Notes under the pieces: generated by a model | Databases searched by the model: none | The model's input: only the letters and a program-made list of their open reading frames with translations | What the model was told of the DNA's origin: nothing | Source of the DNA: Tieghemostelium lacteum | Taxonomy: Eukaryota | Assembly: GCA_001606155.1 (NCBI GenBank) | Contig: LODT01000035.1 | Span: 356,658-420,657 of the forward strand | DNA length: 64,000 bases | Direction of reading: 5' to 3' | In this document: positions 1 to 64,000 of the stretch, piece after piece | How positions within the stretch are numbered: position 1 is the first letter of the stretch | How the letters are laid out: each line of letters begins with the position of its first letter | Translations under genes and position numbers: made by a program

Positions 1-866
1 CTTTGGATTTAGTTGCTGCCTTTAGTTTGGAAGGTTTCAGAGCAAATTTGACATCCATCAACCAGAATGTATACCAAATTCATAATCAAGCAGGTCAAGT
101 TCAATCAGCAAATAATATCAATAGTTTACTGAGTTTTAGTAAACTATGGTCTATTCAAGAGGAAGCTAGATTTGTACAAGACCCTCTTAGCTTTAGATGT
201 ATTACGCAGATTCATGGAGCGGCGTACTCTTCTTATGATTGGTGTTCGGGTATCTATGAGAAAGAGGTAAATCTACCAGTTGACAATCCATTAGTGTCTC
301 TGGAAGACCAAAATGTGTACAGCCATGGTAATATGGAGAATACTCTATTGGCACTCTCAATGGATACTTTAAGATCAGCTCTTTGTAAATGTATTAGAAC
401 TAGTGGCGAAAGAATACATAAGCTTCATTGGCCACAGTTTAGTGGTCTCTCAACTGGTCTAAGTCAAGGAAATGGAATGGCATCTGGTGGTGTACAATTT
501 CTAAATTTAAGTCATTTAGCATCAAGTAGTATCTCTCATTGTGGATATCTATCTAATCCTACATTAAACCAATACCAAGGGCAATTAGCAGATGGTGTTG
601 AAGATGTTGCCGGTATGGCACCACTTTCAATCAGTTGTACAAAAAAACTCTTGGATGATGGTTGGAAAGTATTAACCATTGAATTAATCATTGCAATCTG
701 GGCAATCAATTACAGAAACATTCCAGTTACATCCATTGGATTTGGATTAAGATCGCTCCATAATCTTGTGCTACCATTACTTCCAATTGGGAAAGAAGGT
801 GAAAAAGTTTTTGATACAAGACCTATTGAATCAATACTGAGAGATTATATCTCGGATAACCAATAA
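1..866 (+). CDS. Histidine ammonia-lyase-like (aromatic amino acid ammonia-lyase family) C-terminal part; 5' end cut off by the window start
   Basis: ORF 3..866 contains QDPLSFRCITQIHGAAYSSYDWC and VNLPVDNPLV, which resemble the conserved HAL motifs QDRYSLRCxPQVHGA and SATDNPLV. The open frame runs into the window edge. The stop at 864-866 is followed by an AT-rich 3' region. Confidence 0.65.
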   Translation, partial: LDLVAAFSLEGFRANLTSINQNVYQIHNQAGQVQSANNINSLLSFSKLWSIQEEARFVQDPLSFRCITQIHGAAYSSYDWCSGIYEKEVNLPVDNPLVSLEDQNVYSHGNMENTLLALSMDTLRSALCKCIRTSGERIHKLHWPQFSGLSTGLSQGNGMASGGVQFLNLSHLASSSISHCGYLSNPTLNQYQGQLADGVEDVAGMAPLSISCTKKLLDDGWKVLTIELIIAIWAINYRNIPVTSIGFGLRSLHNLVLPLLPIGKEGEKVFDTRPIESILRDYISDNQ

Positions 867-1289
867 AAATTATAAAATATGTATTTCACAATCATAAAAC
901 TAATAATACTATTCTACTACAACAACAATCGCATCAATATTGTTTGTATTCCTATTTTACTACACTTATTAAACTATTTCTTATTTGGTCTTTGAATCCT
1001 TATAAATAAGATCAAAATTAACAATATTTCATCTTTCGAACTTATTTAGTAGAAATAAACAAATATAAATGCAAATATTTCAAAAGGCGAATATTCATGT
1101 ATAATAATATAATATTTTGTGTTTATCTAACTGTGAACAATAGTGTATATTGGTCAGATTTCGATATCCAATTTCATTACAGATATCTGATCTAGAAGAA
1201 AAGAGTTATTTTAATCTGAAGAAAATTATTAAAAAGCCAAAACCAATGCTATACCAAAGAAGAAAATAGATTGTAAAATGTTTAATTTA

Positions 1290-1480
1290 CACATCTAAGG
1301 CCGCCCATTAAGACTTTTCCTTCAATGTAACCAGAGTTTCAACCAAGGAACTCACCATTTTGGCACTGTCCATAGGCTGGTTGAGGGAGTACCTCTTATG
1401 TTATTGTTTTATAGTCTTCAATAGTATTCAGTTTCTTTTCTGGCAATTAACGTAGATGTAGTGAGGGGGTGTTTAGAGCT
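1290..1480. other. Short GC-rich non-coding island in an AT-rich intergenic spacer (possible ncRNA gene or element relic)
   Basis: ggccgcccattaagac ... ggcactgtccataggctggttgagggagtacctc ... gtgagggggtgtttagagctac stands out at ~50% GC against ~80% AT flanks. No ORF and no tRNA cloverleaf recognisable. Confidence 0.2.
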
Positions 1481-2819
1481 ACTTATTGATACTCTAGTAA
1501 ATATCATATTGTTTTCTAGTTCAACCATTTATTCAAGAATAATTTAATATAAAGAATAGAGTAAAATTTAATAGAGTTTGATTTACCTAGTGAAATACAA
1601 TTAGCTAACCTTTCAGAGGCAGATATTAAAGCTCGAATTAATGAAATCTGTCATGCTACAGAATGTCTCACTATTACAAAAAATGGATAAATGGTAAATT
1701 TAAATTGATAATTGGTGGAAAAATGGTTTCTTTGTGCAAACCTAATCACTTTTCATCAATCAGAGGTGTTGCTATACTAAAGAAGCATTTCAATATTGCC
1801 ATTACACGTGATGAGGAAAAAATGTATCAACCAACTTCAAATAATTTATCTGATGTCAACAATAAGAAGTAATTTTTGGATCCAAAAATTGTCCAAATCA
1901 TTCCACTGACCATATCAGAGCAAAACCATTGAATGAACCTCCTGTTATGGATTCATATGAGCACTTTTGTAGCTGGAATTGCTTGGTAAGATATGCCAGT
2001 TCTACTTCCGCCAAAACATGGAAAGAAAACTTTGATATTGAAATAAAAAAGAAATCAAAGTCTAAAGTTGGATATAAAAAAAAATGTAAATGAAGATGAG
2101 GACAATCTAGAAGAGGAAGAGGAGGAAGAACAGCCACCCCTCCACCAGCAAAAAGTAAAACTAATAAAAGACAGGCAAGAAAGAAATGTAATTAAATCCT
2201 GATCAACCAACAACTTTTCATATTTCTAATTTATATGAGACATTAAGCAAGGCCTATTGTAGTTAAATTGATTTTTGGTATCTAGACCAACATTATAAAA
2301 ATATGTTGATAGATTTATAGAATTATTATATCCAATTTCTTTAAACACATGATTATAAAAACTATATAAATCAATTTTAAAATAGATCTATTCTCATCCT
2401 TATAATTAGAATAATAGGTTAAATAAGATATACAATAAATCAATTTATTAAAGATATCAATCCTCAAATTAGCTACATTATTCACCAATTAGGATCTATT
2501 GAAATATCTTTTAAGTGTTGAATTTGTCCGAGTACCCTATTTTTAATAAAATCTGGGTCATCATCCTCACATACATATTCTAACGCGGCGATATCATTTT
2601 GAGAATCATTGCCACTTGAATTAGTGTAGGATTTGGAATAACTAGTTCTTCTTTTTTTTTGTTGATTGTGTTCTTTATCAGTTTTTTCTTCTTTATAGTC
2701 CTCAACTTCATCACCATCATTTTCATCATCCTCATTATTTCTTTACGAATTGTTTTATCATTATTATTATTACTATTTATATTATCTGGGCCTGTCATGA
2801 TTTTGTTTGATGTGAATAA

Positions 2820-3089
2820 TTGAGAATAATTTGTGTTAGTACAAATACTAATAGAAATACAACTGCATTTGGATCACCACCACTTAGCTCAACTCCACCA
2901 TCCACTACCACACCAACAGTCAGTATCCCTGCAATTAAAGAGAACAGATTTTCAGTTAAAGTCGAACAAATTGCATGTTGGAAATGTAATTTTCAAAATT
3001 CTAAAGTCTCTAAATATTGTATATCTTGTGGATCGGATATCAAAAAGGAGTCATCAACCAAATTTCTTTCATCTAGTAAAATGCAATAG
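2820..3089 (+). CDS. Small ORF with a RanBP2-type zinc-finger-like motif; the true start and exon structure are unresolved
   Basis: ACWKCNFQNSKVSKYCISCG fits the pattern C-x2-C-x3-N-x6-C-x2-C. There is no in-frame ATG. A possible ATG at 2797 lies upstream, but I could not find a clean splice. Confidence 0.2.
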   Translation: MRIICVSTNTNRNTTAFGSPPLSSTPPSTTTPTVSIPAIKENRFSVKVEQIACWKCNFQNSKVSKYCISCGSDIKKESSTKFLSSSKMQ

Positions 3090-3240
3090 TGGATTTTATG
3101 ATTCTGTATCCAAGATAAAACAAAGGTTCTAAAGTTTGTCATCACCCAAAACCTTTTATTGTGATTTTTGTTGAGCTCCAATTAACTAAGGTTTTCTGCT
3201 ATTTAAACTCAGGCATTTTAATTTTAATTAGGATTTTGAT

Positions 3241-3531
3241 TTAAATGAAGGCAATGGAATTGTATGGGATGACCACAAAACATGTAGAACCAATGTAGCT
3301 TATATATCCATTTTTTTCGACTGGTTGTATGCCGAAATCAGTCTCAATTAAGGACTTCATTTTTGAAACATCAACATAATACATCCAATCGCCGTCCTTA
3401 TAGTTTTCTTTAAGATGCCTAAGAATGTGTCTCATTTGATTTCCAATTTGAAAATTTGAGTGGATCACCGTCAAAGTGAGTTCTTTAAAAACAATTAAAT
3501 CATAGTCTTCAGCATACGTAGTAAATGACAT
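3241..3531 (-). CDS. Hypothetical small protein (96 aa), single exon with ATG start
   Basis: Complete ATG-to-TAA ORF with dictyostelid-like codon usage (caa, aat, tta). No recognisable domain. The 5' flank is AT-rich. Confidence 0.3.
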   Translation of the reverse strand: MSFTTYAEDYDLIVFKELTLTVIHSNFQIGNQMRHILRHLKENYKDGDWMYYVDVSKMKSLIETDFGIQPVEKNGYISYIGSTCFVVIPYNSIAFI

Positions 3532-4512
3532 GTTTTACCAAACTATTGATCCAGTGGATCAGCGTTGCAGATCCAAAATAAAATCCTATGAAACCAAGTA
3601 TTGGTATTAGGTGATGTTAATGAAAATGGATGCAAAGATTTCAAAACAAACAGATGTTACATGAAAAGTATTGATTATATTCTTTATATATGTTTGATTC
3701 AGATTATTTAACTCTTTCAAGTTACATTACTAGATTATTTCAAAAGAAGATGGTATTTAGAAGAACTATTTATTTAATCCAAATGAATATGAAGAACCAG
3801 ATAGATTTGTAGTTTATGCATTACCAACAACTAGAGGTATTAAATTAGGAGGTAGTGGTAGTAAGAATAATGATTGTTTGTACGAATGCTAAATGTATGT
3901 CCTGGATACCTTAAGTTCGATAAGAAAAGGTAATTTGGAATATTTTTTGTTGTTTTATAAATGATATTACATTGGATATACAATCTAATCCCAATGGCGA
4001 TGTACAATATCAAATATACACTTTATAAGAGCCACAAATATACATTCAAACAGTTTAAGGTAGGTAGTATTGATCCCACACATTTACTTTTCAAACATCA
4101 TAAATAATAGCAAATGATAACCATTTCTTTATCCTGTTTGTGAAATTTTGTTAAAGTGTTGATAAAGTTTATTTCTGCTATTCCACAATCATGATTGATT
4201 CTCTTTTTACAATACAATAGCTTTTATCTTTATTAAACTCATACCATCCTTGCTACATATAACTCTTTTGCCTATCATATTTTGAAAAGATTAACAAAAA
4301 GGGTTTTACAATATGAAAATAAAAAAATATATATATTTTTTTTAAATTAAAATATGACTAGTTTTAAAGTAAATATTTGTAAGACATTATTATAATAATA
4401 AATATATGTTGACATTCAACAACACAATAGGTACACAAGAAAAGCAAGTAGAGGAAGGTATGTAGATAAATTGTAGGACAGTGTTAATAAAAGGATTGGA
4501 TTATGGTACTAT

Positions 4513-6107
4513 TTGACTTATGTACTTATAAAAATAGTTTGTTTGATTAATCCTGAGGATTTTTATGGTGAAATCTCTCCAAGAGCAATAAAGGAGGAGG
4601 GAATCCATAATCTACAATCACCCCTTACTCTTTTCAGACAAGAAGTTTGCATAAAAGTTGCAAAACATCTCAATACCAACAATTTTACCCTAATTAGATC
4701 ACCATCATTCACCGGAAAGACATCATTTGGGCAGATTTTCCATGAATACCTAAAGAAAACTAAGCAGAATGTATATATTAGAAGGGTAGCTTTAATCTGG
4801 CTTGATTATAATAGAGAGGAAAATTTTGAAAGTTCGTGGAAATTTTACACTGGTAGAACATTCTCTGATTGGTTTGAATTTGCTGAATCGAATGATGTAC
4901 TTTTTATTTTAGATAACGTTCAGATGTTCTATAACTCTTCACTAGCAATATACGATCTCTTTTGGAAAAAAATCAAATCTGCTTCTCATAGAATGTCTTT
5001 TTTAATGTTAGCTGGTTATGGTGAAAAACCAGGAACCCAACACTCCACCCCTATTACATTGCCCTACTATGAAGACCCACAAATCTTATTTTTAAAAATA
5101 TCAGAGTACCATGAGCTCTGTAAGGTGTTCTCAAAGATGCATTTCCAAATACCAGAGCATGTTATCTCTGTATTATGGGCAGAAAGTGGTGGGCCCATAT
5201 TGGAATTATATATAAAACATTGTACAAAATTGAGGAGAAATTTAAAAATTCTGATGTAGATGAAAAGCTTTTGTTAGAATTTCTTCGATCTCCAAACTTT
5301 TTTAACATCATTAAAGATACACGTTCTTGCCCAATTATTATTGACTCTAGTTTGAGTAAAGAGGAATTAGAAATACTTGACCATGTAATAGAATACAAAA
5401 ACTTTGAAGCTTCACCCATTAGAGAAAAAAATTCACCACTCTCAAAACTGATAAAAAGAGGATACTTGATTAAAATAGGGAATACAGATGTATACAAAAT
5501 TCCTTCTCCTTGGTATTATAAAATATATGTTTTCCAAATCAAAACAAAAATCTATAAACCATTCTTGGGTAGATTACCTGAAAACAAGGAAGGAATTTCT
5601 AAATTACTGGTAGAAGCTCTCAAACGTTTTCGTCTCTTTAGAGCTGCACACACTCTTTCTGTTGGTGAAAATAATAGTATTTTAGAGGTCTTTTGGCACA
5701 ATGAACTCTACATCTCTTTAGCAAATTATTTCATATTACCATTCATCTCATCTCATGTAGGAAAGTATTTTGGTTCTTCTGGAGATTTTGACATATATAT
5801 CAACGATCTCCACTGGGCCATAGATATTCTACATAATGGAATCCAAATAGAGGAAAATATGTTAAAATTTTTACATACAGGTGTATATGGTGCTTATCTT
5901 CCAATTAAACAACGGGTGGTATTGGATTTTAGATTATCAACAGGAAATATTCCTTTGCAAGAACAAATCCTTGAAAATTATATTATTATTGTTGCCAGTG
6001 TTGATTATGAGTACTTTACTCTTTATTCAAAAGAATTTTATCAGCTTAGAGTAATTGCAAATGGTAAAAATTTGGAAGATTCTTATAATAATAATAAAAT
6101 TGAATAG
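4513..6107 (+). CDS. Hypothetical P-loop NTPase-like protein read as two overlapping ORFs (4513..5259 and 5175..6107) joined by an apparent -1 frameshift near 5212-5218; the 5' start is unresolved (first codon TTG)
   Basis: Walker-A-like IRSPSFTGKTS and Walker-B-like VLFILDN. Both reading frames look protein-like on either side of the tataaaacattg A-run. No canonical intron (no GT..AG pair) lies between them. Confidence 0.45.
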
Positions 6108-6839
6108 AAATTCGTTTAGTATAAGTCACTTTTGTAATTTACATTTTTGTACTCTTAAAAATCGATGCAAAGACTTCTATTAAATTAAATATAACAAAAG
6201 AATTTCATACACTTCACATTTACTTTTGACTATCAAAAGTTTTAACTTTAATACTCTTTTTATTTATTTCCAATCTTATCCTACAATATATCCAAGTCCT
6301 CATCATTATCAGATTCCTAGGTAAAAGAATCCTATTAAACCTTGTTTTGATTAATTCAATTAATTAAATAAAAATGGAAATTAATTAAACTACAATGTAA
6401 TCAAATCTAGTTTAATTGTAGTTGTATAAATACCCTAATTAAGTCTTTGAATCTATATATTCTTCCATAGATTTCATTTTCAAAAATAGGTTCAACCTCT
6501 TGTAAGAGTGAAAATTGTACAATAATAATAATAGATTTTAAAATCTTTGGATTACAATAAAATTAGAAACTTTTTTTAATTTAACTGCTCAAGTTTTACT
6601 TATTTTATTGAATATAGAGATTCATTTGGTAGCGATCTAGTCTTTTTGAATTTCTTTTAAACAATTCTGAAATAAAATATTGAATTATTATTATTTATGC
6701 TATTAATGAGAGAAGATTTCAAAAAAGAGATGATACTTTAAAAGAATTAATTTATTTTTTTTTTTTTAACTTTAATTATACTTGAATGTTTATTTTTAAA
6801 ATAAAATTTTGTTTGTATATATTGTTAAATTTGTAGATT

Positions 6840-7320
6840 AGAGGATTGATTTTATCCTTTTCATTGTTGATTTGGAGTTGGAGTATTTTCTATATTTCTA
6901 GTAGTTTTATTATTAAATTTGGTTGATGGTTGGTATTTTGGTTATATTAGGGTCCATGTTTGAGATAGATGTTGATAAGGATGATGAGATATTTGCTGTT
7001 GTAGGTGTTGAAGAAAGATTCCAGTGTATATATATATCTTTGAGTTGGAGATGTTAGACAATTTGAAGATATGGGTGGAGATAGATTCAGAGATTGTGTT
7101 GAATAAGGTGCACTTTTTATTTGAGAAGTCTAATGGAAGTTATTTGGTGATTTAGGGGAATATTATGTTGTGATTTGGGTCTTTGACTTTACTAATTGTT
7201 AAGAATAGTTTGGAAAAGTTGTAATGGTTTTTTTTCTCCAATATTCTTTATTTATTTTTGATGACTCTCCCAATGCGGCCCGAGGTCATATTATTTAATG
7301 ATTCTACAAAATCTCTGTAC
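6840..7320. repeat. ORF-free island with strong G+T strand skew, lying in an AT-rich intergenic region. It contains one copy of a 45-bp dispersed repeat at 6969..7013
   Basis: Composition shifts sharply from AT-rich to ~40% G+T-rich (gttgatttggagttggag...ggttgatggttggtattttggtt). The repeat atgttgataaggatgatgagatatttgctgttgtaggtgttgaag recurs at 28402..28445 with ~89% identity. Confidence 0.4.
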
Positions 7321-7737
7321 TTTCCTCTATAGATACTATGTTCAATTAAATTCACTAGTAATTATATAAAATAACCTCATTTACCTCTAAATCAATATTA
7401 ATGACTATCAATTAAATAATTATTATTAATGAACTATACAATACTTAATATATGTAAATATAAATAAATATAAAATTTTTTTTCTTCAATATATCTTCTT
7501 GATAGACTTTCTTTGTTTTATTTTTAAGATAAACATTAACCGTATTCATATATAATATAATTTAAAAACTTATAATTATAACATCATTTAATTTTGATTT
7601 TGTATTTGTAGTTTATTTGTATTATTGTTAAATATTATATCTCTGAAATAATGATTTACTATGAGAAGATATAGTTCTAAAAATCTTATAAGACTGTTTT
7701 TAATTGTTTTTTTTTTTAATTTTTGTTGTGTAATTCC

Positions 7738-9109
7738 ATGAAAAATCATATTGTATTTTTAGTATTGGTGTTCATTTTAAATTTATATAAACAATGTAAT
7801 GGCATCATTATCAATGATAAAGTAATTTTAGTTATGGCATTTAAAAGGGTTGAAGATTTCAAATTATCATTAGATTCATTAATTAAAGCAAACTATTCAC
7901 AAGATTATCATTTAGTAATAACTCAATCCATATCCCTAGGAGATAGAAGCCACTATATTAAACTACATGATTTTATCAATAATGTAGATATTAAAAATAA
8001 GTTTAAATCTATAACTCACATTGAAACTGAATCTAAATCCTCACTACCATTTGGTAATGCATACCATGCATTTAAAAATATGGTTAGAGGTATGGTTTAT
8101 GTATGGGAGAAATTTAGTGCATTAGATTCACTGATAATCATTGAAGAGGACATAGTAGTATCTGAAGATATATTTGAATTCTTTGAAAAATCTAGAAATA
8201 TAATCAACCAAGACCCATCAAATAGCATTCGTTTAGCAACATCTGCCTATTTTCTACACACCACACATTCATACTATGATTGGAGACTAGATAAACCAAT
8301 TAAACGTAAAACTATTAGAAATGAACTCTCTCTATCCCTACTTAATCCTAAACAAATTGATCAGGTTAAACTTCAAGGTGAGATTGAATTTAAGGTACTT
8401 GCATGGATGTTACATAAATCAATAGCCAAAACAATAATAGATGACTTTAACCAACAAATTCAACCTTGGGTTTTAGAAAATGTAGGTACACATATCACAA
8501 TGCTTACAAAAATCTCTGACTCACTAACACACACACTTTTCAATGAAAATATAGGGAGAAAATATCATTGAAAACAAACCATTTACACCAAAACCAGAAA
8601 TTTTGAAAAACAATTGCGATTGTTGGAATCATGATAGATACTTGGAATTAAGGTTTAGAGATTTCTACTTTTTAGGCTCACAATCACCTAGATGTAACCA
8701 TGTACCTAGTGGAGGTGTTGGTTTAAGTCATCCAGGAGAGGACTATGGTTTTCCACTAAATGAAAACTATACAAGTTCAGATGAATTCTATATTGGTGTG
8801 GTAAATGATGGTGAAAAAGGTATATGGGGATTAGTAAAAGAGTATCTACCTGATGTAGAATGTCCTAATAGAATAGACTGTAATCATTTTAGTACTGGTA
8901 ACAAATGTGGTTCTATTTATAATTCAACATGTCTCAATATATGGAATCTTGAATGTATACCTTGTTCTGGTAGAAAAGTTGAAACTTTCCAACCAATATG
9001 CAACGAAAAGTTCCCTCAATGTTGTGATGGTGTCTGTAATGCTACATCTCCTTTTTTTATTAATATTCCAACACTTTTCAAAGACAATAGTGTTCAACAG
9101 AAAAAATAA
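7738..9109 (+). CDS. GT13-family (GlcNAc-transferase I-like) glycosyltransferase. Catalytic domain ORF is 7738..8571 and the Cys-rich C-terminal ORF is 8603..9109; the two are joined only if one A is restored in the aaaa run near 8558-8566
   Basis: ATG at 7738 followed by a hydrophobic signal anchor (IVFLVLVFILNLY). IIIEEDIVVSEDIFEFFEKS resembles the EDD region of GnT-I, and YYDWRLDKPIKRKTIRNELS resembles [23 protein letters not shown]. The downstream ORF has no ATG at all and opens 16 nt before the upstream stop. Confidence 0.5.
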
Positions 9110-9674
9110 AGTATTTGATGCACATGTCAAGAAATCTCAAATATTTTTATAAATCACTGGGTTTGACGGTTTTCTAATTTTTATTTGAAAATTGGTCCTA
9201 TTTCATCATTGTTTTAAAAATTCTTTTTTTTTCATTTATAATATTTTTTACCACTTGGATAGTTTATTATATGAATAGAGTGTGGATATTTTTAGATTCT
9301 CATTAACACACATTTATCCATTTCATTAAAGTAAAACAAAAACTAAATCCCACACACATTATACAATTTATCAAATCAACACATCACCCCAACACCACAC
9401 CTCCAATCAATTAAAAAAACAGAAACAAGGAGTAAAAACAAAATCTCTTTCACAAAATTACTGTAATATTGATTGAATGTTTTATTGATATTATAAATTA
9501 TTATATATAATTATAAATTTTACAATAACCATTATTTTTTTGATACAATATTGTTATTTATATATATTATAAATTAAACTAGTTTAATCATTCAAGAGTA
9601 AATACATAGATATTGTTTGAATTTATTATAGCTAATTTATTAATTTATATTTTAGTTGTAATTATTGATAGAAA

Positions 9675-12600
9675 ATGGATGAAGTTGAGGTTGAAAAGAG
9701 AAAGAAGAGGTTAGAGGACCTCAAACAACAGAGTTTGGAATTGGAAAAAGAGGCTGCAGAGAGAGAACGACGAAATGAAGAAAGAAAAAAGCAAAGAGAA
9801 GAATCAGCTCGGTTGGCTTTGGAACAGGAAAAGAAAGAAGAAGAGGAAAGACAAAAGAAAAGAGATGAAAGACGTCGTCTCAGAGAGGAAGAAGAAAAGC
9901 AATTCAATGCAGAAATGGCTAGATTGGAAACTGAAAAATTAAATAGAAGAGCTGGAAATAGTGCTTCATCAACCCCATCACCACCATCTTCTATATCATC
10001 TTCTACTTCTACTTCAAGTCTCAATTTGGATGAGGACCCTGAAGTTAAGAAACAACAGGAGGAAAGAGAGAAACGTAATGAAGAGAGAAGAAAACAAAGA
10101 GAACAACAACAGAAAGAAATTGAATTGGAGGAAAAAAGACTTGCTGATGAAAGAGAAAAGAGAAGATTAGAGAGAAAACAACAAATGGAAAAGGATTCAA
10201 AGTCTATTCAGGATGTTGTTGTTGCAGCTAAAACTTCTTCAAATAACTTATCTGCTTTCTTACCTTCCAAAGATAAATCAAAAAAAGAGGATGAAGATAG
10301 ATTGGCAAAGGAAAAATTAGAGTCTGATAGATTAGCTAAAGAGAAAGCTGATAAAGCTGAACTTGATAGAGTGGAAAAAGAAAAAACTGATAAATTAGAA
10401 GCCGATAGAATTGCAAAAGAGAAGTCTGATAAAGAAGAACAAGAGAGACTGGCAAAAGCGGAGAAGGAAAGATTAGAAAAGATTGAATCTGATCGTTTGG
10501 AAAAAGAGAAAGCAGATAAAGAAGAACAAGAAAAATTGGCAAAGATTGAAGCTGACAGAATTGCCAAAGAAAAGATTGAATCTGATAGAATTGCAAAAGA
10601 GAAATCAGACAAAGAGGAAAAAGAGAGATTGGAAAAGGTTGAAGCTGATAGAATTGCAAAAGAGAATGCTGATAAAGAAGAACAAGAAAGATTGGCAAAG
10701 ATTGAAGCTGACAGAATTGCCAAAGAAAAAGCTGATAAAGAAGAGCAAGAAAGATTGGCAAAGATTGAAGCTGACAGAATTGCCAAAGAAAAAGCTGATA
10801 AAGAAGAACAAGAAAAATTGGCTAAAATTGAATCTGATAGAATTGCCAAAGAAAAAGCTGATAAAGAGGAAAAGAAAGATTGGCAAAGATTGAAGCTGAT
10901 AGAATTGCCAAAGAGAAATCAGACAAAGAAGAAAAAGAAAGATTGGCAAAGATTGAAGCTGATAGAATTACTAAAGAAAAAGCTGACAAAGAAGAAAAAG
11001 AAAGATTGGCCAAGATTGAATCTGATAGAATTGCAAAAGAGAAATCAGACAAAGAAGAAAAAGAAAGATTGGCTAAAATTGAATCGGACAGAATTGCAAA
11101 AGAAAATTCAGAAAAAGTACAACAAGAAAAAATCTCCAATTCAACCAAAATCACAGATAACTTTAAATTATCTATTGAAAAACAACTTCAGAGTCAACTA
11201 GCTGGTAAATTATCCGAACAATCACAACAGCAACAAGAGGCATCAACAACCACTTCATCACATGGACATTTAACCAATTTGACACTTGATAGACCAAAAA
11301 TGAAAACTGGTAGAAAATTACCAAGTAAAAACTTTAAAACACCAGGTTCAACAACAACTTCTACCTCTATTAAGGCTGATGAAAATAGTAATAATAACAA
11401 TAGTGGATCAATATTATCACAAGCATTGGAGACAGCAACAACATCAGAGAGTAAAAAGAAAATTGTTTTACCACCTGGTGCTGGAGGAATTCTAGGTTCT
11501 ATGGCATCACTTGCAATGGAAGCCCAAAAAAAGAAATTGGAAAAAGATAATAAACTCCTATCATCAGTTATCAATCAAGACCCAGATGCACCTGTATTTG
11601 TAAAAGGTAGATCACAATCAGTATCAGTAACATCTACACTAAAAGACAATACTGGAAAGTTTTTGAATCATAAAAAGACAGTAGACACCTACAGTGGTCA
11701 AAGAGTACGTTTAATTCAATGTAAAGGTAAAAAAAGAATTTTAAGCAAAGAAGTTGAAGTCTCTATTCAGTCACTGAATAAAATGGATTCATTTGTACTC
11801 GATTGTGGTATTGATGGATCCAATGTTGGTGGTGAATCTGCAGATTCTAGTGCACATTCTACCATTTATATATTCTATGGAAGTAAATCAACAGCCAATA
11901 AGAAATCTAAGGCAGTTGGTATAGCTGAGATTATTAAATCTCATGAAAGAGGTGGACATGCTACCATCATAAAACTAGATGAAGGTGACAATGATGAAAG
12001 ATTTTATAAACTATTAAAAGGTACACCATCAACACCTATCAATCCAGATGGTGGTGATGATCTTGAAGCTGAAACTCATTGGGCTCAATCATTTACATTA
12101 TCAAAATATGAGACCTCAACTCAAACCTTCTCATTGATTGATACAAAATCACTTAGTATGGAGTTACTAGCTAGTGATAGTTACTTTGTTTTAGATACCG
12201 TAACTGAATTCTATGAATGGTCTGGAAGAAATGTTGATATCAACCTCAAGGACACTTTCCACCAAAAAGCTCAAGAAAAATTAAAATCATCAAAACACCG
12301 ACAAGCATGGGTTGAAAGTGTGGTTTTATCTGAAGGTGGTGAAACTGTCCTCTTTAGGGAGAAATTCTTTGATTGGCCTGATCTCTCACATGAGGTTTCA
12401 CTCAATAGAATGGGTTTTGGTAAAAAGAAAGCATTTGCAGTCGCTATTCCATATGAAAAGAAATCACCTGCAAAGATGAATAATTTCGAAGCTAGAGAGA
12501 TGATAAGTCTGGAAAGAGCTGAAGAAGTCATGAAATCTGATGGTAAAGGTGAATATGAAATTTGGTATTTGGATCAAATGAAAATGTATCCTCTTCCTAA

Positions 12601-13801
12601 AGAGGAGTATGGTCAGTTTTATAGTGGTTGTTGTTATATTATTAGATATACCTACACTAAATGGAATGCTTTAAAGTATATAATATACTATTGGCAAGGT
12701 GTTGATGCTTCCAGACAAGATGTTGGTTCCTCTTCTTTGCTTGTAAAGGATTTGTATATTGAGACTTGTAATCGTGGTGAATGTACTCAGGAACCTGAAA
12801 GACAAGGAAGAGAATCCTCTCATTTCTTGTATGTTTTCAATGGTCGTATGGTTGTTCATCGTGGTGCTAGAGGTGAATTTGATTTCACTTCTAAAAGACT
12901 CTATCATGTGTTTGGAAGAACTAATGAAACTATAACAGCTGTTCAATGTACAAAAGTCTCAACTACACAACTCAATAGCAGAGACTGCTTTATTCTCAAT
13001 GATAAACAACAGACTTATTTGTGGGAATCCAAAGGTGCCTCCAAAGCACTCAAAGAGCAATCTAATCAACTGATATCTCAATTTTTCCAAAAATCTGGAT
13101 CATCTTTGAAATTAGTAAAAGAAGGACAAGAGCCTGAGGAATTTTGGAAATTACTTGGAGCCACAACACAACAACATAAATACGCCAATTACCAATACCT
13201 ATTTGAGAAACCATTAACTGATTTCTCAAAACAAATTCGATTGTATGCAGTTATCAACACTGGTACCATTATTAGAGCTGATGAGATATTCAGATTCTCT
13301 CAATATGATCTTCAACCAAGTAAAGTATTCATTCTGGATAATCAAGTAAATGTATTTATATGGTCAGGTTCAAGATCACAAGAAAAGGAAAAGAAAAGAG
13401 GTGCAGAAATTGCCATTGATTATATTAAGCTTTTGGAAGATGGTAGATCGGAATCTGATGTATTATTTATAACTGAGAAAGAAGAGCCTCTTTCTTTTAC
13501 ATGTTTCTTCCACAGTTGGGATACATTTAGATTCCAATCTGCTAATGGTGCTGATGAAGTTGATGACTTGTTATCACCAAAGATTGAAGCTGCTACTAAT
13601 TTCCTCAAGAAATATTACCAAATTGTACCTTATGATCAATTGACTCAAAAGAATACTCCACCTGAAATTGATAGATCAGTGTTGGAAATGTATCTCAGCG
13701 ATGAGGAATTTGAAAAACATCTTGGTATGACCAAACAAGAATGGGAATCTTTCCCATCTTGGAAAAAATCTGAAAAGAAGAAATCTGCAAATCTCTTCTA
13801 A
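9675..13801 (+). CDS. Villin/gelsolin-family actin-binding protein: charged coiled-coil N-terminus built from 21-aa tandem repeats, six gelsolin repeats, and a C-terminal villin headpiece. Annotated as ORFs 9675..11201 and 10880..13801 because of a -1 shift inside the repeat array near 10866-10876
   Basis: ATG at 9675. Gelsolin-repeat signatures (FVLDCG..IYIFYGS, CYIIRYTY..YYWQG, CFILND..YLWESKG, VFILDNQVNVFIWSG). The C-terminal LSDEEFEKHLGMTKQEWESFPSWKK...LF matches the villin headpiece. One repeat unit is 1 nt short in an A-run (gaggaaaagaaaga where the other units read gaagaaaaagaaaga or gaagaacaagaaaga, i.e. one A fewer), after which the correct frame continues. Confidence 0.85.
10290..11100 (+). 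repeat. About 13 tandem copies of a 63-bp coding repeat (ADRIAKEKADKEEQERLAKIE units) inside the villin-like gene
   Basis: Near-identical 63-nt units are visible directly (attgaagctgacagaattgccaaagaaaaagctgataaagaagaacaagaaagattggcaaag). They generate artefactual long ORFs in other frames and on the minus strand. Confidence 0.9.
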
Positions 13802-13966
13802 AGTTCAAAATTCATAAATAAATATTAATTTGTATTTGTAATAATATTGACAAACATCAATTATTAATTTTATTCTCAATATTTTTTTAATAAATTCTCA
13901 ATTTTTGATGATCAAAATAGACTTTTTCATAATTTTCTTTTTTTCATATTTTTTATTGTACACACA

Positions 13967-16333
13967 ATGGTAATTATAATTTCATACCTCAGATTTTGGA
14001 GACAATCACTCATTAAATTTATAAATAATTAGTCTGCTTTTGAAGATTTAGGAGTTTTACCTGAAATTATTAGGGCAATTGAGGAATTAGATTGGGTATT
14101 ACCAACACCAATTCAAGCAGAGGCCATACCATTGATATTGGGTGGCGGTGATGTATTGGCAGCTGCTGAAACAGGTTCAGGTAAAACAGGTGCATTTGCA
14201 TTACCAATTCTACAGATTACATTTGAAACCATCAATGGTAAAGCTGTAGTACCAGAGAGTGAAACACAATCAACAACTACTACCTCTACCTCTGATTCTA
14301 AAATTGAAGTAACTTGGTCAAATGAAGATAGAGATGTCGATTTAGCTGTTGATGGCTACATTTGTCAGAGTAGAGCTAAAGATTGGGCTGGTATTAAAGC
14401 AACTAGAGGTGTGCAAGCACCTGGTAAATACTATTATGAAGCAACCGTTAGAGATGAGGGTCTTTGTAGAGTAGGTTGGGCTCTAAAACAGTCTAGTAGA
14501 AATATAGGTACTGATAAATTCAGTTTTGGATATGGTGGAACAGGAAAGAAATCAACACAATCAAAGTTTATAGATTATGGTCTACCCTATGGAACTAATG
14601 ATACTATTGGTTGTTTATTAAATTTAGATGATGGTCAAATTAGTTTCTCTAAAAATGGTCATGATTTTGGTGAAGCTTTCTCACTTACAATCACACCAAC
14701 ACAGGTCTATTATCCAGCATTGGTAATGAAAAATGCTGAAATGGGTTTCAATTTTGGCCAAGAAGCTTTTAAGCATTTACCAAAAGGCTATGTAGCTATA
14801 AATAGTGCACCTAAATTAATAAGTAAAGAGGAAGATCAATCTGATGGTTCTACTCCAACTCAACCTGTAAATACCAACAATAATAATAATAATAATAATA
14901 ACCAGAAAAAATCATATCAAAGACAATCAAAATCTGATCAAAAGAGTGATACAGCAGGTTCTGTAGAGAAAAAACAAAAACAAAAGAGACAATGTAAACC
15001 AATTTCATTGATTATTGAACCTGTAAAAGAACTGGCAGATCAAACTTATAGTGCCATTTTGAATTTCAGTAAATATTTAACTGAGCCCAGTGGAATTGAA
15101 GTAAGTTTGTGTATAGGTGGTCAGAAGACACCTGATCAGTCTACTGACGTTGATATTATTGTTGGTACTCCTGGTAGATTGGAGATGCTGGTAAAAGAAA
15201 ACAAAATTGATTTGTCATCTATTAAATTCTTTGTTTTGGATGAAGCTGATCAATTGATTCAAGATAACTTGGCAATTATTAATTTTATATACAACAAGTT
15301 ACCAAAGACATCTTTGCAGGTATTGTTCTTTTCTGCAACTTTACACAGTCCACAAGTTGTTAAATTTTGTGAACAAATCACTAGAAACCCAACTTGGGTT
15401 GATTTGAAAGGTCGTGATTATGTACCTGATTTGATTACTCATAGTTATGTAATGGCTGATCCAATAAAGTATGCATCTCTGTGGAGATCTACTTCAATGC
15501 AGATAAAGACTGATGGTGTTCATAGAGAAGATGTTAAACATCTACCTGAAAAATTAAAGACTGACGAACAGAAATCAGAGGCTATAAAACTAGTAAAAGG
15601 GCCATTATTGCTAAAGTGCATTGATTCATTTAATATGGATCAAGCTATTATATTTGCCAGAACTCGTGTGGATTGTGATAATCTTTACAAGTATCTATTG
15701 GAAGCTGGTAGTTCGAAACCTGGTTTAGAAAACAAATATAGTTGCTCAGTATTGCACGGTGAAAAGAGCGTAGATATTCGTAAAGAGAATTTTGAAAAAT
15801 TCAAGCAAGGTGATGTTAAATTTTTAATTTGTACAGATGTAGCTGCTAGAGGTATTGATATTAGAGAATTACCATATGTGATCAATTATACACTTCCAGA
15901 TTCATTTGAAGATTACGTTCACAGAGTAGGTAGAGTTGGTCGTGCCGATCGTATTGGTTTGGCAATCTCATTGGTTGGCAGTCACCCTGAAAAAGTTTGG
16001 TACCACACATGTAGAGATAAAGGTAAAGGTTGTTTTAATACCAAATTAGTTGAGCAAAAGGGTTGTTGTATATGGTATGATGAATTGGATCTCTTTTCAA
16101 AAATTAATGAATCTCTAGCTCCACAATTATTGTCAGACGATTTTAAACTACCAGAACAATTCGATCAAAAACTACAATTTGGTAAATTTGCTAAAGATAA
16201 ATTAAACCCAATGGAATATAAACCTCACACTGAAGAATTAAAATCAAGAGTTCAGGAATTATCACACCTTGAAGAAACAATTCAAATTGACTTCCTCACC
16301 TTGCCAAGTAAAATATCAAATAAAATGAGATAG
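13967..16333 (+). CDS. ddx1: ATP-dependent RNA helicase DDX1 (DEAD box with inserted SPRY domain). Exons 13967..13969 (ATG only) and 14033..16333
   Basis: AAETGSGKTGAFALP (motif I), DEADQL, SAT and HRVGRVGR motifs, with a SPRY insert between motifs I and Ia that is diagnostic of DDX1. The N-terminus SAFEDLGVLPEIIRAIEELDWVLPTPIQAEAIPLILGGGDVL parallels the human DDX1 start. The ATG is followed directly by gtaattataat...aataattag (63-nt intron), which then joins the open frame. Confidence 0.85.
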
Positions 16334-16427
16334 GATTGGGTTGAATTTAATTTTTTTATAATTAATGTTTATTTTTTCCATTTAAATTTAAGCAATTTCT
16401 TTGGTTTTACAAAAAAAGTCGACCGGA

Positions 16428-17627
16428 ATGAACATTTTTAAAGATTACCCAGTAGAATTAATACAAAACCCAAATGAAGGTAGATACTTGATTAGTAGTA
16501 GAGATTTAGAGGTTGGTGAGATTATACTGAAATGCAGAAGCTACTTTGCAGTAGCAAGTGATAATATGAAAAAGATTGCATGTCACAACTGTCTACGAAT
16601 GTTCAACGTGATACAATTGGAACATAAATGTCAGAATTGTTTAGAAGTATATTGGTGTACACAAGAATGCCGAGAACAAGGCGAAAACAAACATCAAATC
16701 TATGAATGTAAATACTTTAAATGTTTGAAAAAATCAACTATAAACAAAGAGAAATTCGATAGTGAAACATTTACAGAGATTAGAATGTTAGTAGGAATGT
16801 TGGGTCGTTATTATTATCACAGAATACTAGGAAATCCTGATACTGCAGAAGAAGATCCGGATTATCTCACCAATAGCCTAAGTGATGTATTTTCATTGGT
16901 TGAGAATGATATCAGTAAAAAAACCAATTCTTTAGCATCCGAATTACTTGACAAGATTTCAGTCTATGTAAATGACTTATTTAATGATGTACTACATCAT
17001 CGAAAATTGAAAAAAGGGGGTGTTCTATCAGAAAAAGAAAAATTAGAATTTCAAGAACTAATGTCAGTGGTCAAGCCATTGGCTGCAAAAATACGTTGTA
17101 ATCAATTTGGTATCTGGTCAAAGAATGATAAATGTATTGGTGTTGCAGTATCACCGAGTTCAAGTTATTTCAATCATTCTTGTATACCTAATTGTGTTGA
17201 TATTAGAGATGGAAAAACAATGGCATTTAGAGCTCTTCATCCTATAAGCAAAGGTACTCCGTTGTGTATCAGTTACCTGGACATAGTATCAACTTATGAA
17301 CAGAGATATTTTGATTTATTATTTTCCTATTTCTTCAAATGTAGATGTTTGAGGTGTTTAGATGCAAGCTCTCAAACGGATCAATGGATATATAAATTCA
17401 CTTGCCAAAATCCATCATGTAATGGATTATACTATCACGACAGAGAAATCCATCATGAAAATCAATTGAATGGAGAAATTAAGAATAATGATATAACATT
17501 AATATGCACCTATTGTAAACATATTCTAACTGTAGACAGAATTAAATATTTTGAAAATATGCCCACAATTAACAATATAAAAATGAAAAATAACCATCAA
17601 TTAAATTTAGAATTAGAATTAGATTAG
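16428..17627 (+). CDS. SET and MYND domain (SMYD-type) protein lysine methyltransferase, single exon
   Basis: MYND Zn finger (CHNCL...HKCQNCLEVYWCTQECREQGENKHQIYECKYF) embedded in a split SET domain with NHSCIPNC. A post-SET Cys cluster (CRCLRC) follows. ATG at 16428. Confidence 0.8.
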   Translation: MNIFKDYPVELIQNPNEGRYLISSRDLEVGEIILKCRSYFAVASDNMKKIACHNCLRMFNVIQLEHKCQNCLEVYWCTQECREQGENKHQIYECKYFKCLKKSTINKEKFDSETFTEIRMLVGMLGRYYYHRILGNPDTAEEDPDYLTNSLSDVFSLVENDISKKTNSLASELLDKISVYVNDLFNDVLHHRKLKKGGVLSEKEKLEFQELMSVVKPLAAKIRCNQFGIWSKNDKCIGVAVSPSSSYFNHSCIPNCVDIRDGKTMAFRALHPISKGTPLCISYLDIVSTYEQRYFDLLFSYFFKCRCLRCLDASSQTDQWIYKFTCQNPSCNGLYYHDREIHHENQLNGEIKNNDITLICTYCKHILTVDRIKYFENMPTINNIKMKNNHQLNLELELD

Positions 17628-17805
17628 GAAATAAAAGAATTCTTTAATATTCTATAATTAATTTCAAAAGAAATCTGAAGCCCTTTTGCTCAGTTTTCTT
17701 TGTTTTTTGTGTATCTATATATGTACCCATAATTACTTAAATTCTCGTGAACAAATAATGTTTTAGCAAAATTTATTATATATATACAGGTTTAAATAAA
17801 TTTAT

Positions 17806-18852
17806 TTATTGTTCTTTAACATCACCAATACCATCAGAATAAATACCAAATGGTTTTTCGGATTCTGGTAAACTTGGACTATCATAAATCTTACAAATTC
17901 TCATTTCATCTTTACCTTTTCTTAGTGATAATCTTGTGGTTGAGGCATGGGCCATAATGTGACCACCAATTGGTTTCTTTGGATCTGGATTAAAAAGACC
18001 ACCACCATCTACTTGAGCAACAACTTGATTAGTAATAACAACTGCAATACCAAATTCATCGGCCAGTCTCTGAAGAGTTCTTAGGAATCTTGCCAAGTGT
18101 CTTTGACGATCAGATAACTCTCCTCTACCAGAATAATCAGTACGGTATAAAGCGGTTGCACTATCTACAACCAATAGCGCATAACGACATTCAGCCATCA
18201 TTGCAGATGCCTGAATGAGTAGTTGCATTTGATGATCAGAGTTGTAAGCTCTTGCATAAGAAACATTATCAAGTACATGTTCACCATTTAAACCATATTT
18301 TTCTGCAATTGCCAATAATCTTTCAGGACGAAAAGTTCCTTCTGTATCAATGTATAAAGCTCTACCTTCACCACCACTCTGATTGGCAGGAAGTTGACAA
18401 GTAACACATAATGTGTGGCAAATTTGAGTTTTACCGGTACGGAACTCCCCAAAAAGTTCAGTAATGGATCCGGTTTCAATACCACCATCCAAAAGACTGT
18501 CTAATTCTTTGGATCCTGTGGTGATCTGTAAAAATTGTGAACGTTGTTTATTAAATTCGGTGGCACTGGTGAATCCCATTGGTACCAGTTTACCAGCTTC
18601 TGCTAGTAATTTATCGGCTTTAGTTTCTGTGATGGATTTAACTGCACATAAAGATTTTTTGGTGGCAAATGCAATTGCTTGAACTGTATGAAAACCTGCT
18701 TCTTGAAGTCTTTTAATATCTGCTGCTGAAATACCATTACCCTCTAATTTTGATAATGGTAATGGACCTTCTTCCTCCTCCTCTTCTTCCGCAACTTGTT
18801 CTTGTACTTCTTCTTCTTCTTGAACTTGCTTTTGTTTTTGTTTTGATGCCAT
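17806..18852 (-). CDS. rad51: DNA repair and recombination protein RAD51, single exon, complete
   Basis: N-terminal HhH ([24 protein letters not shown]), Walker A (GEFRTGKTQ), Walker B ([12 protein letters not shown]), and the highly conserved RecA/Rad51 core. 348 aa, ATG-to-TAA. Confidence 0.95.
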
Positions 18853-19189
18853 TTTATTTTGTTATACTAATTCTAGAAAAATTAAAAAAAAAATAATGAG
18901 ATCACACTTTTTTAAAAAATTAATTTTTTTTCTTGGAAATCACTAATCTTTATTAGAAAATTAAAGACAAAAATTGAATACAATGACCTGAGGATGATTT
19001 AAAGGATTTTTATGATAATTTTATATTTTTTATAAGTTTATAAAATAAAGATTAGTTCGTTTCAGATTCATATTTTAGAACATGGTCAGAATTTTCAAAA
19101 TATCTTTTTTTTCCCATTGATGAATCTTTTGATTTGATCAATTGGAGAATATTGTGGATTTCCCGTTCATTTCATCATCTTAGAATATA

Positions 19190-20328
19190 ATGAATAATAA
19201 AATTATTTTATTTCTTATATTAACAATTATTTCATCGGTGCATTCTAATCCACTGCCACTGTATATTATTAATTCATATGATAATTTAACATTGTCAATA
19301 ATTAATCCAAACACTGGTAATCTAACACCTTACCTATCATTAAATCAAAATGAACAAATTGAATACTCAAAGATTCTATATATGAATTCAACAACCATTA
19401 TGGCATTTGGTTCTACTGAAAATTCAGGAGGAGAATTAGTTTATCAATATATTGATATTGTATGTACCAAAAATATTCAATAATTTACATTTAATTATAA
19501 TCTAACAAAGTTATTTAAGGCTAATAATGATAATAGTCAAACTGTATACTACACTCTCCCTGATTTTTTTATCTACTATAACATGCATTTTAATCCAAAT
19601 ACCAATTTAATCTACATGTTAAATGAGACTACTTTAACAATTCAATCTATAAACCCACTTAACTATCAATATACTGGTGACCTTAACATTACATTACCAT
19701 CAGTCCTTTCTCTCGCTTTGGCATTTGGTTATGTTGATACCATTTTAGATAGAAATGAAAACATATTTTATCTTTATGTATCTGTAACCCCATTTGTATG
19801 TACAACATATTGACAAGACAGAACAATTTATAATATTTAACTAATACCTATTTACATTTGTAGCCTGATGGTCTTGAAATTGATTACCAAAATACACAAT
19901 ATCCATGTTCAAAATACCTAGGATGTAACTATTTATTTAGTATTCATTTGGGTTACTATGTGATGGATTCATTGGATTTAGGATTCTTGTTTAAAGAATT
20001 TAACTTTGCTATGGTTATGTCTTCAACCTCGATTCTAGGTTTTACAGGTGTACAGGATACTCCCTATCAAACTGGAACAATCAACATTGTTGATTTTAAT
20101 CCACAAACTGGTAAATCTAAAACTCTTTATAAATCCAAATTGCCAATAGATGTTCAAAGTTTTTCTGCTGATCCACAAAATGGTCTCATTTATCTAATGG
20201 ATATCCCTTATTCCACCTCTGATTGTATACTTTCCACATATAATTACAAATCAAATGATGTAACTTCAATACAAATCCCACCCTCATCGGGGTACATTAT
20301 TAGAGTTGAAGACATTCCTACGAATTAA
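19190..20328 (+). CDS. Secreted protein, paralog A of a tandemly triplicated family with beta-propeller-like repeats. Exons 19190..19459, 19520..19795, 19864..20328 (336 aa)
   Basis: Signal peptide, then the NPLPLY motif. Repeated NPxTG / FNPNTN motifs and VDTILD..ENIFYLY. Donors IDI|gtatgt and PF|gtatgt and acceptors ttaag| and ttgtag| sit at positions conserved across all three paralogs. Introns are 60 and 68 nt. Confidence 0.65.
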
Positions 20329-20533
20329 AGTAAATAGATATTTTGAATAAACTATATTGGTATTTAAATCTACTTTCTTTCCAATAATTAAAGAGATGTT
20401 CATTAATTATTGCCATATTAAATTAAAGATGGGATCATAAAAAAAAAAAAACTACTTCAAAGTAAATTTCTGATAAATATCCAAATTATATAAATATCTT
20501 TTAAGTTTTAGGATTAGTCCATCCATTATAAAA

Positions 20534-21625
20534 ATGAAATTGATTTCGGTATTTGTGACAATATTATTTGTTTTACAAATAAATACAATATGGTCTGCAC
20601 CTCTCCCACTCTATAGTTTTTATAGCCAAGGTTTAGGGATTGATACATTAGACCCAACAACTGGAAAATCACGAAATATCTTTTCCTATGAATCTGATTC
20701 ACAATATGAATATATAAGTGCACAACTCATAAATGAAACTAATGTAATTGCAAGTGTATTAACTAATAATGGATATGCCTACATAACCATTGATTTGGTA
20801 AGTTAAATTAAAAATCTGTGAATTTGTAACATGTGAGTTTCGAAATTAACATTGCCGTCATAGGAATCTAGCACAATAGATTTATTCCCCTACTATCTTC
20901 CAGAGTTTGGATTCCCAAATAGGCCACATTTTAACCCCAACAACAATTTAATATATACACTTAACCAAACAGTTGGTACATTAATTTCAATTGATACCAT
21001 CGATTTCGAACCTAGTGGAAATACCATTATACTTCTTCCATCTGTTATCACATATGCTATGGAGATGGGTTATGTAGACACCATTTTAGATACAACTGAA
21101 AATCTATTTTATATATATATAAATGTTGGACCTTTTGTATGTATTAATCTATACCATTTGATCTTACATTCGATATTAATACATTGAAATACAATATAGC
21201 CACAAGAATTAGACTTTGATGAATATCCATGCTCTCAAATATTAGGTTGTAATTATTTCTTTGTTTATGATTTAAATAATAATGAACTTGTAAATCATAT
21301 TGATTTAAGATTTTGGTTCAAAATATTGACTTTCCTTTCTGTAGAGTCACCAACATCAATTTTGGCATGGGAGGTTTCAAAGAACCAAACTGTTGAAATT
21401 ATAGATTTTAACCCTAAAAGTGGTAGAGTTAATAGTATCTATACAACATATTTACCATTGTATATACAAGGAACTGCTGTTGATATACTAAATAATATAG
21501 TTTACATGTTGGACTTCCCAGGAACTCAGTATACACTTGGCTCATTCAACTATCAAACCAATTCTATAGATTACACAAAGTTTTCAAATATCGCAGGTAC
21601 AGTCCTTAGAGTACAAGACGTTTAG
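20534..21625 (+). CDS. Secreted protein, paralog B of the same family. Exons 20534..20797, 20864..21136, 21200..21625 (321 aa)
   Basis: Signal peptide + APLPLY. IDL|gtaagt and PF|gtatgt donors. Motifs FNPNNNLIY, VDTILDTTENLFYIY, IDFNPKSGR, YPCSQILGCNYFF. Introns are 66 and 63 nt. Confidence 0.65.
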
Positions 21626-21823
21626 TGTATTTCAAAAATTGAATAATTTAGAATATTCATGACATCACGAAATTAAAAAATCATAAAATATCTACCTTTT
21701 CAACTTACTTTTTTTAAAATAAATATCAGGGTTACATAAAACTTTAAAAATCATCTTAATCTTCTGTAAATATCGACAACCAAAAAATTTTTTTTACGTC
21801 ACCAATTGATCAGTGTGCAAATA

Positions 21824-22883
21824 ATGAAATTAATTAGCTTTATCCTTATATTATTACAATTATCTTTTATCTTTTCAGACCCATTGCCATTGTTTATCAA
21901 TACTTTTTATGGTGTAAACATTTCTCTTGTTGATACAACAACTGGATCTGTAAAACCTGTTTATGAAGATTCATCATTTACAAATTCACAATTTGAATTT
22001 AATAGAATCTATTATATTAACTCTACGACCTATTTGGGTGCTGGTGCTTATTCTGAATTGAACTTTTCTTATAAAAATATTGATATGGTATGTATCATTA
22101 CACTTTACAAAAAAATATATATATAACTAATATTAAATTAGAACTACAATAATATTATATCAATAGATTTTAATTGGGAAGATCCTTTGATGAATTCATT
22201 CTTTAACCCCAATACTAATCAAATTTATACATATAATAATACACAAGTGTACTCTAGTGATCCATTTACATTTGAAAGAACAGGTTTAAACATTAATTTA
22301 CCTTCAATTTTTAAATATACATATGAGGTCGGTGTTATTGAAGTAATGCTTGACAGTACAGAAAATATTCTATACTTTTATCTTTTAGTTCCTGAAATCG
22401 TAAGTAATTTTACCTTATATAGAAAATTCAATTAAATCTAATTCATTTTAGCCTGATGTTAAAGTAGATTATAATGAAGGCTTTTATCCATGTGTTTATG
22501 GTATCGGATGTAAATATTTCATTAGCTATAGTATGGATACTGGCAACATGATAAATTCAATAGATTTACATGTCTGGAGTACTACATTTTTTATGATTTT
22601 ACCAATTTCATCAACATCCATCATAGGTGCAACTCAAGATACAAATTCTTACCAATTAACATTTGTGAATTTCAACCCTACCAATGGTGAATTAAAAACA
22701 TTGACAACTACTGAAGGACCATGTCAATTTGTGTTCAGTACAGCTGGTGATAATATTAACCAAATTGTTTATCTATTAGTTAGTGGAAATATTTTAGTAT
22801 CCTATGATGTTAAATCCAATCAAATCAACAATGTCACATTACCTTCAACAGCTGGTCAAATAATACAAGTAGGTAGCTGGTAA
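21824..22883 (+). CDS. Secreted protein, paralog C of the same family. Exons 21824..22087, 22142..22399, 22452..22883 (317 aa)
   Basis: ATG at 21824 with signal peptide MKLISFILILLQLSFIFS + DPLPLF. IDM|gtatgt and EI|gtaagt donors. Motifs FNPNTNQIY, FNPTNGELKTL, YPCVYGIGCKYF. Introns are 54 and 52 nt. Confidence 0.6.
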
Positions 22884-23315
22884 AACCATTTTCAAAGTGT
22901 ATCAACAATAGATTATTCTCTTAAATAATGAAACTATTTCGGGTATCTATTGTTTTGATATATCTAGGTATTTTAAAACAAAATAACTTGAAACAGAATA
23001 AAAATATAAAAATTATTGTTAATAATATCAGTAGACTTTGTGCTATTTATACGAATCTGGTGTTTATACTAGGATACAACTTCCATCAGCTGAATTTTAA
23101 GTAAAAACTTTGAGAACACTTGTTGGTGAATAATAATTATATAATATCATGTTGAATAGATTGTTTCTGCTGTTTATTGTCAACAATTCCCATTACTAAT
23201 AAATTTACTCACTTCTGCGTCAAATTTTATTGATCATGGGGATTTGGTTTTGTTTTAAGTAATTTAATATTGCAATATTCATTGCAGTTTATTGAAATGT
23301 ATTTTTGTTTTATTT

Positions 23316-23849
23316 TTAATTTTTTTTGGTATTTTCAATTGAAATATATGGAATGAGAATTTCAGTTAATTGTTGATAACATTCCTCTAAATTATCATTT
23401 GATTGATATATAATATTATCAAAGTGATCTGAGGTACAAAATGGTATATCTTCTTTAGCCAAATCTATTAAATATTCAAAAATTTCATTATCTAGATTCT
23501 TTTTTTTTTGATAATCTCTAAATTGCTCTATTGATTTTGAAGTAATACATATAAAAATAGCATTCTTACATGTACCTTCTTGTTTAATAGTTTTACTAGA
23601 CGGGATATCGATAAATATTAGACTTAATTTTCCCATATCTTTTATTCTTTGTAATTCTAATCTACTTAGATATATATTTAATCTTTCATAGAAAACGATA
23701 AAATTTTTCTCTCGAATTTCTCTTTCTAATATGTCTTTAGATATAAAATAATCTTCTGAATTTTTGCCTAGTAACTCTTTTTGTATTTTAGTTGAATGAA
23801 ATTTTACATCAATAAATTTGTCCTGAAAATCTAATTTTAACCTTTCCAT
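23316..23849 (-). CDS. Hypothetical protein with weak similarity to the C-terminal (GMP-binding/lid) part of guanylate kinase; no P-loop detected
   Basis: ATG MERLKL at 23849. LSLIFIDIPS..EQFRDYQKKK..FDNIIYQSNDNLEECYQQLTEIL parallels the guanylate kinase segment IFIFIxPPS..RL..RG..FDxVIVNDDLExAY. I could not find an upstream exon encoding a GxxGxGK loop. Confidence 0.3.
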   Translation of the reverse strand: MERLKLDFQDKFIDVKFHSTKIQKELLGKNSEDYFISKDILEREIREKNFIVFYERLNIYLSRLELQRIKDMGKLSLIFIDIPSSKTIKQEGTCKNAIFICITSKSIEQFRDYQKKKNLDNEIFEYLIDLAKEDIPFCTSDHFDNIIYQSNDNLEECYQQLTEILIPYISIENTKKN

Positions 23850-24671
23850 TACTTTATACCTAATTAGAATTTTTCTAAAATTATTAATTTTTGAACATAC
23901 AATAATCTTGGCAAAGACCAATCAAACCTGTTATAAATATAGGAACTAAATTCATAAAAAAATAATTAATATAATATTGTAGTAAAAAAGAAAAACAACA
24001 AACATTGAATTTTTTAAAAAGGGTTAAACATATTTTTATTTTAAAGTGGGTTTATTTAAATAATTAATTTATAATTGAAATTATTCCTTATGAGTTTTTC
24101 TTCATATTGTGAGAAAGATAAAAATAACATGTGACCTCAGTCAACAATAAAAACTGTTTCATAATTAAACCTTTCCTAATAAAAAAACAAAAAAGTACAA
24201 GAAATGATTTTCAAGAAAAAAACAACTTTTTGGTTATGAAGATTGAAAAATGCGAAATGGATTATTAAATACGCGGTATGGCGAGGGATTCCAAAAGATT
24301 ATTTATATAAAAATAAAAATCTTTTTATAATTATATTTGGTAGAATAGACTCTTCAAGGCCCATTTTATATTCAAAATTGGAGTTTTTATAGATGCTTTG
24401 GAATTGATTGTATCCTATACTTCCAATTTTAGTATCTTATTTTTAATAATTCAATTATTTGTTTTAACAGATAAATAACACTTTAATAAGTAGTGTAAAA
24501 AATTATCATTCACCAAATACTGTTGAATAACTATAACCCTAAATTACTACTATTTTACAAATGAGACTTTATTATTATTTTGTTATGATTCTTATTGATT
24601 AAAATATTTTATTTTTTTTTTGACTTTACTAATATGAGGATTTTTATTCTTCTTGTAAAAATATATATTTT

Positions 24672-26926
24672 TTAATTTGAACAAGTTGGTTGATATTTAC
24701 ATTTTTGGGAGGTGGTAAGAACTAGGATACAACGATGAGGAGATTTACATGTTATATCAGCACAGGTAATACAATAATCTTGTTTAACACATTTAAAGAT
24801 TTGATTTGACTCTTCTTTACAATCATAACCTAAAGCACATGAATTTTGCAAACATGATCCACATTGATACTCATCAAATTCATTTACACAGATATGAGAA
24901 TCTGGTAAACATATTTGTCCTCCTGTGCAAATGCAATCATTTTTTTGTAGAACTTGAGTAGATGTAACAGTAGATAGCGATGTTGTTCCAGCAGTTGAAG
25001 TGACTGGTGGGGCTGGTGATGGTGTAGCAGTAGTACTTGTTGTAGCAGATGTAGTAGATGTACTGGCTGTAGTAGTACTAGTTGTAGCAGTACTAGTTGT
25101 AGCAGGGTCTGTTGTTGTAGCTGGTTTGGTGGATGTTGTGGTTATGGTTGGATTAGTTGTAAATATTTTAATTGTATCATTAATTATATTTAAATATGAA
25201 ATTGAAATTGTAGCAATGGATGAATTTCTATTTGTTTTAAACAAGACATTGGACAGACTTTGTAAAAAATTTGGATCTCTTTTGGTATTAAATACTTGTA
25301 GCTCACCATTTGAAATACTAACAACATCAGATGAAGTAGTGTTAGATGATGAAAATGATAATTGATCAGATGGATCAATACTATCCAAAACTTTAAAAGT
25401 AATGAATTGAACATTACAAGCAGAAGAATATGGATGAAAATTAGATTCTAAGAAACGATATTCACCATTGGGGTTATAGGCAATAGAGGTATTAATGATA
25501 TTCAACGATGCTGAGATTATAGTTTTTTCACCAAATAAAATATAATTCGTATGATTACTTTTAAATTGTAAAATTAAATCTTGAATACCATCATTATTAA
25601 AATCAGTCCAAGCTGAAAAACTAAATGCCGAGTATAATATTATAAAACCTCTACAATCACCAAATAATGGAGATGTTTTGATATCCAAATCATAAACAGC
25701 AGGTAATTTCATGGTGGTTCCATATACTCCCCAAGTAATTTGATAATTATAATCATTGCATGATATATCGGATATACCATCTCCATTAATATCTCCAACA
25801 TACATAGAGGTGCAAAATTTTTGAGGTGAAGAAATATCTCTGACCCATTTAACAACTTCAGATGAGTTACCACTGTTGATATCAAAATGAGATTCCCAAT
25901 TTCCACCTTTTTTACCATAAATCATATAAATTGAATTTGAATCATTACTAGCTACAGCCAAATCTTGTAATCCATCACCATTTAAGTCACCAAAACCAAT
26001 CTGAAGTGCATAGTCGAAAAAAATAGCCTCCATTTTAATTGTAAAACCAGTTGTACCATTTAATACTGGATTATATGGATTTGGATAAATTTTTACACCA
26101 AAACTAACAGTACCATTATCAGTATCCGAAAGTATTACTAAATCATCAATTCCATCATTATTCAAATCTCCACAACCAAGTTTTATAGAATGATCCTTAT
26201 TCATTATATGTCCATATGTTCCATTTGATACAAAGTTAGAATCAAATTTACCAGAATTGGTTGGAAACTTTTTACCATTATCAAGTCCATAGAGAACATA
26301 AATATCATCTCTGGTATTAAATATTAAATCTTTTATACCATCTCCATTACGATCGCATAAAACTTGAAATGAAGAGAAGTAGGCATGGAGAATATAAGAA
26401 GAATCAATTTCAAATCCATCAATTCCATCAAAAGTTGAAAAATCATTCTTAAATGGTCCTGCATGACCATAAATTATTTTTAATTGATTTTTTGTTGTAC
26501 GAAATATAATTTCATCATATCCATCATCATTTATATCTCCACATATAAAGTAATTCCGAAGATCTGTTATTTTAAAGTCAATACTGAAACCATTGACTCC
26601 ATCAATCATTGAAGCTGTTAAAGGTCTTTGGCCACCATATCTTGAGATATCACCAAAAAATACATATATTTTATTGGTTTGATAATTTGATATTATAAAA
26701 TCCTAATATTATATTTTGGTTAGAGTATATTTAAATACACTATATAAATTTCAACTTAAAAACCCACTTGTTTACCATCACCATTAAAATCAAAACCTCC
26801 AGTTTTAAATTCATAAAAAAATTCTAAACCATAACTATTAGTATCATTAAGTAAATTCTCTGATGATGGGAAACCAATATTTATAGATATCTTTAGAAAT
26901 AAAATTAGTAAGATAAATTTATACAT
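24672..26926 (-). CDS. Secreted FG-GAP/VCBS-repeat beta-propeller protein with a Thr-rich mucin-like linker and a C-terminal Cys-rich EGF-like module. Exons 26926..26768 and 26702..24672 (730 aa)
   Basis: Signal peptide MYKFILLILFLKISINIG. Repeated Ca-binding-like loops DxNxDGxxD (FDFNGDGKQDFII, GDINDDGYDEIIF, CDRNGDGIKDLIF, GDLNNDGIDDLVI, GDLNGDGLQDLAV, GDINGDGISDI, TDFNNDGIQDLIL). T/S/P-rich linker, then a 16-Cys tail. 65-nt intron (gtgggt donor, unusual). Confidence 0.7.
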
Positions 26927-27479
26927 CTTTTATGAAAAGAATGAATATATAATAAAGAGAATTTTTGAAGAGAATAGTGTTAAATTTGTTGTTTACATAA
27001 ATTTTATCACACACTTTTTTTTTTAAACACATTTTACATAATACTTATATAGTCATTATAATAGAGTAGCTATTTATATCAAGAAGAGATACCCTATTTG
27101 ACACCTATTTATCATATAAATACTATATCTATCTGACAGCTTATTCCATTTTAACAAGCTACAAATGTTATCAAATTTTAACTACTCCTATTATTCATAG
27201 TTAATCTGTTAAATCTATACATTTAACTTTCTCTAATTATCTTTAAATTTCATATCTTTTTTAAATTCAATAAAATAATCTCATTCTATAAACTACTCTA
27301 TTAAGTAAAAATTCTAACATGTTGCTAAAAAAACAAAATTATTTTTTATAAATGGTTTGTGAGAAATATTGAGGGATCACATATAATGCAAATGTGACTT
27401 TACTCATATTTTTAAATAAAATATTTTGTAGTTTTGTTCAATATTTTTAGATGCAAATACAGATAAAATACTGTGAATA

Positions 27480-28460
27480 TTAAAATGGAACCTTGAGGAT
27501 TGATTGATACCACAAGACTTATGATTACAAAGATTGTAGTGGTAAATTTTTAATCATAATCAGGTTTTCAAGTTGGACATCATATTTCAGTTCAGTTGTT
27601 GGTCCTAATGGTAGTGGGAATCTAATGTCAATGAAGCTGTGCTTTTTATATATGGTGTCATTGTTAAACAAAATAGACAGAATAAACTTGGTGATCTTGT
27701 TCAACTCTCAAGATAAAAAGAATCTTACAAATGCACAGATTTCAAAGTTTCGGTATATTTTCAAGAAATTCAGATTTGAAATGTATATGTGATGGACAGG
27801 GAGAATATGGGAATTGTAGCCAGGTGAGGATTATAGAGTTTTTGAAGGTTCAGAAGCCGATAGAAAAAAAAAAGTTAACAAAAAGTGAACAGTGAAGAGG
27901 GTTCGTAGTGGTCAGTTATTCTTTATCAACCAAATTTTGGTGGATGATCCTCATGATGTGGATATAGTCAATAATGTGAATATTCAACCAGTTTATTGAT
28001 TACAGAGGCACCTAAAGATCATAAATTGACATTTCCGTAGATTTTCAAAGTGTTCAGTTTATAAAGTCAAAGGATTGTTGACAGAGTGAAAACAACTAAA
28101 CAACACATGAAATCAGATGATTGCCTTACCACACTAAAAGAAAATGTATATTATTATACAAAAGGATGTAAAGACTTCAATGAGAAATAAAAACTAATTA
28201 GACTACTGTTTCACCACAAATGATGACATTAGTAAATACAGATACCATTCCAAATTGACATTATAAATAGATATCCAATTGGAAATATTATTCTTAGAAT
28301 TAACTAATGCTTTTAGTTTAAAACTATGATTGGTTTTTAATATGCTAGAAGTGGAGATGGATGTCCATTTGTTCTATATAGAAATGAAGGTAATTGCGAT
28401 TATGTTGATAAGGATGATGTAATATTTGCTGTTGTAGATGTTGAGTATTACAATTATTAT
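27480..28460. repeat. ORF-free island of moderate GC (likely a transposon or repeat remnant) that contains the second copy of the 45-bp repeat at 28402..28445
   Basis: About 1 kb of complex, non-AT-homopolymer sequence between two genes, with no ORF of 60 aa or more on either strand. It shares atgttgataaggatgatg.(a/g)atatttgctgttgtag.tgttga with the 6969..7013 copy. Confidence 0.4.
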
Positions 28461-28635
28461 ATAACTTTCAATTGTTATTGTTGAAAATACAAACACTTTA
28501 ATCAAGGGTGCCATATAAAAGGAAATACTAAGATTATCTTTAAATTAAATAATTAAATCCCTTTCGAGGATATTTTATTATTAGGTTTAAGGTCCAATGG
28601 CTACCTTTAACTAAAGTTATTCGAGGATGATTGAT

Positions 28636-31600
28636 TTATGGATTTAGACTGTGACTGGATTGTGAATCTCTAGATAATGATGAATTTAAAAAGGAACTGT
28701 TTTGCTTCTGAGAGTTAAAAGATTCTTGCCCACTGTTTACATATTGGAGATTTGACACTTTTGTAGTTTGTTTTATACCTGAGAGATTACCTTGATTGTA
28801 TGAATAGAAAATAGAGAGAGAAGGTATAATTTCGGTTAAAATTAGACCCAAGAAAGAGAAGACCACATTGGAAGGTTCAGCACCGACAAGAATCAATACA
28901 AATACACAATGAAGAATGAAACCAACTGAACACGCAAAAGTAATGATAAATATCTTTTGATGGTGATCAGAAGTTGAGCTTGACTCTGAGACTCTTTTAA
29001 CACGCATTGCCAAATATAGGCTACCACCCAAATAGATGAATGCAGCACCAATGACTAAACTGATAACAGCTTGAATAACTGCATATACAATACTGACAAC
29101 TCTTTGAGGTGTTGTGCTACTGACTGAAATGATAATTCTACCACCACAATCATCTTGAGGATCTTGTTCTGTGAAATGGAAAACTAAAACAATGATCATG
29201 AATAGTAAATACAGGATAATGTTAATTATCAAAACTACATAAGTTACTTGTTTCAAGAGATCTCTAGTTTTGGCTTTAGCTTTGATAATAATATACCATA
29301 ATACTACAATGATAGTGAATGATGTGAAATAGATAAAAGTTGGTAATACAACCAAGATATAGTCACCAACTGGATTATTGGATAGTGAACCAGATGGAAG
29401 AATGAAAAAGTATATAGCTCTGATAGTTATAAACAATGTAACGAATATAATAAGTAAATGAACCAATTTCAAAGGTTCTTTTAGTGTTTTTCTACGATAA
29501 AGAACTACAGCCATCTGAATGATACCCCACAGAGAGGTAATCAAAAAGATAACAGCCAATGTATAGAGTAAGCCTCTTGCAGTCTTATCAAACACTTCTT
29601 TGTTAACATCCTCCCAATTATCAAATCTATGTACTGGGAATATATTGATACTGGATTGTGAGTTGTTTGTTATGTCACCACATACATAGTTTACATCTGT
29701 CAATGTGACATTGTCTCTAATGGTTTTATGGTAGATTTCTAATTCCATAGGTACCAATTCAGTTGTATCGGTATTCTCAAGTGCAAAGTCAAGTACTGGA
29801 TAAGTTTTAGATTGTTTACTGTATTCTGATGTTTCAATAAAACATAGAGTCAGACTTTGAATACCTTGTGATGAAATTTTAATACCGTCGCTTAAAATTG
29901 TACCTATGATAGCTCCTTTGCCATTTAGGATACCATAGTTATCAGGTTTACGATAGCTAACAAATGAACTGGAAAGAGATTGAGCAGCAGTTGATTTATA
30001 CAATTGTTTACTTATTTGACTGATAAGTGCTGATGTACATGCAAATGTTATTGAATCTCTAGTGAAAATAATCTTTCCATTATTGAATTGGTACGATGAT
30101 TCTTCACCTTGACATGGCTTAGTTTCACCCAAAACCAATGCAGAAGTGGAGAAACACCCAGATCCACCATCACCAGAGCATGAACAGCTGATGGATTTCA
30201 AATTATCTTCAACTCTCTCCATTTTACATAGTGATTCAGATCGATAGAGATCGGCTATGTGAGTCTTTACAGAATCATCCAATTCTTCGTATAGGTATTG
30301 ATAGTTTGTTAGATTTTGTCTAGTTGTTGAAAATACGAATTTTGGTGACATCCATTGTGGTTTTACACTGATACCTGGGTACCAAGTTGCAGGAGTCCAC
30401 TCAAACATATTTTCCCATTGAGCAAATACATCTAATCCACAACTATTACATAGTTCTTCTGTCATTTGGTTAAATCTGAAGTTGTAAGGTAGATTAAAGT
30501 AATTGTTATCAAGAATCTTACAACCTTGTTTACTCAAGCATTCTGATTTGGATTTTGAAGGTACCCACCAATAGTATTCACTACCTTGGTCTGTACATTC
30601 TTGTTCATTCAAAGGTGCCAGGGTTATATTATAACTATCCAAAATGTATCCAGCAGCATCTAATGGTGAGAAATAGTATGGATAACATCCCAATGGTGAA
30701 TCTTTTTCCAAATCTATATTACATGTGGGTATAGGCCAATGAGTTTTCCAAATGAAATGACCTCTTACACATTTACCATGTTTCTCTGGATAGAAACTAA
30801 CTAAATCCTTTGAGAAGAAATAACTGTCTGAACATTCACCAGCTTGGTCACATTCTTCTTTACTCTGACAAAATATAGGTTCAGCAGCACAAACATTCCA
30901 ACCATCTAAACCTTGAGAGAAACATTGATCATATGGGTTGATGCTACAATTCACCCAAACAGTTGTTAAATCTGGCATGGTAACAACTAGACATTCACCC
31001 TCATTAGTAGCATTGGTATATACACAAACTTGATAATCAATATCCCAAGCCATTTGTGGTTGATTGCAATTTTCAGAGGCTATAATTTCTCTAATAATAC
31101 AAGTAGGGGCCATACCACCACATGTGTACCCACATGGTTTATCACAGTATCCAGACTGTTCACATGTAGCCTCATCAATTGTTGCATCATAGTAACCATT
31201 ATCAAATATACAAACATTTGTATTTGGGTTCTCGCAAGTAGCTTGACTTGTAATTTGGTCAAAAACAAAGCAATCAGTGATATTAGAAGAACAGTATCCA
31301 CAATAATCTGGAGCTTGTTCGCATTGGTCTTTACATTCCTGCACTGATAAATCTACATTGCAAGGAGCAGTATTACAGAATCCAATTTGATCTTCACAAA
31401 TGTCATTGTAGTTCACAGATGCTGTTACCCAGCCACCATAATTTCCATCATAGCATACATCATGTACAGTTTCACATGTCAAATCCATGCATTTTGGATA
31501 GGGGTAGCATCGATTTTCTTCTGTAAATTGGGAATAGTATTTATAAAATGTACGGTAACTCTGACCGGTGAAATATGTACAATCTTCATGTTTGAATGCT

Positions 31601-34026
31601 TCAAATACTTTATCTATAAAATCCTCTCCATTGTTGGTTGTGGTGTTCAGTTGATGTTTATAGATGATGGAGAATACATAGGGTTTAGGTAGACTTTCAA
31701 AAACACATTCCAAATAGGATCTGTCTTGCTGCTGTGCTGGAATCAGACATAATCTCGAGAAAAGGTCACATGTGTATCCATTAGTCCCACAATCAGCATC
31801 AGAATTACAAGGTAGAGATTTTAGAACGCCTTTACATTCTCTTAGAATACTAATCATTTCAATATTAGTTTGATCTGGTAAGAAACCTGGTACATCACAA
31901 TCAGAGGTGGATGATAGTGAATTTTGGTATTCATCCAAAACGGATATGGTGCATTCGGAAGATGAGCATTGATCATTTACCAAATCCTCTCTGACACCAA
32001 TAAAATCAGTTTGGTCTACTGATAGTAATCTAGGTACGCAGCAATGAAAGAATGTCAAACTACTATTGCAACATGGATCCAAATCAAATCTAGGGTCACT
32101 ATTGGAATAGGGACAAAATGTAGTAAGTTTCTCTACTGAGGTTGTATTACTATTCAATAGTGAAGAAGCTTGATTTTGACAGGATACCCATTCGTCTGTC
32201 AGTGTCAATGTATTGATTTTAAATACTACAGAGTTCAATTTAATAAAATCTGTAGTTGAGAAGAGTGTATCTTCCTCTTTGTTCAATCTTTCAGTTACGT
32301 TTAAGAAACCATCATAGTTACAAGTGAGATTTGTCAATGTGTAACCAAAGTCTCCTGAAAGTGCATTTCCATTCTGATCAACTAGTTTATAGAGAAATTG
32401 TAGTTTGGCATTGACTATTTCTGATAAATCAGCATTTACAGTTTTCTTATTACCCTGTCTGATAGATAACAAATAAGCAGCTTTATAATGATTCTTTTGG
32501 GGTTGATTGGCATTGTCTTCATAGGTTATACCATAGAATCTCTTATCTTGAGATAATATACTTGGCAGTGGCCATATTGGAAGAATCTGAGTGAATGGGT
32601 ATTCAACTGAAAATGGATTACATCTAGACCAGACATTACACCCAATACTGTCCCCAGAAGGTAAAAGCAATCTAGTAGTTTGTACTAAATTATATGCAGA
32701 TGCTTGTGGCGACCCATCTGTAATTGAAATCAATTCATTGTAACCTTGTGTTGTGATGGTAAAAGAGTAATTTGATCTGTAGAATGTAGATACACCAATA
32801 TATAATACCAATGGATCACCATTAGGAAGAGGTGATAATTTTAATGTCAAATAATCATCACGTTCATTTGAGCAATCCCATTTAGCATTACTCAATGAAT
32901 TTGGGAATGGTTTAGATGGATCATCACTAATGAAAAAATCAATATCCTCTTGAAGTGATGGAAATCCAAATGCAACAACTTGTGGTGTATTTACTGAATA
33001 GGTGTAATAATGCATCTCTTCATCAGCACCTTCACCTTGTACTAAAGATCCATCAACTACACAATCATGTGTATTTAATACTTTTGGACAACTAGTTGCA
33101 ATAGTAGAATTAGATACCTCTATAATTTTTTTATAATAAAATTATTAATAATATAACTCGATAGAATGTAACATCTAACCATTACATACCGGAAGATAAA
33201 ATTTCAAAGGAAAATTGTGCCATTGGTGATTGTGCAACAATGGTAATGAAATAAGTTGATTTAGTCCATTGTCCAGCTGAAAGAAACTCTTGATTATCAG
33301 TTGGACATATATTTAATTCAAAACTGTATGCTGTATCTGTAGAAGGTGAATTTCTTCCAAAATAAGAGAAATAAGGGTATGGAGAGACATTCATTGTTAC
33401 CTTACCTTGATTTGGTGATAATAGAACCCTGATACCTTCACATATTTCTGAATTTGCTTTATAACGTAGATTTAATACACCACTATCTTCAATTGTGAAA
33501 TCATATTTTTTATTTCTTTCAACGACCTCCCAAGTTTCATCTGGATTGCAAAAGTATAGATAGAGTTCACTGCCATCACTGGCGATATTAATCTCAGTGG
33601 GACATGGTGTACATGAACTACTATTAGAAGCTGTTATACCACATTGGTCTCCTGTTCCTGTATAATCACATGAACAATCTACAGCTTCTTGTTGGCATTC
33701 ATAGTTGGGACATGATACTGATCTGTACCTGTAAAGTTCTCGGTCAAATTCCAAATCAATTAATGCATAATTTAACTCAACACCCAGTACATTAGCTTGT
33801 TTTTCTAAAATACTACCAGATTGTAGATTAAATCCAAACACTCTTAATTCTATAATTTTTGATCACAACGTGCGTTAGTACTCTTTTTACAATGATGGTG
33901 AAAAAAATTATGTGGGGGTTGGGGGTAATTTTTAAAACCATTATTAAAGTCAAAAAATATTGTGATATTACCATTTGATAATAAATATAGTAGTAATAGT
34001 ACAAGTAGTGAGTATTTGTTTCTCAT
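28636..34026 (-). CDS. Very large (1732 aa) seven-transmembrane protein with a signal peptide and a ~1300-aa cysteine-rich ectodomain; family unknown. Exons 34026..33972, 33849..33190, 33119..28636
   Basis: Signal peptide MRNKYSLLVLLLLYLLSN. Introns are 122 nt (gtaatatc...ttatag) and 70 nt (gtatgtaatgg...ttatag), with phases consistent. The ectodomain has more than 90 Cys and many N-glycosylation sites. Seven hydrophobic helices in the last ~350 aa (LLYTLAVIFLITSLWGIIQMAVVLY ... FSFLGLILTEIIPSLSIFY), followed by a Ser-rich tail. Confidence 0.7.
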
Positions 34027-34365
34027 CTTTAAAGTTAAAACTAAAGATATTTTTTTTAAAAATTGAATTTTATTTGAAAATTTTAAATACACAATTCTTC
34101 AAAAATCCATATTTAAAAAACTCGTAAATAATTAATCGCTTGATGGTTCCCAAGTTTCCAATTATTTATCTATAAATATTTCAAGAATTGTTTTTAAAAT
34201 AATTATCTTTCATTTTTTTATTATAATTTACGATTTATTGGTATGACTTCATATATGGGGTTAATGATCACAGTGGTGGTAATACACACTACAAATTTAA
34301 AAAATTAAATGTATACATTTTTAATTGTGTGTTATTTATTTTATAGTTGTAGATCAAGGGAAAAA

Positions 34366-35557
34366 ATGAAAATTATTTATCTTGTAGTTTTATTAATATT
34401 ATGTTTTTCTCTAATTGTGGAGTCTAATGAAATTTCATCTCAGAGAAAATCAAATAAATCTAAGGAATTAAGTAAACAATCATCAGCATTCAAAAAAAAA
34501 GATTTTAAAAGAGATCAACAGGAGTTAAGTAATCTTAAAGAACTTCAACAACAACAAGAAATTGTATTCCATATTGCTGGTACTTTGGATTTACTCTATG
34601 GTATTTTTGTAGGATTTGAAGTAAGTTTATTTTTATTTTTATATCTATAAGTTCACTTATACTAAAATTATTTTAAAATAGAATGGTGTTAATTCATATG
34701 CATCAGCATCAAAATGTACAGAGGCAACTGATAAACTCTATAGTATTATTTCTTTGATGTTAGCTGATTTACAACAAGGTGAATTTCCAAAATTATCAAG
34801 CAGATTTGAAACTTTGAATTCCACATACTATGAAAATGTTGATTCACTGCTCAAATGTATTCCAGAACTATTTATAAATAGATTTGGTAAAGTTTATGAA
34901 GACTTAATTACATTAGGACCAGCCTATTTTATAAATGTTGCAAAGAATACCGTTTACAATCATAAATTAAAATCTTTTAGTATCTATAGAGGTATTAGAA
35001 GCTGTGCTTCTTCTGGTGATATTGTAGGTCTTGGTAAATATCTTGGTGATTTTATTTCACTGGCATATTATGATAGATTCCTTGTTAAGAAAACAATTCA
35101 AGAAATTCTTGAAGGTGATGTCATTGAAGATATCCTACAGCAACAAGAACAAGAAAAAGTAGAACAACAACAACAAGTACAAGTACAACAGGAACAAATA
35201 CAACAAGAACAAGTACAACAAGAACAAGTGCAACAAGAACAAGTGCAACAAGAACAAGAACAAGTACAAGAACAAGTACAAGAACAAGTACAAGAACAAG
35301 TACAACAACAAGAACAAGAACAAGTACAACAAGAGCTAGTGCAACAAGAACAAGTACAACAACAAGAACAAGAGCAAGTACAACAAGAGCAAGTACAGCA
35401 AGAACAAGTACAGCAAGAACAAGTACAACAAGAGCTAGTGCAACAAGAACAAGAACAAGTACAAGTACAACAAGAACAAGTACAACAAGCACAACTCCCA
35501 CAATCCCAAGTAGTTGAGGAGATTGTTGAGGAAAAGGAAGTAGTATCACAGCTTTAA
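34366..35557 (+). CDS. Secreted protein with a C-terminal (EQVQQ)n glutamine/glutamate-rich repeat tail. Exons 34366..34620 and 34682..35557 (376 aa)
   Basis: ATG at 34366 with signal peptide MKIIYLVVLLILCFSLIVES. Donor GFE|gtaagt, 61-nt intron, acceptor aaatag|AATGGT. About 35 hexapeptide-like EQVQQ(E) repeats encoded by an 18-bp DNA repeat (caagaacaagtacaacaa). Confidence 0.6.
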
Positions 35558-35630
35558 ATATCATGTCTTATTCTATTCAAACCTATATAGTTATAAATAA
35601 ATATTTATATTTCATTATGCATTGCGTTTA

Positions 35631-36227
35631 TTATATAGTTTCTTTCTTGATTGGTTGATCATGTTTTAATGCGCTATAATTCAAAATACTCTCAATTTGA
35701 GTTTGATCAATTTGACCCTTTTGAATGATTTCGTCCAAATATAATACAAATTTAGGTATCTGCTCTATGAAATGAGCCTCTGTTACTCCTTTTTTCTTAC
35801 AAACCTCCTTAATTGTTTCCATTAATGGAAATATTATCTCTGATACTGGTTATAATTAATATCTGTATATCTTACAATCTACAAGATCACATTAACTATA
35901 CCTACATGCTAACTCATCATATTCATTAGATCCACACAAGAATATCATTAAATCACCTACGTTGGTAAACACAATTTTGTTACCACTAAATAAATTTAAA
36001 AAATATGAGTACAATGCAATTGTTTACGTTGGAAACATTATGGATATGTGCACATACCTAAATTCAGTAACTAAATGTTTTTCACCCTTGGCAAATGACC
36101 ACTCATCTTTTGTGAATTGGTATGTTAGCTTTTCAAATTCGATTTGTTTTTCTTCTGTTAGTATATTATAATATTTTGAAAACACTATATTTCCATTTAA
36201 ATTAGTAATCAATAAATTATTGATCAT
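35631..36227 (-). CDS. Clathrin-adaptor sigma-subunit family small protein (AP complex sigma or zeta-COP-like), 154 aa. Exons 36227..36058, 35985..35906, 35845..35631
   Basis: MINNLLITNLNGNIVFSKYY, KHLVTEFR+SGNKIVFTNVGDLMIFLCGSNEYDELA and VTEAHFIEQIPKFVLYLDEIIQKGQIDQTQIESIL parallel sigma-adaptin MIxFILIQNRxGKTRLAKWY, FVEFRNFKIIYRRYAGLYFCICVD and [35 protein letters not shown]. Introns are 72 nt (gtatgt..tttag) and 60 nt (gtaggt..accag). Confidence 0.7.
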
Positions 36228-36332
36228 TGCACATTAGTAATAAATTCAAAAAAATAAAAATCTCTCAAAATAAAAAAAATTACATTTTGGGTGATAACAA
36301 ATTGTAATAAGAATAAGCAAGAATAAAGTTTA

Positions 36333-38136
36333 TTAACCGCAAATAGATCTACATCCATAAAAGTTCTCGGAGTAAGGAGTAATGACATGACAATCCTCAC
36401 CAGTGTGTGGACACTCAGCAACTTGATTATTTCCAATATACATAACAACCTATAGTTTTGTTGTTAAATGTTAGGTTTATATAAATAGAAAAAAAAAACA
36501 AAATATTATTTATACATACATGGTCAGGGCAGTTTGTATTTTCTTCACTGAAACAATAAAAGAAAAGATCACCAACAGTGCAACCGCTTGTTGAACTTGG
36601 ACTACATGTACCAGTGTTTACATTTGAAATTTGAGCACCTGAATATCCACTTGAGAACCAAGTTGTAGTTGGGTAATAACTTGTGGCTGAGGCAGTTGGT
36701 GCTGCTGATGATGATGCAGCTGTAGCTGAAGTTTGTCCTGATGAGTAACTACCAGTTTGTCCTGATGAATAACTTCCAGTTTGTTGACCAGATTGTGATC
36801 CAGTTTGTCCTGATGAATAGCTTCCAGTCTGTTGACCTGATTGTGATCCAGTTTGTCCTGATGAATAGCTTCCAGTTTGTTGACCTGATTGTGATGAGGT
36901 TTGACCAGTTTGTGAACCAGTCCATTGAGAGGGTCCACTGTTACCTGATTGTGATGAGGTTTGACCAGTTTGTGAACCAGTCCATTGTGATGTGGTTTGT
37001 CCAGTTTGTGAGCCAGTCCATTGGGATGGTCCGCTGTTACCTGATTGTGATGAGGTTTGACCAGTTTGTGAGCCAGTCCATTGGGATGGTCCACTGTTAC
37101 CTGATTGTGAGGTAGTTTGTGATGAACCTGTCCATTGTGATCCTGTTTGTTGACCTGTAGTTTGACCAGAGGTTTGTGAACCTGTGTGTTGAGATGATCC
37201 AGTTTGTTGACCTGTAGTTTGACCAGAGGTTTGTGATCCAGATTGGGATGATCCAGTATGTCCTGTAGTTTGAGATGATCCAGTTTGTTGACCTGATGTT
37301 TGTCCACCACTTTGAGTTGAAGAAGAGTGTGGGCCAGATGAAGATGGACCAGATGAAGATGGACCAGATGAATGTGGTCCTGAGGATGATGGGCCTGATG
37401 AATGTGGACCAGAAGTATGTGGTCCTGTAGTCTTTGATGTTGAAGATGGTCCTGATGAAGATGGTCCTGATGATGATGGGCCTGAAGAGTGTGGTCCAGT
37501 AGTTTTTGAAGTTGATGAAGATGGTCCAGAAGATGATGGTCCAGAAGATGGTCCAGAAGATGAAGAGGTTGTGCTTGAAGGTCCAGATGAAGTTGGGTTA
37601 CCACCACATGATGAACCTTGTGTATATTGTTGTGCAGCAGTTCTAAGAATTCCACTCCAACCTCCAGTATTGTAACTTGTATATACTAAACCTGAACAAT
37701 CCATTCCACCACTACCACCACATCCACATTCTATTTTTATCAATTAATTAATTAAAATACAAAATTAAAATCCAATTTAAACTATAAATAAATGTTTAAA
37801 TACTTACGTGTACCTCCCCAAACCTAATGACATTGGTTAAAAATATAAAAAAAATAATAAGTTAGTACTAAATCTAAGTGTTTTATCATATTTATTGAAA
37901 TTTACATATGGACATCCACAAGTTGCATCTAAAAATTTTTATTATTAGTATAATTTGATATTGGATTTAATGGTTAATGGCTACATACAATGATTTGCAG
38001 TTTGAGCTGCTTTTTGACATACTGACATGTCGATAGTCAGATTTTTAAATTGATTTATATTTCCACGTGGTATATTCCATCCATTTGAAATGTTAATTAA
38101 GCATACTATAGCAACAAGTAATATTACTAATTTCAT
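36333..38136 (-). CDS. Secreted NlpC/P60-family (papain-like amidase/peptidase) protein. The catalytic-Cys half and the His half of the domain are separated by a ~330-aa Ser/Gly/Thr/Gln-rich repeat insertion. Five exons: 38136..37989, 37928..37906, 37823..37808, 37730..36520, 36449..36333 (504 aa)
   Basis: Signal peptide MKLVILLVAIVCLINIS. Spliced product ...CGCPYVWGGTQCGCGGSGGMDCSGLVYTSY (the NlpC/P60 PYVWGG...DCSGLV catalytic-Cys motif is assembled across two micro-exons of 23 and 16 nt). After the low-complexity block comes GDLFFYC...H | VVMYIGNNQVAECPHTGEDCHVITP (the conserved GDLxFF....HVGIYIGNGxxIHAP His region). Introns are 58, 82, 77 and 70 nt. Confidence 0.7.
36700..37560 (-). repeat. 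Coding low-complexity tandem repeats (SGQTGSQSGQQTGSYS / GPSSSGP units) inside the NlpC/P60-like gene
   Basis: Periodic DNA repeats of ~48 bp on the coding strand (ccagtttgtcctgatgaatagcttccagt...), visible directly. They produce an artefactual 345-aa ORF in another frame (36618..37655). Confidence 0.85.
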
Positions 38137-38730
38137 TTTGGTATTTCGTGTAAATCAAATAAGTTTAAAAAAAAAAATGTAATGTAAACTAAAATCAGTT
38201 TGAAATATCTAGATTTTATTTAAATAAATTTCTTTTGAAAAATCTACTGGTATTGAATCCAAAAAAAAAAAAAGTGAAAGGACGCGTTACTATAAAGATC
38301 AATCTTAATTATACATAAATAATCACTGGTTTAAAACTAAAAATAAAAAAATTTACATAGTACTATGAAATTTCAAAGATATTATTTTTGAATTTTCACG
38401 AAAGGGAAATGTGTGATCATTTTTGAAATCCCGAGTATAAAATGATAATGATATTTATTTGAAATGGTATACAAAAAACAATATTAAAAGGAGTTTTATG
38501 AAGAAAACTCTTTTCACCTTTGAAAATAATTGAATATAATAGTAATAGTAATTAATATTTTGATAACTATTTTATTACTTTAACAAATTCAGATAAATGG
38601 GAAACATAAAAAATAACTTAAAAACTTAAAATTGAGTCACCTTTCTCAAAAAAATCTCTTTAAAAAAAATTTTTTTAAAAATTAATTTTTCTTTTTTTTT
38701 CACTTTTGATACCTTTATAGCAATAAAAAA

Positions 38731-40320
38731 ATGTTTAAATTCTTCTTTGATAAAAACAAAGACTCTAATAACAATAGTAATAATAATAGTAATAACAACG
38801 CTAACAATAGCAATTTGACAGAGTCAGATGGTACAGTAAAACTCAGTAATAGTATATGTTCAAGTGTACATCAAAAGAGTATCGATCTTTATTGTAAATT
38901 TTGTAACCTACCAGTGTGTTCTAAATGTTTAAAAGAACACTCTAGTCACTCTGTAAAAGTAGTAGATATTGAAGATGAATTCGCTGAATGTATGAAAGCT
39001 TCTGGCAAGATCTCTGACAATTTGAAGGAATTCATCAAGGCTAAAAACAACCAAAAAGTGGTAAACGAAGATTCTTTCAAAAAGAAAGTTGACGAGCAAT
39101 ACCATAAAGAATTAGAAAAGATTGCTAATTACTTTAGAAATATTCACGATGCTCTTCATTTCAAAGAAGTTGAACTAAAGAGAGAACTAAAATCTCACTA
39201 TGAAGACAACTTTGAAGAGTTCACAAAGATCATCTCCAAGATTGATCATGAAATTGACCACAGTAAATCATTGATCAAGACCATTGAGGAAAACAAAGGC
39301 AACTATGAACAAACTGAAGATAAATACTCATTGTTGCACAGATACATTCACAGCAAGAATCTCTTGGAAAAACAGGAACAAACTGATGAATTCAAGTATC
39401 AATCCTACAGTTTCATAGAATCTATTAACAAATTTGAGGATCTCTTGCGTTTATTGGAAATTAGAAATAATAATGCCCTCAACAAGTTTGTTTACATCTA
39501 TGGTAATGGTGCATTCGAAAGACTCAATCTCACCAAGAAAACACTTGAGAAGATTGAAATTAAAGGAGAGAAGTTCAATACCAATCATGGTATTTTCAAG
39601 GCTATGATTGCAACAAATGACTATCTCTACATTTTCAAGAGAAAGAATTTCCTCAAATACGATCCAAAGACATTTGAGTGGACAATGGGTAACACTCCAG
39701 TAGACTTTGATGGTGGTGACTGGCAATCAGTTGAATATGATGGTAAGAACCATATCTATTTGTTTGGTGGTATTCGTGATGGTGTAAACCACAGTGATGT
39801 CTCAAGATTCAACATCACAACAGAAACATTTGAACTCAGAATCGCCAAAACTCGTATTCCTATTAGATTTTCAACTCCAAGAATTGCAGGTGATGCCATT
39901 TACATTCTTGGTGGTGTAGCCTCAGAGTCACCAGATCCAATTGCCACTTTGGATAAATATGATATCAAGACTGGTCAAACTACTTTAGTCAGAAACTTTG
40001 CTCCAGATGGTTACATTGAATTGACATGTCTATGCTATGTACCAAAAAGTAATAGTCTATATATTATATCTAGAGAACATAAATTCTTTAGATATGAATT
40101 GACCACCAACACCATTCACCCATTACAACCACCTATTAAAGATGTCAAACAATATTACACTGAATTGACATTTGATGGAGACCACACAATCTATTGTATC
40201 AATAAGGATAATATCCATGAATTCAATATCAATACTCAAATATGGACTAAAATTGAAACTCCTAAATTCCATAATTTTGATCTCTATCTTTATGCAATTG
40301 CTTTCTCACCAAGATTCTAA
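38731..40320 (+). CDS. B-box zinc finger + coiled coil + C-terminal Kelch-type beta-propeller protein (TRIM-like without a RING), single exon, 529 aa
   Basis: Poly-Asn N-terminus. B-box CSSVHQKSIDLYCKFCNLPVCSKCLKEHSSH. A long helical region. The C-terminus has repeated hhhFGG motifs (HIYLFGGIRDG, AIYILGGVASES) typical of Kelch blades. Confidence 0.65.
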   Translation: MFKFFFDKNKDSNNNSNNNSNNNANNSNLTESDGTVKLSNSICSSVHQKSIDLYCKFCNLPVCSKCLKEHSSHSVKVVDIEDEFAECMKASGKISDNLKEFIKAKNNQKVVNEDSFKKKVDEQYHKELEKIANYFRNIHDALHFKEVELKRELKSHYEDNFEEFTKIISKIDHEIDHSKSLIKTIEENKGNYEQTEDKYSLLHRYIHSKNLLEKQEQTDEFKYQSYSFIESINKFEDLLRLLEIRNNNALNKFVYIYGNGAFERLNLTKKTLEKIEIKGEKFNTNHGIFKAMIATNDYLYIFKRKNFLKYDPKTFEWTMGNTPVDFDGGDWQSVEYDGKNHIYLFGGIRDGVNHSDVSRFNITTETFELRIAKTRIPIRFSTPRIAGDAIYILGGVASESPDPIATLDKYDIKTGQTTLVRNFAPDGYIELTCLCYVPKSNSLYIISREHKFFRYELTTNTIHPLQPPIKDVKQYYTELTFDGDHTIYCINKDNIHEFNINTQIWTKIETPKFHNFDLYLYAIAFSPRF

Positions 40321-40417
40321 AAGTTCAATTTACCCCTTTATTATCTCATGTAAAACATTTATGTATATAAATAAAAAAATAAAAAAAATTAATTATGATT
40401 TTTATGTACAAGTAGAT

Positions 40418-43400
40418 TTACATGATAATACATTTTTTTGAATTTGATTGTGAATCATTTTCTGAGTTATCATCGGTGTCCATAACTTTTTCTTGATCAT
40501 TTTCAAAATTAATTGGTTTGGGATTTTCATTTTGGGGTACTGTTTTGTTGGTTATGGGAGAAGGAAGTTCTTGGTCAATTTCCATTCTCTTATTTTTTGA
40601 TGGTGATGGAGGAGGTTTTTTTGGAGATTTATTTGTATCAGGAGCCCTCAGATTGATTTCTTGTGTTTTGTGAGTAGGAGTAACTGGTTGAGGTACTATA
40701 GGTTGAGATTCTACACTAGATTTCATTAACCTGAATTTTTTTGGTGGTTTTTTGGAGTCAGCTTGCATTTCTAATTTATATTTTTCAAGGGACTCTTTTA
40801 ATTTCATTTTTTTAGAATCATCTAGAGTTGGGTGATTTTCAGGTAAATGAGATTTAATAGCAACTACTCTACTTTCAAATTTAGCGACTGGGGCAGAACA
40901 TTGTTTATATAAAAGTGAAATGGAGGATTTTATCTCTTGGGTGTAAAATTCTATTAAATTTACAGAATCTACACAAGGTGAGATGGAAAATAAGTGTAAA
41001 TTGGAGCACAGAAATATTGGTGATTGAACATAGGATATACCCAAAATCAATCTTAAATATTCAACTAAAATTTGATTTTGATATCTGTCCAATAAATTTA
41101 CCCTAAATGGAATGTTAATTAGAATGATAGGTAGTTTTTGTAAAAATAGAAGGTCTACATACTTTGCTCCGATGTTTGGTTGTAATAAAGTTAAATAGAA
41201 TGAAATTAAATTTTCAAAAATTCCTTTTGTGTTTTGAGAGTGGACAAAGTAAGTTAATACTTTTGTAAAACTATTTACAAATAATTCTGAATTCTTTTTA
41301 CTTTTCAGAACAAAGCCTTGGAAGAATGTAGAGAGGATTTGTTTGATACCAAGCGAGGTATCAGAGGTTTCTTTGATAAAGAACAGAATGATTAGAGAGT
41401 TTAACAGCTTTTGATCTTTGATAATGTTATTATAGAATAGTTTGGCAATACCTTCAACTTTTAAAAGTTTAAATTGACTTTCCTCTTTAGATTCTTGGTC
41501 ATTGGTATCTTTTATCAATAGAACATTATCAAATAGTATATTTAGGAACTTGTTACAAAAGTTACCACTAGTACTAAGTAAAAGGAGTTCCTTTTCTGTT
41601 TCTGGTTGATCTATGCTAATGATATCATCATTCTTTTGCATTGCTTTTCTTTGCTCTATTAGAGCGTTATTCATACCATCTTCAGTCAAAAGATCAAAGC
41701 ATGCTGTAGCTACAACCATTTGAACTTTTATGTGGTCTTTGGAAAGTGCAGATAAGTATAGATCCAACATTCCATTATTCTTATAGAGAAAGTTTGGATC
41801 ATCATCCAATAGGATATAGAGGCAATTACATTTAAATGCCTTTTCTCTAATTTCAGGTTTTTCGGATTGGATTGAATCAACAATATAATCCTTTAAACCA
41901 TCAATTACAGGATCACGTATTGTCTTATTAGTGTTTGACAATATATATGATATAATAGTCAAAGAATGAAGTTTTCTCAGGTTTTTAATCTCTTCTTCTT
42001 CTTCTACCCTATATACATCTTCAATTGGATCTTGAATGTCAGATAATACATTCAATATATGGTCATAAAATTCCTTTTCTGTTTTACAATATTTTCTAAA
42101 TATCAATAATATTGATGATTTTAAATCAATATCAAAATTTAGATCTAATAGCTTTCCCTCTGAACAGATATGGTGTTAGCCTTATTAACTAATAAAAATA
42201 GAAAAATTAAGTTACATACCTAAATAATTTAATAATATTGAATCATTAAAATATTCATATTGATTTAAAATCAAGAGAAGTTGTTTAAAGATAAATGGTG
42301 AGGATTCAAATTTCATTGTGAGGAGTAGATGCTGTTGGGGGTCTGTAATAAGAGTTTCTTTAATCTCTGAATACAATACAACAGTTTCTTTCTTTTGAAG
42401 AAATTCCAAATAACATCTCCATAACAACGCATATTCTGGTGTTATAGTCTCTGCAAACCCTTTTAATTCTGTGCCACATTTAGATAACCTCTGTCCTAGA
42501 TCTTTAAAGAAATCATTCTTGGGAAGGATATTCTGGTCTAATAATATATTGATAATATCTATTGAGAGTTTTTCATTCTCTTCCACTTTAATAAGCTCAA
42601 GAAGAGTAATTATATTATCATCTATAGATTTCATCCAGCTTGATGCCAACATGGATGTGAAAGCTGATGTGACAATAGGGTCTCTATCACTACAACCACA
42701 ACTCAACAAATCAATTAGATGTTTATGAATTCCATTGAATACTTTTAACTTTACCTGACTGATTAGAATATAAATTGACTTTCTAACCCTGGGTTTGATA
42801 TCTCTTGCTCTAATTAACAGGGTTGGTAGATTTGATTTAGTAACCACCATTGTTTGTATAATTGTAGATCTAACATCTTCAGATCCTTCTTTTGATAACA
42901 TATCAAAAAACAATCTAACTACTGGATCATCTTCATCTTGTGTTTGTAATTTCTGTAAAACTTTAACAGCTACTGTTCTGACTGAGGTCTTTCTATCCTG
43001 TAATCTAATTTTCATCTTTTCAAATATCTCATTGAATACTTCTTCCCTATAGAATTATAATTAGATTTAAAGTATACGTTCAAATTATTAGTATTACTTA
43101 CTCTACTTCAGTACTTTCATTGAAATTTGAGAATATCTGGTAAATTAATAGACAAGATTTAAAACGAATCTGAATTTTTGAGTTTTCAGTACATTTTAAT
43201 AGATGATTAATCAAATTATAAAAGAATATATCTTCCAGTGGTAATTGATCTTTTTCATCAATACTAAAGAGTTCTAGTGATAATCTTGCAATAAAAGAAA
43301 AGAATCTATCGATAGATGGATCTCTATTCTTTACAACCAATGCTTTATTAACTTGTTCTATGAGGAATTTTTTAAAATACTCTGTTACTTCATTATTTTT

Positions 43401-43526
43401 TTTGTTCTTTTGATAAAGTTCGACAAATAACTGTAATGCTCTGTTATGTGATGTTTTAGATATTTGAACTTGGTTCAAATTGTCAACCAGTATATCAGTT
43501 AACTTATTAATACTGGTTTTTACCAT
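40418..43526 (-). CDS. ncapG: Condensin complex subunit 3 (CAP-G / Ycg1 / Cnd3), 992 aa. Exons 43526..43102, 43046..42220, 42144..40418
   Basis: HLLKCTENSKIQIRFKSCLLIYQIFSNF matches CAP-G FLLKSHEANSNAVRFRVCLLINKLLGSM. EEVFNEIFEKMKIRLQDRKTSVRTVAVKVLQKLQTQDEDDPVV matches DDDVFDKINKAMLIRLKDKIPNVRIQAVLALSRLQDPKDDECPVV. HEAT repeats throughout. Donor ga|gtaagt with 55-nt intron; donor tta g|gtatgt with 75-nt intron. Confidence 0.85.
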
Positions 43527-43805
43527 GTGGATATCAAATATTTTGTTTGAAATGAAAAATGGATTTTTTATCAACTTTGGATATAATTCATTTTTATTAT
43601 AATAAAATCAAAGTTTTATAATCATTTTATTTTAATTATTGGGGGTTTTTAATATATAGTAAATTAATAAGAAATGAAAAAAGTAAATCTATTACTTGAT
43701 ATAGTTATCTGAATATAGTTATTGAATTGATTTAAATACAGTGTTTCCTAAATTTTTTTTTCTAAGTTTTCGATTAGTTTTCAAAAATACGTATCACAGA
43801 CGACA

Positions 43806-44716
43806 ATGCTTAACGGAAGAGAAAAAAACGGAGATTTAAATATTGACTGGAAAGAATATGCACTTGGTGCAAATCATTTCAAGAGAAAGACAGTAGGGTT
43901 TGGAAAATATGATAAAAAAGAAAGAGAATATCAAAAAGAGTTATATATTAGAGAAATGTCAATCATACAGGGTGGTATTGGGTGTGCTATTTGGGATGCA
44001 GCAATTATTCTATCTAGGTGGATATATGCACACCCAGAGGCATTTACAAATAAAAGTGTATTAGAATTGGGTAGTGGTGTTGGTCTACCTGGTATATTAT
44101 CAAGTTACTATGCAAACGATGTAACATTAACTGATTATCTAGAACCTCTAATTGATAATCTCAAATATAATGTTGATTTAAATGCTAGACAGGGACTAGA
44201 CATTGACTCTGATCAAGAAGATGAGGAAACTATATCTAATCTCATTAAATCCGATCCACAAAACATTAAAAACAAAATTAAAATTCAGTATCTAAATTGG
44301 GATGATATTGAAAAGTTGGAAAATACACAACAATATGATATCATATTTGGTAGTGAACTCACTTATTCACTATTAAGTGTTGACAATCTAATTAAAGTTA
44401 TTCAAAAGTTTTTAAAACCCAATGGTATATTTTATGAAATTCTTTCTGATGATAGAGATGTAAGTAGTTGTAGGCTTTATATTACAAAATTATCAAATAG
44501 ATCTATATTAACTATATTAAATATTGTGAATGCGTGTAGGGTGTATCATACTTTGTAGAGGAAATGAATAAAAAAGGATTTATAGGACATATTGTACCAG
44601 TACCAGCACAATATTTAGGTAATTATGGTACTAAACAAAGAGCTGAAACTTATAAATTCTATACATTTAGATTTAATAACAATGAAATAAATAATCATCC
44701 AAATCTTGAAAATTAA
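43806..44716 (+). CDS. Class I SAM-dependent protein-lysine methyltransferase (METTL21/FAM86/MTase family 16 type), 269 aa. Exons 43806..44459 and 44561..44716
   Basis: GCAIWDAAIILSRWI, VLELGSGVGLPGI, DVTLTDY and IIFGSELTY motifs. Donor DRD|gtaagtag, 101-nt intron, acceptor tagag|GAAATG. Confidence 0.75.
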
Positions 44717-44834
44717 TTTATATAAATCAGCATTTAAAAAGAAGTGTAAATTCTATATCTTTATTTAATATACAGTCTTTATTTAGAGTGAGTGAGAGAG
44801 AAGAGTTTTATCTATCAATCTTCTAAAATGGAGT

Positions 44835-46079
44835 TTAGACGGTGAATTCTGGATATTTACTGATTGAAGTTATAATATTATTCATATGGAGACAAGTTTG
44901 CTCAATTTTAGAGTCCCATGCAGAGAGTGAATCACCAGCAACTTGGAAGTGAATTAAAGATTCAATTTGGTCAATGGTAGCAACTAATCTTTCTTCAACG
45001 ACCATTTTAGAGGCAATCTTTTCAGCGGCAGTTGCAGGGATTTCTAAGAGTGAGCCTAATTCATCAAAAGTAATGTTATTGTAGAGTTTACTGGCAGAGA
45101 GAAGGTTATGTTCAATAATGGATCTATCCAATACTGTAGAACCATCAGAAGTACGTGCCAAATGATGAGCACTTAAGGATTCAGAGAATTTCTGAACTTC
45201 AACCTTTTTAAGAATTCTCTCAAGAAACATCTTTTCAAGAATTGGGAATTGGTCAAGAGCTGCAGATCTTTCATCCTTGTACAAGGTAGCTAACATACGT
45301 GATCTTTGTGGACCTGCTTTATCAAGAATAGCACAATTGATAGCACAAGTCAATGCAAATACTCTATCGTGTTCAGGTAGAATTTGACTGAGTTCATAGT
45401 ATCTAAAAGAGGCTTTAGAAAACATACGTTTATAGTCCATAATTCTAGCAGAACATGTCTTGTGAGCCAATATGTGTTTTGGTTTCTTTACTAGATGGAT
45501 ATTATCAGAGGCTCTGTTAATATAGGTTTCAGCTTGTCCAGATTCTTCATCTTCCAAATAGAGTCTGGCAATCTTTACATAGATTTTAACTTTGTATTCA
45601 GGTGAGATTACTCTCTGACTGCTATCTAATGGAATTGCAATGAGACATTTTGCTGCCTCTTTCCAATTCTCTTGTCTCTCGTGGAGTTTGGCAAGATTAT
45701 ATCTCAATGAGGATACTTGTTCTTCAAATGCTACAACTCTATTTTGAATTCTTTCCAATACAAAGTTAAAGACTTCCATTGACAGATTACTATCTGCAAT
45801 ACCTTTAAATGCTGTAATTAATGATGATAATGTTGTACGTGAAATTACTAATGGTGTTGATTCTTCTGTCACTTTTTTAGTATTTTAATAGTATGTTAGA
45901 ACTCAACATGTTGACTGTAGAGATTAGTATCTATATTTACAATGATTAATTAAAACTTTGATTTTTGGAATATCTTTTGATTCAATTAATTGAGTTAAAA
46001 TTGATTTATATTTCTCTGTTTTGATCTTGTGATCACTGAGAGCAGCAGTTTCTTCTAATAATCTTTGTATATCGCTCAT
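44835..46079 (-). CDS. csn4: COP9 signalosome complex subunit 4 (CSN4), PCI domain, 391 aa. Exons 46079..45941 and 45871..44835
   Basis: Near-collinear with human CSN4. [10 protein letters not shown] matches [33 protein letters not shown] matches [23 protein letters not shown], and [38 protein letters not shown] and EKIASKMV are all conserved. Exon 1 [32 protein letters not shown] matches the CSN4 N-terminus. 69-nt intron (gtaaat...aaaaag). Confidence 0.9.
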
Positions 46080-46198
46080 CTTTGTATATATTATATATTA
46101 AATTAAAACTCTAAAAATTGATGATCAAAAATAATAAAAAAAAAAAAAAAGAAGATTTTTTGTAGAATTTTTGGATAAAAGAGTTCATACTGAAAGAT

Positions 46199-49100
46199 TT
46201 ACTCTTTAGATTTATTAGAGTTTGATAGTCTATGAATTTTTTTGAATTCGGAGATGGTTTGTCTCTTTTTGTAGAGATAGAAGGCTGTAGCAGATAATAA
46301 AGCAGCACCTACAACAGAACCAACTACAGCACCTACAATAACTGGCATTTTGGATTTTGAAGATTGACATTGATCAATTTGATCTTTGTCTTGATCAGAA
46401 TAGGGTGAAATGACATTGGCAAAGTTAGGGTCTAGCAACATGTAATCTTGGAAGAATTTAGCAAGAATAGCAGTATAGAGAATTGATCCATTAGATTGAC
46501 CAGTATATAGAGGATCTTCGAGTGGAATTTGAATAATTCTAGATCTCCATAGATTATCATCGGATATATATCTATTTGAGAATTTAGCCATTAGAGTTTG
46601 ACCACCATTCTTCATTTCAAACCAGTTACTTGAACTAGTAGAGTTATCTGAGACTTTAGTTGTGGTATCTAAAATCTGACATTCTGGTACATTTTCATTG
46701 TTGGCTTGACTCTTTGATTCATATATAACCTGTAGATAATTGGTATTGGATTGGAAGGTGTAATTAGAGACTTTGATTAAATGTTTAACTGAATTTGGGA
46801 ACATTTCAATAGGTTCATTGGCGAATTGAACAATTGATTTTTGTTCGAAATAGGTGATATTCAATTCAAAGTGAATTTGGTTATTGGGGTCATTTTGATT
46901 GATTCCATAGAGATATGTGAGTTTAGCATCGGTTGTCTTTTCACGAAGTTTCCAAACTAGATTGGGAATGGAAATGGTTTTGATAATATCATCTTTGTAA
47001 TTAAGTTCACGAATATGAGTTACAGCTATTGTATAGCTTTGGTATTCTCCATTGGGTATTACAATACTACCTGTAGTTTCGTTTATACTTGGACCTGAAG
47101 GTGTACCATCATTAGGATTCTGACTGGTATCAATCTGACATGATAAACCATCCCAAGGTTTTTGACAACTACAGAAACCAGTGATTGAGCATTCTCCATG
47201 TCCATTACAATTCTCAGGACATTCTTTAGGCTCGATATAAAAGAATGCATTGTATTGACCTGATTTTGGACCAACAGTTACTTTTACAGGAAGTGAATCA
47301 GTAGCTGTTACATTAGCTGTAAAGTAACATTGAACTGCTGTTCTGTTTATATAAACTGCATTGGTACAATCTTGTCCACCAATGCTTATTAAAAGTCCCA
47401 TTGGATCAAATGAACGACCGGTAATAGTAACATTTCCAGGTTGATTGAAATACAATGATGTTGCAGATTCAATTATAGGAGGTTGGTATGATGTAATAAC
47501 TTGATTGGACTCCAAACCATTGATATTCAATTTCAATGAAAATGTATCAAAACCCTCTGAAATTGGACAAATTAATTTACTTGAAAGTAACACACAATTT
47601 GTATTATTCTGATTGGATTCATCAAATATAGAAATTGGTAATTGTGCGCCTTTGTAGTCCCTATTATGAATAAAGTCACCTGAAATGGTAACTAATTGAT
47701 TTGGTTGATTTATCAATGGTTTTGGTGAGACACTTGAAATTCTAGGAGTGAGACGAAGATTAATACTATTGGATTGTACATTTTGTCCTTTTCTAATATA
47801 GATTATAGATGTAATGGAATTACTATCCATTTTGAATTCAATGGTATCTGGTGCGACTAATTTCATTCCAGTTATTTGGTTATCAGGACTGACAAGTGTC
47901 AAAGCATTTTCAACAGTTCCAAAGTTTGAACCCATCATTTGGAATGGTGAAGTTACAGTAACTGACGAAATGTAAGGTACAGTACAAAAGATGTCAGAAT
48001 TGGAGTTTTGACCTGCAACCTTTACACTAACATTTTGATTGATAGTTGTTGTAATTCCACTTTCAATGGTACAATAGAATGATGTATGTGGTGTTATAAA
48101 TATTGGATTGGTACATGGATAGATACCAACTGAAATAGTATTAAATTTAGATACATCATTACCAAAGTTATTTCCAGTTACAGTGACTTTACTCTGTGCC
48201 AAATAGGAACATCCACTTATCGATTTAACCTCCGGAGCTGCATATAAAAGTGATGTCATCGAATCAAAAGTTGGTTTTCCCAACCCCAATGACATTTCAC
48301 CCCAAACTAAACCAACTCCAGGTGCAACATTACAAGTTATAATCTTATGAGGTTGTAAAAATTTGATAGAACTACATGGTACTGACCCAACTGTAAAATT
48401 CATAATTGCTGGATCCTTGTAAAAGTTATTACCTATAAAAGTAACTAAACCGCCTCTTGTTGGGATAAATGCTGGATTAACACCGGATATAATTGGTGAT
48501 TCATAGGAAACATTTATATATGCTTCACCAGGGTATGGTTCGTTTTTCTTTAGGGTTAACATGATTTTACGTTGGTATCCTTCAGGGAAAGACAATAATA
48601 ATCTCTTATTTGCAAAATCTTTTTTTTCGATTACAACAGGGGTACCAGCAAGAGTAGCATCATTGGTTGTAAATCTATTTCCAAAATTTGATACATCAAT
48701 ATACTGTGATCCACCTATAGTAGGTATAGTTATCGTTTGTCCAGCTTTAATCTCAATTGGTGTATCTCCATAAGTTAAAATAACACCATGATCTTCAGGG
48801 TTTGGTGTAACTTGAAGCATTGATCTACCTATATCCATAGTAAATATAGTAGTATCACTCCAATCATCTCTATTAATATTGGTATTTGAAAAGTATAATA
48901 AAATAGGACTTCCATTATAGGCGCCAACTCTTTGACGGAACATACTACCTTGGTAGACTGCATTTAACCATGGTATAAATGGAATGGAATCTGAAATAAA
49001 ACTATATCTTCCTATAATATCCATTACCTGTGCATTTGGAACATAATACATATCACCTCTATCACTCTCATGAACAACAGCATCACTAGTTGTATACTTT

Positions 49101-50266
49101 ATAGCATTAGCATAGGATTCACTATATGTTATAGTAGACCAAATTCTTTTCTGGAAATCTAAAATTATGATGAGGTATTAATATAACTATTGTTTTTTCT
49201 TTAAAAAGGTAAAATGAAATTATTGCATACAAATTGGTGATCTATAACTAAGAGTTCTGTATTTACCATAGGTAAATGAAATTGGCATTATTTTATCAAC
49301 ATTTCCATCTAAAATACAAACAACTACATTTGTTGGTTCTTTGTAGAGGTTGAATTTGCAAGCAACACCTCCCATCGTAATTGATAGTGATGAACCCACA
49401 AAACCTAGATTTTCACCAGTAAAAAAGACTTTGTCACCTGAACCAGTGCTAGGAGTAAAAGCACTGATATAAGGAGCTGGGTAATCGAATATTATGAAAT
49501 CAGGTTCCATGTTATTTAGTACTAATTTATAGTATTGAGGTTTAACTTTAGAAAGATCAACCTTACAAAAGAAACTTCCAGGTTCTGTATACGAGTATAT
49601 TCCATCACATTCGAATGATCTTAAGATTTGTGCTTGAGTTGGATCATAAAAAGCAATAGAATCAATACCGCCTGGATACTGTGCGGTGGTATTATAAATT
49701 ATGATAACTGAACTTGAATCTAAATATCTAGCCATAGGTTCACTTGGGGAATATTCACAGACTACAGAATCTACAGTTTGACCTGGACTATCAATATCAT
49801 TCATCCAAACCATTTCACCATTGGAAACACCAGTATGAAAATATATTGCACTTTTTGAGAATCTGGGATACACTTTATCAAATAGACAAAAACCATCACA
49901 ACGATCTTGGAAGAGATTGTACATTGTGTATCCAGCTTCAGGTCCACTTGAATAGACTACTACACCTCTATCAACTACTAATTCACCACTAACCCATACA
50001 TTTGTACCTTGTTTAATACTTGTATATTTGTCAAGTATAAACTCCCATTCTCTTTGACTAGTTATTGTAACAATATGTGCTTTTTTATTTTCAATTGCTG
50101 GCAAAGCTTTACACATATTCACTGCTGCTGTGTAAGATAACCCACCAGATTTTGTCAATAGTTCATATAAATGTCCATTTTCGGAATTTTCAACATATCC
50201 TGCAGCATCAACAATTATAAAATAAAAAAAAATCACAGTAATCAAAAATTTTGTAATTGGATACAT
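46199..50266 (-). CDS. Type I membrane protein: signal peptide, C-type lectin-like domain, multiple IPT/TIG domains, EGF module, one TM helix and a short cytoplasmic tail (1331 aa). Exons 50266..49231 and 49158..46199. Architecture resembles the Dictyostelium Tgr (TIG-domain) adhesion/allorecognition family
   Basis: Signal peptide MYPITKFLITVIFFYFIIVDA. CTLD hallmarks (TSQREWEFI, NVWVSG, WMNDIDSPG, VVCEY). Repeated IPT/TIG units with GxxV/I...C...C patterns. EGF CPENCNGHGECSITGFCSCQKPWDGLSCQ. TM MPVIVGAVVGSVVGAALLSATAFYLY followed by KKRQ. 72-nt intron (t|gtatgc...ttttag), phases consistent. Confidence 0.75.
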
Positions 50267-50748
50267 ATTTTTATAATTATTATTATTATTACAAATAAAA
50301 AATATTACAAATATAAGTGATCTAAAAAAATTTTAATATCACAAATAAAAACAAATCAATTTTAAAATTATTATAATTTCAATTTTAAATTTCGAAAATA
50401 TCCGGATTTAAGGGATTATTCTCTCACAAAAAATTGGAATAACTGTGGCTTTTCAAACAGATTTTTGTTGATTTTTTAGAATTTGAGTATTTTGTTTCTT
50501 TTTGACATCATATTCGCAAAAAAAAATTAGGAATTGGTTGAAAGGCTGTACAATTGGTAATGAACACAACAATAAAATCGTTGTGTACATTGGAAATACA
50601 GTAAATTTAGATTATGATATGGGAAATCTAATAAAAATTATCATGATAAACAAATCGGGAAATTATGTTATTATAATAAATATACAAAATTATATTGGTG
50701 TGCGGTTATTTTAGTAAGGGATGTTTTATAACTAGATCGACTATTTTT

Positions 50749-51476
50749 TTATGCTGAACCAGGTGCATCTGGTAATCTTTCAACTGTATATCTCTTTCCT
50801 TTCAAATAGATAATAGGCACACCAGGAATCTTACGTATTCTTCTACGTAGATCAGAATCACAAGTTGCAACCATAAAACAACGATGCATAGTCACACGAT
50901 TTACAATGCAATCATCTGCATAGGTACCTTTATGATCACATTGCAGTCTTTTAAATCTTGGATCTTTTGAGATTTTTAAAGCAACTTTAAACTTTTCACC
51001 TAGACGTTCAATTTCAGCACGTACACAATCAGAGATGTATGGTATACATTTAGCATACATACAATCCATCAATGACTGCACTATATCCATCTTGTGAGAA
51101 ATTGAAAAATTTATAAAATTGGTATCTATAATAATATGATATGGTGGTACTAATGCTTCGTTAAATGAAAAAAACATATGTGATGTATTATCCTCAGGTC
51201 TATAAAATATTCATATTAATACTCAAATTCTAATAATTCCTTCTACAAACAATAATAATAATTACATTGCATCTAATTTCTTTTTAAATTCGGCTTCTTG
51301 TTTTGATCTCTCTATTTGTTTCTTCCTATTAGTTTTATTTCTAGAAAATTTTCGTCTGTTAATTACATAATCTAATGATAAAGAATGAATTTTTAAAACA
51401 ATAGTTACGTATTTTGATCATTTAATTTTACCATAGGAATTCTCTTTGGTATTGCTAAATTTGGTTTTCTAGCCAT
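50749..51476 (-). CDS. fcf1: rRNA-processing protein FCF1/Utp24 (PIN-domain nuclease), 202 aa. Exons 51476..51409, 51355..51266, 51199..50749
   Basis: [76 protein letters not shown] and [13 protein letters not shown] are near-identical to FCF1. Exon 1 and exon 2 encode a basic N-terminus. Introns of 53 and 66 nt. Exon 1 assignment is less certain than exons 2-3. Confidence 0.8.
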
Positions 51477-51714
51477 TATATATTAAATAGATGAATCGTC
51501 TAACAAAATTTATCGATTTTGTAAAAACTTCGGAAAAAATTTTTTATATTTGAATTTAATTTTATCTCAAAACATTACTTCTTGCTTTGGTTAACATTAT
51601 AAACAAATTGAAATATAGTTTCAATATTACACTAGACTACCAACAAAAATCAAAAATTTATAGTATATGTAAAAATTTTGAAACTCAAATTTATTTCAAA
51701 TATTAAATGAAATT

Positions 51715-52173
51715 TTATCTGCTGTAATATGCTGTCGAATAATCATAATTGTAATAGCTGTTTGGTACAAGTGATGATGATGAATTATTTCCATTAGTAT
51801 TAACATTAATAATAATAGGAGGATATTGGTTATATTTTCTTAAAGGTTTTGAATATGTTTTTGATCCAAAACTATGTTTGCTCTTTTGAAGTTGAGATCT
51901 TTTAATTAAGTCATCTAATAACTCCAATCTAGCTTTTTTGTCTGCTATCTGTTTTGATAAATTTTCTTTTTCCATATTCTTTGATAGTATATTATTTTGT
52001 TTTTGTTCATTCACTCTGATTTCTTGGTTAACTTCATTTTTATCTTGCAGAATAGTATCTGTATTTGTTTCCACATCTTTAGTTATATCTCTCTCTAATC
52101 CCTCCTCTACTCTTGAATCCTCTTTTCTTACACAGTTGCCTAATAAATTACCTAGAAATCTTGAAAAAAACAT
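51715..52173 (-). CDS. Hypothetical protein (152 aa) with a central coiled-coil-like charged region and an Asn/Tyr-rich tail
   Basis: Complete ATG-to-TAA ORF with native codon usage. No recognisable domain. Confidence 0.3.
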   Translation of the reverse strand: MFFSRFLGNLLGNCVRKEDSRVEEGLERDITKDVETNTDTILQDKNEVNQEIRVNEQKQNNILSKNMEKENLSKQIADKKARLELLDDLIKRSQLQKSKHSFGSKTYSKPLRKYNQYPPIIINVNTNGNNSSSSLVPNSYYNYDYSTAYYSR

Positions 52174-52454
52174 AATCTATAACTAGCTATATAATTGTTG
52201 TGAAAATAGTAAAATGAATAATATTAATAAATTAAAAAAAGTTTATTTTAAATAAATAAATAAACCATCATCAATATATATGTATTTTGAATTTATGAAC
52301 TAAACTAAAATAGATAAAATTTATTTATTTGAAAAAAACTAAACCCTGTGAAATTTAAATTTAAATTTTAAATAAGATCCTAAAGATTAATCTAATGGTA
52401 GTAATCAGGAATTGAGAGGTGTTTAACATTGATTTTTAATAAAAGAGTTTATTT

Positions 52455-53696
52455 TTAAAATAATAAACAAGTTGTTAATAAAAGTAGTAATGGTATAAAT
52501 AGAGATTTAATAGTTGAGGATGAAGCAATATTAGAACTTTCATTTTCTTTTTGAGCTGATTCTGGGGTTGCAGATGGCAGTGGTGATGGTGTAGGACGTT
52601 TGTATAATTCAGAATTTGGATCATTCTTTGGGTTTAATTTTTCTTCATTTCTTTCAATGTCTAATGTATGGTTATGTTTATGACCACCAGTTCTAGGGGG
52701 AATAGTAATAACATTACTTGAAGGACATTTACTCATGGTCTCTGGTAGACCACATTGGTATTCATCACTTAGACATTGACTGTAGAAACATGATGTCTCC
52801 ATAGCACATTTTGTCATTAAACAGGATTCGGGGTGTAATTGATGTGCTTTTGTAAAGTCATGATCTACTGCACATCCATTAGTCTCAGCACACTTTAGGT
52901 ATTGCAAATAAGATTTTTCGCATTGTTCATTGATATTAAACTTTAATTTACAATATGCATCAGATGCCTTCTCACCAGTTTCACATTCACAAACTGACCA
53001 TAAAGCATCGCATTCAGTTGAATCTCTACACTTGTACATTGATTCATTTGGTATAGAACATGACCCCGTTCTACCATTTCTTGAGGAACATATTAAACCA
53101 TCTGCCATATTACATTCACCAAACTGAGCATAACAAGATTGACCATAGCTTTTAGAGAATGCTTTCATGCAAATACCCTCTTCAGAGTACCCAGTTGAAT
53201 TGTAGGCACATACATTTCCAAAAGTACATAGATCATTAACAAAATGACATTTCTTTCCAGGTTCAATACGGAGTCTACATTCACCTTCTTTACAATGCCA
53301 ATTACTTTGACAATCTTCATGATATTTGCATTGTCTGAAAGTATGTGTTTTGCAAGCTCCACCAATACACTGCAATGAACCTACACATTGATAATCTTCA
53401 TCACAAGATTCGTATACATGTCTAGTTTGCTTAGGTTTACATAAACTGTTTGAACCATAGTTTATACATTTCAAACCAGCTAGACATTCCTTATCGGATT
53501 TACAAATTTCATCTTCACCTTTTGAAGGTTCACACTGTTCATTGTGCTCTGAACAATAGTAATTCAATGCACATGCACCGTGGTGTCCACATGGTGCACC
53601 TGTAACTCCACAATATTCATCTACACACACATTTAAAGCAGCATTTACAGCTGCTATTGTAAATAGTAATGTTACTGCTAAAACTATAATTTTCAT
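52455..53696 (-). CDS. Secreted cysteine-rich protein with an N-terminal signal peptide and a C-terminal hydrophobic tail that looks like a GPI-anchor signal, 413 aa
   Basis: MKIIVLAVTLLFTIAAVNA signal. About 60 Cys in repeated C..C....C.....C.C modules (EGF/Dickkopf-like spacing). A Ser/Pro-rich stalk, then SSSTIKSLFIPLLLLLTTCLLF at the C-terminus. Confidence 0.65.
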   Translation of the reverse strand: MKIIVLAVTLLFTIAAVNAALNVCVDEYCGVTGAPCGHHGACALNYYCSEHNEQCEPSKGEDEICKSDKECLAGLKCINYGSNSLCKPKQTRHVYESCDEDYQCVGSLQCIGGACKTHTFRQCKYHEDCQSNWHCKEGECRLRIEPGKKCHFVNDLCTFGNVCAYNSTGYSEEGICMKAFSKSYGQSCYAQFGECNMADGLICSSRNGRTGSCSIPNESMYKCRDSTECDALWSVCECETGEKASDAYCKLKFNINEQCEKSYLQYLKCAETNGCAVDHDFTKAHQLHPESCLMTKCAMETSCFYSQCLSDEYQCGLPETMSKCPSSNVITIPPRTGGHKHNHTLDIERNEEKLNPKNDPNSELYKRPTPSPLPSATPESAQKENESSNIASSSTIKSLFIPLLLLLTTCLLF

Positions 53697-54750
53697 TCCT
53701 ATCCTAATCTCTTCAAAGTAAACAAAAGAATTGAAAAAAGTTATATTGCTAAATTTATATATTTGTCCGACTTTGTGTCAAATATCCTCTGAAATTTCTT
53801 TAACATTCGCATTTTAAATTAATGGAATTTTCATATTGGGTGTGGGTGTATTGAACATAATGTTGTTTTATCTTTTTTTTTTTTTCAATGTATTTCTTTT
53901 CCTCTCTTTTTACCTGTGTGTGTTAACATGTGTGAATATAAGACTTATTACCAAATTTTAAAATTAAAGAAATAAAGTGAATATTATCTAATTCATGATA
54001 TTTGAATTGTATTTTTTTTAAGTACAAGAAGAGGAGTGTTTATATATATAGTTTCGTAATATTATTATTATATGCTAGTTGTTAATTGTAAAAATAGTGT
54101 ATTCATTTGATCTATTCTTTTTAAATCGTTATCTTTGTCTGTATGAAATTTGTAACACACTTTATCATTGGTTACTTTTAAAACAATTTTTGCATCTTTA
54201 TGTCTATATTTTAATGAATATCTTGTCTATATACATTAATGTAAATATGATTAGTTGATTCATTTGTTTTAAACTTTTTAGTGTATTTATTCATACCCAT
54301 TTTGGGTCTTCTCTATATAATTGCTCTGACTTATCATAAAATTCATCCCAATCTTGAAATAACATTTTATGATGTATTATGAAAATTAATAATAATTTTA
54401 AAAAAAAAAAAAAATAAAAAAACTAAATCAAACTTTCAAATTAACTTAATTTGACTTTATTTGAAGATCAACTTTTCTATTTTTATTAATTATTTTAATT
54501 ACCTCTTATAGGTGATTAACTTTATAAATAAACTTTTGTAACATATATATATAAAAATATTATTATATAGTTTTTGTTAATAGTTAATAAATTGATTGAA
54601 TTATTTCATAATGTCTCATGTACACATAATTTTTGTAAATTATGAAATTGATGTAAACTTTCACGTTACTGATCAAATTAAAAAATTTTTTTTTTTATTT
54701 TTTTTTTTTTAATTTTTTTTCAACTTCAAAATTTATATATTAAACAAATA

Positions 54751-57599
54751 ATGCCAGACAAAGAAGCAAACAAAACAACTTCTGTACAAAATAACAATAA
54801 TAACAATGAACCTAAAAAAGAGAATATAAAGAAAAAACAAGAAAAAAAAGAAGAAGTTTTAGTAGGTTTTTATTTTTATAGATTTATATTGATAAGAGAG
54901 ATTTATTAACTAGATTTTTAATTAGTCTGCAGAAGATGAAAAATTAAAGAATGACTTAGAATTACTTGTAGAGAGGGTAAAAGATACCAATGCAGAATTA
55001 GTAAAAGCCGCATTAAATTCCCTAAAAACTGAAATTAAATCATCTACTTCTTCAATGACATCAGTACCAAAACCATTAAAATTCCTTAGACCACACTATA
55101 AAACATTAGAAGAAGCCTTTTCTAAATTCCAAGAGGGACCCAATAAGGTAAGAGATCACAATGAATATTACACCTTCACCTATCTCTACAAACACCCCAC
55201 TTCTTAAAAAAAAAAAAAAGTACAAAAACATAGGGTATTACCCCTGTAACATTTGGATACTAACTCTATTTGTTTATTCAATCTAGAAATCACTTGCAGA
55301 TGTATTATCAGTTTTAGCAATGGCAAATGGTAATGAAGATAGAAATACATTAAAATATAATTTATTAGGATCATCAGGAGAGAGTATAGCAAGTTGGGGA
55401 CATGAATATGTAAGACATTTAGCCAAAGAGATTGGAGAGGAATATGACAGCAGACAGAATGACAAGAAATCATGTGATGATCTTTTAAAATTGGTAGATG
55501 AAATTATCCCATTCCAAATGTCACACAATGCAGAACCAGATGCTTGTGATCTTTTATTGGAAGTTGAACAACTCCCAAAAATCTATCGATTCATTGACGA
55601 AAATAACTATCATCGTGTGTGTTTGTATCTGTTCAAATGCAGTTATTATGTTCCAGGCCCAGAAGATGTTCAGATTCTAAAAGTTTGTGTTGAGATTTAT
55701 CTCAAACAGAAACACTATACTGATGCACTCTCAGTAGCCTTAAAACTTGATGACCAAGAATTGATAACTTCCATCTTCTCCATGGTTCCAAAAGATCAAG
55801 AAGAGACACTAAAACAATTGGCATTCATTGCAGCTCGTCAAAAAATTGTTCCACAAAACTACGATGGTACCGATAAATACTCTGAGATTTTCAATAACTC
55901 CAAACTCACTGAATACTTTTTGAATTTGGCTACCGATCTCGATATTAGGGAACCTAAACTTCCAGAAGACATTTTTCAAAGTCATCTCGATAACACCAAT
56001 AACTCTGGTATTGATAGTGCTCGTTTGAATCTTGCCTCTTCCTTTGTCAATGCTTTTGTAAATGCTGGTTTTGGTCGTGATAAATTGATGGTTACTGAAG
56101 AGGATACTAAATGGTGGTACAAAAACAAGGATTTGGGTATAATGTCAACTGTTGCCAGTACAGGTATGATTCTTTTATGGGATATAGAAGCTGGTCTTAC
56201 AAAGATTGATAAATACCTCTACAATAGTGACAGAAACTGTAAGAATGGTGCTCTATTGGCTATTGGTATGATTGGTTCTGGTATCAAATCAGATATGGAT
56301 CCATCATTGGCACTGCTTACAGAGTATACAAGTAACAATCCAACCAGTACACGTATTGCTGCTATCTATGGTTTAGGTCTCGCCTATGCAGGTACCAGAA
56401 GACAAGAACTCTTTGAGTTACTTTCCCCCTTCCTATCTGAGGAAAAAGAAAAAATGGAATTTATTGGAATTGTTGCCTTGTCCTTGGGTTTGATTTTTGT
56501 AGGATCCTGTGACAGTGCTCTTTCAGAACTCTTTATTCAAACTCTTATGGAAAGAGGTACACAAGCTGCTGATACTCATGCTCGTTTTATGCATTTGGCA
56601 TTGGGTTTATTGTATTTGGGTAAACAAGATCAAGCTGAAGTTACCCTTGAGACTCTATTGGCTATTGAAGGTAAAGGAGGTGAATATGCTCGTTTGACCC
56701 TTGAAGCATGTGCCTATGCAGGTACTGGAAATGTATTAAAAGTTCAAAACATGTTACATTTCTGTTGTGATGGTCAAGATAACGCTCATCACGGTCTAGC
56801 TGTTTTATCCATTTCTCTGATTGCAATGGGAGAGGATTTAGGTCCAGATATGTGTTTACGTATGTTTGATCATCTTTTACAAAAAGGTAATATACACATT
56901 AAGAGAGCTATTCCATTGGCATTGGCATTATTGTCTCCAAGTAACCCAAGAATTGCAATTATGGATATACTCAGTAAACTCAGTCACGATAATGACATTG
57001 ATGTTGCACAAGGTGCCATTTTAGCTTTAGGTATCATTGGTGCCGGTACAAATAATGCTAGAATTGGTGCTATGCTTAGAGCATTGGCTGTATTTTATGA
57101 TAAGAATATTGCAATTTTCTACGTTAGAATTGCTCAAGGTCTCTTACATATGGGTAAAGGTACACTTACTATCAACCCATACCACATGGACCGTACACTC
57201 ATGTCCCCAGTTGGTGTTGCTGGTCTTTTGACATTATTACATGCTGCCCTTGACCAAAAAGGTATTTTAACAGGACCATCACATTATTTATTCTATTCTT
57301 TAGTCTCAGCAATGAATCCACGTATGCTTATGACTCTTGATGAAAATCTACAGCCTCTACCAATCAGTGTTCGTGTAGGTCAATCTGTTGATACTGTTGG
57401 TCTTGCCGGTAAACCTAAGACCATCACTGGTTTCCAAACTCATACCACACCAGTTTTACTCGGTTACAATGAACGTGCTGAATTGGCAACTGATGATTAT
57501 ATCGCTCTGACAAATGTCTTAGAAGGTATTGTAATCTTAAAACCAAATCCAAATGCTTCCACTTCTCCAATAACTACCACTACCTCTGTTAAAAAGTAA
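54751..57599 (+). CDS. psmD2: 26S proteasome regulatory subunit RPN1 (PSMD2), 881 aa. Exons 54751..54861, 54926..55147, 55287..57599
   Basis: Collinear with PSMD2. [67 protein letters not shown] and [17 protein letters not shown] are all conserved, and PC repeats run throughout. Introns are 64 nt (gtaggt..aattag) and 139 nt (gtaaga..atctag). Confidence 0.9.
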
Positions 57600-57959
57600 A
57601 TTCACCTATCACTAAACAATAATAAATAATATATTAAAAGATACAACATTATAATTTTAATTAATTATTATTTCTTTTTTTTTTTTTATTTTGAAAAGCA
57701 ATTGATTTCAACAGATGGTCAGAGTCTCTTCTTATCAGATTTATCAGGCTTTATCAAGTTACATCAGAATGGTTTATTATTTCAAATATGATTAATAGTT
57801 CCCATTTCTTAGTTCACTATAAAATTTTCATTTTTGTTTGAAAAAAAAAAAATTAATTCCATAGGTATATATAAATAATGAGTAACAATGTACCAAAGGG
57901 TTTGACGTTAATTGGGAAAACAACAAATGATAATAGAAAGACTAAAGAAAAATTGATTA

Positions 57960-58180
57960 AAATAATGGCAGGTGTAAAATGCCTTAGTGGATATACAGTT
58001 AACATTAATTCGGAAAAGAACGAATGATATTAGAAAAAGAAAATAGCGTGGACAACCTAAAGATGAAAATTTTATGGTGTCATGGTTTATTTAAATTTAA
58101 TGTTATGCCATTTGGTTTAGTAAATGCTCCATATACTTTCCAACGTTATATGAATAGTATCTTTGGTAAATTAATTAGGA
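57960..58180 (+). mobile_element. Degenerate fragment of a Ty3/gypsy-type LTR-retrotransposon reverse transcriptase (pseudogenised by stops)
   Basis: LSGYTVNINSEKNE ... LWCHGLFKFNVMPFGLVNAPYTFQRYMNSIFGKLI matches the RT core (LKSGYHQIRMAEGDE ... [25 protein letters not shown]), but in-frame stop codons interrupt it. It lies in the intergenic spacer between the RPN1 and eIF3f genes. Confidence 0.5.
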
Positions 58181-58725
58181 AGTAGGATATTATCACTGAA
58201 ATTCAAAATGGAAGATAACAATAATAACAACAACAATTTGGACAACAATCAGAACAACAACACCAAATATAGTACAAAAATCACAGAATATATTAAACCC
58301 AAAGAATTAAGAACACAGCTAGTCAATTGGATTATTGTTAATCATATGCATTTTAATATAACTGAGGATCTATATTTTTAAAGTAACAAGAAATGGTTCA
58401 TCACCTGAATCATATGAGTGTATTTGTTGGGTTACATCTTTTTCGATCTGAAATGTTACAACAACCTACTTTAGAAATAGAACGGAAACCCAATTATTAT
58501 TAATGATGATATAAAGTAATTCATATTTCATGATAAATAATAATTGGAATCCAATCTATATCATATAAGATATATTGAAAGAAAGTTCCTTCATGCTTAT
58601 TCTTTCATTACTGACGTACATCAAGTATACACACTCAACCAATTTACTTTTATTGTAATTAAAAGAATGCAAAAACAAATACAACAAGCTTTATATATGT
58701 TAACTTTTTGAATTTATTTATACTT

Positions 58726-59577
58726 CTATACTAAAGATTGACGAACTTTTTCAGCAACAGCCAATTGAGATCTTGTTAAAGAGGATAAATAAACAATCAT
58801 TAATAAATCTTTCACAGAGTTATTGATAACTTTATCCATAACTTGAGAATTTGCTTTTGGTATGGATTGAATAGTTCTTGCAAGGAATCTACCAATTTTA
58901 GGATCACCTTGAATTTCACCTTTTTCAACAGCGGATATATACTCTGTAATGGATTCCAACATTTGATCTAATTTACTGAGTGAGTTTTGAAGTGACTCTA
59001 ATTCTGAGAGCAAACTGGTAGATTGTTGGTCGTATTTTGTTTGTGCAATAGAATCTAAACCTGCATTTTCAGCTTCAAAAGTTAAAATCTCTAAAGACAA
59101 TGGAGTGAAATAACTACCTAGAGAGGATTCATGGTTCAAACTGAGATTGTGTGCATGATAGGCATGAATTCCCATAGTATCATTAGTCAAACCTGTATCG
59201 AGTGTCAAATGAATTGGTGTTTGTCCATTCATCTCTTCACGATAGAAATTATTTATGATTACACTGTTTTCATTGATATCGTTACCTGTGGCATACCATC
59301 CAACTATTGGTTCTTTTGGTGAGGATTTTAAGTGTAAATCTAACATCTTTCTTTGAAATTCCATCTCTACTGCAACTTGTTCACCTTCGCTGTGAACAAC
59401 TGGGAAACAATTTCTAATCTCAATGACACCGTCATTATAGTATCCTAATAATGTTCCAATTACTCTGTCTTGACCTACATTTCTTCTAATATAGTGGTCT
59501 AGTATATTAAATATAACTACTGGGTGAACTTTAACGTTAACTTGTGTTGGGAGGAAAATTGAGGTTTCTCTTTGCAT
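58726..59577 (-). CDS. eif3F: Eukaryotic translation initiation factor 3 subunit F (MPN domain), single exon, 283 aa
   Basis: VKVHPVVIFNILDHYIRRNVGQDRVIGTLLG, ELHLKSSPKEPIVGWYATG, IHLTLDT and NDLLMIVYLSSLTRSQLAVAEKV parallel eIF3f. ATG at 59577, inside a longer TTG-initiated ORF. Confidence 0.85.
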   Translation of the reverse strand: MQRETSIFLPTQVNVKVHPVVIFNILDHYIRRNVGQDRVIGTLLGYYNDGVIEIRNCFPVVHSEGEQVAVEMEFQRKMLDLHLKSSPKEPIVGWYATGNDINENSVIINNFYREEMNGQTPIHLTLDTGLTNDTMGIHAYHAHNLSLNHESSLGSYFTPLSLEILTFEAENAGLDSIAQTKYDQQSTSLLSELESLQNSLSKLDQMLESITEYISAVEKGEIQGDPKIGRFLARTIQSIPKANSQVMDKVINNSVKDLLMIVYLSSLTRSQLAVAEKVRQSLV

Positions 59578-60065
59578 TTTGATCAATTCACTTAAAAAAA
59601 CTAGTTCTAGAAAGATGAACTGAAAAAACGGAAAAAAAAAATATTTTTATTTTTTAAATTTATTAATATTAAATTATATAGACTTTATTATATCAACTTG
59701 TGGACGATGGATAGGTCTAATCTATTTTACATTTGCATATTGTGAATACCAACAATCTGTTATTTTGTAATTTTTGAGATTTCTGAATATTTTAAATAAA
59801 GTCTTCAATAATTTCTGTTTCTAGAAACAAACTAATGGTTTTGTTATACAAATGTTTGTTCATGGTTAACCATGAAAATATAGAATGTATGTGAAATGTG
59901 GAAACAATTTTATAAAAAAAGAAATCATAATTTGTTTATTACATCTGTAACTGATCTAAAAAAAACAAAAAAATTTTGAATAAGATTTTTTTTTTTTAGA
60001 TTTTTTAGCCACATTCAAATCATATTTAAAAGGTGGGAAACCCACATTTTGTATAATATTTAAAT

Positions 60066-63000
60066 ATGAGTAATCCATCTAGTAAGTAGACTCCTTTTTT
60101 AAGCTAATAATACATACAATAACTCACACCACAAAACAGCACCCAAACCTGCAACAAGTAAATTTCAGGGTATAGTAGTAGATAGTTCGAGAACTACTCC
60201 AAATTTTAAAATCCCAGCTAAAACCAATAGAACTTTACCAACCCCACCAGGTGCTACTACAGCACCAACACCAACAACACCAACAACAACAGCAATTTCA
60301 CCAGACACCACTAATAATGTAACAACACAGCAAAAGCCCAGTGAAGATATTAATACACCACCATCATCATCATCAGTAACTACACCAACAATTAAACCCC
60401 CTGGCCTTAAACCAGTTGTAAAAGTTGCACCTAGACCTGTTTTAAAAACACCAGCAACTACACCAACATCAAATGTAAATAGTGAATCAATCGGATCTAC
60501 AACAACAACAACAACATCAACACCAACAACCACACCCACACCTACACCACCAATATCCAAACCCCTTGTACCAAAACCATCGGCAACTCCATTATTAAAA
60601 CCTGTAATAAAAACATTTCCTCCACAACCAAGTACACCTACACCATCAACAACGAATAATGTTACTCCTATAACAACTCCAACTCCAACCCCAACTCCAA
60701 TATCAACAAATACTAGTTCAAATAGTACCGAAAATAAACCACCAAGTCCAACATCAACAACAACACCAACTACTACAAAAGGATCAGCTTTAAATAACTT
60801 TAAATGTAAACCATTACCATCAGTTGGTAAACCAATGCCAACTGTAACTGCAACTACACCTACATTGACATCAACCAATACCACAAGTACACCAGTTGAA
60901 GTTACACCAATTAATACACCACCAGTAACACCAAAATTAGAATCACAGGTATCCCAACCAATAACACAAATCAATACTACTAGTGCTAATATTGGTGGAA
61001 ATTTAGTAAGATCACCTAGTAATACAAGTATTAGTAAATCACCAAGTACAAGTCAATCAACACTTGTTAGATCAATTAGTGCACAAAAGGGATTAGATAA
61101 TATTGAATTGGATCACCCAATAAGTGAAACTGCTAAAAAAGCAACTGAAGAGATTGCCAAAGGTAAAAAGAAATATGAACGTGTTAGAGTATTGTCAAAC
61201 AAGAAAGGTGATTTCAATTCACTTAATCTAACTAGAGGTGATATCATTGATGTCATTGAAAAAGGTGAAAAAGATACCTATTTTGGAAGTAATGGATATA
61301 AGACTGCTCAGTTTTCAATCAGTAATACAAAATCATTATATCCTTTGGAAAACAATCCACCAAAGACCTCTGTAAAGGCCATTGCTATCAAGGATATTAA
61401 ATCCAATAGAAATTTTACAATTATTCGTGGTGATATATTGTGTATACTTGAAAAGAGATCTGAAACAGTTTCAGCAGGTAGAGTTAAAGTTGGACTTGAT
61501 GGCTGGGGTGAAATGGGAGAGTTTCCACTTGACAGCATTCGTGTGATTAATGATCAAGAGTATTTATTATACTCTGATTTACTGAATACCATTATAGAGG
61601 TTTCTGAAAAATTAATGGATCCTGAATCTTTGATTAATTCGGGTACAAAAGAATCTGAAAAGGAAATTGAAAAACGTCAATTGGCACTTCGTGACAAGGT
61701 AAAGAATGTACAAATCATTCGTGAGAAGATTTTAGTTTCATCAGATGCACAGGTGATTGCACCTTTACAAATAGAACTTAGAAAAGATATTGAAACTATT
61801 CGATCTATTCTCTCTAATGAATTCTATATTATCAACGATCGTGGTCAGATTTGTACTGATGTAAATACATCTCCATTGACTATACTCAAAGAACATTACC
61901 AACTCTCACAAGAGTCACAGGAAAAGAAATGGTCTTCGAATAAACAACAAAAGGATTTGGTAGATGTTACTATTCCAACAGGTGCCTCATCCTCAACTAC
62001 CAATGGAAAGAAACTCTGGGATTATGGTCAATTGGTTATCGATATAAAGTTCTCAAGATGCACACTACCAAAAAAGAATTTGGAATTCTATTTCAGTTTA
62101 TATAATTTCACACAATCAAAGTATCTAACTGAACAGGTTCAAGTTAGTTTTGACCAATCTTCAACAACCTCAACTAGCTCACCAAGTGCCATGAAATTCC
62201 TTTTCAAGAATATTGAAAGTACTGATATCTCTGAGGATGTATGTCTAGTTTGTAAAGTCATTAGAAAAGGTTCCATTAAAGACCAAGATGAAACTAAAGA
62301 GTTAGATAAGAAAAAAGGTAAATCCCCAGATACCTCTCAAAACTCTCAAACTCAGACATTTAGAAGACCTTATGCATATAGTGCATTTAAATTCACTAGT
62401 GCCATATTTGAGAGTCAAGTAGGTTTGGAAAGAGAAGTCAACCTCCAATTCTATACCAGTCAAAATGAAAGTACTTTTCTTACTATTCCCGATATTCTCA
62501 TGAGAGGTAATGAAGAAGAAATTAAGAAACAAATAGAACCAGTTCCAAAATTGGCAGTTGGAGTCAGTCAATCTATTCTACCTGTAAGCATTAGTTTCTA
62601 TGATCAAGGATGGGAGAAATTTGTTGAAAAATATCCAATATCATATAGTTGGATAAAATCAGAGAAATTAGCTCACAAGATTCTTTTGGCAGACAAGATA
62701 TTTCAATTTTATCTTACTATTGAATCTGGTAAATTCACCCAAGGTAAAAAACTGGAATTGTGTCTTAAAGTCAGATCAGATAACGGCGATGTAATTCAGA
62801 ATTGTGTATCACTTGGTATGGGCTCTCCATGGAGTTCTGAGATTAAGACTATTGTTTGTTATAATAACACCACTCCTGTTTGGAATGAAACTATACAATT
62901 TGCAATTCCACCTGAACTATTCCTTAAAAGTCATTTACTCTTTACCATTAGAAACTGTTCTAATAAGGAAAAGGATAAAAACAGTATATTTGCATTCAGT

Positions 63001-64000
63001 TTTATGAGATTGGCTCAACAGGATCAAACAGCTATTCAAAATAGTGATCATATAATTCAGTTGTTTAAGTCCACTACTGACCAGTTCCCAGTGCAGAACT
63101 ACATTGATATCAATCCGCTAGTTAGTAACACTGCCAACCAGAATAATAATATAAGAAAAGGTGAGTTTATTAAGATTAGAACTCATCTCAATAGTAGTGA
63201 ATTCATTCAACATCAATCTATTCATCAATTGATCAACTGGAAAGCTCAATCTAAAGAAGATCTTTTGGTACTCTTGGATAAATTCAAGTTTGTTGATCCC
63301 ATTCAAATTGTTAGAAATCTAACAAAGGTATTAGACGCACTATTTAAAATCTATGATACATCTATTGGAAGTGGTGGTGGATTCGAAGTTTATAATACTA
63401 TTGTATTTGTCATTGGACTATTAACTGATGAAAGAACTAATAGATTCAAGAATTTCAAACCTGAATTGGACCTCTATATCAATAATCAGTTCTCTGTTGC
63501 CTCTGCTCATAAACACATTCTAAAATGTATAAGTATGCATTTACAGGAGATTAAAGAGTCTTCCAAGATCTCATCTACACTGAAATCACTAGAGTACATG
63601 TTCAGATTGATTGTTAAATCCCGTCTGGTTTATCTACAAGAAAAAGCAGATAAAGAAGAAGAATCTTGGAAAAAGGAGCTTTTAGAATTCCTTGGCCTAA
63701 TCAATCGTCTAATGTCCAATAATGCAGCTAATCTCATTGTAACTCAAACTCTTGCATTGAGAAACTTCCCAGTTGTCATGACAGGTCTACAAAACTTTTT
63801 TACCAAAAAGGAACAATGTAAGATTCTAAATGATTTCATTGAGGCTATCCACTACACTGAGAAACAAGAACATCTCAATTCCTATAAACTATCAGTCTAT
63901 CATAAAATACTCTCAACTCATTTGATTCTAGATCAAGAGACACTCGAACATCTCATAGGTACATTAGTAGCCACCATTGATCAACATCTAACTAGAGGAA
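60066..64000 (+). CDS. DOCK-family Rac/Cdc42 guanine-nucleotide exchange factor, N-terminal ~1290 aa: Thr/Pro-rich low-complexity region, tandem SH3-like domains, DHR-1 (C2-like) domain, start of ARM/helical region. 3' end cut off by the window end. Exons 60066..60081 and 60140..64000+
   Basis: A single open frame from 60103 to the window end with no ATG, so the start is assigned to ATGAGTAATCCATCTA|gtaagtag (58-nt intron, acceptor aacag|CACCC, phase 1). SH3-like YERVRVLSNKKGDFNSLNLTRGDIIDVIEKGEKDTYFGSNGYKTAQF. The DHR-1 core CYNNTTPVWNETIQFAIPPELFLKSHLLFTIRNCSNKEKDKNSIFAFSFMRLAQQDQTAIQNSDHIIQLFK matches the DOCK180 segment PRWNETIKLPIPIEKFRGSHLRFEFRHCSTKDKGEKKLFGFAFVPL. Confidence 0.8.

What the first reader, a model, noticed from the sequence alone, without database searches (positions are those of the whole stretch)
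19190..22883. Tandem triplication of a novel three-exon secreted gene family with beta-propeller-like NPxTG repeats
Three head-to-tail paralogs (19190-20328, 20534-21625, 21824-22883) share a signal peptide followed by (N/A/D)PLPL(Y/F). They carry repeated motifs (FNPNTNxIY, IDFNPxTG(K/R), VDTILDxxENIFYLY) and a conserved YPC...GCxYF Cys pair. The splice donors IDx|gtatgt and P(F/I)|gta(t/a)gt fall at identical positions. The ~40-residue internal periodicity with conserved Gly/Asp/Tyr resembles YVTN-type beta-propeller blades. Protein identity among the copies is only ~30-40%, yet the intron positions are fully conserved, which implies an old local duplication kept under selection. I cannot place this family among described Dictyostelium protein families by eye. 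As secreted putative propellers in a bacterivorous or aggregative amoeba they could be lectins, adhesion factors or antibacterial proteins.
Basis: partly seen in the sequence, partly recalled or inferred. Interest (0 to 1): 0.7.

Follow-up and report, generated by a model that had tools for sequence, protein, structure and literature searches.

The report
Tandem secreted six-bladed propeller genes
Three neighbouring genes of the social amoeba Tieghemostelium lacteum encode fast-evolving secreted proteins that are predicted to fold as six-bladed beta-propellers; the family has no known function, is found only in dictyostelids, and is real but fairly ordinary.

Summary
Window 19190-22883 carries three head-to-tail, three-exon genes. 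They are identical to the GenBank models DLAC_07862, DLAC_07864 and DLAC_07865 of Tieghemostelium (Dictyostelium) lacteum, all annotated as 'hypothetical protein'.

- **Proteins:** The products are 34-38% identical. Each has a signal peptide, conserved N-glycosylation sequons, a conserved CxxxxGC cysteine pair and NPxTG turns.
- **Introns:** Both introns are phase 0 and sit at the same alignment columns as two introns of the Cavenderia fasciculata homologue.
- **Family:** Pfam, NCBIfam and PDB profile searches find nothing. An exhaustive profile search of 1.8 billion proteins finds only dictyostelid relatives and no D. discoideum hit.
- **Expression:** Published data put DLAC_07862 and the paralogue DLAC_07344 at their peak in feeding cells (0 h).
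The '~40-residue periodicity' is wrong; blades are about 50 residues and the internal repeat signal is weak.

My best reading is non-enzymatic, lectin-like binding proteins of feeding amoebae, with variable loops on the presumed ligand-binding face. That function is inferred, not shown. Interest is modest.

The parts
19190..20328 (+). Gene g1 = DLAC_07862 (336 aa). Exons 19190-19459, 19520-19795 and 19864-20328 (stop included). Introns 19460-19519 and 19796-19863, both phase 0.
   Evidence: Splicing enumeration. The model is 100% identical to the deposited protein P0001. Published expression peaks at 32.8 TPM at 0 h.
20534..21625 (+). Gene g2 = DLAC_07864 (320 aa). Exons 20534-20797, 20864-21136 and 21200-21625. 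Introns 20798-20863 (gtaagt donor) and 21137-21199 (gtatgt donor), both phase 0.
   Evidence: Identical to P0002.
21824..22883 (+). Gene g3 = DLAC_07865 (317 aa). Exons 21824-22087, 22142-22399 and 22452-22883. Introns 22088-22141 (gtatgt donor) and 22400-22451 (gtaagt donor), both phase 0.
   Evidence: Identical to P0003. Its closest relative is the dispersed paralogue DLAC_10558, at 44% identity.
19190..19246 (+). Signal-peptide coding part of g1 (MNNKIILFLILTIISSVHS), followed by NPLPLY. The equivalent segments are 20534-20596 in g2 and 21824-21877 in g3.
   Evidence: This is the only hydrophobic segment of each protein (maximum Kyte-Doolittle 19-residue window 1.7-2.0, at residues 1-7). 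Small residues sit at -3/-1, and there is no C-terminal hydrophobic tail. The cleavage site was read by eye; SignalP was not available.
19906..19932 (+). Codons of the family hallmark YPCSKYLGC in g1 (C197 and C203). The same motif lies at 21236-21262 in g2 (Cys190/Cys196) and at 22485-22511 in g3 (Cys188/Cys194). I computed these coordinates from the exon maps.
   Evidence: C203 is invariant and C197 is present in 8 of 9 family members. That the two cysteines form a disulphide is an inference.
20095..20112 (+). Codons of the NPQTGK hairpin turn of predicted blade 5 in g1 (N261, P262 and G265 are invariant across the family).
18853..19189 (.). Intergenic region shared by the divergently transcribed Rad51 gene (17806-18852, minus strand) and g1. 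It is the presumed promoter of g1. The inter-paralogue spacers 20329-20533 and 21626-21823 would hold the promoters of g2 and g3.
   Evidence: ORF map and the Pfam Rad51 hit. No promoter analysis was done.

Best explanation
**Shown.** The region holds three intact, tandemly duplicated genes of Tieghemostelium lacteum. Each encodes a single-domain protein of about 34-36 kDa that is acidic (pI about 4). Each has an N-terminal signal peptide, conserved N-glycosylation sequons and no membrane anchor. The predicted fold is a six-bladed, 24-strand beta-propeller. The family is restricted to dictyostelids and evolves fast.
- T. lacteum has five members: this array plus DLAC_10558 and DLAC_07344.
- C. 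fasciculata and H. album each gave one hit.
- Two more sequences come from unnamed EukProt species.
- No D. discoideum hit was detected.

**Inferred mechanism.** The proteins enter the secretory pathway and act outside the cell or in the endo-lysosomal/phagosomal lumen of feeding amoebae. They work as non-enzymatic binding modules. A conserved scaffold (strands, tight NPxTG-type A-B and C-D turns, a CxxxxGC mini-loop) displays hypervariable B-C and D-A loops on the face that propellers normally use for ligands. Tandem duplication followed by divergence would give several binding specificities. The most plausible targets are surface glycans or other polymers of prey bacteria (lectin-like recognition, agglutination or capture).
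For: - **Gene models and identity:**
- **Secretory features:** a hydrophobic N-terminus only, 3-5 sequons of which two are conserved (N66-S-T and N125-x-T), and pI 4.05. Signal peptides are also present in DLAC_10558, DLAC_07344 and DFA_04745, and in PPL_06012 once it is re-spliced.
- **No catalytic signature:** family-conserved residues are G, P, N, Y, C, S/T and two turn aspartates. There is no conserved His, Glu, Arg or Lys.
- **Loop pattern:** A-B and C-D loops have mean pairwise identity 0.34 and 9% gaps. B-C and D-A loops have 0.17 and 33%.
- **Feeding-stage expression:** DLAC_07862 has tau 0.90 and a maximum of 32.8 TPM at 0 h (vegetative growth). The paralogue DLAC_07344 has tau 0.93 and 63.5 TPM at 0 h (PMC8535579 Table S5).
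- **Purifying selection on the scaffold:** all reading frames are intact at about 35% identity, and intron positions and phases are shared with C. fasciculata.
- **Functional analogue:** the top structural match is a diversified six-bladed propeller lectin that recognises bacterial cell-wall teichuronic acid (PMC13274773).
Against: - No ligand, localisation or phenotype is known.
- The structural matches are fold-level only (5-15% identity) and spread over dozens of families, including enzymes. The lectin analogy is therefore suggestive, not diagnostic.
- The blade register behind the 'top face' and 'bottom face' labels was inferred from the order of DSSP strands, not from coordinates.
- Expression data were found for g1 and a distant paralogue only, not for g2 or g3. 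The stored supplementary table is truncated.
- The signal peptide was judged by eye and hydrophobicity, not by SignalP.
- Absence from D. discoideum rests on a profile built from only three sequences.
Confidence: 0.45

Rival explanations
1. The proteins are secreted or lysosomal enzymes built on a six-bladed propeller, such as a lactonase (SGL/PON-like), sialidase or glycosidase, polysaccharide lyase or sulfotransferase-like enzyme. They would digest bacterial envelope material during feeding.
Against: No conserved His, Glu, Arg or Lys is found, and only two aspartates are conserved, both at hairpin turns. There are no Asp-box motifs, no SGL, Str_synth, BNR or Arylesterase Pfam hits even at E <= 10, and no NCBIfam hit. 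The loops around the presumed active face are the least conserved part of the protein, which is unusual for an enzyme family.
Confidence: 0.15
2. The proteins are extracellular matrix, adhesion or self-recognition components of the multicellular stage (slime sheath, stalk or spore coat, or kin recognition).
For: They are secreted, glycosylated, lineage-specific and tandemly expanded. In dictyostelids such genes are often developmental. Lineage-specific expansions are enriched among stage-biased genes (PMC8535579).
Against: The two family members with data peak at 0 h (vegetative growth), with tau of 0.9 or more. They are therefore largely switched off during aggregation and fruiting. There is no membrane anchor, no cellulose-binding or EGF/Cys-rich modules of the kind typical of sheath and spore-coat proteins, and only 2-3 cysteines.
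Confidence: 0.12
3. The array consists of decaying, functionless duplicates, or of over-predicted gene models.
For: Identity between copies is low and no function is known. g2 and g3 have no expression record in the material I could read.
Against: All three reading frames are intact across three exons, with canonical donors and acceptors and preserved phase. Structural core residues, sequons and the Cys pair are conserved across five T. lacteum paralogues and other genera. The sequences fold confidently in silico. g1 is expressed.
Confidence: 0.04

Closest known systems
UmbA C-terminal six-bladed beta-propeller lectins of Streptomyces umbrella toxin particles (PDB 9oee chain A; families 6BP-2 and 6BP-4 in PMC13274773)
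   Different: Sequence identity is 5-8%, and no sequence profile links the two. UmbA propellers are C-terminal modules of multidomain bacterial proteins (trypsin-like domain plus bulb lectin) and have Ca-binding loops. The amoeba proteins are stand-alone, eukaryotic, intron-containing and carry a CxxxxGC pair. Carbohydrate binding is untested here.
YWTD (LDL-receptor class B) six-bladed propellers: LDLR, LRP4/6, nidogen, ROS1/Sevenless
   Different: There is no Ldl_recept_b Pfam match, no YWTD motif and no flanking EGF domain. YWTD propellers are an animal family.
Kelch-repeat six-bladed propellers (Keap1, KLHL/KBTBD proteins)
   Same: These are the best Foldseek matches (TM 0.57-0.66). One blade of the H. 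album homologue PPL_06012 scores 22.6 bits against Kelch_1, whose cut-off is 20.1.
   Different: None of the three window proteins, nor any other member, matches a Kelch model. There is no GG/Y/W kelch signature. Kelch proteins are mostly intracellular.
YVTN / YncE-type propellers (archaeal S-layer YVTN domain 1l0q; Bacteroides BtuG)
   Same: The consensus of blades 5-6 ('v.fNP.tG....l......v...a.D..n.iYl......l..Yn..sn') reads like the YVTN pattern. BtuG/YncE proteins give the highest sequence identity among the fold hits, at 14-16%. Repeat units of a giant prokaryote-like protein (P0009) match blades 5-6.
   Different: YVTN/YncE propellers are seven-bladed with a period of about 40 residues. 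Here there are six blades of about 50 residues. No Pfam or NCBIfam YVTN or lactonase model matches.
Tectonins of Physarum polycephalum and tachylectin-type propeller lectins (recalled from my own knowledge, not retrieved here)
   Same: They are amoebozoan or innate-immune beta-propeller lectins proposed to bind bacterial surface glycans during phagocytosis. This is the same proposed biology.
   Different: There is no Tectonin/TECPR Pfam hit. The repeat length and motifs differ. As I recall, tectonins have no signal peptide.

Membership tests
Beta-propeller fold, six-bladed (structural class) | Six four-stranded antiparallel sheets arranged around a central axis, with ring closure by terminal strands | tested here: met
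Kelch repeat (Pfam PF01344, PF07646, PF13964 and related models) | Several blades matching a Kelch HMM above the gathering score | tested here: not met
   No Kelch hit at E <= 10 in g1, g2 or g3. Only one blade of PPL_06012 reaches 22.6 bits.
YVTN / lactonase / YncE seven-bladed propellers (PF10282, TIGR02276) | Repeats of about 40 residues matching the YVTN or lactonase models; seven blades | tested here: not met
   No Pfam or NCBIfam match in any of the 9 members. The model has six blades of about 50 residues. Foldseek similarity to 1l0q and BtuG is fold-level only.
YWTD / LDL-receptor class B (PF00058) | Six YWTD repeats matching PF00058, usually followed by an EGF domain | tested here: not met
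   No Pfam hit and no EGF domain. The structural similarity is at fold level only.
NHL, SGL/SMP-30, PQQ, WD40, TolB/PD40, Tectonin, BNR/sialidase and DUF5122 repeat families | A match to the respective Pfam repeat or domain model | tested here: not met
   hmmscan against Pfam-A at E <= 10 returns none of these for any family member. Caveat: HMMER's filters drop most very weak matches, and no HHsearch-type profile-profile search against Pfam or PDB was available.
Propeller lectins (functional class) | Demonstrated carbohydrate binding in pockets between or on the blades | not testable with these tools
Classical secretory proteins | A cleavable N-terminal signal peptide, no other hydrophobic segment, and N-glycosylation sequons | tested here: met
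   Hydropathy and sequon analysis, with conservation of the signal peptide in the paralogues and orthologues. No dedicated predictor (SignalP) could be run.

The most novel reading that the evidence does not exclude
The family is a dictyostelid invention, or a derivative diverged beyond recognition: a set of diversifying secreted propeller lectins that feeding amoebae use to recognise, agglutinate or opsonise different prey bacteria. On this reading it is a simple eukaryotic counterpart of diversified bacterial lectin propellers such as UmbA. It would have expanded by tandem duplication in T. lacteum and been lost in the D. discoideum lineage.
Probability: 0.3. Interest if true: 0.5.

Novelty: new member of a known kind. 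Interest (0 to 1): 0.3.

Why it matters
If the binding-protein reading is right, the family would be a lineage-specific set of prey-recognition molecules in social amoebae. It would also be an example of how tandem duplication plus loop diversification on a propeller scaffold generates new specificities.

In practice the result does three things.
- It gives a fold and a testable hypothesis to five 'hypothetical' T. lacteum genes and their homologues.
- It shows that genes called 'lineage-specific singletons' by orthology clustering (PMC8535579) in fact belong to one old family shared by at least three dictyostelid genera.
- It flags a likely mis-spliced model (PPL_06012).

It does not bear on a long-standing open question, and the model species D. 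discoideum seems to lack the family, which limits how easily it can be tested.

Tried and rejected
- **Family libraries.** Pfam-A scans of the three proteins and of all nine family members at E <= 10 gave only noise, plus one Kelch blade in PPL_06012. The NCBIfam scan gave noise only.
- **PDB sequence profile.** The only hit was a dipeptidyl aminopeptidase at E = 0.4, which is not meaningful.
- **Word-indexed homologue search.** This tool was lossy for this family. With g1 it returned only g1 and g2. With the nine-sequence alignment it returned only three of its own members. I therefore gave its negative results no weight and did not spend the third search.
- **AFDB Foldseek.** The library was not available.
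- **Internal repeats.** hhalign self-comparison gave P >= 0.02, so the idea of a clear sequence repeat was rejected.
- **tRNA or other gene for the missing locus tag DLAC_07863.** Nothing was found between the paralogues.
- **Genomic loci of DLAC_10558 and DLAC_07344.** They are not on record, so their intron positions and neighbours could not be checked.
- **Literature.** No paper in the library names these locus tags. The supplements of PMC4931340 and PMC5282741 do not list them. A text search for Dictyostelium secreted propeller lectins found nothing relevant.
- **Synteny.** The C. fasciculata and H. album homologues have unrelated neighbours and no tandem copies within 8 kb on either side.
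- **dN/dS.** I did not attempt it, because at about 35% protein identity synonymous sites are saturated.
Full report
**1. What is in the sequence**

The region 19190-22883 contains three head-to-tail genes on the + strand. Each candidate gene has two GTA[TA]GT donors. I enumerated every GT...AG combination that keeps an open frame. This gave one sensible model per gene:

| Gene | Exons | Length | Introns |
|---|---|---|---|
| g1 | 19190-19459 / 19520-19795 / 19864-20328 | 336 aa | 60 and 68 nt |
| g2 | 20534-20797 / 20864-21136 / 21200-21625 | 320 aa | 66 and 63 nt |
| g3 | 21824-22087 / 22142-22399 / 22452-22883 | 317 aa | 54 and 52 nt |

All six introns are phase 0. The three models are residue-for-residue identical to deposited proteins of Tieghemostelium (formerly Dictyostelium) lacteum: DLAC_07862, DLAC_07864 and DLAC_07865. 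All three are named 'hypothetical protein' and lie on a 1.54 Mb contig.

**2. Is the similarity real and how old is it?**

- The proteins are 34-38% identical over their full length.
- tblastn between copies gives E-values of 1e-23 to 1e-48, and no further copy exists in the 64 kb window.
- At DNA level only the most conserved coding blocks are still recognisable. These are the FNPNTN block, the VDTILD..EN..Y block running into the second donor, and the YPC..GC block. They show 67-76% identity with 1272-1341 bp spacing.
- This is an old duplication, not a recent one.
- The array is flanked by ordinary genes. Upstream are a DDX1-like DEAD/SPRY helicase, a SET-domain protein and Rad51. Downstream are a guanylate-kinase-like ORF and an FG-GAP repeat protein.

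**3. Protein features**

- Each product starts with a hydrophobic leader, which is the only hydrophobic segment. The leader is followed by (N/A/D)PLPL(Y/F).
- The mature chains are 34-36 kDa and very acidic (pI about 4.05).
- They carry 3-5 N-x-S/T sequons. Two of these are conserved in all three copies (N66-S/E-T and N125-x-T in g1 numbering).
- They have 2-3 cysteines, including the conserved pair C197/C203 in YPCxxxxGCxY.
- There is no C-terminal hydrophobic tail, so no transmembrane or GPI anchor is expected.
- These features point to soluble proteins of the secretory pathway. This is inference from sequence; no dedicated predictor was available.

**4. The family elsewhere**

A profile of the three proteins was scored against all 1.84 billion representative proteins. 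It found only 11 hits (identified):

| Hit | Source | E-value | Comment |
|---|---|---|---|
| g1, g2, g3 | T. lacteum array | - | the queries themselves |
| DLAC_10558 | T. lacteum, other contig | 1e-79 | 44% identical to g3 |
| DLAC_07344 | T. lacteum | 4e-25 | distant paralogue |
| DFA_04745 | Cavenderia fasciculata | 4e-10 | single copy |
| PPL_06012 | Heterostelium album | 2e-4 | single copy |
| P0005 | unnamed EukProt species | - | looks like a merged gene: TTI1 + propeller |
| P0008 | unnamed EukProt species | - | looks like a merged gene: FNIP repeats + C-terminal half |
| P0009 | 4848-aa prokaryote-like giant protein | - | matches at blade level only |
| P0010 | - | - | a junk repeat |

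No D. discoideum or D. purpureum protein was found. The more distant group 1 and group 2 species were detected, so loss in group 4 is the simplest reading. This rests on a three-sequence profile.

OrthoFinder-based work had classed DLAC_07862 and DLAC_07344 as separate 'lineage-specific' singletons (PMC8535579 Table S5). The present profile links them into one family.

The C. fasciculata and H. album genes have unrelated neighbours and no tandem copies within 8 kb on either side. The triplication is therefore specific to the T. lacteum lineage.

**5. Intron conservation**

- Exact exon mapping of DFA_04745 gives phase-0 introns after residues 25, 94 and 194.
- In the family alignment the second and third fall at exactly the columns of the two T. 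lacteum introns (IDI|x and ..F/Y|P/Q).
- The H. album gene has an intron after its signal peptide and one within three codons of the first T. lacteum intron. It lacks the last intron.
- The ancestral gene thus probably had three phase-0 introns.

**6. Fold**

- With only the three paralogues as alignment, AlphaFold2 gave pLDDT 70.8 and pTM 0.71.
- With nine family members it gave pLDDT 79.8 and pTM 0.81. All five models scored 75.7-79.8. The model is all-beta with 23-24 strands, which corresponds to six four-stranded blades of about 50 residues.
- Foldseek agrees, with Keap1 and TolB at TM 0.55-0.66 and BtuG/YncE proteins at 14-16% identity.
- The score list is flat and identities are 5-15%. 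This establishes the fold class but no family.

**7. Repeats**

- (D/N)PxxG motifs occur 3-6 times per protein. In the model they sit in the tight A-B and C-D hairpin turns.
- Self-comparison of the family profile gives only weak internal matches (P 0.02-0.1).
- The blades are about 50 residues, not 40.
- The consensus of blades 5-6 does read like a YVTN-type blade, and units of the giant protein P0009 match it. No YVTN, lactonase or PQQ model in Pfam or NCBIfam scores, however.

**8. Known-family tests**

- Pfam-A at E <= 10 returns nothing meaningful for g1-g3.
- Across all members, the only hit above a curated cut-off is a single Kelch_1 blade in PPL_06012, at 22.6 bits against a cut-off of 20.1.
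- A family profile against all PDB sequences finds nothing.
- The family is therefore an unclassified, dictyostelid-restricted sequence family with a common fold.

**9. Clues to function**

(a) *Expression.* In PMC8535579 Table S5 (dictyExpress data, 0 h = vegetative growth), DLAC_07862 has tau 0.90, mean 9.1 TPM and a maximum of 32.8 TPM at 0 h. The paralogue DLAC_07344 has tau 0.93 and a maximum of 63.5 TPM at 0 h. I found no record for g2 or g3. The table lists only the top 5% of tau values and is truncated in the stored copy.

(b) *Conserved residues.* Residues conserved across the family are Gly, Pro, Asn, Tyr, Cys, Ser/Thr and two turn aspartates. No His, Glu, Arg or Lys is conserved. 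This argues against a catalytic or metal centre.

(c) *Loop pattern.* I assigned strands to blades by their order, with the N-terminal strand closing blade 6.
- The A-B and C-D loops are short and conserved (mean pairwise identity 0.34, 9% gaps).
- The B-C and D-A loops are hypervariable and rich in indels (0.17, 33% gaps).
- The B-C and D-A loops form the face that propellers usually use for ligands.
- The register is inferred, because coordinates cannot be inspected with these tools.

(d) *Structural analogue.* The best structural match is a diversified propeller lectin that recognises bacterial cell-wall teichuronic acid (PMC13274773).

**10. Interpretation**

Together these points favour secreted or phagosomal-lumen, non-enzymatic binding proteins of feeding amoebae. 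On this reading a conserved six-bladed scaffold carries a diversifying binding face, and tandem duplication multiplied the specificities. I put this at about 0.45.

The rivals are:
- a propeller enzyme (0.15), which is disfavoured by the lack of conserved polar residues;
- a developmental matrix or adhesion role (0.12), which is disfavoured by the 0 h expression peak;
- non-functional duplicates (0.04), which are disfavoured by the intact frames, the conserved core and the expression of g1.

**11. Novelty and interest**

- The genes are already in GenBank as hypothetical proteins, and one is listed in a published table as lineage-specific.
- New here are the family definition across genera, the fold assignment, the intron conservation and a functional hypothesis.
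- The fold is among the commonest known, and lineage-specific secreted tandem families are common in dictyostelids.
- I rate it a new member of a known kind, with modest interest (0.3).

Noticed in passing
L002 8001-8140 (Heterostelium album PPL_06012): The deposited model joins MKHLF directly to NIDNG, using a GTATTT donor at 8016, and so lacks a signal peptide. An in-frame canonical GTATGT donor at 8070 would give exon 1 = MKHLFVFLIIPYLFICSFSLSIS. That is a typical signal peptide followed by a phase-0 intron, as in C. fasciculata DFA_04745. The deposited model is probably mis-spliced.
   Followed up: partly
P0005 (877 aa) and P0008 (676 aa), EukProt entries gene5986-7458_t and gene704-872_t: Two family members from an unnamed EukProt species appear as fusions. 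One is a TTI1 TPR domain plus a full propeller. The other is FNIP repeats plus the C-terminal half of the propeller. They are most likely merged neighbouring genes rather than real domain fusions.
   Followed up: partly
P0009 (4848 aa, NCBI/ENA; no window coordinates): A giant prokaryote-like surface protein carries DUF5122, OLF, Reg_prop and ice-binding-like adhesin domains. It contains at least six units, one per roughly 240-500 residues between positions 1239 and 3512, that resemble blades 5-6 of the amoeba family ('i..fnP.tG....l....pf.v...a.D.dn.iyy......l..Yn'). This is the only non-dictyostelid link found and a possible hint to the ancestry of the blades.
   Followed up: partly
window 24672-26609 (-): A 645-aa single-exon ORF has FG-GAP repeats (another propeller type, integrin-alpha-like), followed by a Thr/Ser/Pro-rich mucin-like stretch and a Cys-rich C-terminus. 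It lies about 1.8 kb downstream of the array on the opposite strand and is unrelated in sequence to the array proteins.
   Followed up: partly
window 20329-20533: The locus tags jump from DLAC_07862 to DLAC_07864. The 205-bp spacer between g1 and g2 holds no ORF of 30 aa or more that looks like a gene, and no tRNA. What DLAC_07863 was is unexplained; it may be a withdrawn model.
   Followed up: partly
window 19460-19519 (g1 intron 1): An alternative in-frame acceptor AG at 19509-19510 would give exon 2 starting at 19511. It would add three residues (LFK) without breaking the frame, so it is a possible minor splice variant.
   Followed up: no
window 17806-18852 (-) and 18853-19189: An intronless Rad51 orthologue (Pfam Rad51, 437 bits) is transcribed divergently from g1. 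Only 337 bp of AT-rich DNA (22% GC) separate the two start codons. A recombination housekeeping gene and a growth-stage secreted-protein gene therefore share a very short bidirectional promoter region.
   Followed up: no
window 23316-23921 (-): A 201-aa ORF immediately downstream of g3 gives a weak guanylate-kinase domain hit (31.9 bits). Its TTG 'start' in the ORF list suggests that the real gene has upstream exons.
   Followed up: no

Follow-up and report, generated by a model that had tools for sequence, protein, structure and literature searches.

The closest described relatives of DLAC_07869, a giant seven-helix protein of Tieghemostelium lacteum, are the plant proteins TOM1, TOM3 and THH1 (PF06454, formerly DUF1084), whose seven-transmembrane (7TM) domain is homologous to its own. 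A seven-helix N-out topology and a GPCR-like character are predicted for both. Plant TOM1-type proteins are about 290 aa long and essentially without an ectodomain. Work on TOM1 over some 25 years has treated it as a virus susceptibility factor, and we know of no settled cellular role for TOM1 itself. Proteins of this type are host factors of tobamoviruses and work together with TOM2A and ARL8 on internal membranes. The receptor status of TOM1 is disputed; in split-ubiquitin assays every other candidate bound the G-alpha subunit GPA1 and TOM1 alone did not, and the TOM1/3 family was inferred from BLAST to be plant-specific (PMC2530877). The 13 papers found to name the Pfam domain PF06454 all concern plants.

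The gene encoding DLAC_07869 runs from 34026 to 28636 on the minus strand of the window, which is the whole 64-kb stretch of DNA that was analysed. Rebuilt from the raw sequence, it has three exons bounded by GT..AG with compatible phases (Table 1). The spliced product of 1,732 aa matches the NCBI hypothetical protein DLAC_07869 of T. lacteum at 100% identity from end to end, in agreement with the three-exon model of an earlier sequence-only reading. Exon 1 contains the hydrophobic run LLVLLLLYLL and then the GT donor. The region encoded by exon 2 carries the conserved motifs IDCSCDYT, RYKAN..CEG and CPTDN, and is the least conserved outside the dictyostelids (identity 0.14, occupancy 0.69 in a broad alignment). 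Homologues occur across the dictyostelids at 39-63% identity, among them the D. discoideum orthologue DDB_G0270774. A 4.4-kb open frame in a genome of ~30% GC, conserved among dictyostelids, is far beyond chance. The locus is also a real single gene and not two, because the exon 2- and exon 3-encoded regions are collinear in 10 of 10 dictyostelid homologues and the N-terminal domain co-occurs with the 7TM in relatives. Specifically, both are found on one Trinity transcript of Protostelium nocturnum, and an HMM of the exon 2 region matches 36 of 164 fetched proteins, 34 of which also have the 7TM. Nothing here assigns the N-terminal exons to another gene, an outcome that the earlier reading had named as refuting it. 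No second copy was found by tblastn within the window, and a literature search on the locus tags and on DDB_G0270774 returned no match.

Table 1. Positions in the window of the exons, introns and protein features of the DLAC_07869 gene.
Feature	Position	Strand	Description
Exon 1	33972..34026	-	55 nt; holds the start codon; signal peptide at aa 1-18; ends with the first base of codon 19
Intron 1	33850..33971	-	122 nt, GT..AG, phase 1; ends GTAATATC...AATTATAG
Exon 2	33190..33849	-	660 nt; N-terminal ectodomain region, aa 19-239
Intron 2	33120..33189	-	70 nt, GT..AG, phase 1; ends GTATGTAA...AATTATAG
Exon 3	28636..33119	-	4,484 nt including stop; remaining ectodomain, 7TM, tail
Conserved Cys-rich core	30265..32337	-	aa ~500-1190; DPCCN motif at 586-590; no Pfam/PDB sequence relative
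Strongly conserved segment	30139..30303	-	aa 1178-1232, HIADLYRSE.LC.MERVE.NL.SISCSCSG..G..CF
Juxtamembrane beta-sandwich (predicted)	29626..30138	-	aa 1233-1403, ZU5/GAIN-subdomain-B-like; last strand is the conserved FPIxR
THH1/TOM1/TOM3-type 7TM domain	28804..29622	-	aa 1405-1677
TM1-7	29500-29574, 29395-29469, 29281-29361, 29170-29247, 29011-29103, 28885-28956, 28804-28869	-
Cytoplasmic tail	28639..28803	-	aa 1678-1732, 55 aa, 27% Ser

By its profile match, the 7TM domain is a clear member of the THH1/TOM1/TOM3 family. PF06454 aligns to it over profile positions 4-255 of 273 with an E value of 1.2e-11 and 45 bits, against a gathering cut-off of 25, and UniRef labels the protein as THH1/TOM1/TOM3 type. 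The same domain is in the precomputed Pfam column for 7 of 9 other dictyostelid homologues; taken singly, only 6 of 25 divergent relatives match PF06454 at E<=0.01. The sequence-only reading had seen no obvious family, which no longer holds for the 7TM, nor for the ectodomain with its hundreds of relatives. It had rightly set the protein apart from the cAMP-receptor, frizzled, GABA-B, latrophilin and TM9 types, since none of those Pfam models matches at E<=10. The only match at that threshold other than PF06454 is an insignificant one to DUF4271 (E 2.1) on the isolated 7TM. The assignment is thus to PF06454 and not to a transporter family, which the earlier reading had named as a refuting outcome.

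Seven hydrophobic helices fall between residues 1421 and 1677, both in hydropathy and in an AF2 model, and the predicted 7TM model has a GPCR fold. Since the odd loops carry 4, 4 and 3 K+R residues and the even loops 0, 1 and 0, in line with the positive-inside rule, and a signal peptide precedes, the sequence fits an N-out/C-in topology. Residues conserved throughout the family are located in TM2, TM3, TM5 and TM7 (R1472, P1498, Y1584, E1668 and the TM3 motif LPTF), and the proximal part of the tail has a conserved motif, G.KQ.T....L.YV. We give hardly any credence to the earlier suggestion of a membrane hydrolase of the PAQR/TMEM8/CREST type with a large ectodomain. The likeness to TMEM8 goes no further than seven helices and a large N-terminal domain; a CREST 7TM fold bearing the conserved His/Asp/Ser metal-site motifs was looked for and not found.

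The ectodomain spans residues 19-1420 and contains 76 cysteines (5.4%) and 16 NxS/T sequons, every one of them N-terminal to TM1. The anatomy drawn earlier, of a signal peptide, a giant ectodomain rich in cysteines and glycans, a 7TM and a Ser-rich tail, therefore stands, apart from the size of the ectodomain, which is ~1,400 aa and not ~1300. Also upheld is the statement that it has no recognisable EGF, TIG or lectin repeats: no such Pfam match appears in the whole protein, in four pieces of the ectodomain or in 25 diverse relatives. With the whole protein, the ectodomain profile or the juxtamembrane plus 7TM profile as query, PDB searches by sequence and by profile gave chance matches only (E>0.2). 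Two PPC-type (pre-peptidase C-terminal) beta-sandwich repeats were considered at aa ~100-236 and ~270-363 and rejected; Pfam gave no match at E<=10, hhalign of both blocks gave a probability of 0.4%, and BLASTP self-comparison showed no internal repeat.

The conservation of the ectodomain is uneven. The outer ~500 residues differ between lineages, whereas the inner ~900 hold an invariant cysteine skeleton: 25 sequences of only ~20% mutual identity have 25 cysteines (C574 to C1203) in common. The Cys-rich core is the region hit by most of the matches to an ectodomain profile, which recovered 823 representative clusters, 150 of them with E<=1e-30. The best of these clusters mostly bear the same 7TM, and it directly follows the juxtamembrane domain in 104 of the 164 fetched proteins, which are mostly top profile matches. 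The module is also found on single-pass proteins, one of which has FG-GAP adhesion repeats. All named members are from Amoebozoa (Evosea); of 20 distant relatives examined, the 6 that could be named were all Amoebozoa. DLAC_07869 belongs to a conserved but unstudied protein family with a large extracellular module that has no Pfam match. These giant type-I-oriented seven-helix proteins, putative receptors, are conserved and so far named only in Evosea.

The gene downstream of DLAC_07869 encodes a secreted FG-GAP-repeat protein. Since this neighbour has FG-GAP repeats and one distant relative fuses FG-GAP to the ectodomain module, a functional tie was examined. The gene order is not kept in H. 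album or D. purpureum, and therefore the neighbour is treated as a coincidence.

Between the Cys-rich core and the membrane there are two further conserved elements. Residues 1178-1232 are 64% identical among dictyostelid orthologues, equal to the level of the 7TM, and are modelled as partly helical at low confidence (pLDDT 34-56). Following them, residues 1233-1403 are predicted to form a beta-sandwich of 13 strands and 2 short helices, with the fold shared by the autoproteolytic domains of ZU5, GAIN and Nup98. The same numbers of strands and helices, 13 and 2, are given for GAIN subdomain B in PMC3321182, and GAIN and ZU5 count as a single ancient autoproteolytic fold (Liao et al. 2014, cited by title in PMC11697300). 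Foldseek weakly seconds the assignment: the CD97 GAIN domain is the only high-probability match, and no match reaches E<=0.001. Both structure models were built from 13-sequence alignments and have a mean pLDDT of 66-67; in the helices, 10-residue blocks range from 33 to 81. The domain just before TM1 thus appears, in the model, to be a beta-sandwich resembling GAIN subdomain B or ZU5. A beta-sandwich directly before a 7TM is a layout shared with the GOLD-domain proteins, and the sequence-only reading had raised GPR107/108 as a comparison. A trafficking or cargo protein of the GOLD-domain seven-helix kind (GPR107/108, TMEM87, Wntless-like) with an oversized luminal domain is nevertheless disfavoured and very improbable, as the protein does not combine a Lung_7-TM_R-type 7TM with a GOLD-like sandwich.

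Following the earlier proposal to look for a GPS motif before TM1, a canonical site was sought, and it is absent. H-[LIVM]-[ST] occurs nowhere in DLAC_07869, its sole CxC lies ~200 aa ahead of TM1, and the Pfam GPS, GAIN and ZU5 models have no match in the 25 relatives scanned. Across 93 relatives the turn preceding the last strand is not conserved and has no conserved His/nucleophile (Ser/Thr/Cys) pair; the self-cleavage motifs HL|T, HF|S and SF|S were not found there. A six-helix GAIN subdomain A is not evident upstream, where the model has only one long helix of low confidence (pLDDT 34-56). The last strand is itself conserved, with F1399 in 73% and R1403 in 78% of the 93 sequences. It begins 22-26 residues ahead of TM1 and is joined to it by a conserved linker of ~13-20 residues, a spacing that we take to resemble the Stachel geometry of adhesion GPCRs. 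These features and the matching fold class are what could be expected of a true autoproteolytic receptor with a tethered agonist, in which a non-canonical cleavage and shedding of the ectodomain would bare FPIxR as the agonist. We consider this unlikely in view of the missing cleavage motifs and His/nucleophile pair. With no conserved cleavage motif, the GAIN-like domain most probably acts without being cleaved.

Taking the GPCR-fold 7TM model together with the GAIN-B/ZU5-like sandwich before TM1, the option of an adhesion-GPCR-like sensor, offered by the sequence-only reading, gains support. We put about even chances on DLAC_07869 being such a sensor, with a TOM1-type 7TM as its base and probably no cleavage. 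The signal peptide would send the N-terminus out of the cytosol, at the plasma membrane or in the endolysosome, where ~1,400 residues would fold as a glycosylated, disulfide-locked scaffold. The ectodomain may bind an external or luminal ligand, a surface or matrix. The juxtamembrane sandwich would then relay binding or strain to the helix bundle, which would shift conformation and contact a cytosolic partner via its basic loops and the Ser-rich loop 5 and tail. A heterotrimeric G protein is a candidate effector, as is an Arl8-type small GTPase of the kind used by plant TOM1. Counting against such a sensor, no recognised adhesion domain is found in the protein, and the founding member of the 7TM family, plant TOM1, has been described as a host factor associated with the tonoplast (PMC2530877).

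The same plant literature points to a different role, that of an endolysosomal or vacuolar membrane scaffold whose 7TM recruits an Arl8-type GTPase and whose glycosylated domain is luminal and protective or cargo-binding. TOM1 and TOM3, seven-pass host factors, are the only functionally studied PF06454 members and co-purify with ARL8 (PMC3234234); as noted, TOM1 did not bind G-alpha, and heavy glycosylation and disulfides also suit a luminal domain. On the other hand, a conserved module with a variable distal part, set with a GAIN/ZU5-like domain on a 7TM, is a typical surface-sensor layout, the module extends to the single-pass proteins already described, and inspection of the tail sequence found no obvious YxxPhi or dileucine sorting motif. 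We judge the scaffold possible, about half as likely as the sensor.

It is tentatively possible, at a similarly low level of belief, that these proteins form a separate class of "adhesion-type" receptor, in which a GAIN/ZU5-fold domain is joined to a non-class-B, TOM1-type 7TM behind an undescribed module of ~900 residues. If so, GAIN-to-7TM coupling, with its mechano- or contact-sensing, would predate the animal adhesion GPCRs or have an independent origin, and the short TOM1 proteins of plants would represent reduced relatives of ancient surface sensors.

Compared with the adhesion GPCRs proper (class B2: latrophilin, CD97, BAI, CELSR, GPR56), DLAC_07869 has a 7TM that is not 7tm_2 and lacks the GPS motif with its HL|T site, an evident subdomain A and the usual adhesion domains; identity is 7-12% across aligned residues. 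The ZU5/FIIND domains of ankyrin, UNC5, CARD8 and NLRP1 lie in the cytosol, and some of them cleave themselves at HFS or SF|S, whereas the domain here would be extracellular or luminal and disulfide-bonded and is without those motifs. PKD1 combines 11 TM helices with a canonical GPS and with PKD and REJ modules, and neither PKD, REJ nor GPS has a Pfam match in DLAC_07869. Polycystin-1/PKD1-like proteins are non-class-B membrane proteins that likewise have an extracellular GAIN domain (PMC3321182); should the GAIN-like assignment be right, this fold would be joined to a 7TM bundle outside the class B receptors and the polycystins too. The catalogued dictyostelid GPCRs (cAR/Crl, Fsl, Grl and LrlA) come from the same organisms and have a similar 7TM receptor-like architecture, but DLAC_07869 has no Pfam match to Dicty_CAR, Frizzled, 7tm_3 or 7tm_2. 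In a phylogeny-wide GPCR catalogue of 2023 that includes D. lacteum, GAIN domains were undetected in the amoebozoan family 2 GPCRs, and TOM1 and THH1 are absent from the main text, so the family of DLAC_07869 is missing from that text of the published social-amoeba catalogue (PMC10445921). Relative to plant TOM1, finally, DLAC_07869 adds a signal peptide, an ectodomain of ~1,400 aa and a GAIN/ZU5-like domain. The TOM1-type 7TM is thus placed in an unmistakably receptor-like context, with a giant conserved ectodomain, and its role is open to direct genetic test through DDB_G0270774 in the tractable Dictyostelium discoideum.

The receptor gene lies on the minus strand of AT-rich eukaryotic DNA. 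Splicing of its exons gives a product of 1,732 aa, which matches DLAC_07869, an NCBI entry from Tieghemostelium lacteum (formerly Dictyostelium lacteum), at 100% identity over its full length; the exon model of the sequence-only reading was therefore exact. The gene had been annotated beforehand as a hypothetical protein, and UniRef already names the product "THH1/TOM1/TOM3 domain-containing protein". Comparison with homologues indicates that the exons form one gene. The region from exon 2 through the tail is collinear in 10 of 10 dictyostelid homologues, and the N-terminal domain and the 7TM occur together in 34 of 164 fetched relatives, including a single assembled Protostelium nocturnum transcript. 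This speaks against the N-terminal exons having come from another gene.

Features of the receptor, its gene and the surrounding window
Feature	Position	Strand	Remarks
Start ATG	34026	minus	hydrophobic leader directly after
Introns		minus	122 nt and 70 nt; GT..AG ends, both phase 1
Terminal exon	ending 28636	minus	4.4 kb; reverse-strand reading
Signal peptide	residues 1-18		DLAC_07869
Ectodomain	residues 19-1420		76 cysteines, 16 N-glycosylation sequons
Seven hydrophobic helices	between residues 1421 and 1677		DLAC_07869
C-terminal tail			55 residues, 27% serine
Tandem repeats	~10300-11100	plus	about 63 nt each; 21-aa Lys/Glu-rich units AKIEADRIAKEKADKEEQERL
Secreted FG-GAP-repeat protein gene	24672-26926	minus	next downstream of receptor, same orientation
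Divergent ORF	34367 onward	plus	start ~340 bp upstream of receptor ATG
B-box + Kelch-repeat protein gene	38731-40320	plus	
Condensin Cnd3-domain protein gene	40418-42106	minus	
Long Thr/Pro-rich low-complexity coding stretch	~60180-61100	plus	mucin-like; GC skew -0.51

The layout read from the sequence was also borne out: a signal peptide, a Cys- and glycan-rich ectodomain without a recognised Pfam domain, seven helices and a Ser-rich tail. Scans of the whole protein, of four separate pieces and of 25 diverse relatives gave no Pfam match in the ectodomain, and a search for an internal repeat in DLAC_07869 found none. Lys plus Arg number 4, 4 and 3 in the odd loops of the 7TM and 0, 1 and 0 in the even loops. 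Together with the signal peptide, this pattern predicts that the large domain is outside and the tail cytosolic.

Residues 1405-1677 match PF06454 (THH1/TOM1/TOM3, formerly DUF1084) with E 1.2e-11, scoring 45 bits where the curated cut-off is 25 and covering the model almost completely. The sole further Pfam match at E ≤ 10, DUF4271 (E 2.1), is insignificant. Where the earlier reading saw no obvious family for the protein, the Pfam test assigns DLAC_07869 to the TOM1 7TM family. The bundle is GPCR-like in its predicted fold, which does not imply G-protein coupling. Plant TOM1 was the only candidate to show no binding to G-alpha when tested by split-ubiquitin (PMC2530877), and recent work does not group TOM proteins with the canonical classes of GPCR. 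Plant TOM1 is also the model for the main rival to a sensor, an endolysosomal scaffold that would recruit an Arl8-type GTPase with its big domain facing the lumen; we hold it a minority possibility. Tests on DLAC_07869 count against two other readings, a GOLD-7TM protein and the hydrolase earlier offered beside an adhesion-GPCR-like sensor, and both are disfavoured.

A profile of ectodomain residues 222-1420, built from nine dictyostelid sequences, was searched against 1.84 billion representative proteins. It matched 823 proteins at E ≤ 1e-3; at the stricter limits of ≤ 1e-10 and ≤ 1e-30 the numbers were 445 and 150. Many of the matched proteins are 1,300-1,800 aa long and align over most of the profile. 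The ectodomain is without a family name, yet not an orphan. The 164 fetched proteins, mostly top profile matches, were all scanned with local HMMs; 104 have the same 7TM immediately C-terminal to the juxtamembrane domain, while in a few the ectodomain module sits on a single-pass protein instead, one of these having FG-GAP repeats. An alignment of 25 members at ~20% identity retains 25 invariant cysteines from C574 to C1203, including a DPCCN motif; variability is highest in the first ~500 residues of the receptor. Named members are all Evosea (eight dictyostelids, Physarum, Planoprotostelium, Protostelium and Clastostelium), the remainder being metagenome or read-archive assemblies.

The dictyostelid-like protein P0018 (3,464 aa) contains two complete copies of the receptor head to tail, each with ectodomain, juxtamembrane domain and 7TM. 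It may be a true fusion, or else gene prediction has merged a tandem duplication. In new models from D. discoideum and D. dimigraforme (P0006 and P0007) the N-terminus is extended by a CENP-X-like part (PF09415), which is absent from the AX4 model DDB_G0270774. D. purpureum has its CENP-X gene as a separate unit (locus L002, 954-1330), ~2 kb upstream of the receptor orthologue. Fusion of two gene models probably explains the extension.

Residues 1233-1403 were covered by two independent predictions, one with the 7TM and one with 250 upstream residues. Both agree on a beta-sandwich of 13 strands and 2 short helices (pLDDT about 80-87, against an overall mean of 66-67). Fold-comparison figures were 8.5 and 7.6 for the CD97 GAIN domain, 8.3 for UNC5B ZU5, 8.2 for CELSR1 GAIN, 7.8 for CARD8 FIIND, 6.9 for BAI3 GAIN, 6.5 and 6.1 for NLRP1 FIIND, 6.1 for GPR126 and GPR97, 5.6 for GPR110, 5.5 for GPR56 and 5.2 for latrophilin-3. 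Foldseek support is weaker, with no match at E ≤ 0.001; its single high-probability match is again the CD97 GAIN domain (probability 0.99, E 0.019). GAIN subdomain B, as PMC3321182 describes it, has 13 strands and 2 small helices in a twisted sandwich immediately N-terminal to TM1, and the title of Liao et al. 2014 (cited in PMC11697300) unites GAIN and ZU5 as a single ancient autoproteolytic fold. In its position, its size, the number of its structural elements and its fold neighbours, the sandwich of DLAC_07869 points to the GAIN/ZU5 class, an assignment resting on predicted models from shallow alignments. No convincing six-helix GAIN subdomain A was seen in the predicted model upstream of the sandwich. 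In 93 sequences the cysteine pair C1331 and C1385 is kept in 100%, and conservation extends to an N..GA.IG..LGDG motif, to the last strand (YFPIxR) and to the linker that leads to TM1.

A GPS motif before TM1, proposed as a check on the sequence-only reading, is missing: H-[LIVM]-[ST] is absent throughout DLAC_07869. The one CxC that it has is ~200 residues N-terminal to TM1, and the turn preceding the last strand showed no conservation in 93 relatives. A cleaving, tethered-agonist version of the receptor seems to us improbable.

We give about even chances to an adhesion-GPCR-like sensor, the earlier alternative that the GPCR-fold bundle and the GAIN/ZU5-like sandwich favour. Such a receptor would be put together from different parts: an ectodomain that varies in its distal portion, a rigid core locked by disulfides, and the sandwich docking on the bundle. 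The juxtamembrane domain would pass ligand or contact at the ectodomain on to the bundle, most likely with no cleavage step; on the cytosolic side the loops are basic, and the Ser-rich loop 5 and tail may be phosphorylation targets.

The neighbouring FG-GAP gene encodes its signal peptide in an exon near 26756-26926; its main exon spans 645 aa, after which come a Thr/Ser-rich linker and a Cys-rich end. P0101, a distant receptor relative, is a fusion of FG-GAP repeats with the receptor's ectodomain module. In H. album and D. purpureum the two genes are not kept next to each other. The divergent ORF starts with a signal-peptide-like leader MKIIYLVVLLILCFSLIV and shares a very AT-rich intergenic region with the receptor gene. 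The B-box/Kelch and Cnd3 neighbours look like ordinary housekeeping-type genes, giving no hint of clustered receptor genes. The tandem repeats account for the strong skew towards purines that the composition profile shows; they are probably part of a coiled-coil repeat protein. In H. album GL290992.1 a 7tm_3 (GABA-B-like) receptor gene (locus L001, 1790-5955) lies ~4 kb upstream of the orthologue PPL_12624; as this was observed a single time, it is probably coincidence.

Our literature search found no mention of DLAC_07869 or its orthologues, including D. discoideum DDB_G0270774/Q55BY2, or of any non-plant PF06454 protein. A phylogeny-wide catalogue of social-amoeba GPCRs that includes D. lacteum does not mention TOM1/THH1 in its main text, and records none of the amoebozoan family 2 receptors as having a GAIN domain (PMC10445921). 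The receptor family is large, conserved, open to experiment and previously undescribed. Since the 7tm_2 and GPS tests fail, DLAC_07869 falls outside the class B2 adhesion GPCRs, but it has their layout in common.

What the first reader, a model, noticed from the sequence alone, without database searches (positions are those of the whole stretch)
36333..38136. Secreted NlpC/P60-like hydrolase with the catalytic domain split by a 330-aa mucin-like repeat and assembled from micro-exons
The spliced product begins with a signal peptide and then CGCPYVWGGT-Q-CGCGGSGGMDCSGLVYTSY, which is the NlpC/P60 catalytic-cysteine signature (PYVWGG...DCSGLV). That motif is only created by joining a 23-nt and a 16-nt micro-exon to the large exon. 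The matching His region (GDLFFYC...HVVMYIGNNQVAECPHTGEDCHVI) lies ~370 residues downstream, after a Ser/Gly/Thr/Gln tandem-repeat block. NlpC/P60 enzymes are typically bacterial peptidoglycan endopeptidases or amidases; in a phagocytic amoeba a secreted one is a plausible bacteriolytic effector, possibly of horizontal origin. A large low-complexity insertion within the catalytic domain is unusual and may be a glycosylated loop or an assembly expansion.
Basis: partly seen in the sequence, partly recalled or inferred. Interest (0 to 1): 0.75.

Follow-up and report, generated by a model that had tools for sequence, protein, structure and literature searches.

The report
Amoeba cell-wall hydrolase with repeat insertion
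This is a real five-exon gene of a social amoeba for a probably secreted, cysteine-rich enzyme of the NlpC/P60 bacterial-cell-wall-cutting family; relatives in other amoebae are already annotated, and its one unusual feature is a 333-residue Ser/Gly/Thr/Gln repeat in a loop that is at most 19 residues long in 180 of 181 relatives.

Summary
On the minus strand, 38136-36333, five exons (148, 23, 16, 1211 and 117 nt) joined by four GT..AG introns (60-82 nt, 12-20% GC) give a 504-aa protein. The PYVWGG motif exists only after splicing the 23- and 16-nt micro-exons, and skipping either one gives an early stop. The product passes Pfam NLPC_P60 (42-48 bits, cutoff 23). Its residues C74, H466 and E478 align with RipA C383, H432 and E444.

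It belongs to a small Cys-rich subfamily found across dictyostelids and in Vermamoeba. Its nearest bacterial relatives are actinobacterial. One dictyostelid member already appears in a published NlpC/P60 tree.

The insertion (aa 105-437) lies between two conserved cysteines in the linker between the Cys-bearing helical half and the His-bearing strand half. That linker is at most 19 aa in 180 relatives, 109 aa in the closest relative (T. lacteum) and 347 aa here. An AlphaFold model of the T. lacteum protein folds both halves into one NlpC/P60 domain, with the insertion disordered.

Codon-position composition says the repeat is native coding sequence. Secretion, glycosylation and peptidoglycan cleavage are inferred, not shown. 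Verdict: a new member of a known kind, of modest interest.

The parts
36333..38136 (-). Whole coding region (start codon to stop codon) of the 504-aa NlpC/P60 protein: five exons, four introns.
37989..38136 (-). Exon 1 (148 nt). Encodes aa 1-49 plus the first base of Y50: the signal-peptide-like N-terminus and the first helix (…VCQKAAQTANH).
   Evidence: The ATG is the first in frame after an upstream stop.
38080..38136 (-). Predicted signal peptide, aa 1-19 (MKLVILLVAIVCLINISNG|W). K2, then a 14-residue hydrophobic core, then S at -3 and G at -1.
   Evidence: The hydropathy scan shows the only hydrophobic segment of the protein here. All nine full-length dictyostelid sequences in the alignment start with a comparable hydrophobic stretch. 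No signal-peptide predictor was available.
37929..37988 (-). Intron 1 (60 nt, GT..AG, 20% GC), phase 1.
37906..37928 (-). Exon 2, a 23-nt micro-exon encoding (Y)ATCGCPY.
   Evidence: It is the only CGCPY in the six-frame translation of the window.
37824..37905 (-). Intron 2 (82 nt, GT..AG, 17% GC), phase 0.
37808..37823 (-). Exon 3, a 16-nt micro-exon encoding VWGGT(Q).
   Evidence: It is the only VWGG in the six-frame translation of the window.
37731..37807 (-). Intron 3 (77 nt, GT..AG, 12% GC), phase 1.
36520..37730 (-). Exon 4 (1211 nt). Encodes the Cys-rich hairpin CGCGGSGG, the catalytic-Cys helix, the whole insertion, the GDLFFYC strand, and ends on the catalytic His codon.
37696..37698 (-). 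Codon of Cys74, the catalytic nucleophile in DCSG. It aligns with RipA Cys383.
   Evidence: PDB entries of RipA mutated at C383, H432 and E444.
36607..37605 (-). Insertion, aa 105-437 (999 nt). Composition: 33% Ser, 19% Gly, 17% Thr, 14% Gln, 6% Pro. Blocks: SSGPS/SGPH(S/T)S pentamers with an STSKTTGPH higher-order unit (about 37321-37563); a GQTSGQQTG-type block (about 37145-37290); a 20-aa unit GSQTGQTSSQSGNSGPSQWT (36888-37119); a 16-aa unit GQQTGSYSSGQTGSQS x3 (36752-36895); and a non-repetitive S/A/T/Y tail.
36520..36522 (-). Codon of His466 (catalytic His, PDH|VVMY), the last codon of exon 4. It aligns with RipA His432.
36450..36519 (-). Intron 4 (70 nt, GT..AG, 16% GC), phase 0. It sits at the same codon boundary as the last intron of the C. 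fasciculata homolog.
36333..36449 (-). Exon 5 (114 nt coding plus TAA), encoding VVMYIGNNQVAECPHTGEDCHVITPYSENFYGCRSICG.
   Evidence: tblastn, 74% identity to the T. lacteum C-terminus.
36414..36416 (-). Codon of Glu478, the third triad residue (12 residues after the His). It aligns with RipA Glu444.
36329..36334 (-). AATAAA overlapping the TAA stop, a possible polyadenylation signal.
   Evidence: Read directly from the sequence; not tested.

Best explanation
The locus encodes a secretory-pathway cysteine peptidase of the NlpC/P60 (MEROPS C40) family, in a dictyostelid whose closest relative in the protein collection searched is Tieghemostelium lacteum. It belongs to a small Cys-rich subfamily found in Amoebozoa.

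Shown:
- The five-exon structure gives an intact 504-aa ORF.
- The product passes the Pfam family threshold.
- Cys74, His466 and Glu478 sit at the positions of the RipA catalytic triad.
- The mature protein has 15 cysteines: the catalytic one plus 14 conserved others.
- The 333-aa insertion lies in the linker between the helical half that carries the Cys and the strand half that carries the His.
- The insertion has the codon structure of native coding DNA.
- In the closest relative the two halves are predicted to pack into one NlpC/P60 domain, with the insertion unstructured.

Inferred:
- After signal-peptide cleavage (predicted after G19) the enzyme is delivered to phagosomes/lysosomes or the outside.
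- There it cuts the stem peptide of bacterial peptidoglycan (gamma-D-Glu to diamino-acid bond), as RipA, LytE and, by my recollection, T. vaginalis NlpC do. That would help a bacterivorous amoeba digest or kill prey.
- The 14 extra cysteines form up to seven disulfides that stabilise the domain in that environment.
- The Ser/Thr/Gly/Gln/Pro repeat is a flexible, probably O-glycosylated surface loop. It grew by replication slippage or unequal exchange, as low-complexity tracts commonly do in dictyostelid proteins, and it is tolerated because it sits in a surface linker. It is not required for catalysis, since eight of the ten dictyostelid sequences compared lack it.
For: Gene model. Family and triad: plus the RipA mutant entries listed. 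Conserved cysteines and insertion site.

Subfamily distribution: dictyostelids and Vermamoeba. Only 16 of 1.84 billion representatives reach E <= 1e-30.

Fold of both halves with a disordered insertion, on the closest relative (T. lacteum): pLDDT above 90 in most 10-residue blocks of the two halves, against below 50 over most of 109-194. Foldseek hits are all NlpC/P60 hydrolases and the alignments span the insertion; TM-score normalised to the target is up to 0.84.

Insertion is native coding sequence: GC by codon position is 0.44/0.79/0.13, against 0.43/0.50/0.17 in the core. There is no in-frame stop. Preferred codons are the same as in the core and broadly the same as in the neighbouring genes. 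Introns are 12-20% GC.

Rarity of the insertion.

Eukaryotic setting.

Precedents for eukaryotic antibacterial NlpC/P60 enzymes: PMC12332128 (A. fumigatus CwhA) and PMC5586350 (mite LytFM; its tree includes the C. fasciculata member).
Against: - No transcript, proteomic or enzymatic evidence was available for this gene or any dictyostelid homolog, and I found no functional paper.
- The signal peptide was judged by simple rules only.
- NlpC/P60 enzymes also include amidases and acyltransferases, so the bond cleaved is not established.
- A 333-aa loop could hinder folding or access to the substrate.
- The exact repeat length cannot be verified without reads.
Confidence: 0.6

Rival explanations
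1. It is an active NlpC/P60 enzyme, but its role is not bacteriolysis. It would act in the amoeba's own extracellular matrix (slime sheath, stalk or spore coat) or on a non-peptidoglycan amide or ester substrate. The glycosylated repeat would tether it in that matrix.
For: The repeat composition resembles dictyostelid extracellular-matrix and spore-coat low-complexity tracts (my own knowledge). The NlpC/P60 superfamily includes non-peptidoglycan enzymes (Anantharaman and Aravind 2003, cited in PMC12332128). No functional data exist for the subfamily.
Against: The closest sequence and structure matches are all peptidoglycan endopeptidases. The motif set is that of the P60/RipA type. Compact paralogs without any tether are the rule. 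Dictyostelids have no peptidoglycan of their own and feed on bacteria.
Confidence: 0.15
2. The insertion is functional rather than a passive slippage product. For example, it could be a protease-sensitive linker that is cut to give a two-chain, disulfide-held enzyme, or a glycan 'brush' that regulates access to the active site or protects the enzyme in lysosomes.
For: An insertion is kept at exactly the same site in two species, between the same two conserved cysteines (C104 and C438). Both halves remain fully conserved. The codon bias of the insertion is as strong as that of the core.
Against: The two insertions share position but not sequence or length: S/G only in T. lacteum, against S/G/T/Q/P with W and Y here. 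That is what neutral expansion predicts. Repeat copies are 92-95% identical at the DNA level, so they are recent. Eight of the ten dictyostelid sequences compared lack it.
Confidence: 0.15
3. Part of the feature is an artefact. The repeat length could be inflated or collapsed by assembly, part of the repeat could be removed by unrecognised splicing, or the gene could be an unexpressed pseudogene.
For: Tandem repeats with 92-95% matches between copies are hard to assemble from short reads. No reads or transcripts were available. This exact protein is not in the public collection.
Against: The frame stays open for 999 nt and re-enters the conserved C-terminal half in phase. GC3 is 0.13 and GC2 is 0.79, a strong coding periodicity, and overall GC is about 45% against 12-20% in the real introns. 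Every residue invariant across the ten dictyostelid sequences, including 13 cysteines and the catalytic Cys and His, is intact, as are the near-invariant residues including Glu478. An independently assembled genome (T. lacteum) has an insertion at the same site that is annotated as coding.
Confidence: 0.08

Closest known systems
Tieghemostelium lacteum DLAC_01431 (P0001, 266 aa; named 'NlpC/P60 domain-containing protein' by UniRef)
   Same: The closest relative found: 84% and 74% identity in the two blocks tblastn aligns (aa 64-106 and the C-terminal 38 aa), and sister in the tree with 59% bootstrap. It has the same signal-peptide-like start, the same Cys pattern and triad, and a low-complexity insertion at exactly the same site after QGSSCGG.
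   Different: Its insertion is about 97 aa and almost purely Ser/Gly. Here it is 333 aa with four distinct repeat blocks rich in Thr, Gln and Pro plus Trp/Tyr. Its gene structure could not be retrieved.
Compact dictyostelid NlpC/P60 proteins (C. fasciculata EGG24385 = P0002, A. subglobosum, D. purpureum, D. cf. discoideum, P. violaceum; 167-190 aa)
   Same: The same Cys-rich subfamily with the motif CGCPYVWGGTxCGCGGSGGMDCSG, 46-56% identity, and a shared last-intron position with C. fasciculata. The C. fasciculata member is already in a published NlpC/P60 phylogeny (PMC5586350).
   Different: They have only 2-3 residues between the two cysteines that flank the 333-aa insertion here. The 5' intron positions differ.
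Mycobacterium tuberculosis RipA/RipB (PDB 3ne0, 2xiv, 4q4g/n/t, 3pbi)
   Same: The same fold and a Cys-His-Glu triad with identical His-to-Glu spacing (12 residues). Top sequence and structure hits. In my search the nearest bacterial sequences are actinobacterial proteins of about 350 aa that share the ...EEPHTGDVCHVV motif.
   Different: RipA has an N-terminal coiled-coil/pro-domain, no Cys-rich framework, no insertion and no introns. Identity is only about 15% over the Foldseek alignments.
Trichomonas vaginalis NlpC/P60 enzymes (PDB 6biq, 6bim, 8ev4)
   Same: NlpC/P60 enzymes of a protist. The best structural overlap is TMt 0.84 to 8ev4. They are described as laterally acquired and antibacterial (my recollection of Pinheiro et al. 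2018; not read here).
   Different: A different NlpC/P60 subgroup, 14-16% identity. They carry bacterial SH3 domains in the A-type (from memory) and have no Cys-rich framework and no insertion.
Aspergillus fumigatus CwhA and house-dust-mite LytFM
   Same: Secreted eukaryotic PF00877 enzymes. CwhA has demonstrated lytic activity (PMC12332128) and LytFM is a reported bacteriolytic enzyme (PMC5586350). Both are placed with actinomycete sequences in the tree that also contains the C. fasciculata protein.
   Different: CwhA has an SH3b domain. Neither is reported to have an insertion inside the catalytic domain. I did not have their sequences to compare directly.

Membership tests
NlpC/P60 (Pfam PF00877; MEROPS C40) | Score above the curated Pfam gathering threshold | tested here: met
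   42.4 bits for the full protein (two stretches) and 48.0 bits with the repeat removed (one stretch, profile positions 1-87 of 105); cutoff 23.
NlpC/P60 (Pfam PF00877; MEROPS C40) | Catalytic Cys at the start of a helix, in the D-C-S-G context after the PYxWGG motif | tested here: met
   PYVWGG...GMDCSGLV. C74 is invariant in 42 aligned sequences and aligns with the Cys of 3h41, LytE and RipA. Helix 74-84 in the model of the T. lacteum relative.
NlpC/P60 (Pfam PF00877; MEROPS C40) | Catalytic His on a beta-strand (HVxxYxG) | tested here: met
   H466 in PDHVVMYIG is invariant and aligns with the RipA His mutated in entry 4q4n.
NlpC/P60 (Pfam PF00877; MEROPS C40) | Third polar triad residue (His/Glu/Gln/Asn) on the next strand | tested here: met
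   E478 is 12 residues after the His, the same spacing as RipA H432/E444. It is nearly invariant (Gln in D. cf. discoideum).
NlpC/P60 (Pfam PF00877; MEROPS C40) | Papain-like alpha+beta fold that brings the Cys helix and the His strand together | tested here: inconclusive
   Met for the closest relative, T. lacteum, which has an insertion at the same site: confident model and exclusively NlpC/P60 structural matches that span the insertion. The window protein itself could not be modelled. No coordinates were returned, so the Cys-His distance was not measured.
NlpC/P60 (Pfam PF00877; MEROPS C40) | Hydrolysis of peptidoglycan stem peptides | not testable with these tools
   Needs a recombinant enzyme and a muropeptide analysis.
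Amoebozoan Cys-rich NlpC/P60 subfamily (defined here from the hits) | CGCPYVWGG(T/S)xC(G/S)CGGxGG(M/L/F)DCSG motif and the conserved non-catalytic cysteines | tested here: met
   The window protein keeps all 13 invariant and 2 near-invariant cysteines of the ten-sequence dictyostelid alignment. The clade has 100% bootstrap. Only 16 representatives reach E <= 1e-30.
Amoebozoan Cys-rich NlpC/P60 subfamily (defined here from the hits) | N-terminal signal peptide (entry into the secretory pathway) | tested here: inconclusive
   A single N-terminal hydrophobic segment with S at -3 and G at -1. No other hydrophobic stretch and no hydrophobic C-terminus. No dedicated predictor and no experiment.
Mucin-like domain | Ser/Thr/Pro-rich tandem repeats carrying dense O-glycosylation | tested here: inconclusive
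   The tandem repeats and 49.5% Ser+Thr are confirmed, but Pro is only 6% and Gly+Gln make up 32%. Glycosylation is not testable here.

The most novel reading that the evidence does not exclude
The insertion is a selected module rather than tolerated slippage. It would be a heavily O-glycosylated loop, anchored at its base by the two conserved cysteines, that either tethers the enzyme in the amoeba's glycocalyx or slime sheath, or is clipped to give a two-chain, disulfide-linked hydrolase. Either would be a new way of building a catalytic domain around a mucin-like loop.
Probability: 0.12. Interest if true: 0.55.

Novelty: new member of a known kind. Interest (0 to 1): 0.3.

Why it matters
Bacterivorous amoebae must break peptidoglycan, yet apparently nobody has studied the enzymology of this amoebozoan Cys-rich NlpC/P60 subfamily. 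The family is therefore a reasonable candidate set for how dictyostelids digest or kill bacteria. It also fits the pattern of eukaryotes using bacterial-type cell-wall hydrolases, alongside the Trichomonas, mite and Aspergillus cases.

This gene adds two things. First, it is a natural experiment showing that the linker between the Cys half and the His half of the fold can hold a 333-residue disordered loop. Second, it shows how gene finders can miss a catalytic motif split over 23- and 16-nt exons. Neither point changes what is known about the family.

Tried and rejected
I used the T. lacteum relative instead.
- The T. lacteum genomic locus is not on record. Its intron positions, synteny and dN/dS could therefore not be obtained.
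- The exact window proteins (this one and two neighbours) are not in the protein collection.
- Literature queries: 'NlpC/P60' is an invalid term, and the phrase 'nlpc p60' with 'Dictyostelium' gave 0 papers. 'NlpC' with 'Dictyostelium' gave 22 papers, and only PMC5586350 mentions a dictyostelid member, in a tree legend.
- The first bootstrap tree timed out and was redone with a faster distance routine.
- The first loop-length measurement was mis-registered by hmmalign --trim. It was discarded and redone.
- A weak tblastn hit at 33608-33790 (E 0.001) lies inside the neighbouring large Cys-rich gene and is not a paralog.
- Recent horizontal transfer or contamination is rejected. The gene has four spliceosomal introns, one intron position is shared with C. 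fasciculata, GC3 is 0.13-0.17, and the neighbours are eukaryotic.
- The repeat being a hidden intron is rejected, because of its composition and codon periodicity.
Full report
**1. What is in the sequence**

Five exons of 148, 23, 16, 1211 and 117 nt are joined by four GT..AG introns. The introns are 60, 82, 77 and 70 nt long and 12-20% GC, against 28-56% GC for the exons. Together the exons give one open frame of 504 codons plus TAA. The ATG is the first in frame after an upstream stop. An AATAAA overlaps the stop codon.

**2. Are the micro-exons real?**

- In a six-frame translation of all 64 kb, the peptides CGCPY and VWGG(T) each occur exactly once. They fall at 37920 and 37823, on the right strand and in the right order, between exon 1 and exon 4.
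- PYVWGG never occurs as contiguous DNA, so the motif exists only after splicing.
- Skipping exon 2, exon 3 or both, or retaining intron 1, gives a stop by codon 50-72.
- The spliced sequence HYATCGCPYVWGGTQCGCGGSGGMDCSG matches, residue for residue, the positions that are invariant or nearly so in ten dictyostelid sequences: Y50, C53, G54, C55, P56, Y57, G60, G61, C64, C66.
- I reconstructed the annotated gene structures of four homologs with a search that had to reproduce each protein exactly. D. cf. discoideum has a 17-nt micro-exon, (C)PYVWG, inside the same motif.
- The last intron of C. fasciculata is at the identical codon boundary and phase as intron 4 here (PDH|VVMY, phase 0). The D. 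cf. discoideum and P. violaceum introns lie one codon to either side.
- The 5' intron positions are not conserved between species.
- No cDNA was available, so the exon model rests on comparative evidence, which is strong.

**3. What the protein is**

- Pfam NLPC_P60 (PF00877) is hit at 42.4 bits for the whole protein, in two stretches. With the repeat removed it is hit at 48.0 bits in a single stretch covering profile positions 1-87 of 105. The cutoff is 23.
- Sequence searches of the PDB find NlpC/P60 peptidoglycan hydrolases: 3h41, LytE, RipA/RipB, SagA, MepS/Spr and T. vaginalis NlpC. The only exception is one cutinase at E 0.5 in the single-sequence search.
- In the profile alignment to RipA, DCSG aligns with DCSG, and DHVVMYIGGGKVAEC aligns with QHVTIYLGNGQMLEA.
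- In the window protein this gives Cys74, His466 and Glu478 (His+12). These are the positions mutated in the RipA entries C383, H432 and E444 (titles).
- The third triad residue is therefore Glu, as in RipA.

**4. Secretion**

Residues 1-19 (M-K-LVILLVAIVCLINI-SNG) form the only hydrophobic segment of the protein. Small residues sit at -3 and -1, and there is no hydrophobic C-terminus. All nine full-length dictyostelid sequences in the alignment start the same way.

The mature protein has 15 cysteines, the catalytic one plus 14 others. Thirteen cysteines (including the catalytic one) are invariant and two are nearly so across the ten dictyostelid sequences. That fits a disulfide-rich protein of the secretory pathway. 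This is inference; no predictor or experiment was available.

**5. The insertion**

It runs from residue 105 to 437 (window 37605-36607), between invariant C104 and near-invariant C438. Compact relatives have only 2-3 residues there, for example C-GS-C.

Composition: 33% Ser, 19% Gly, 17% Thr, 14% Gln and 6% Pro, with no acidic residues and only two Lys.

It is built of distinct tandem blocks:
- SSGPS/SGPHS pentamers with a 24-aa higher-order unit.
- A GQTSGQQTG-type block.
- A 20-aa unit, GSQTGQTSSQSGNSGPSQWT (60- and 96-nt periods, 92% matches).
- A 16-aa unit, GQQTGSYSSGQTGSQS, x3 (48-nt period, 95% matches).
- A non-repetitive S/A/T/Y tail.

It behaves as native coding DNA:
- GC by codon position is 0.44/0.79/0.13, against 0.43/0.50/0.17 in the catalytic core.
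- There is no stop in frame 0.
- The preferred codons (CAA, TCA, CCA, GGT/GGA, ACT) are those of the core, and broadly those of neighbouring genes.
- The true introns are 12-20% GC.

**6. Is an insertion there unusual?**

I aligned the window protein and 181 relatives to the subfamily profile. The relatives were the first-search hits plus the best 150 of a profile search of 1.84 billion representatives. I then counted the residues between the G of 'QG' and the G of 'GDL'. The count is at most 19 in 180 sequences, 109 in T. lacteum and 347 here. The D. purpureum paralog that groups with these two has 19, with a short G/S run (CGGGSSGNS).

So the insertion is restricted to one lineage. It sits at a site that already carried a short Gly/Ser run, and it has expanded to different lengths and sequences in two species. 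That is the signature of repeat slippage in a permissive loop.

**7. Can the two halves fold together?**

I modelled the T. lacteum relative with a 41-sequence alignment instead.

- pLDDT is above 90 in most 10-residue blocks of residues 31-100 and 201-266, and below 50 over most of 109-194.
- The order of secondary-structure elements is helix, Cys-rich hairpin, catalytic helix, short helix, [insertion], then five strands.
- Foldseek against the PDB returns only NlpC/P60 peptidoglycan hydrolases among the matches listed, with alignments of 218-254 columns that bridge the insertion. TM-score normalised to the target is up to 0.84 (8ev4), and 0.74-0.78 for the C. innocuum and C. difficile domains.

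The insertion therefore sits in the connection between the helical lobe that carries the Cys and the beta lobe that carries the His and Glu. I could not obtain coordinates to measure the Cys-His distance.

**8. Relatives and origin**

- The first search found 41 proteins. They include compact (142-190 aa) members in C. fasciculata, A. subglobosum, D. purpureum (three), D. cf. discoideum and P. violaceum (two).
- T. lacteum DLAC_01431 is the closest: 84% and 74% identity in the two blocks tblastn aligns.
- About 18 metagenome or transcriptome proteins of 239-351 aa carry the same Cys-rich motif, many with about 190 extra N-terminal residues that match no Pfam family.
- One cluster of that longer form contains a Vermamoeba vermiformis transcript from EukProt. 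The subfamily is therefore wider within Amoebozoa.
- Bacterial hits begin only around E 1e-5. The one that is named is from Amycolatopsis, and these proteins are about 350 aa and share ...EEPHTGDVCHVV.
- In a neighbour-joining tree of 135 columns, the 24-sequence Cys-rich clade has 100% bootstrap. The window protein pairs with T. lacteum at 59%. Resolution inside the clade is poor.
- Only 16 of 1.84 billion representatives reach E <= 1e-30, against 27,164 at E <= 0.001.

If the family came from bacteria, the transfer predates the dictyostelid radiation. This gene shows no sign of recent transfer.

**9. Setting and host**

- There is no second copy in the window.
- The neighbours are ordinary eukaryotic genes. 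They include a large Cys-rich multi-pass membrane protein (28636-33841, minus strand), a Gln/Glu/Val-repeat ORF, and a B-box/Kelch-type protein (38731-40320) transcribed divergently.
- The best hits of the B-box/Kelch protein are all T. lacteum, at only 40% identity.
- Three exact look-ups failed.

The host is therefore a dictyostelid whose closest relative in the collection is T. lacteum, but it is not T. lacteum.

**10. What is already known**

The C. fasciculata member (EGG24385, on GL883007, the contig record from which L001 was taken) appears in the phylogeny of mite LytFM homologs. That tree groups mite, ascomycete and actinomycete sequences (PMC5586350).

I found no paper on the function of the dictyostelid proteins.

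**11. Verdict**

The most likely mechanism is a secreted or phagosomal Cys-His-Glu peptidoglycan endopeptidase used against bacterial prey. It would carry a flexible, probably glycosylated repeat loop that is tolerated rather than required.

Family membership is about 0.95 likely. The bacteriolytic role is about 0.55-0.6 likely and is untested.

The gene is a new member of a known, annotated family. Its one distinctive feature, the size of the insertion, has a smaller counterpart in the closest relative found, and it fits the well-known abundance of simple repeats in dictyostelid proteins. Interest is modest.

Noticed in passing
P0008, P0011, P0018, P0042, P0043 (metagenome/transcriptome proteins; the P0008 cluster includes EukProt Vermamoeba vermiformis P007335): A longer form of the same Cys-rich NlpC/P60 domain carries about 190 extra N-terminal residues. 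In the five scanned, these match no Pfam family at E <= 0.01. It is a possible uncharacterised accessory or pro-domain in non-dictyostelid amoebae.
   Followed up: partly
L003:3265-3281 (D. cf. discoideum homolog P0006): An annotated 17-nt micro-exon encodes (C)PYVWG. It lies in the same motif as the window's micro-exons but at different boundaries. Introns seem to have been gained or moved repeatedly within this 40-nt stretch of the family.
   Followed up: partly
window 34754-35557 (+) with an antisense ORF at 35121-35564 (-): An ORF with a long (Q-Q-E-Q-V)n-type repeat. The opposite strand reads as a Leu/Val repeat ORF, which is probably an artefact of the repeat.
   Followed up: no
window 28636-33841 (-): Two long ORFs on the same strand (1459 and 219 aa), which I took to be one gene. 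They encode a large Cys-rich extracellular region followed by several hydrophobic segments, so the product looks receptor-like. It produced a chance tblastn hit to P0002 at 33608-33790.
   Followed up: no
window 38731-40320 (+): A single-exon 529-aa ORF. Its hits carry Kelch and related Pfam domains, and two are named 'B box-type domain-containing'. All four hits are T. lacteum proteins, the best at only 40% identity, which suggests a fast-evolving expanded family in that lineage.
   Followed up: partly
window 36333-38136 versus 38731-40317: The NlpC/P60 gene has much lower third-position GC (0.13-0.17) than the neighbouring B-box/Kelch-type ORF (0.32). This may reflect codon bias linked to expression level.
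   Followed up: no
P0017 (Logan contig, 294 aa): The profile matches this homolog in two stretches. It has an odd hydrophobic segment (FLFCVTISNIDFDFLCMCSLLNDVLFCIFS) just before CGCPYVWGG. That is probably an unspliced intron in the gene call, at the same motif region where the window gene has its micro-exons.
   Followed up: no
P0046 (641 aa; contigs up to 720 kb): A protein with two PF00877 stretches (184 bits in total) scored 1e-37 against the amoebozoan profile. I did not examine its origin or whether it carries the Cys-rich motif.
   Followed up: no
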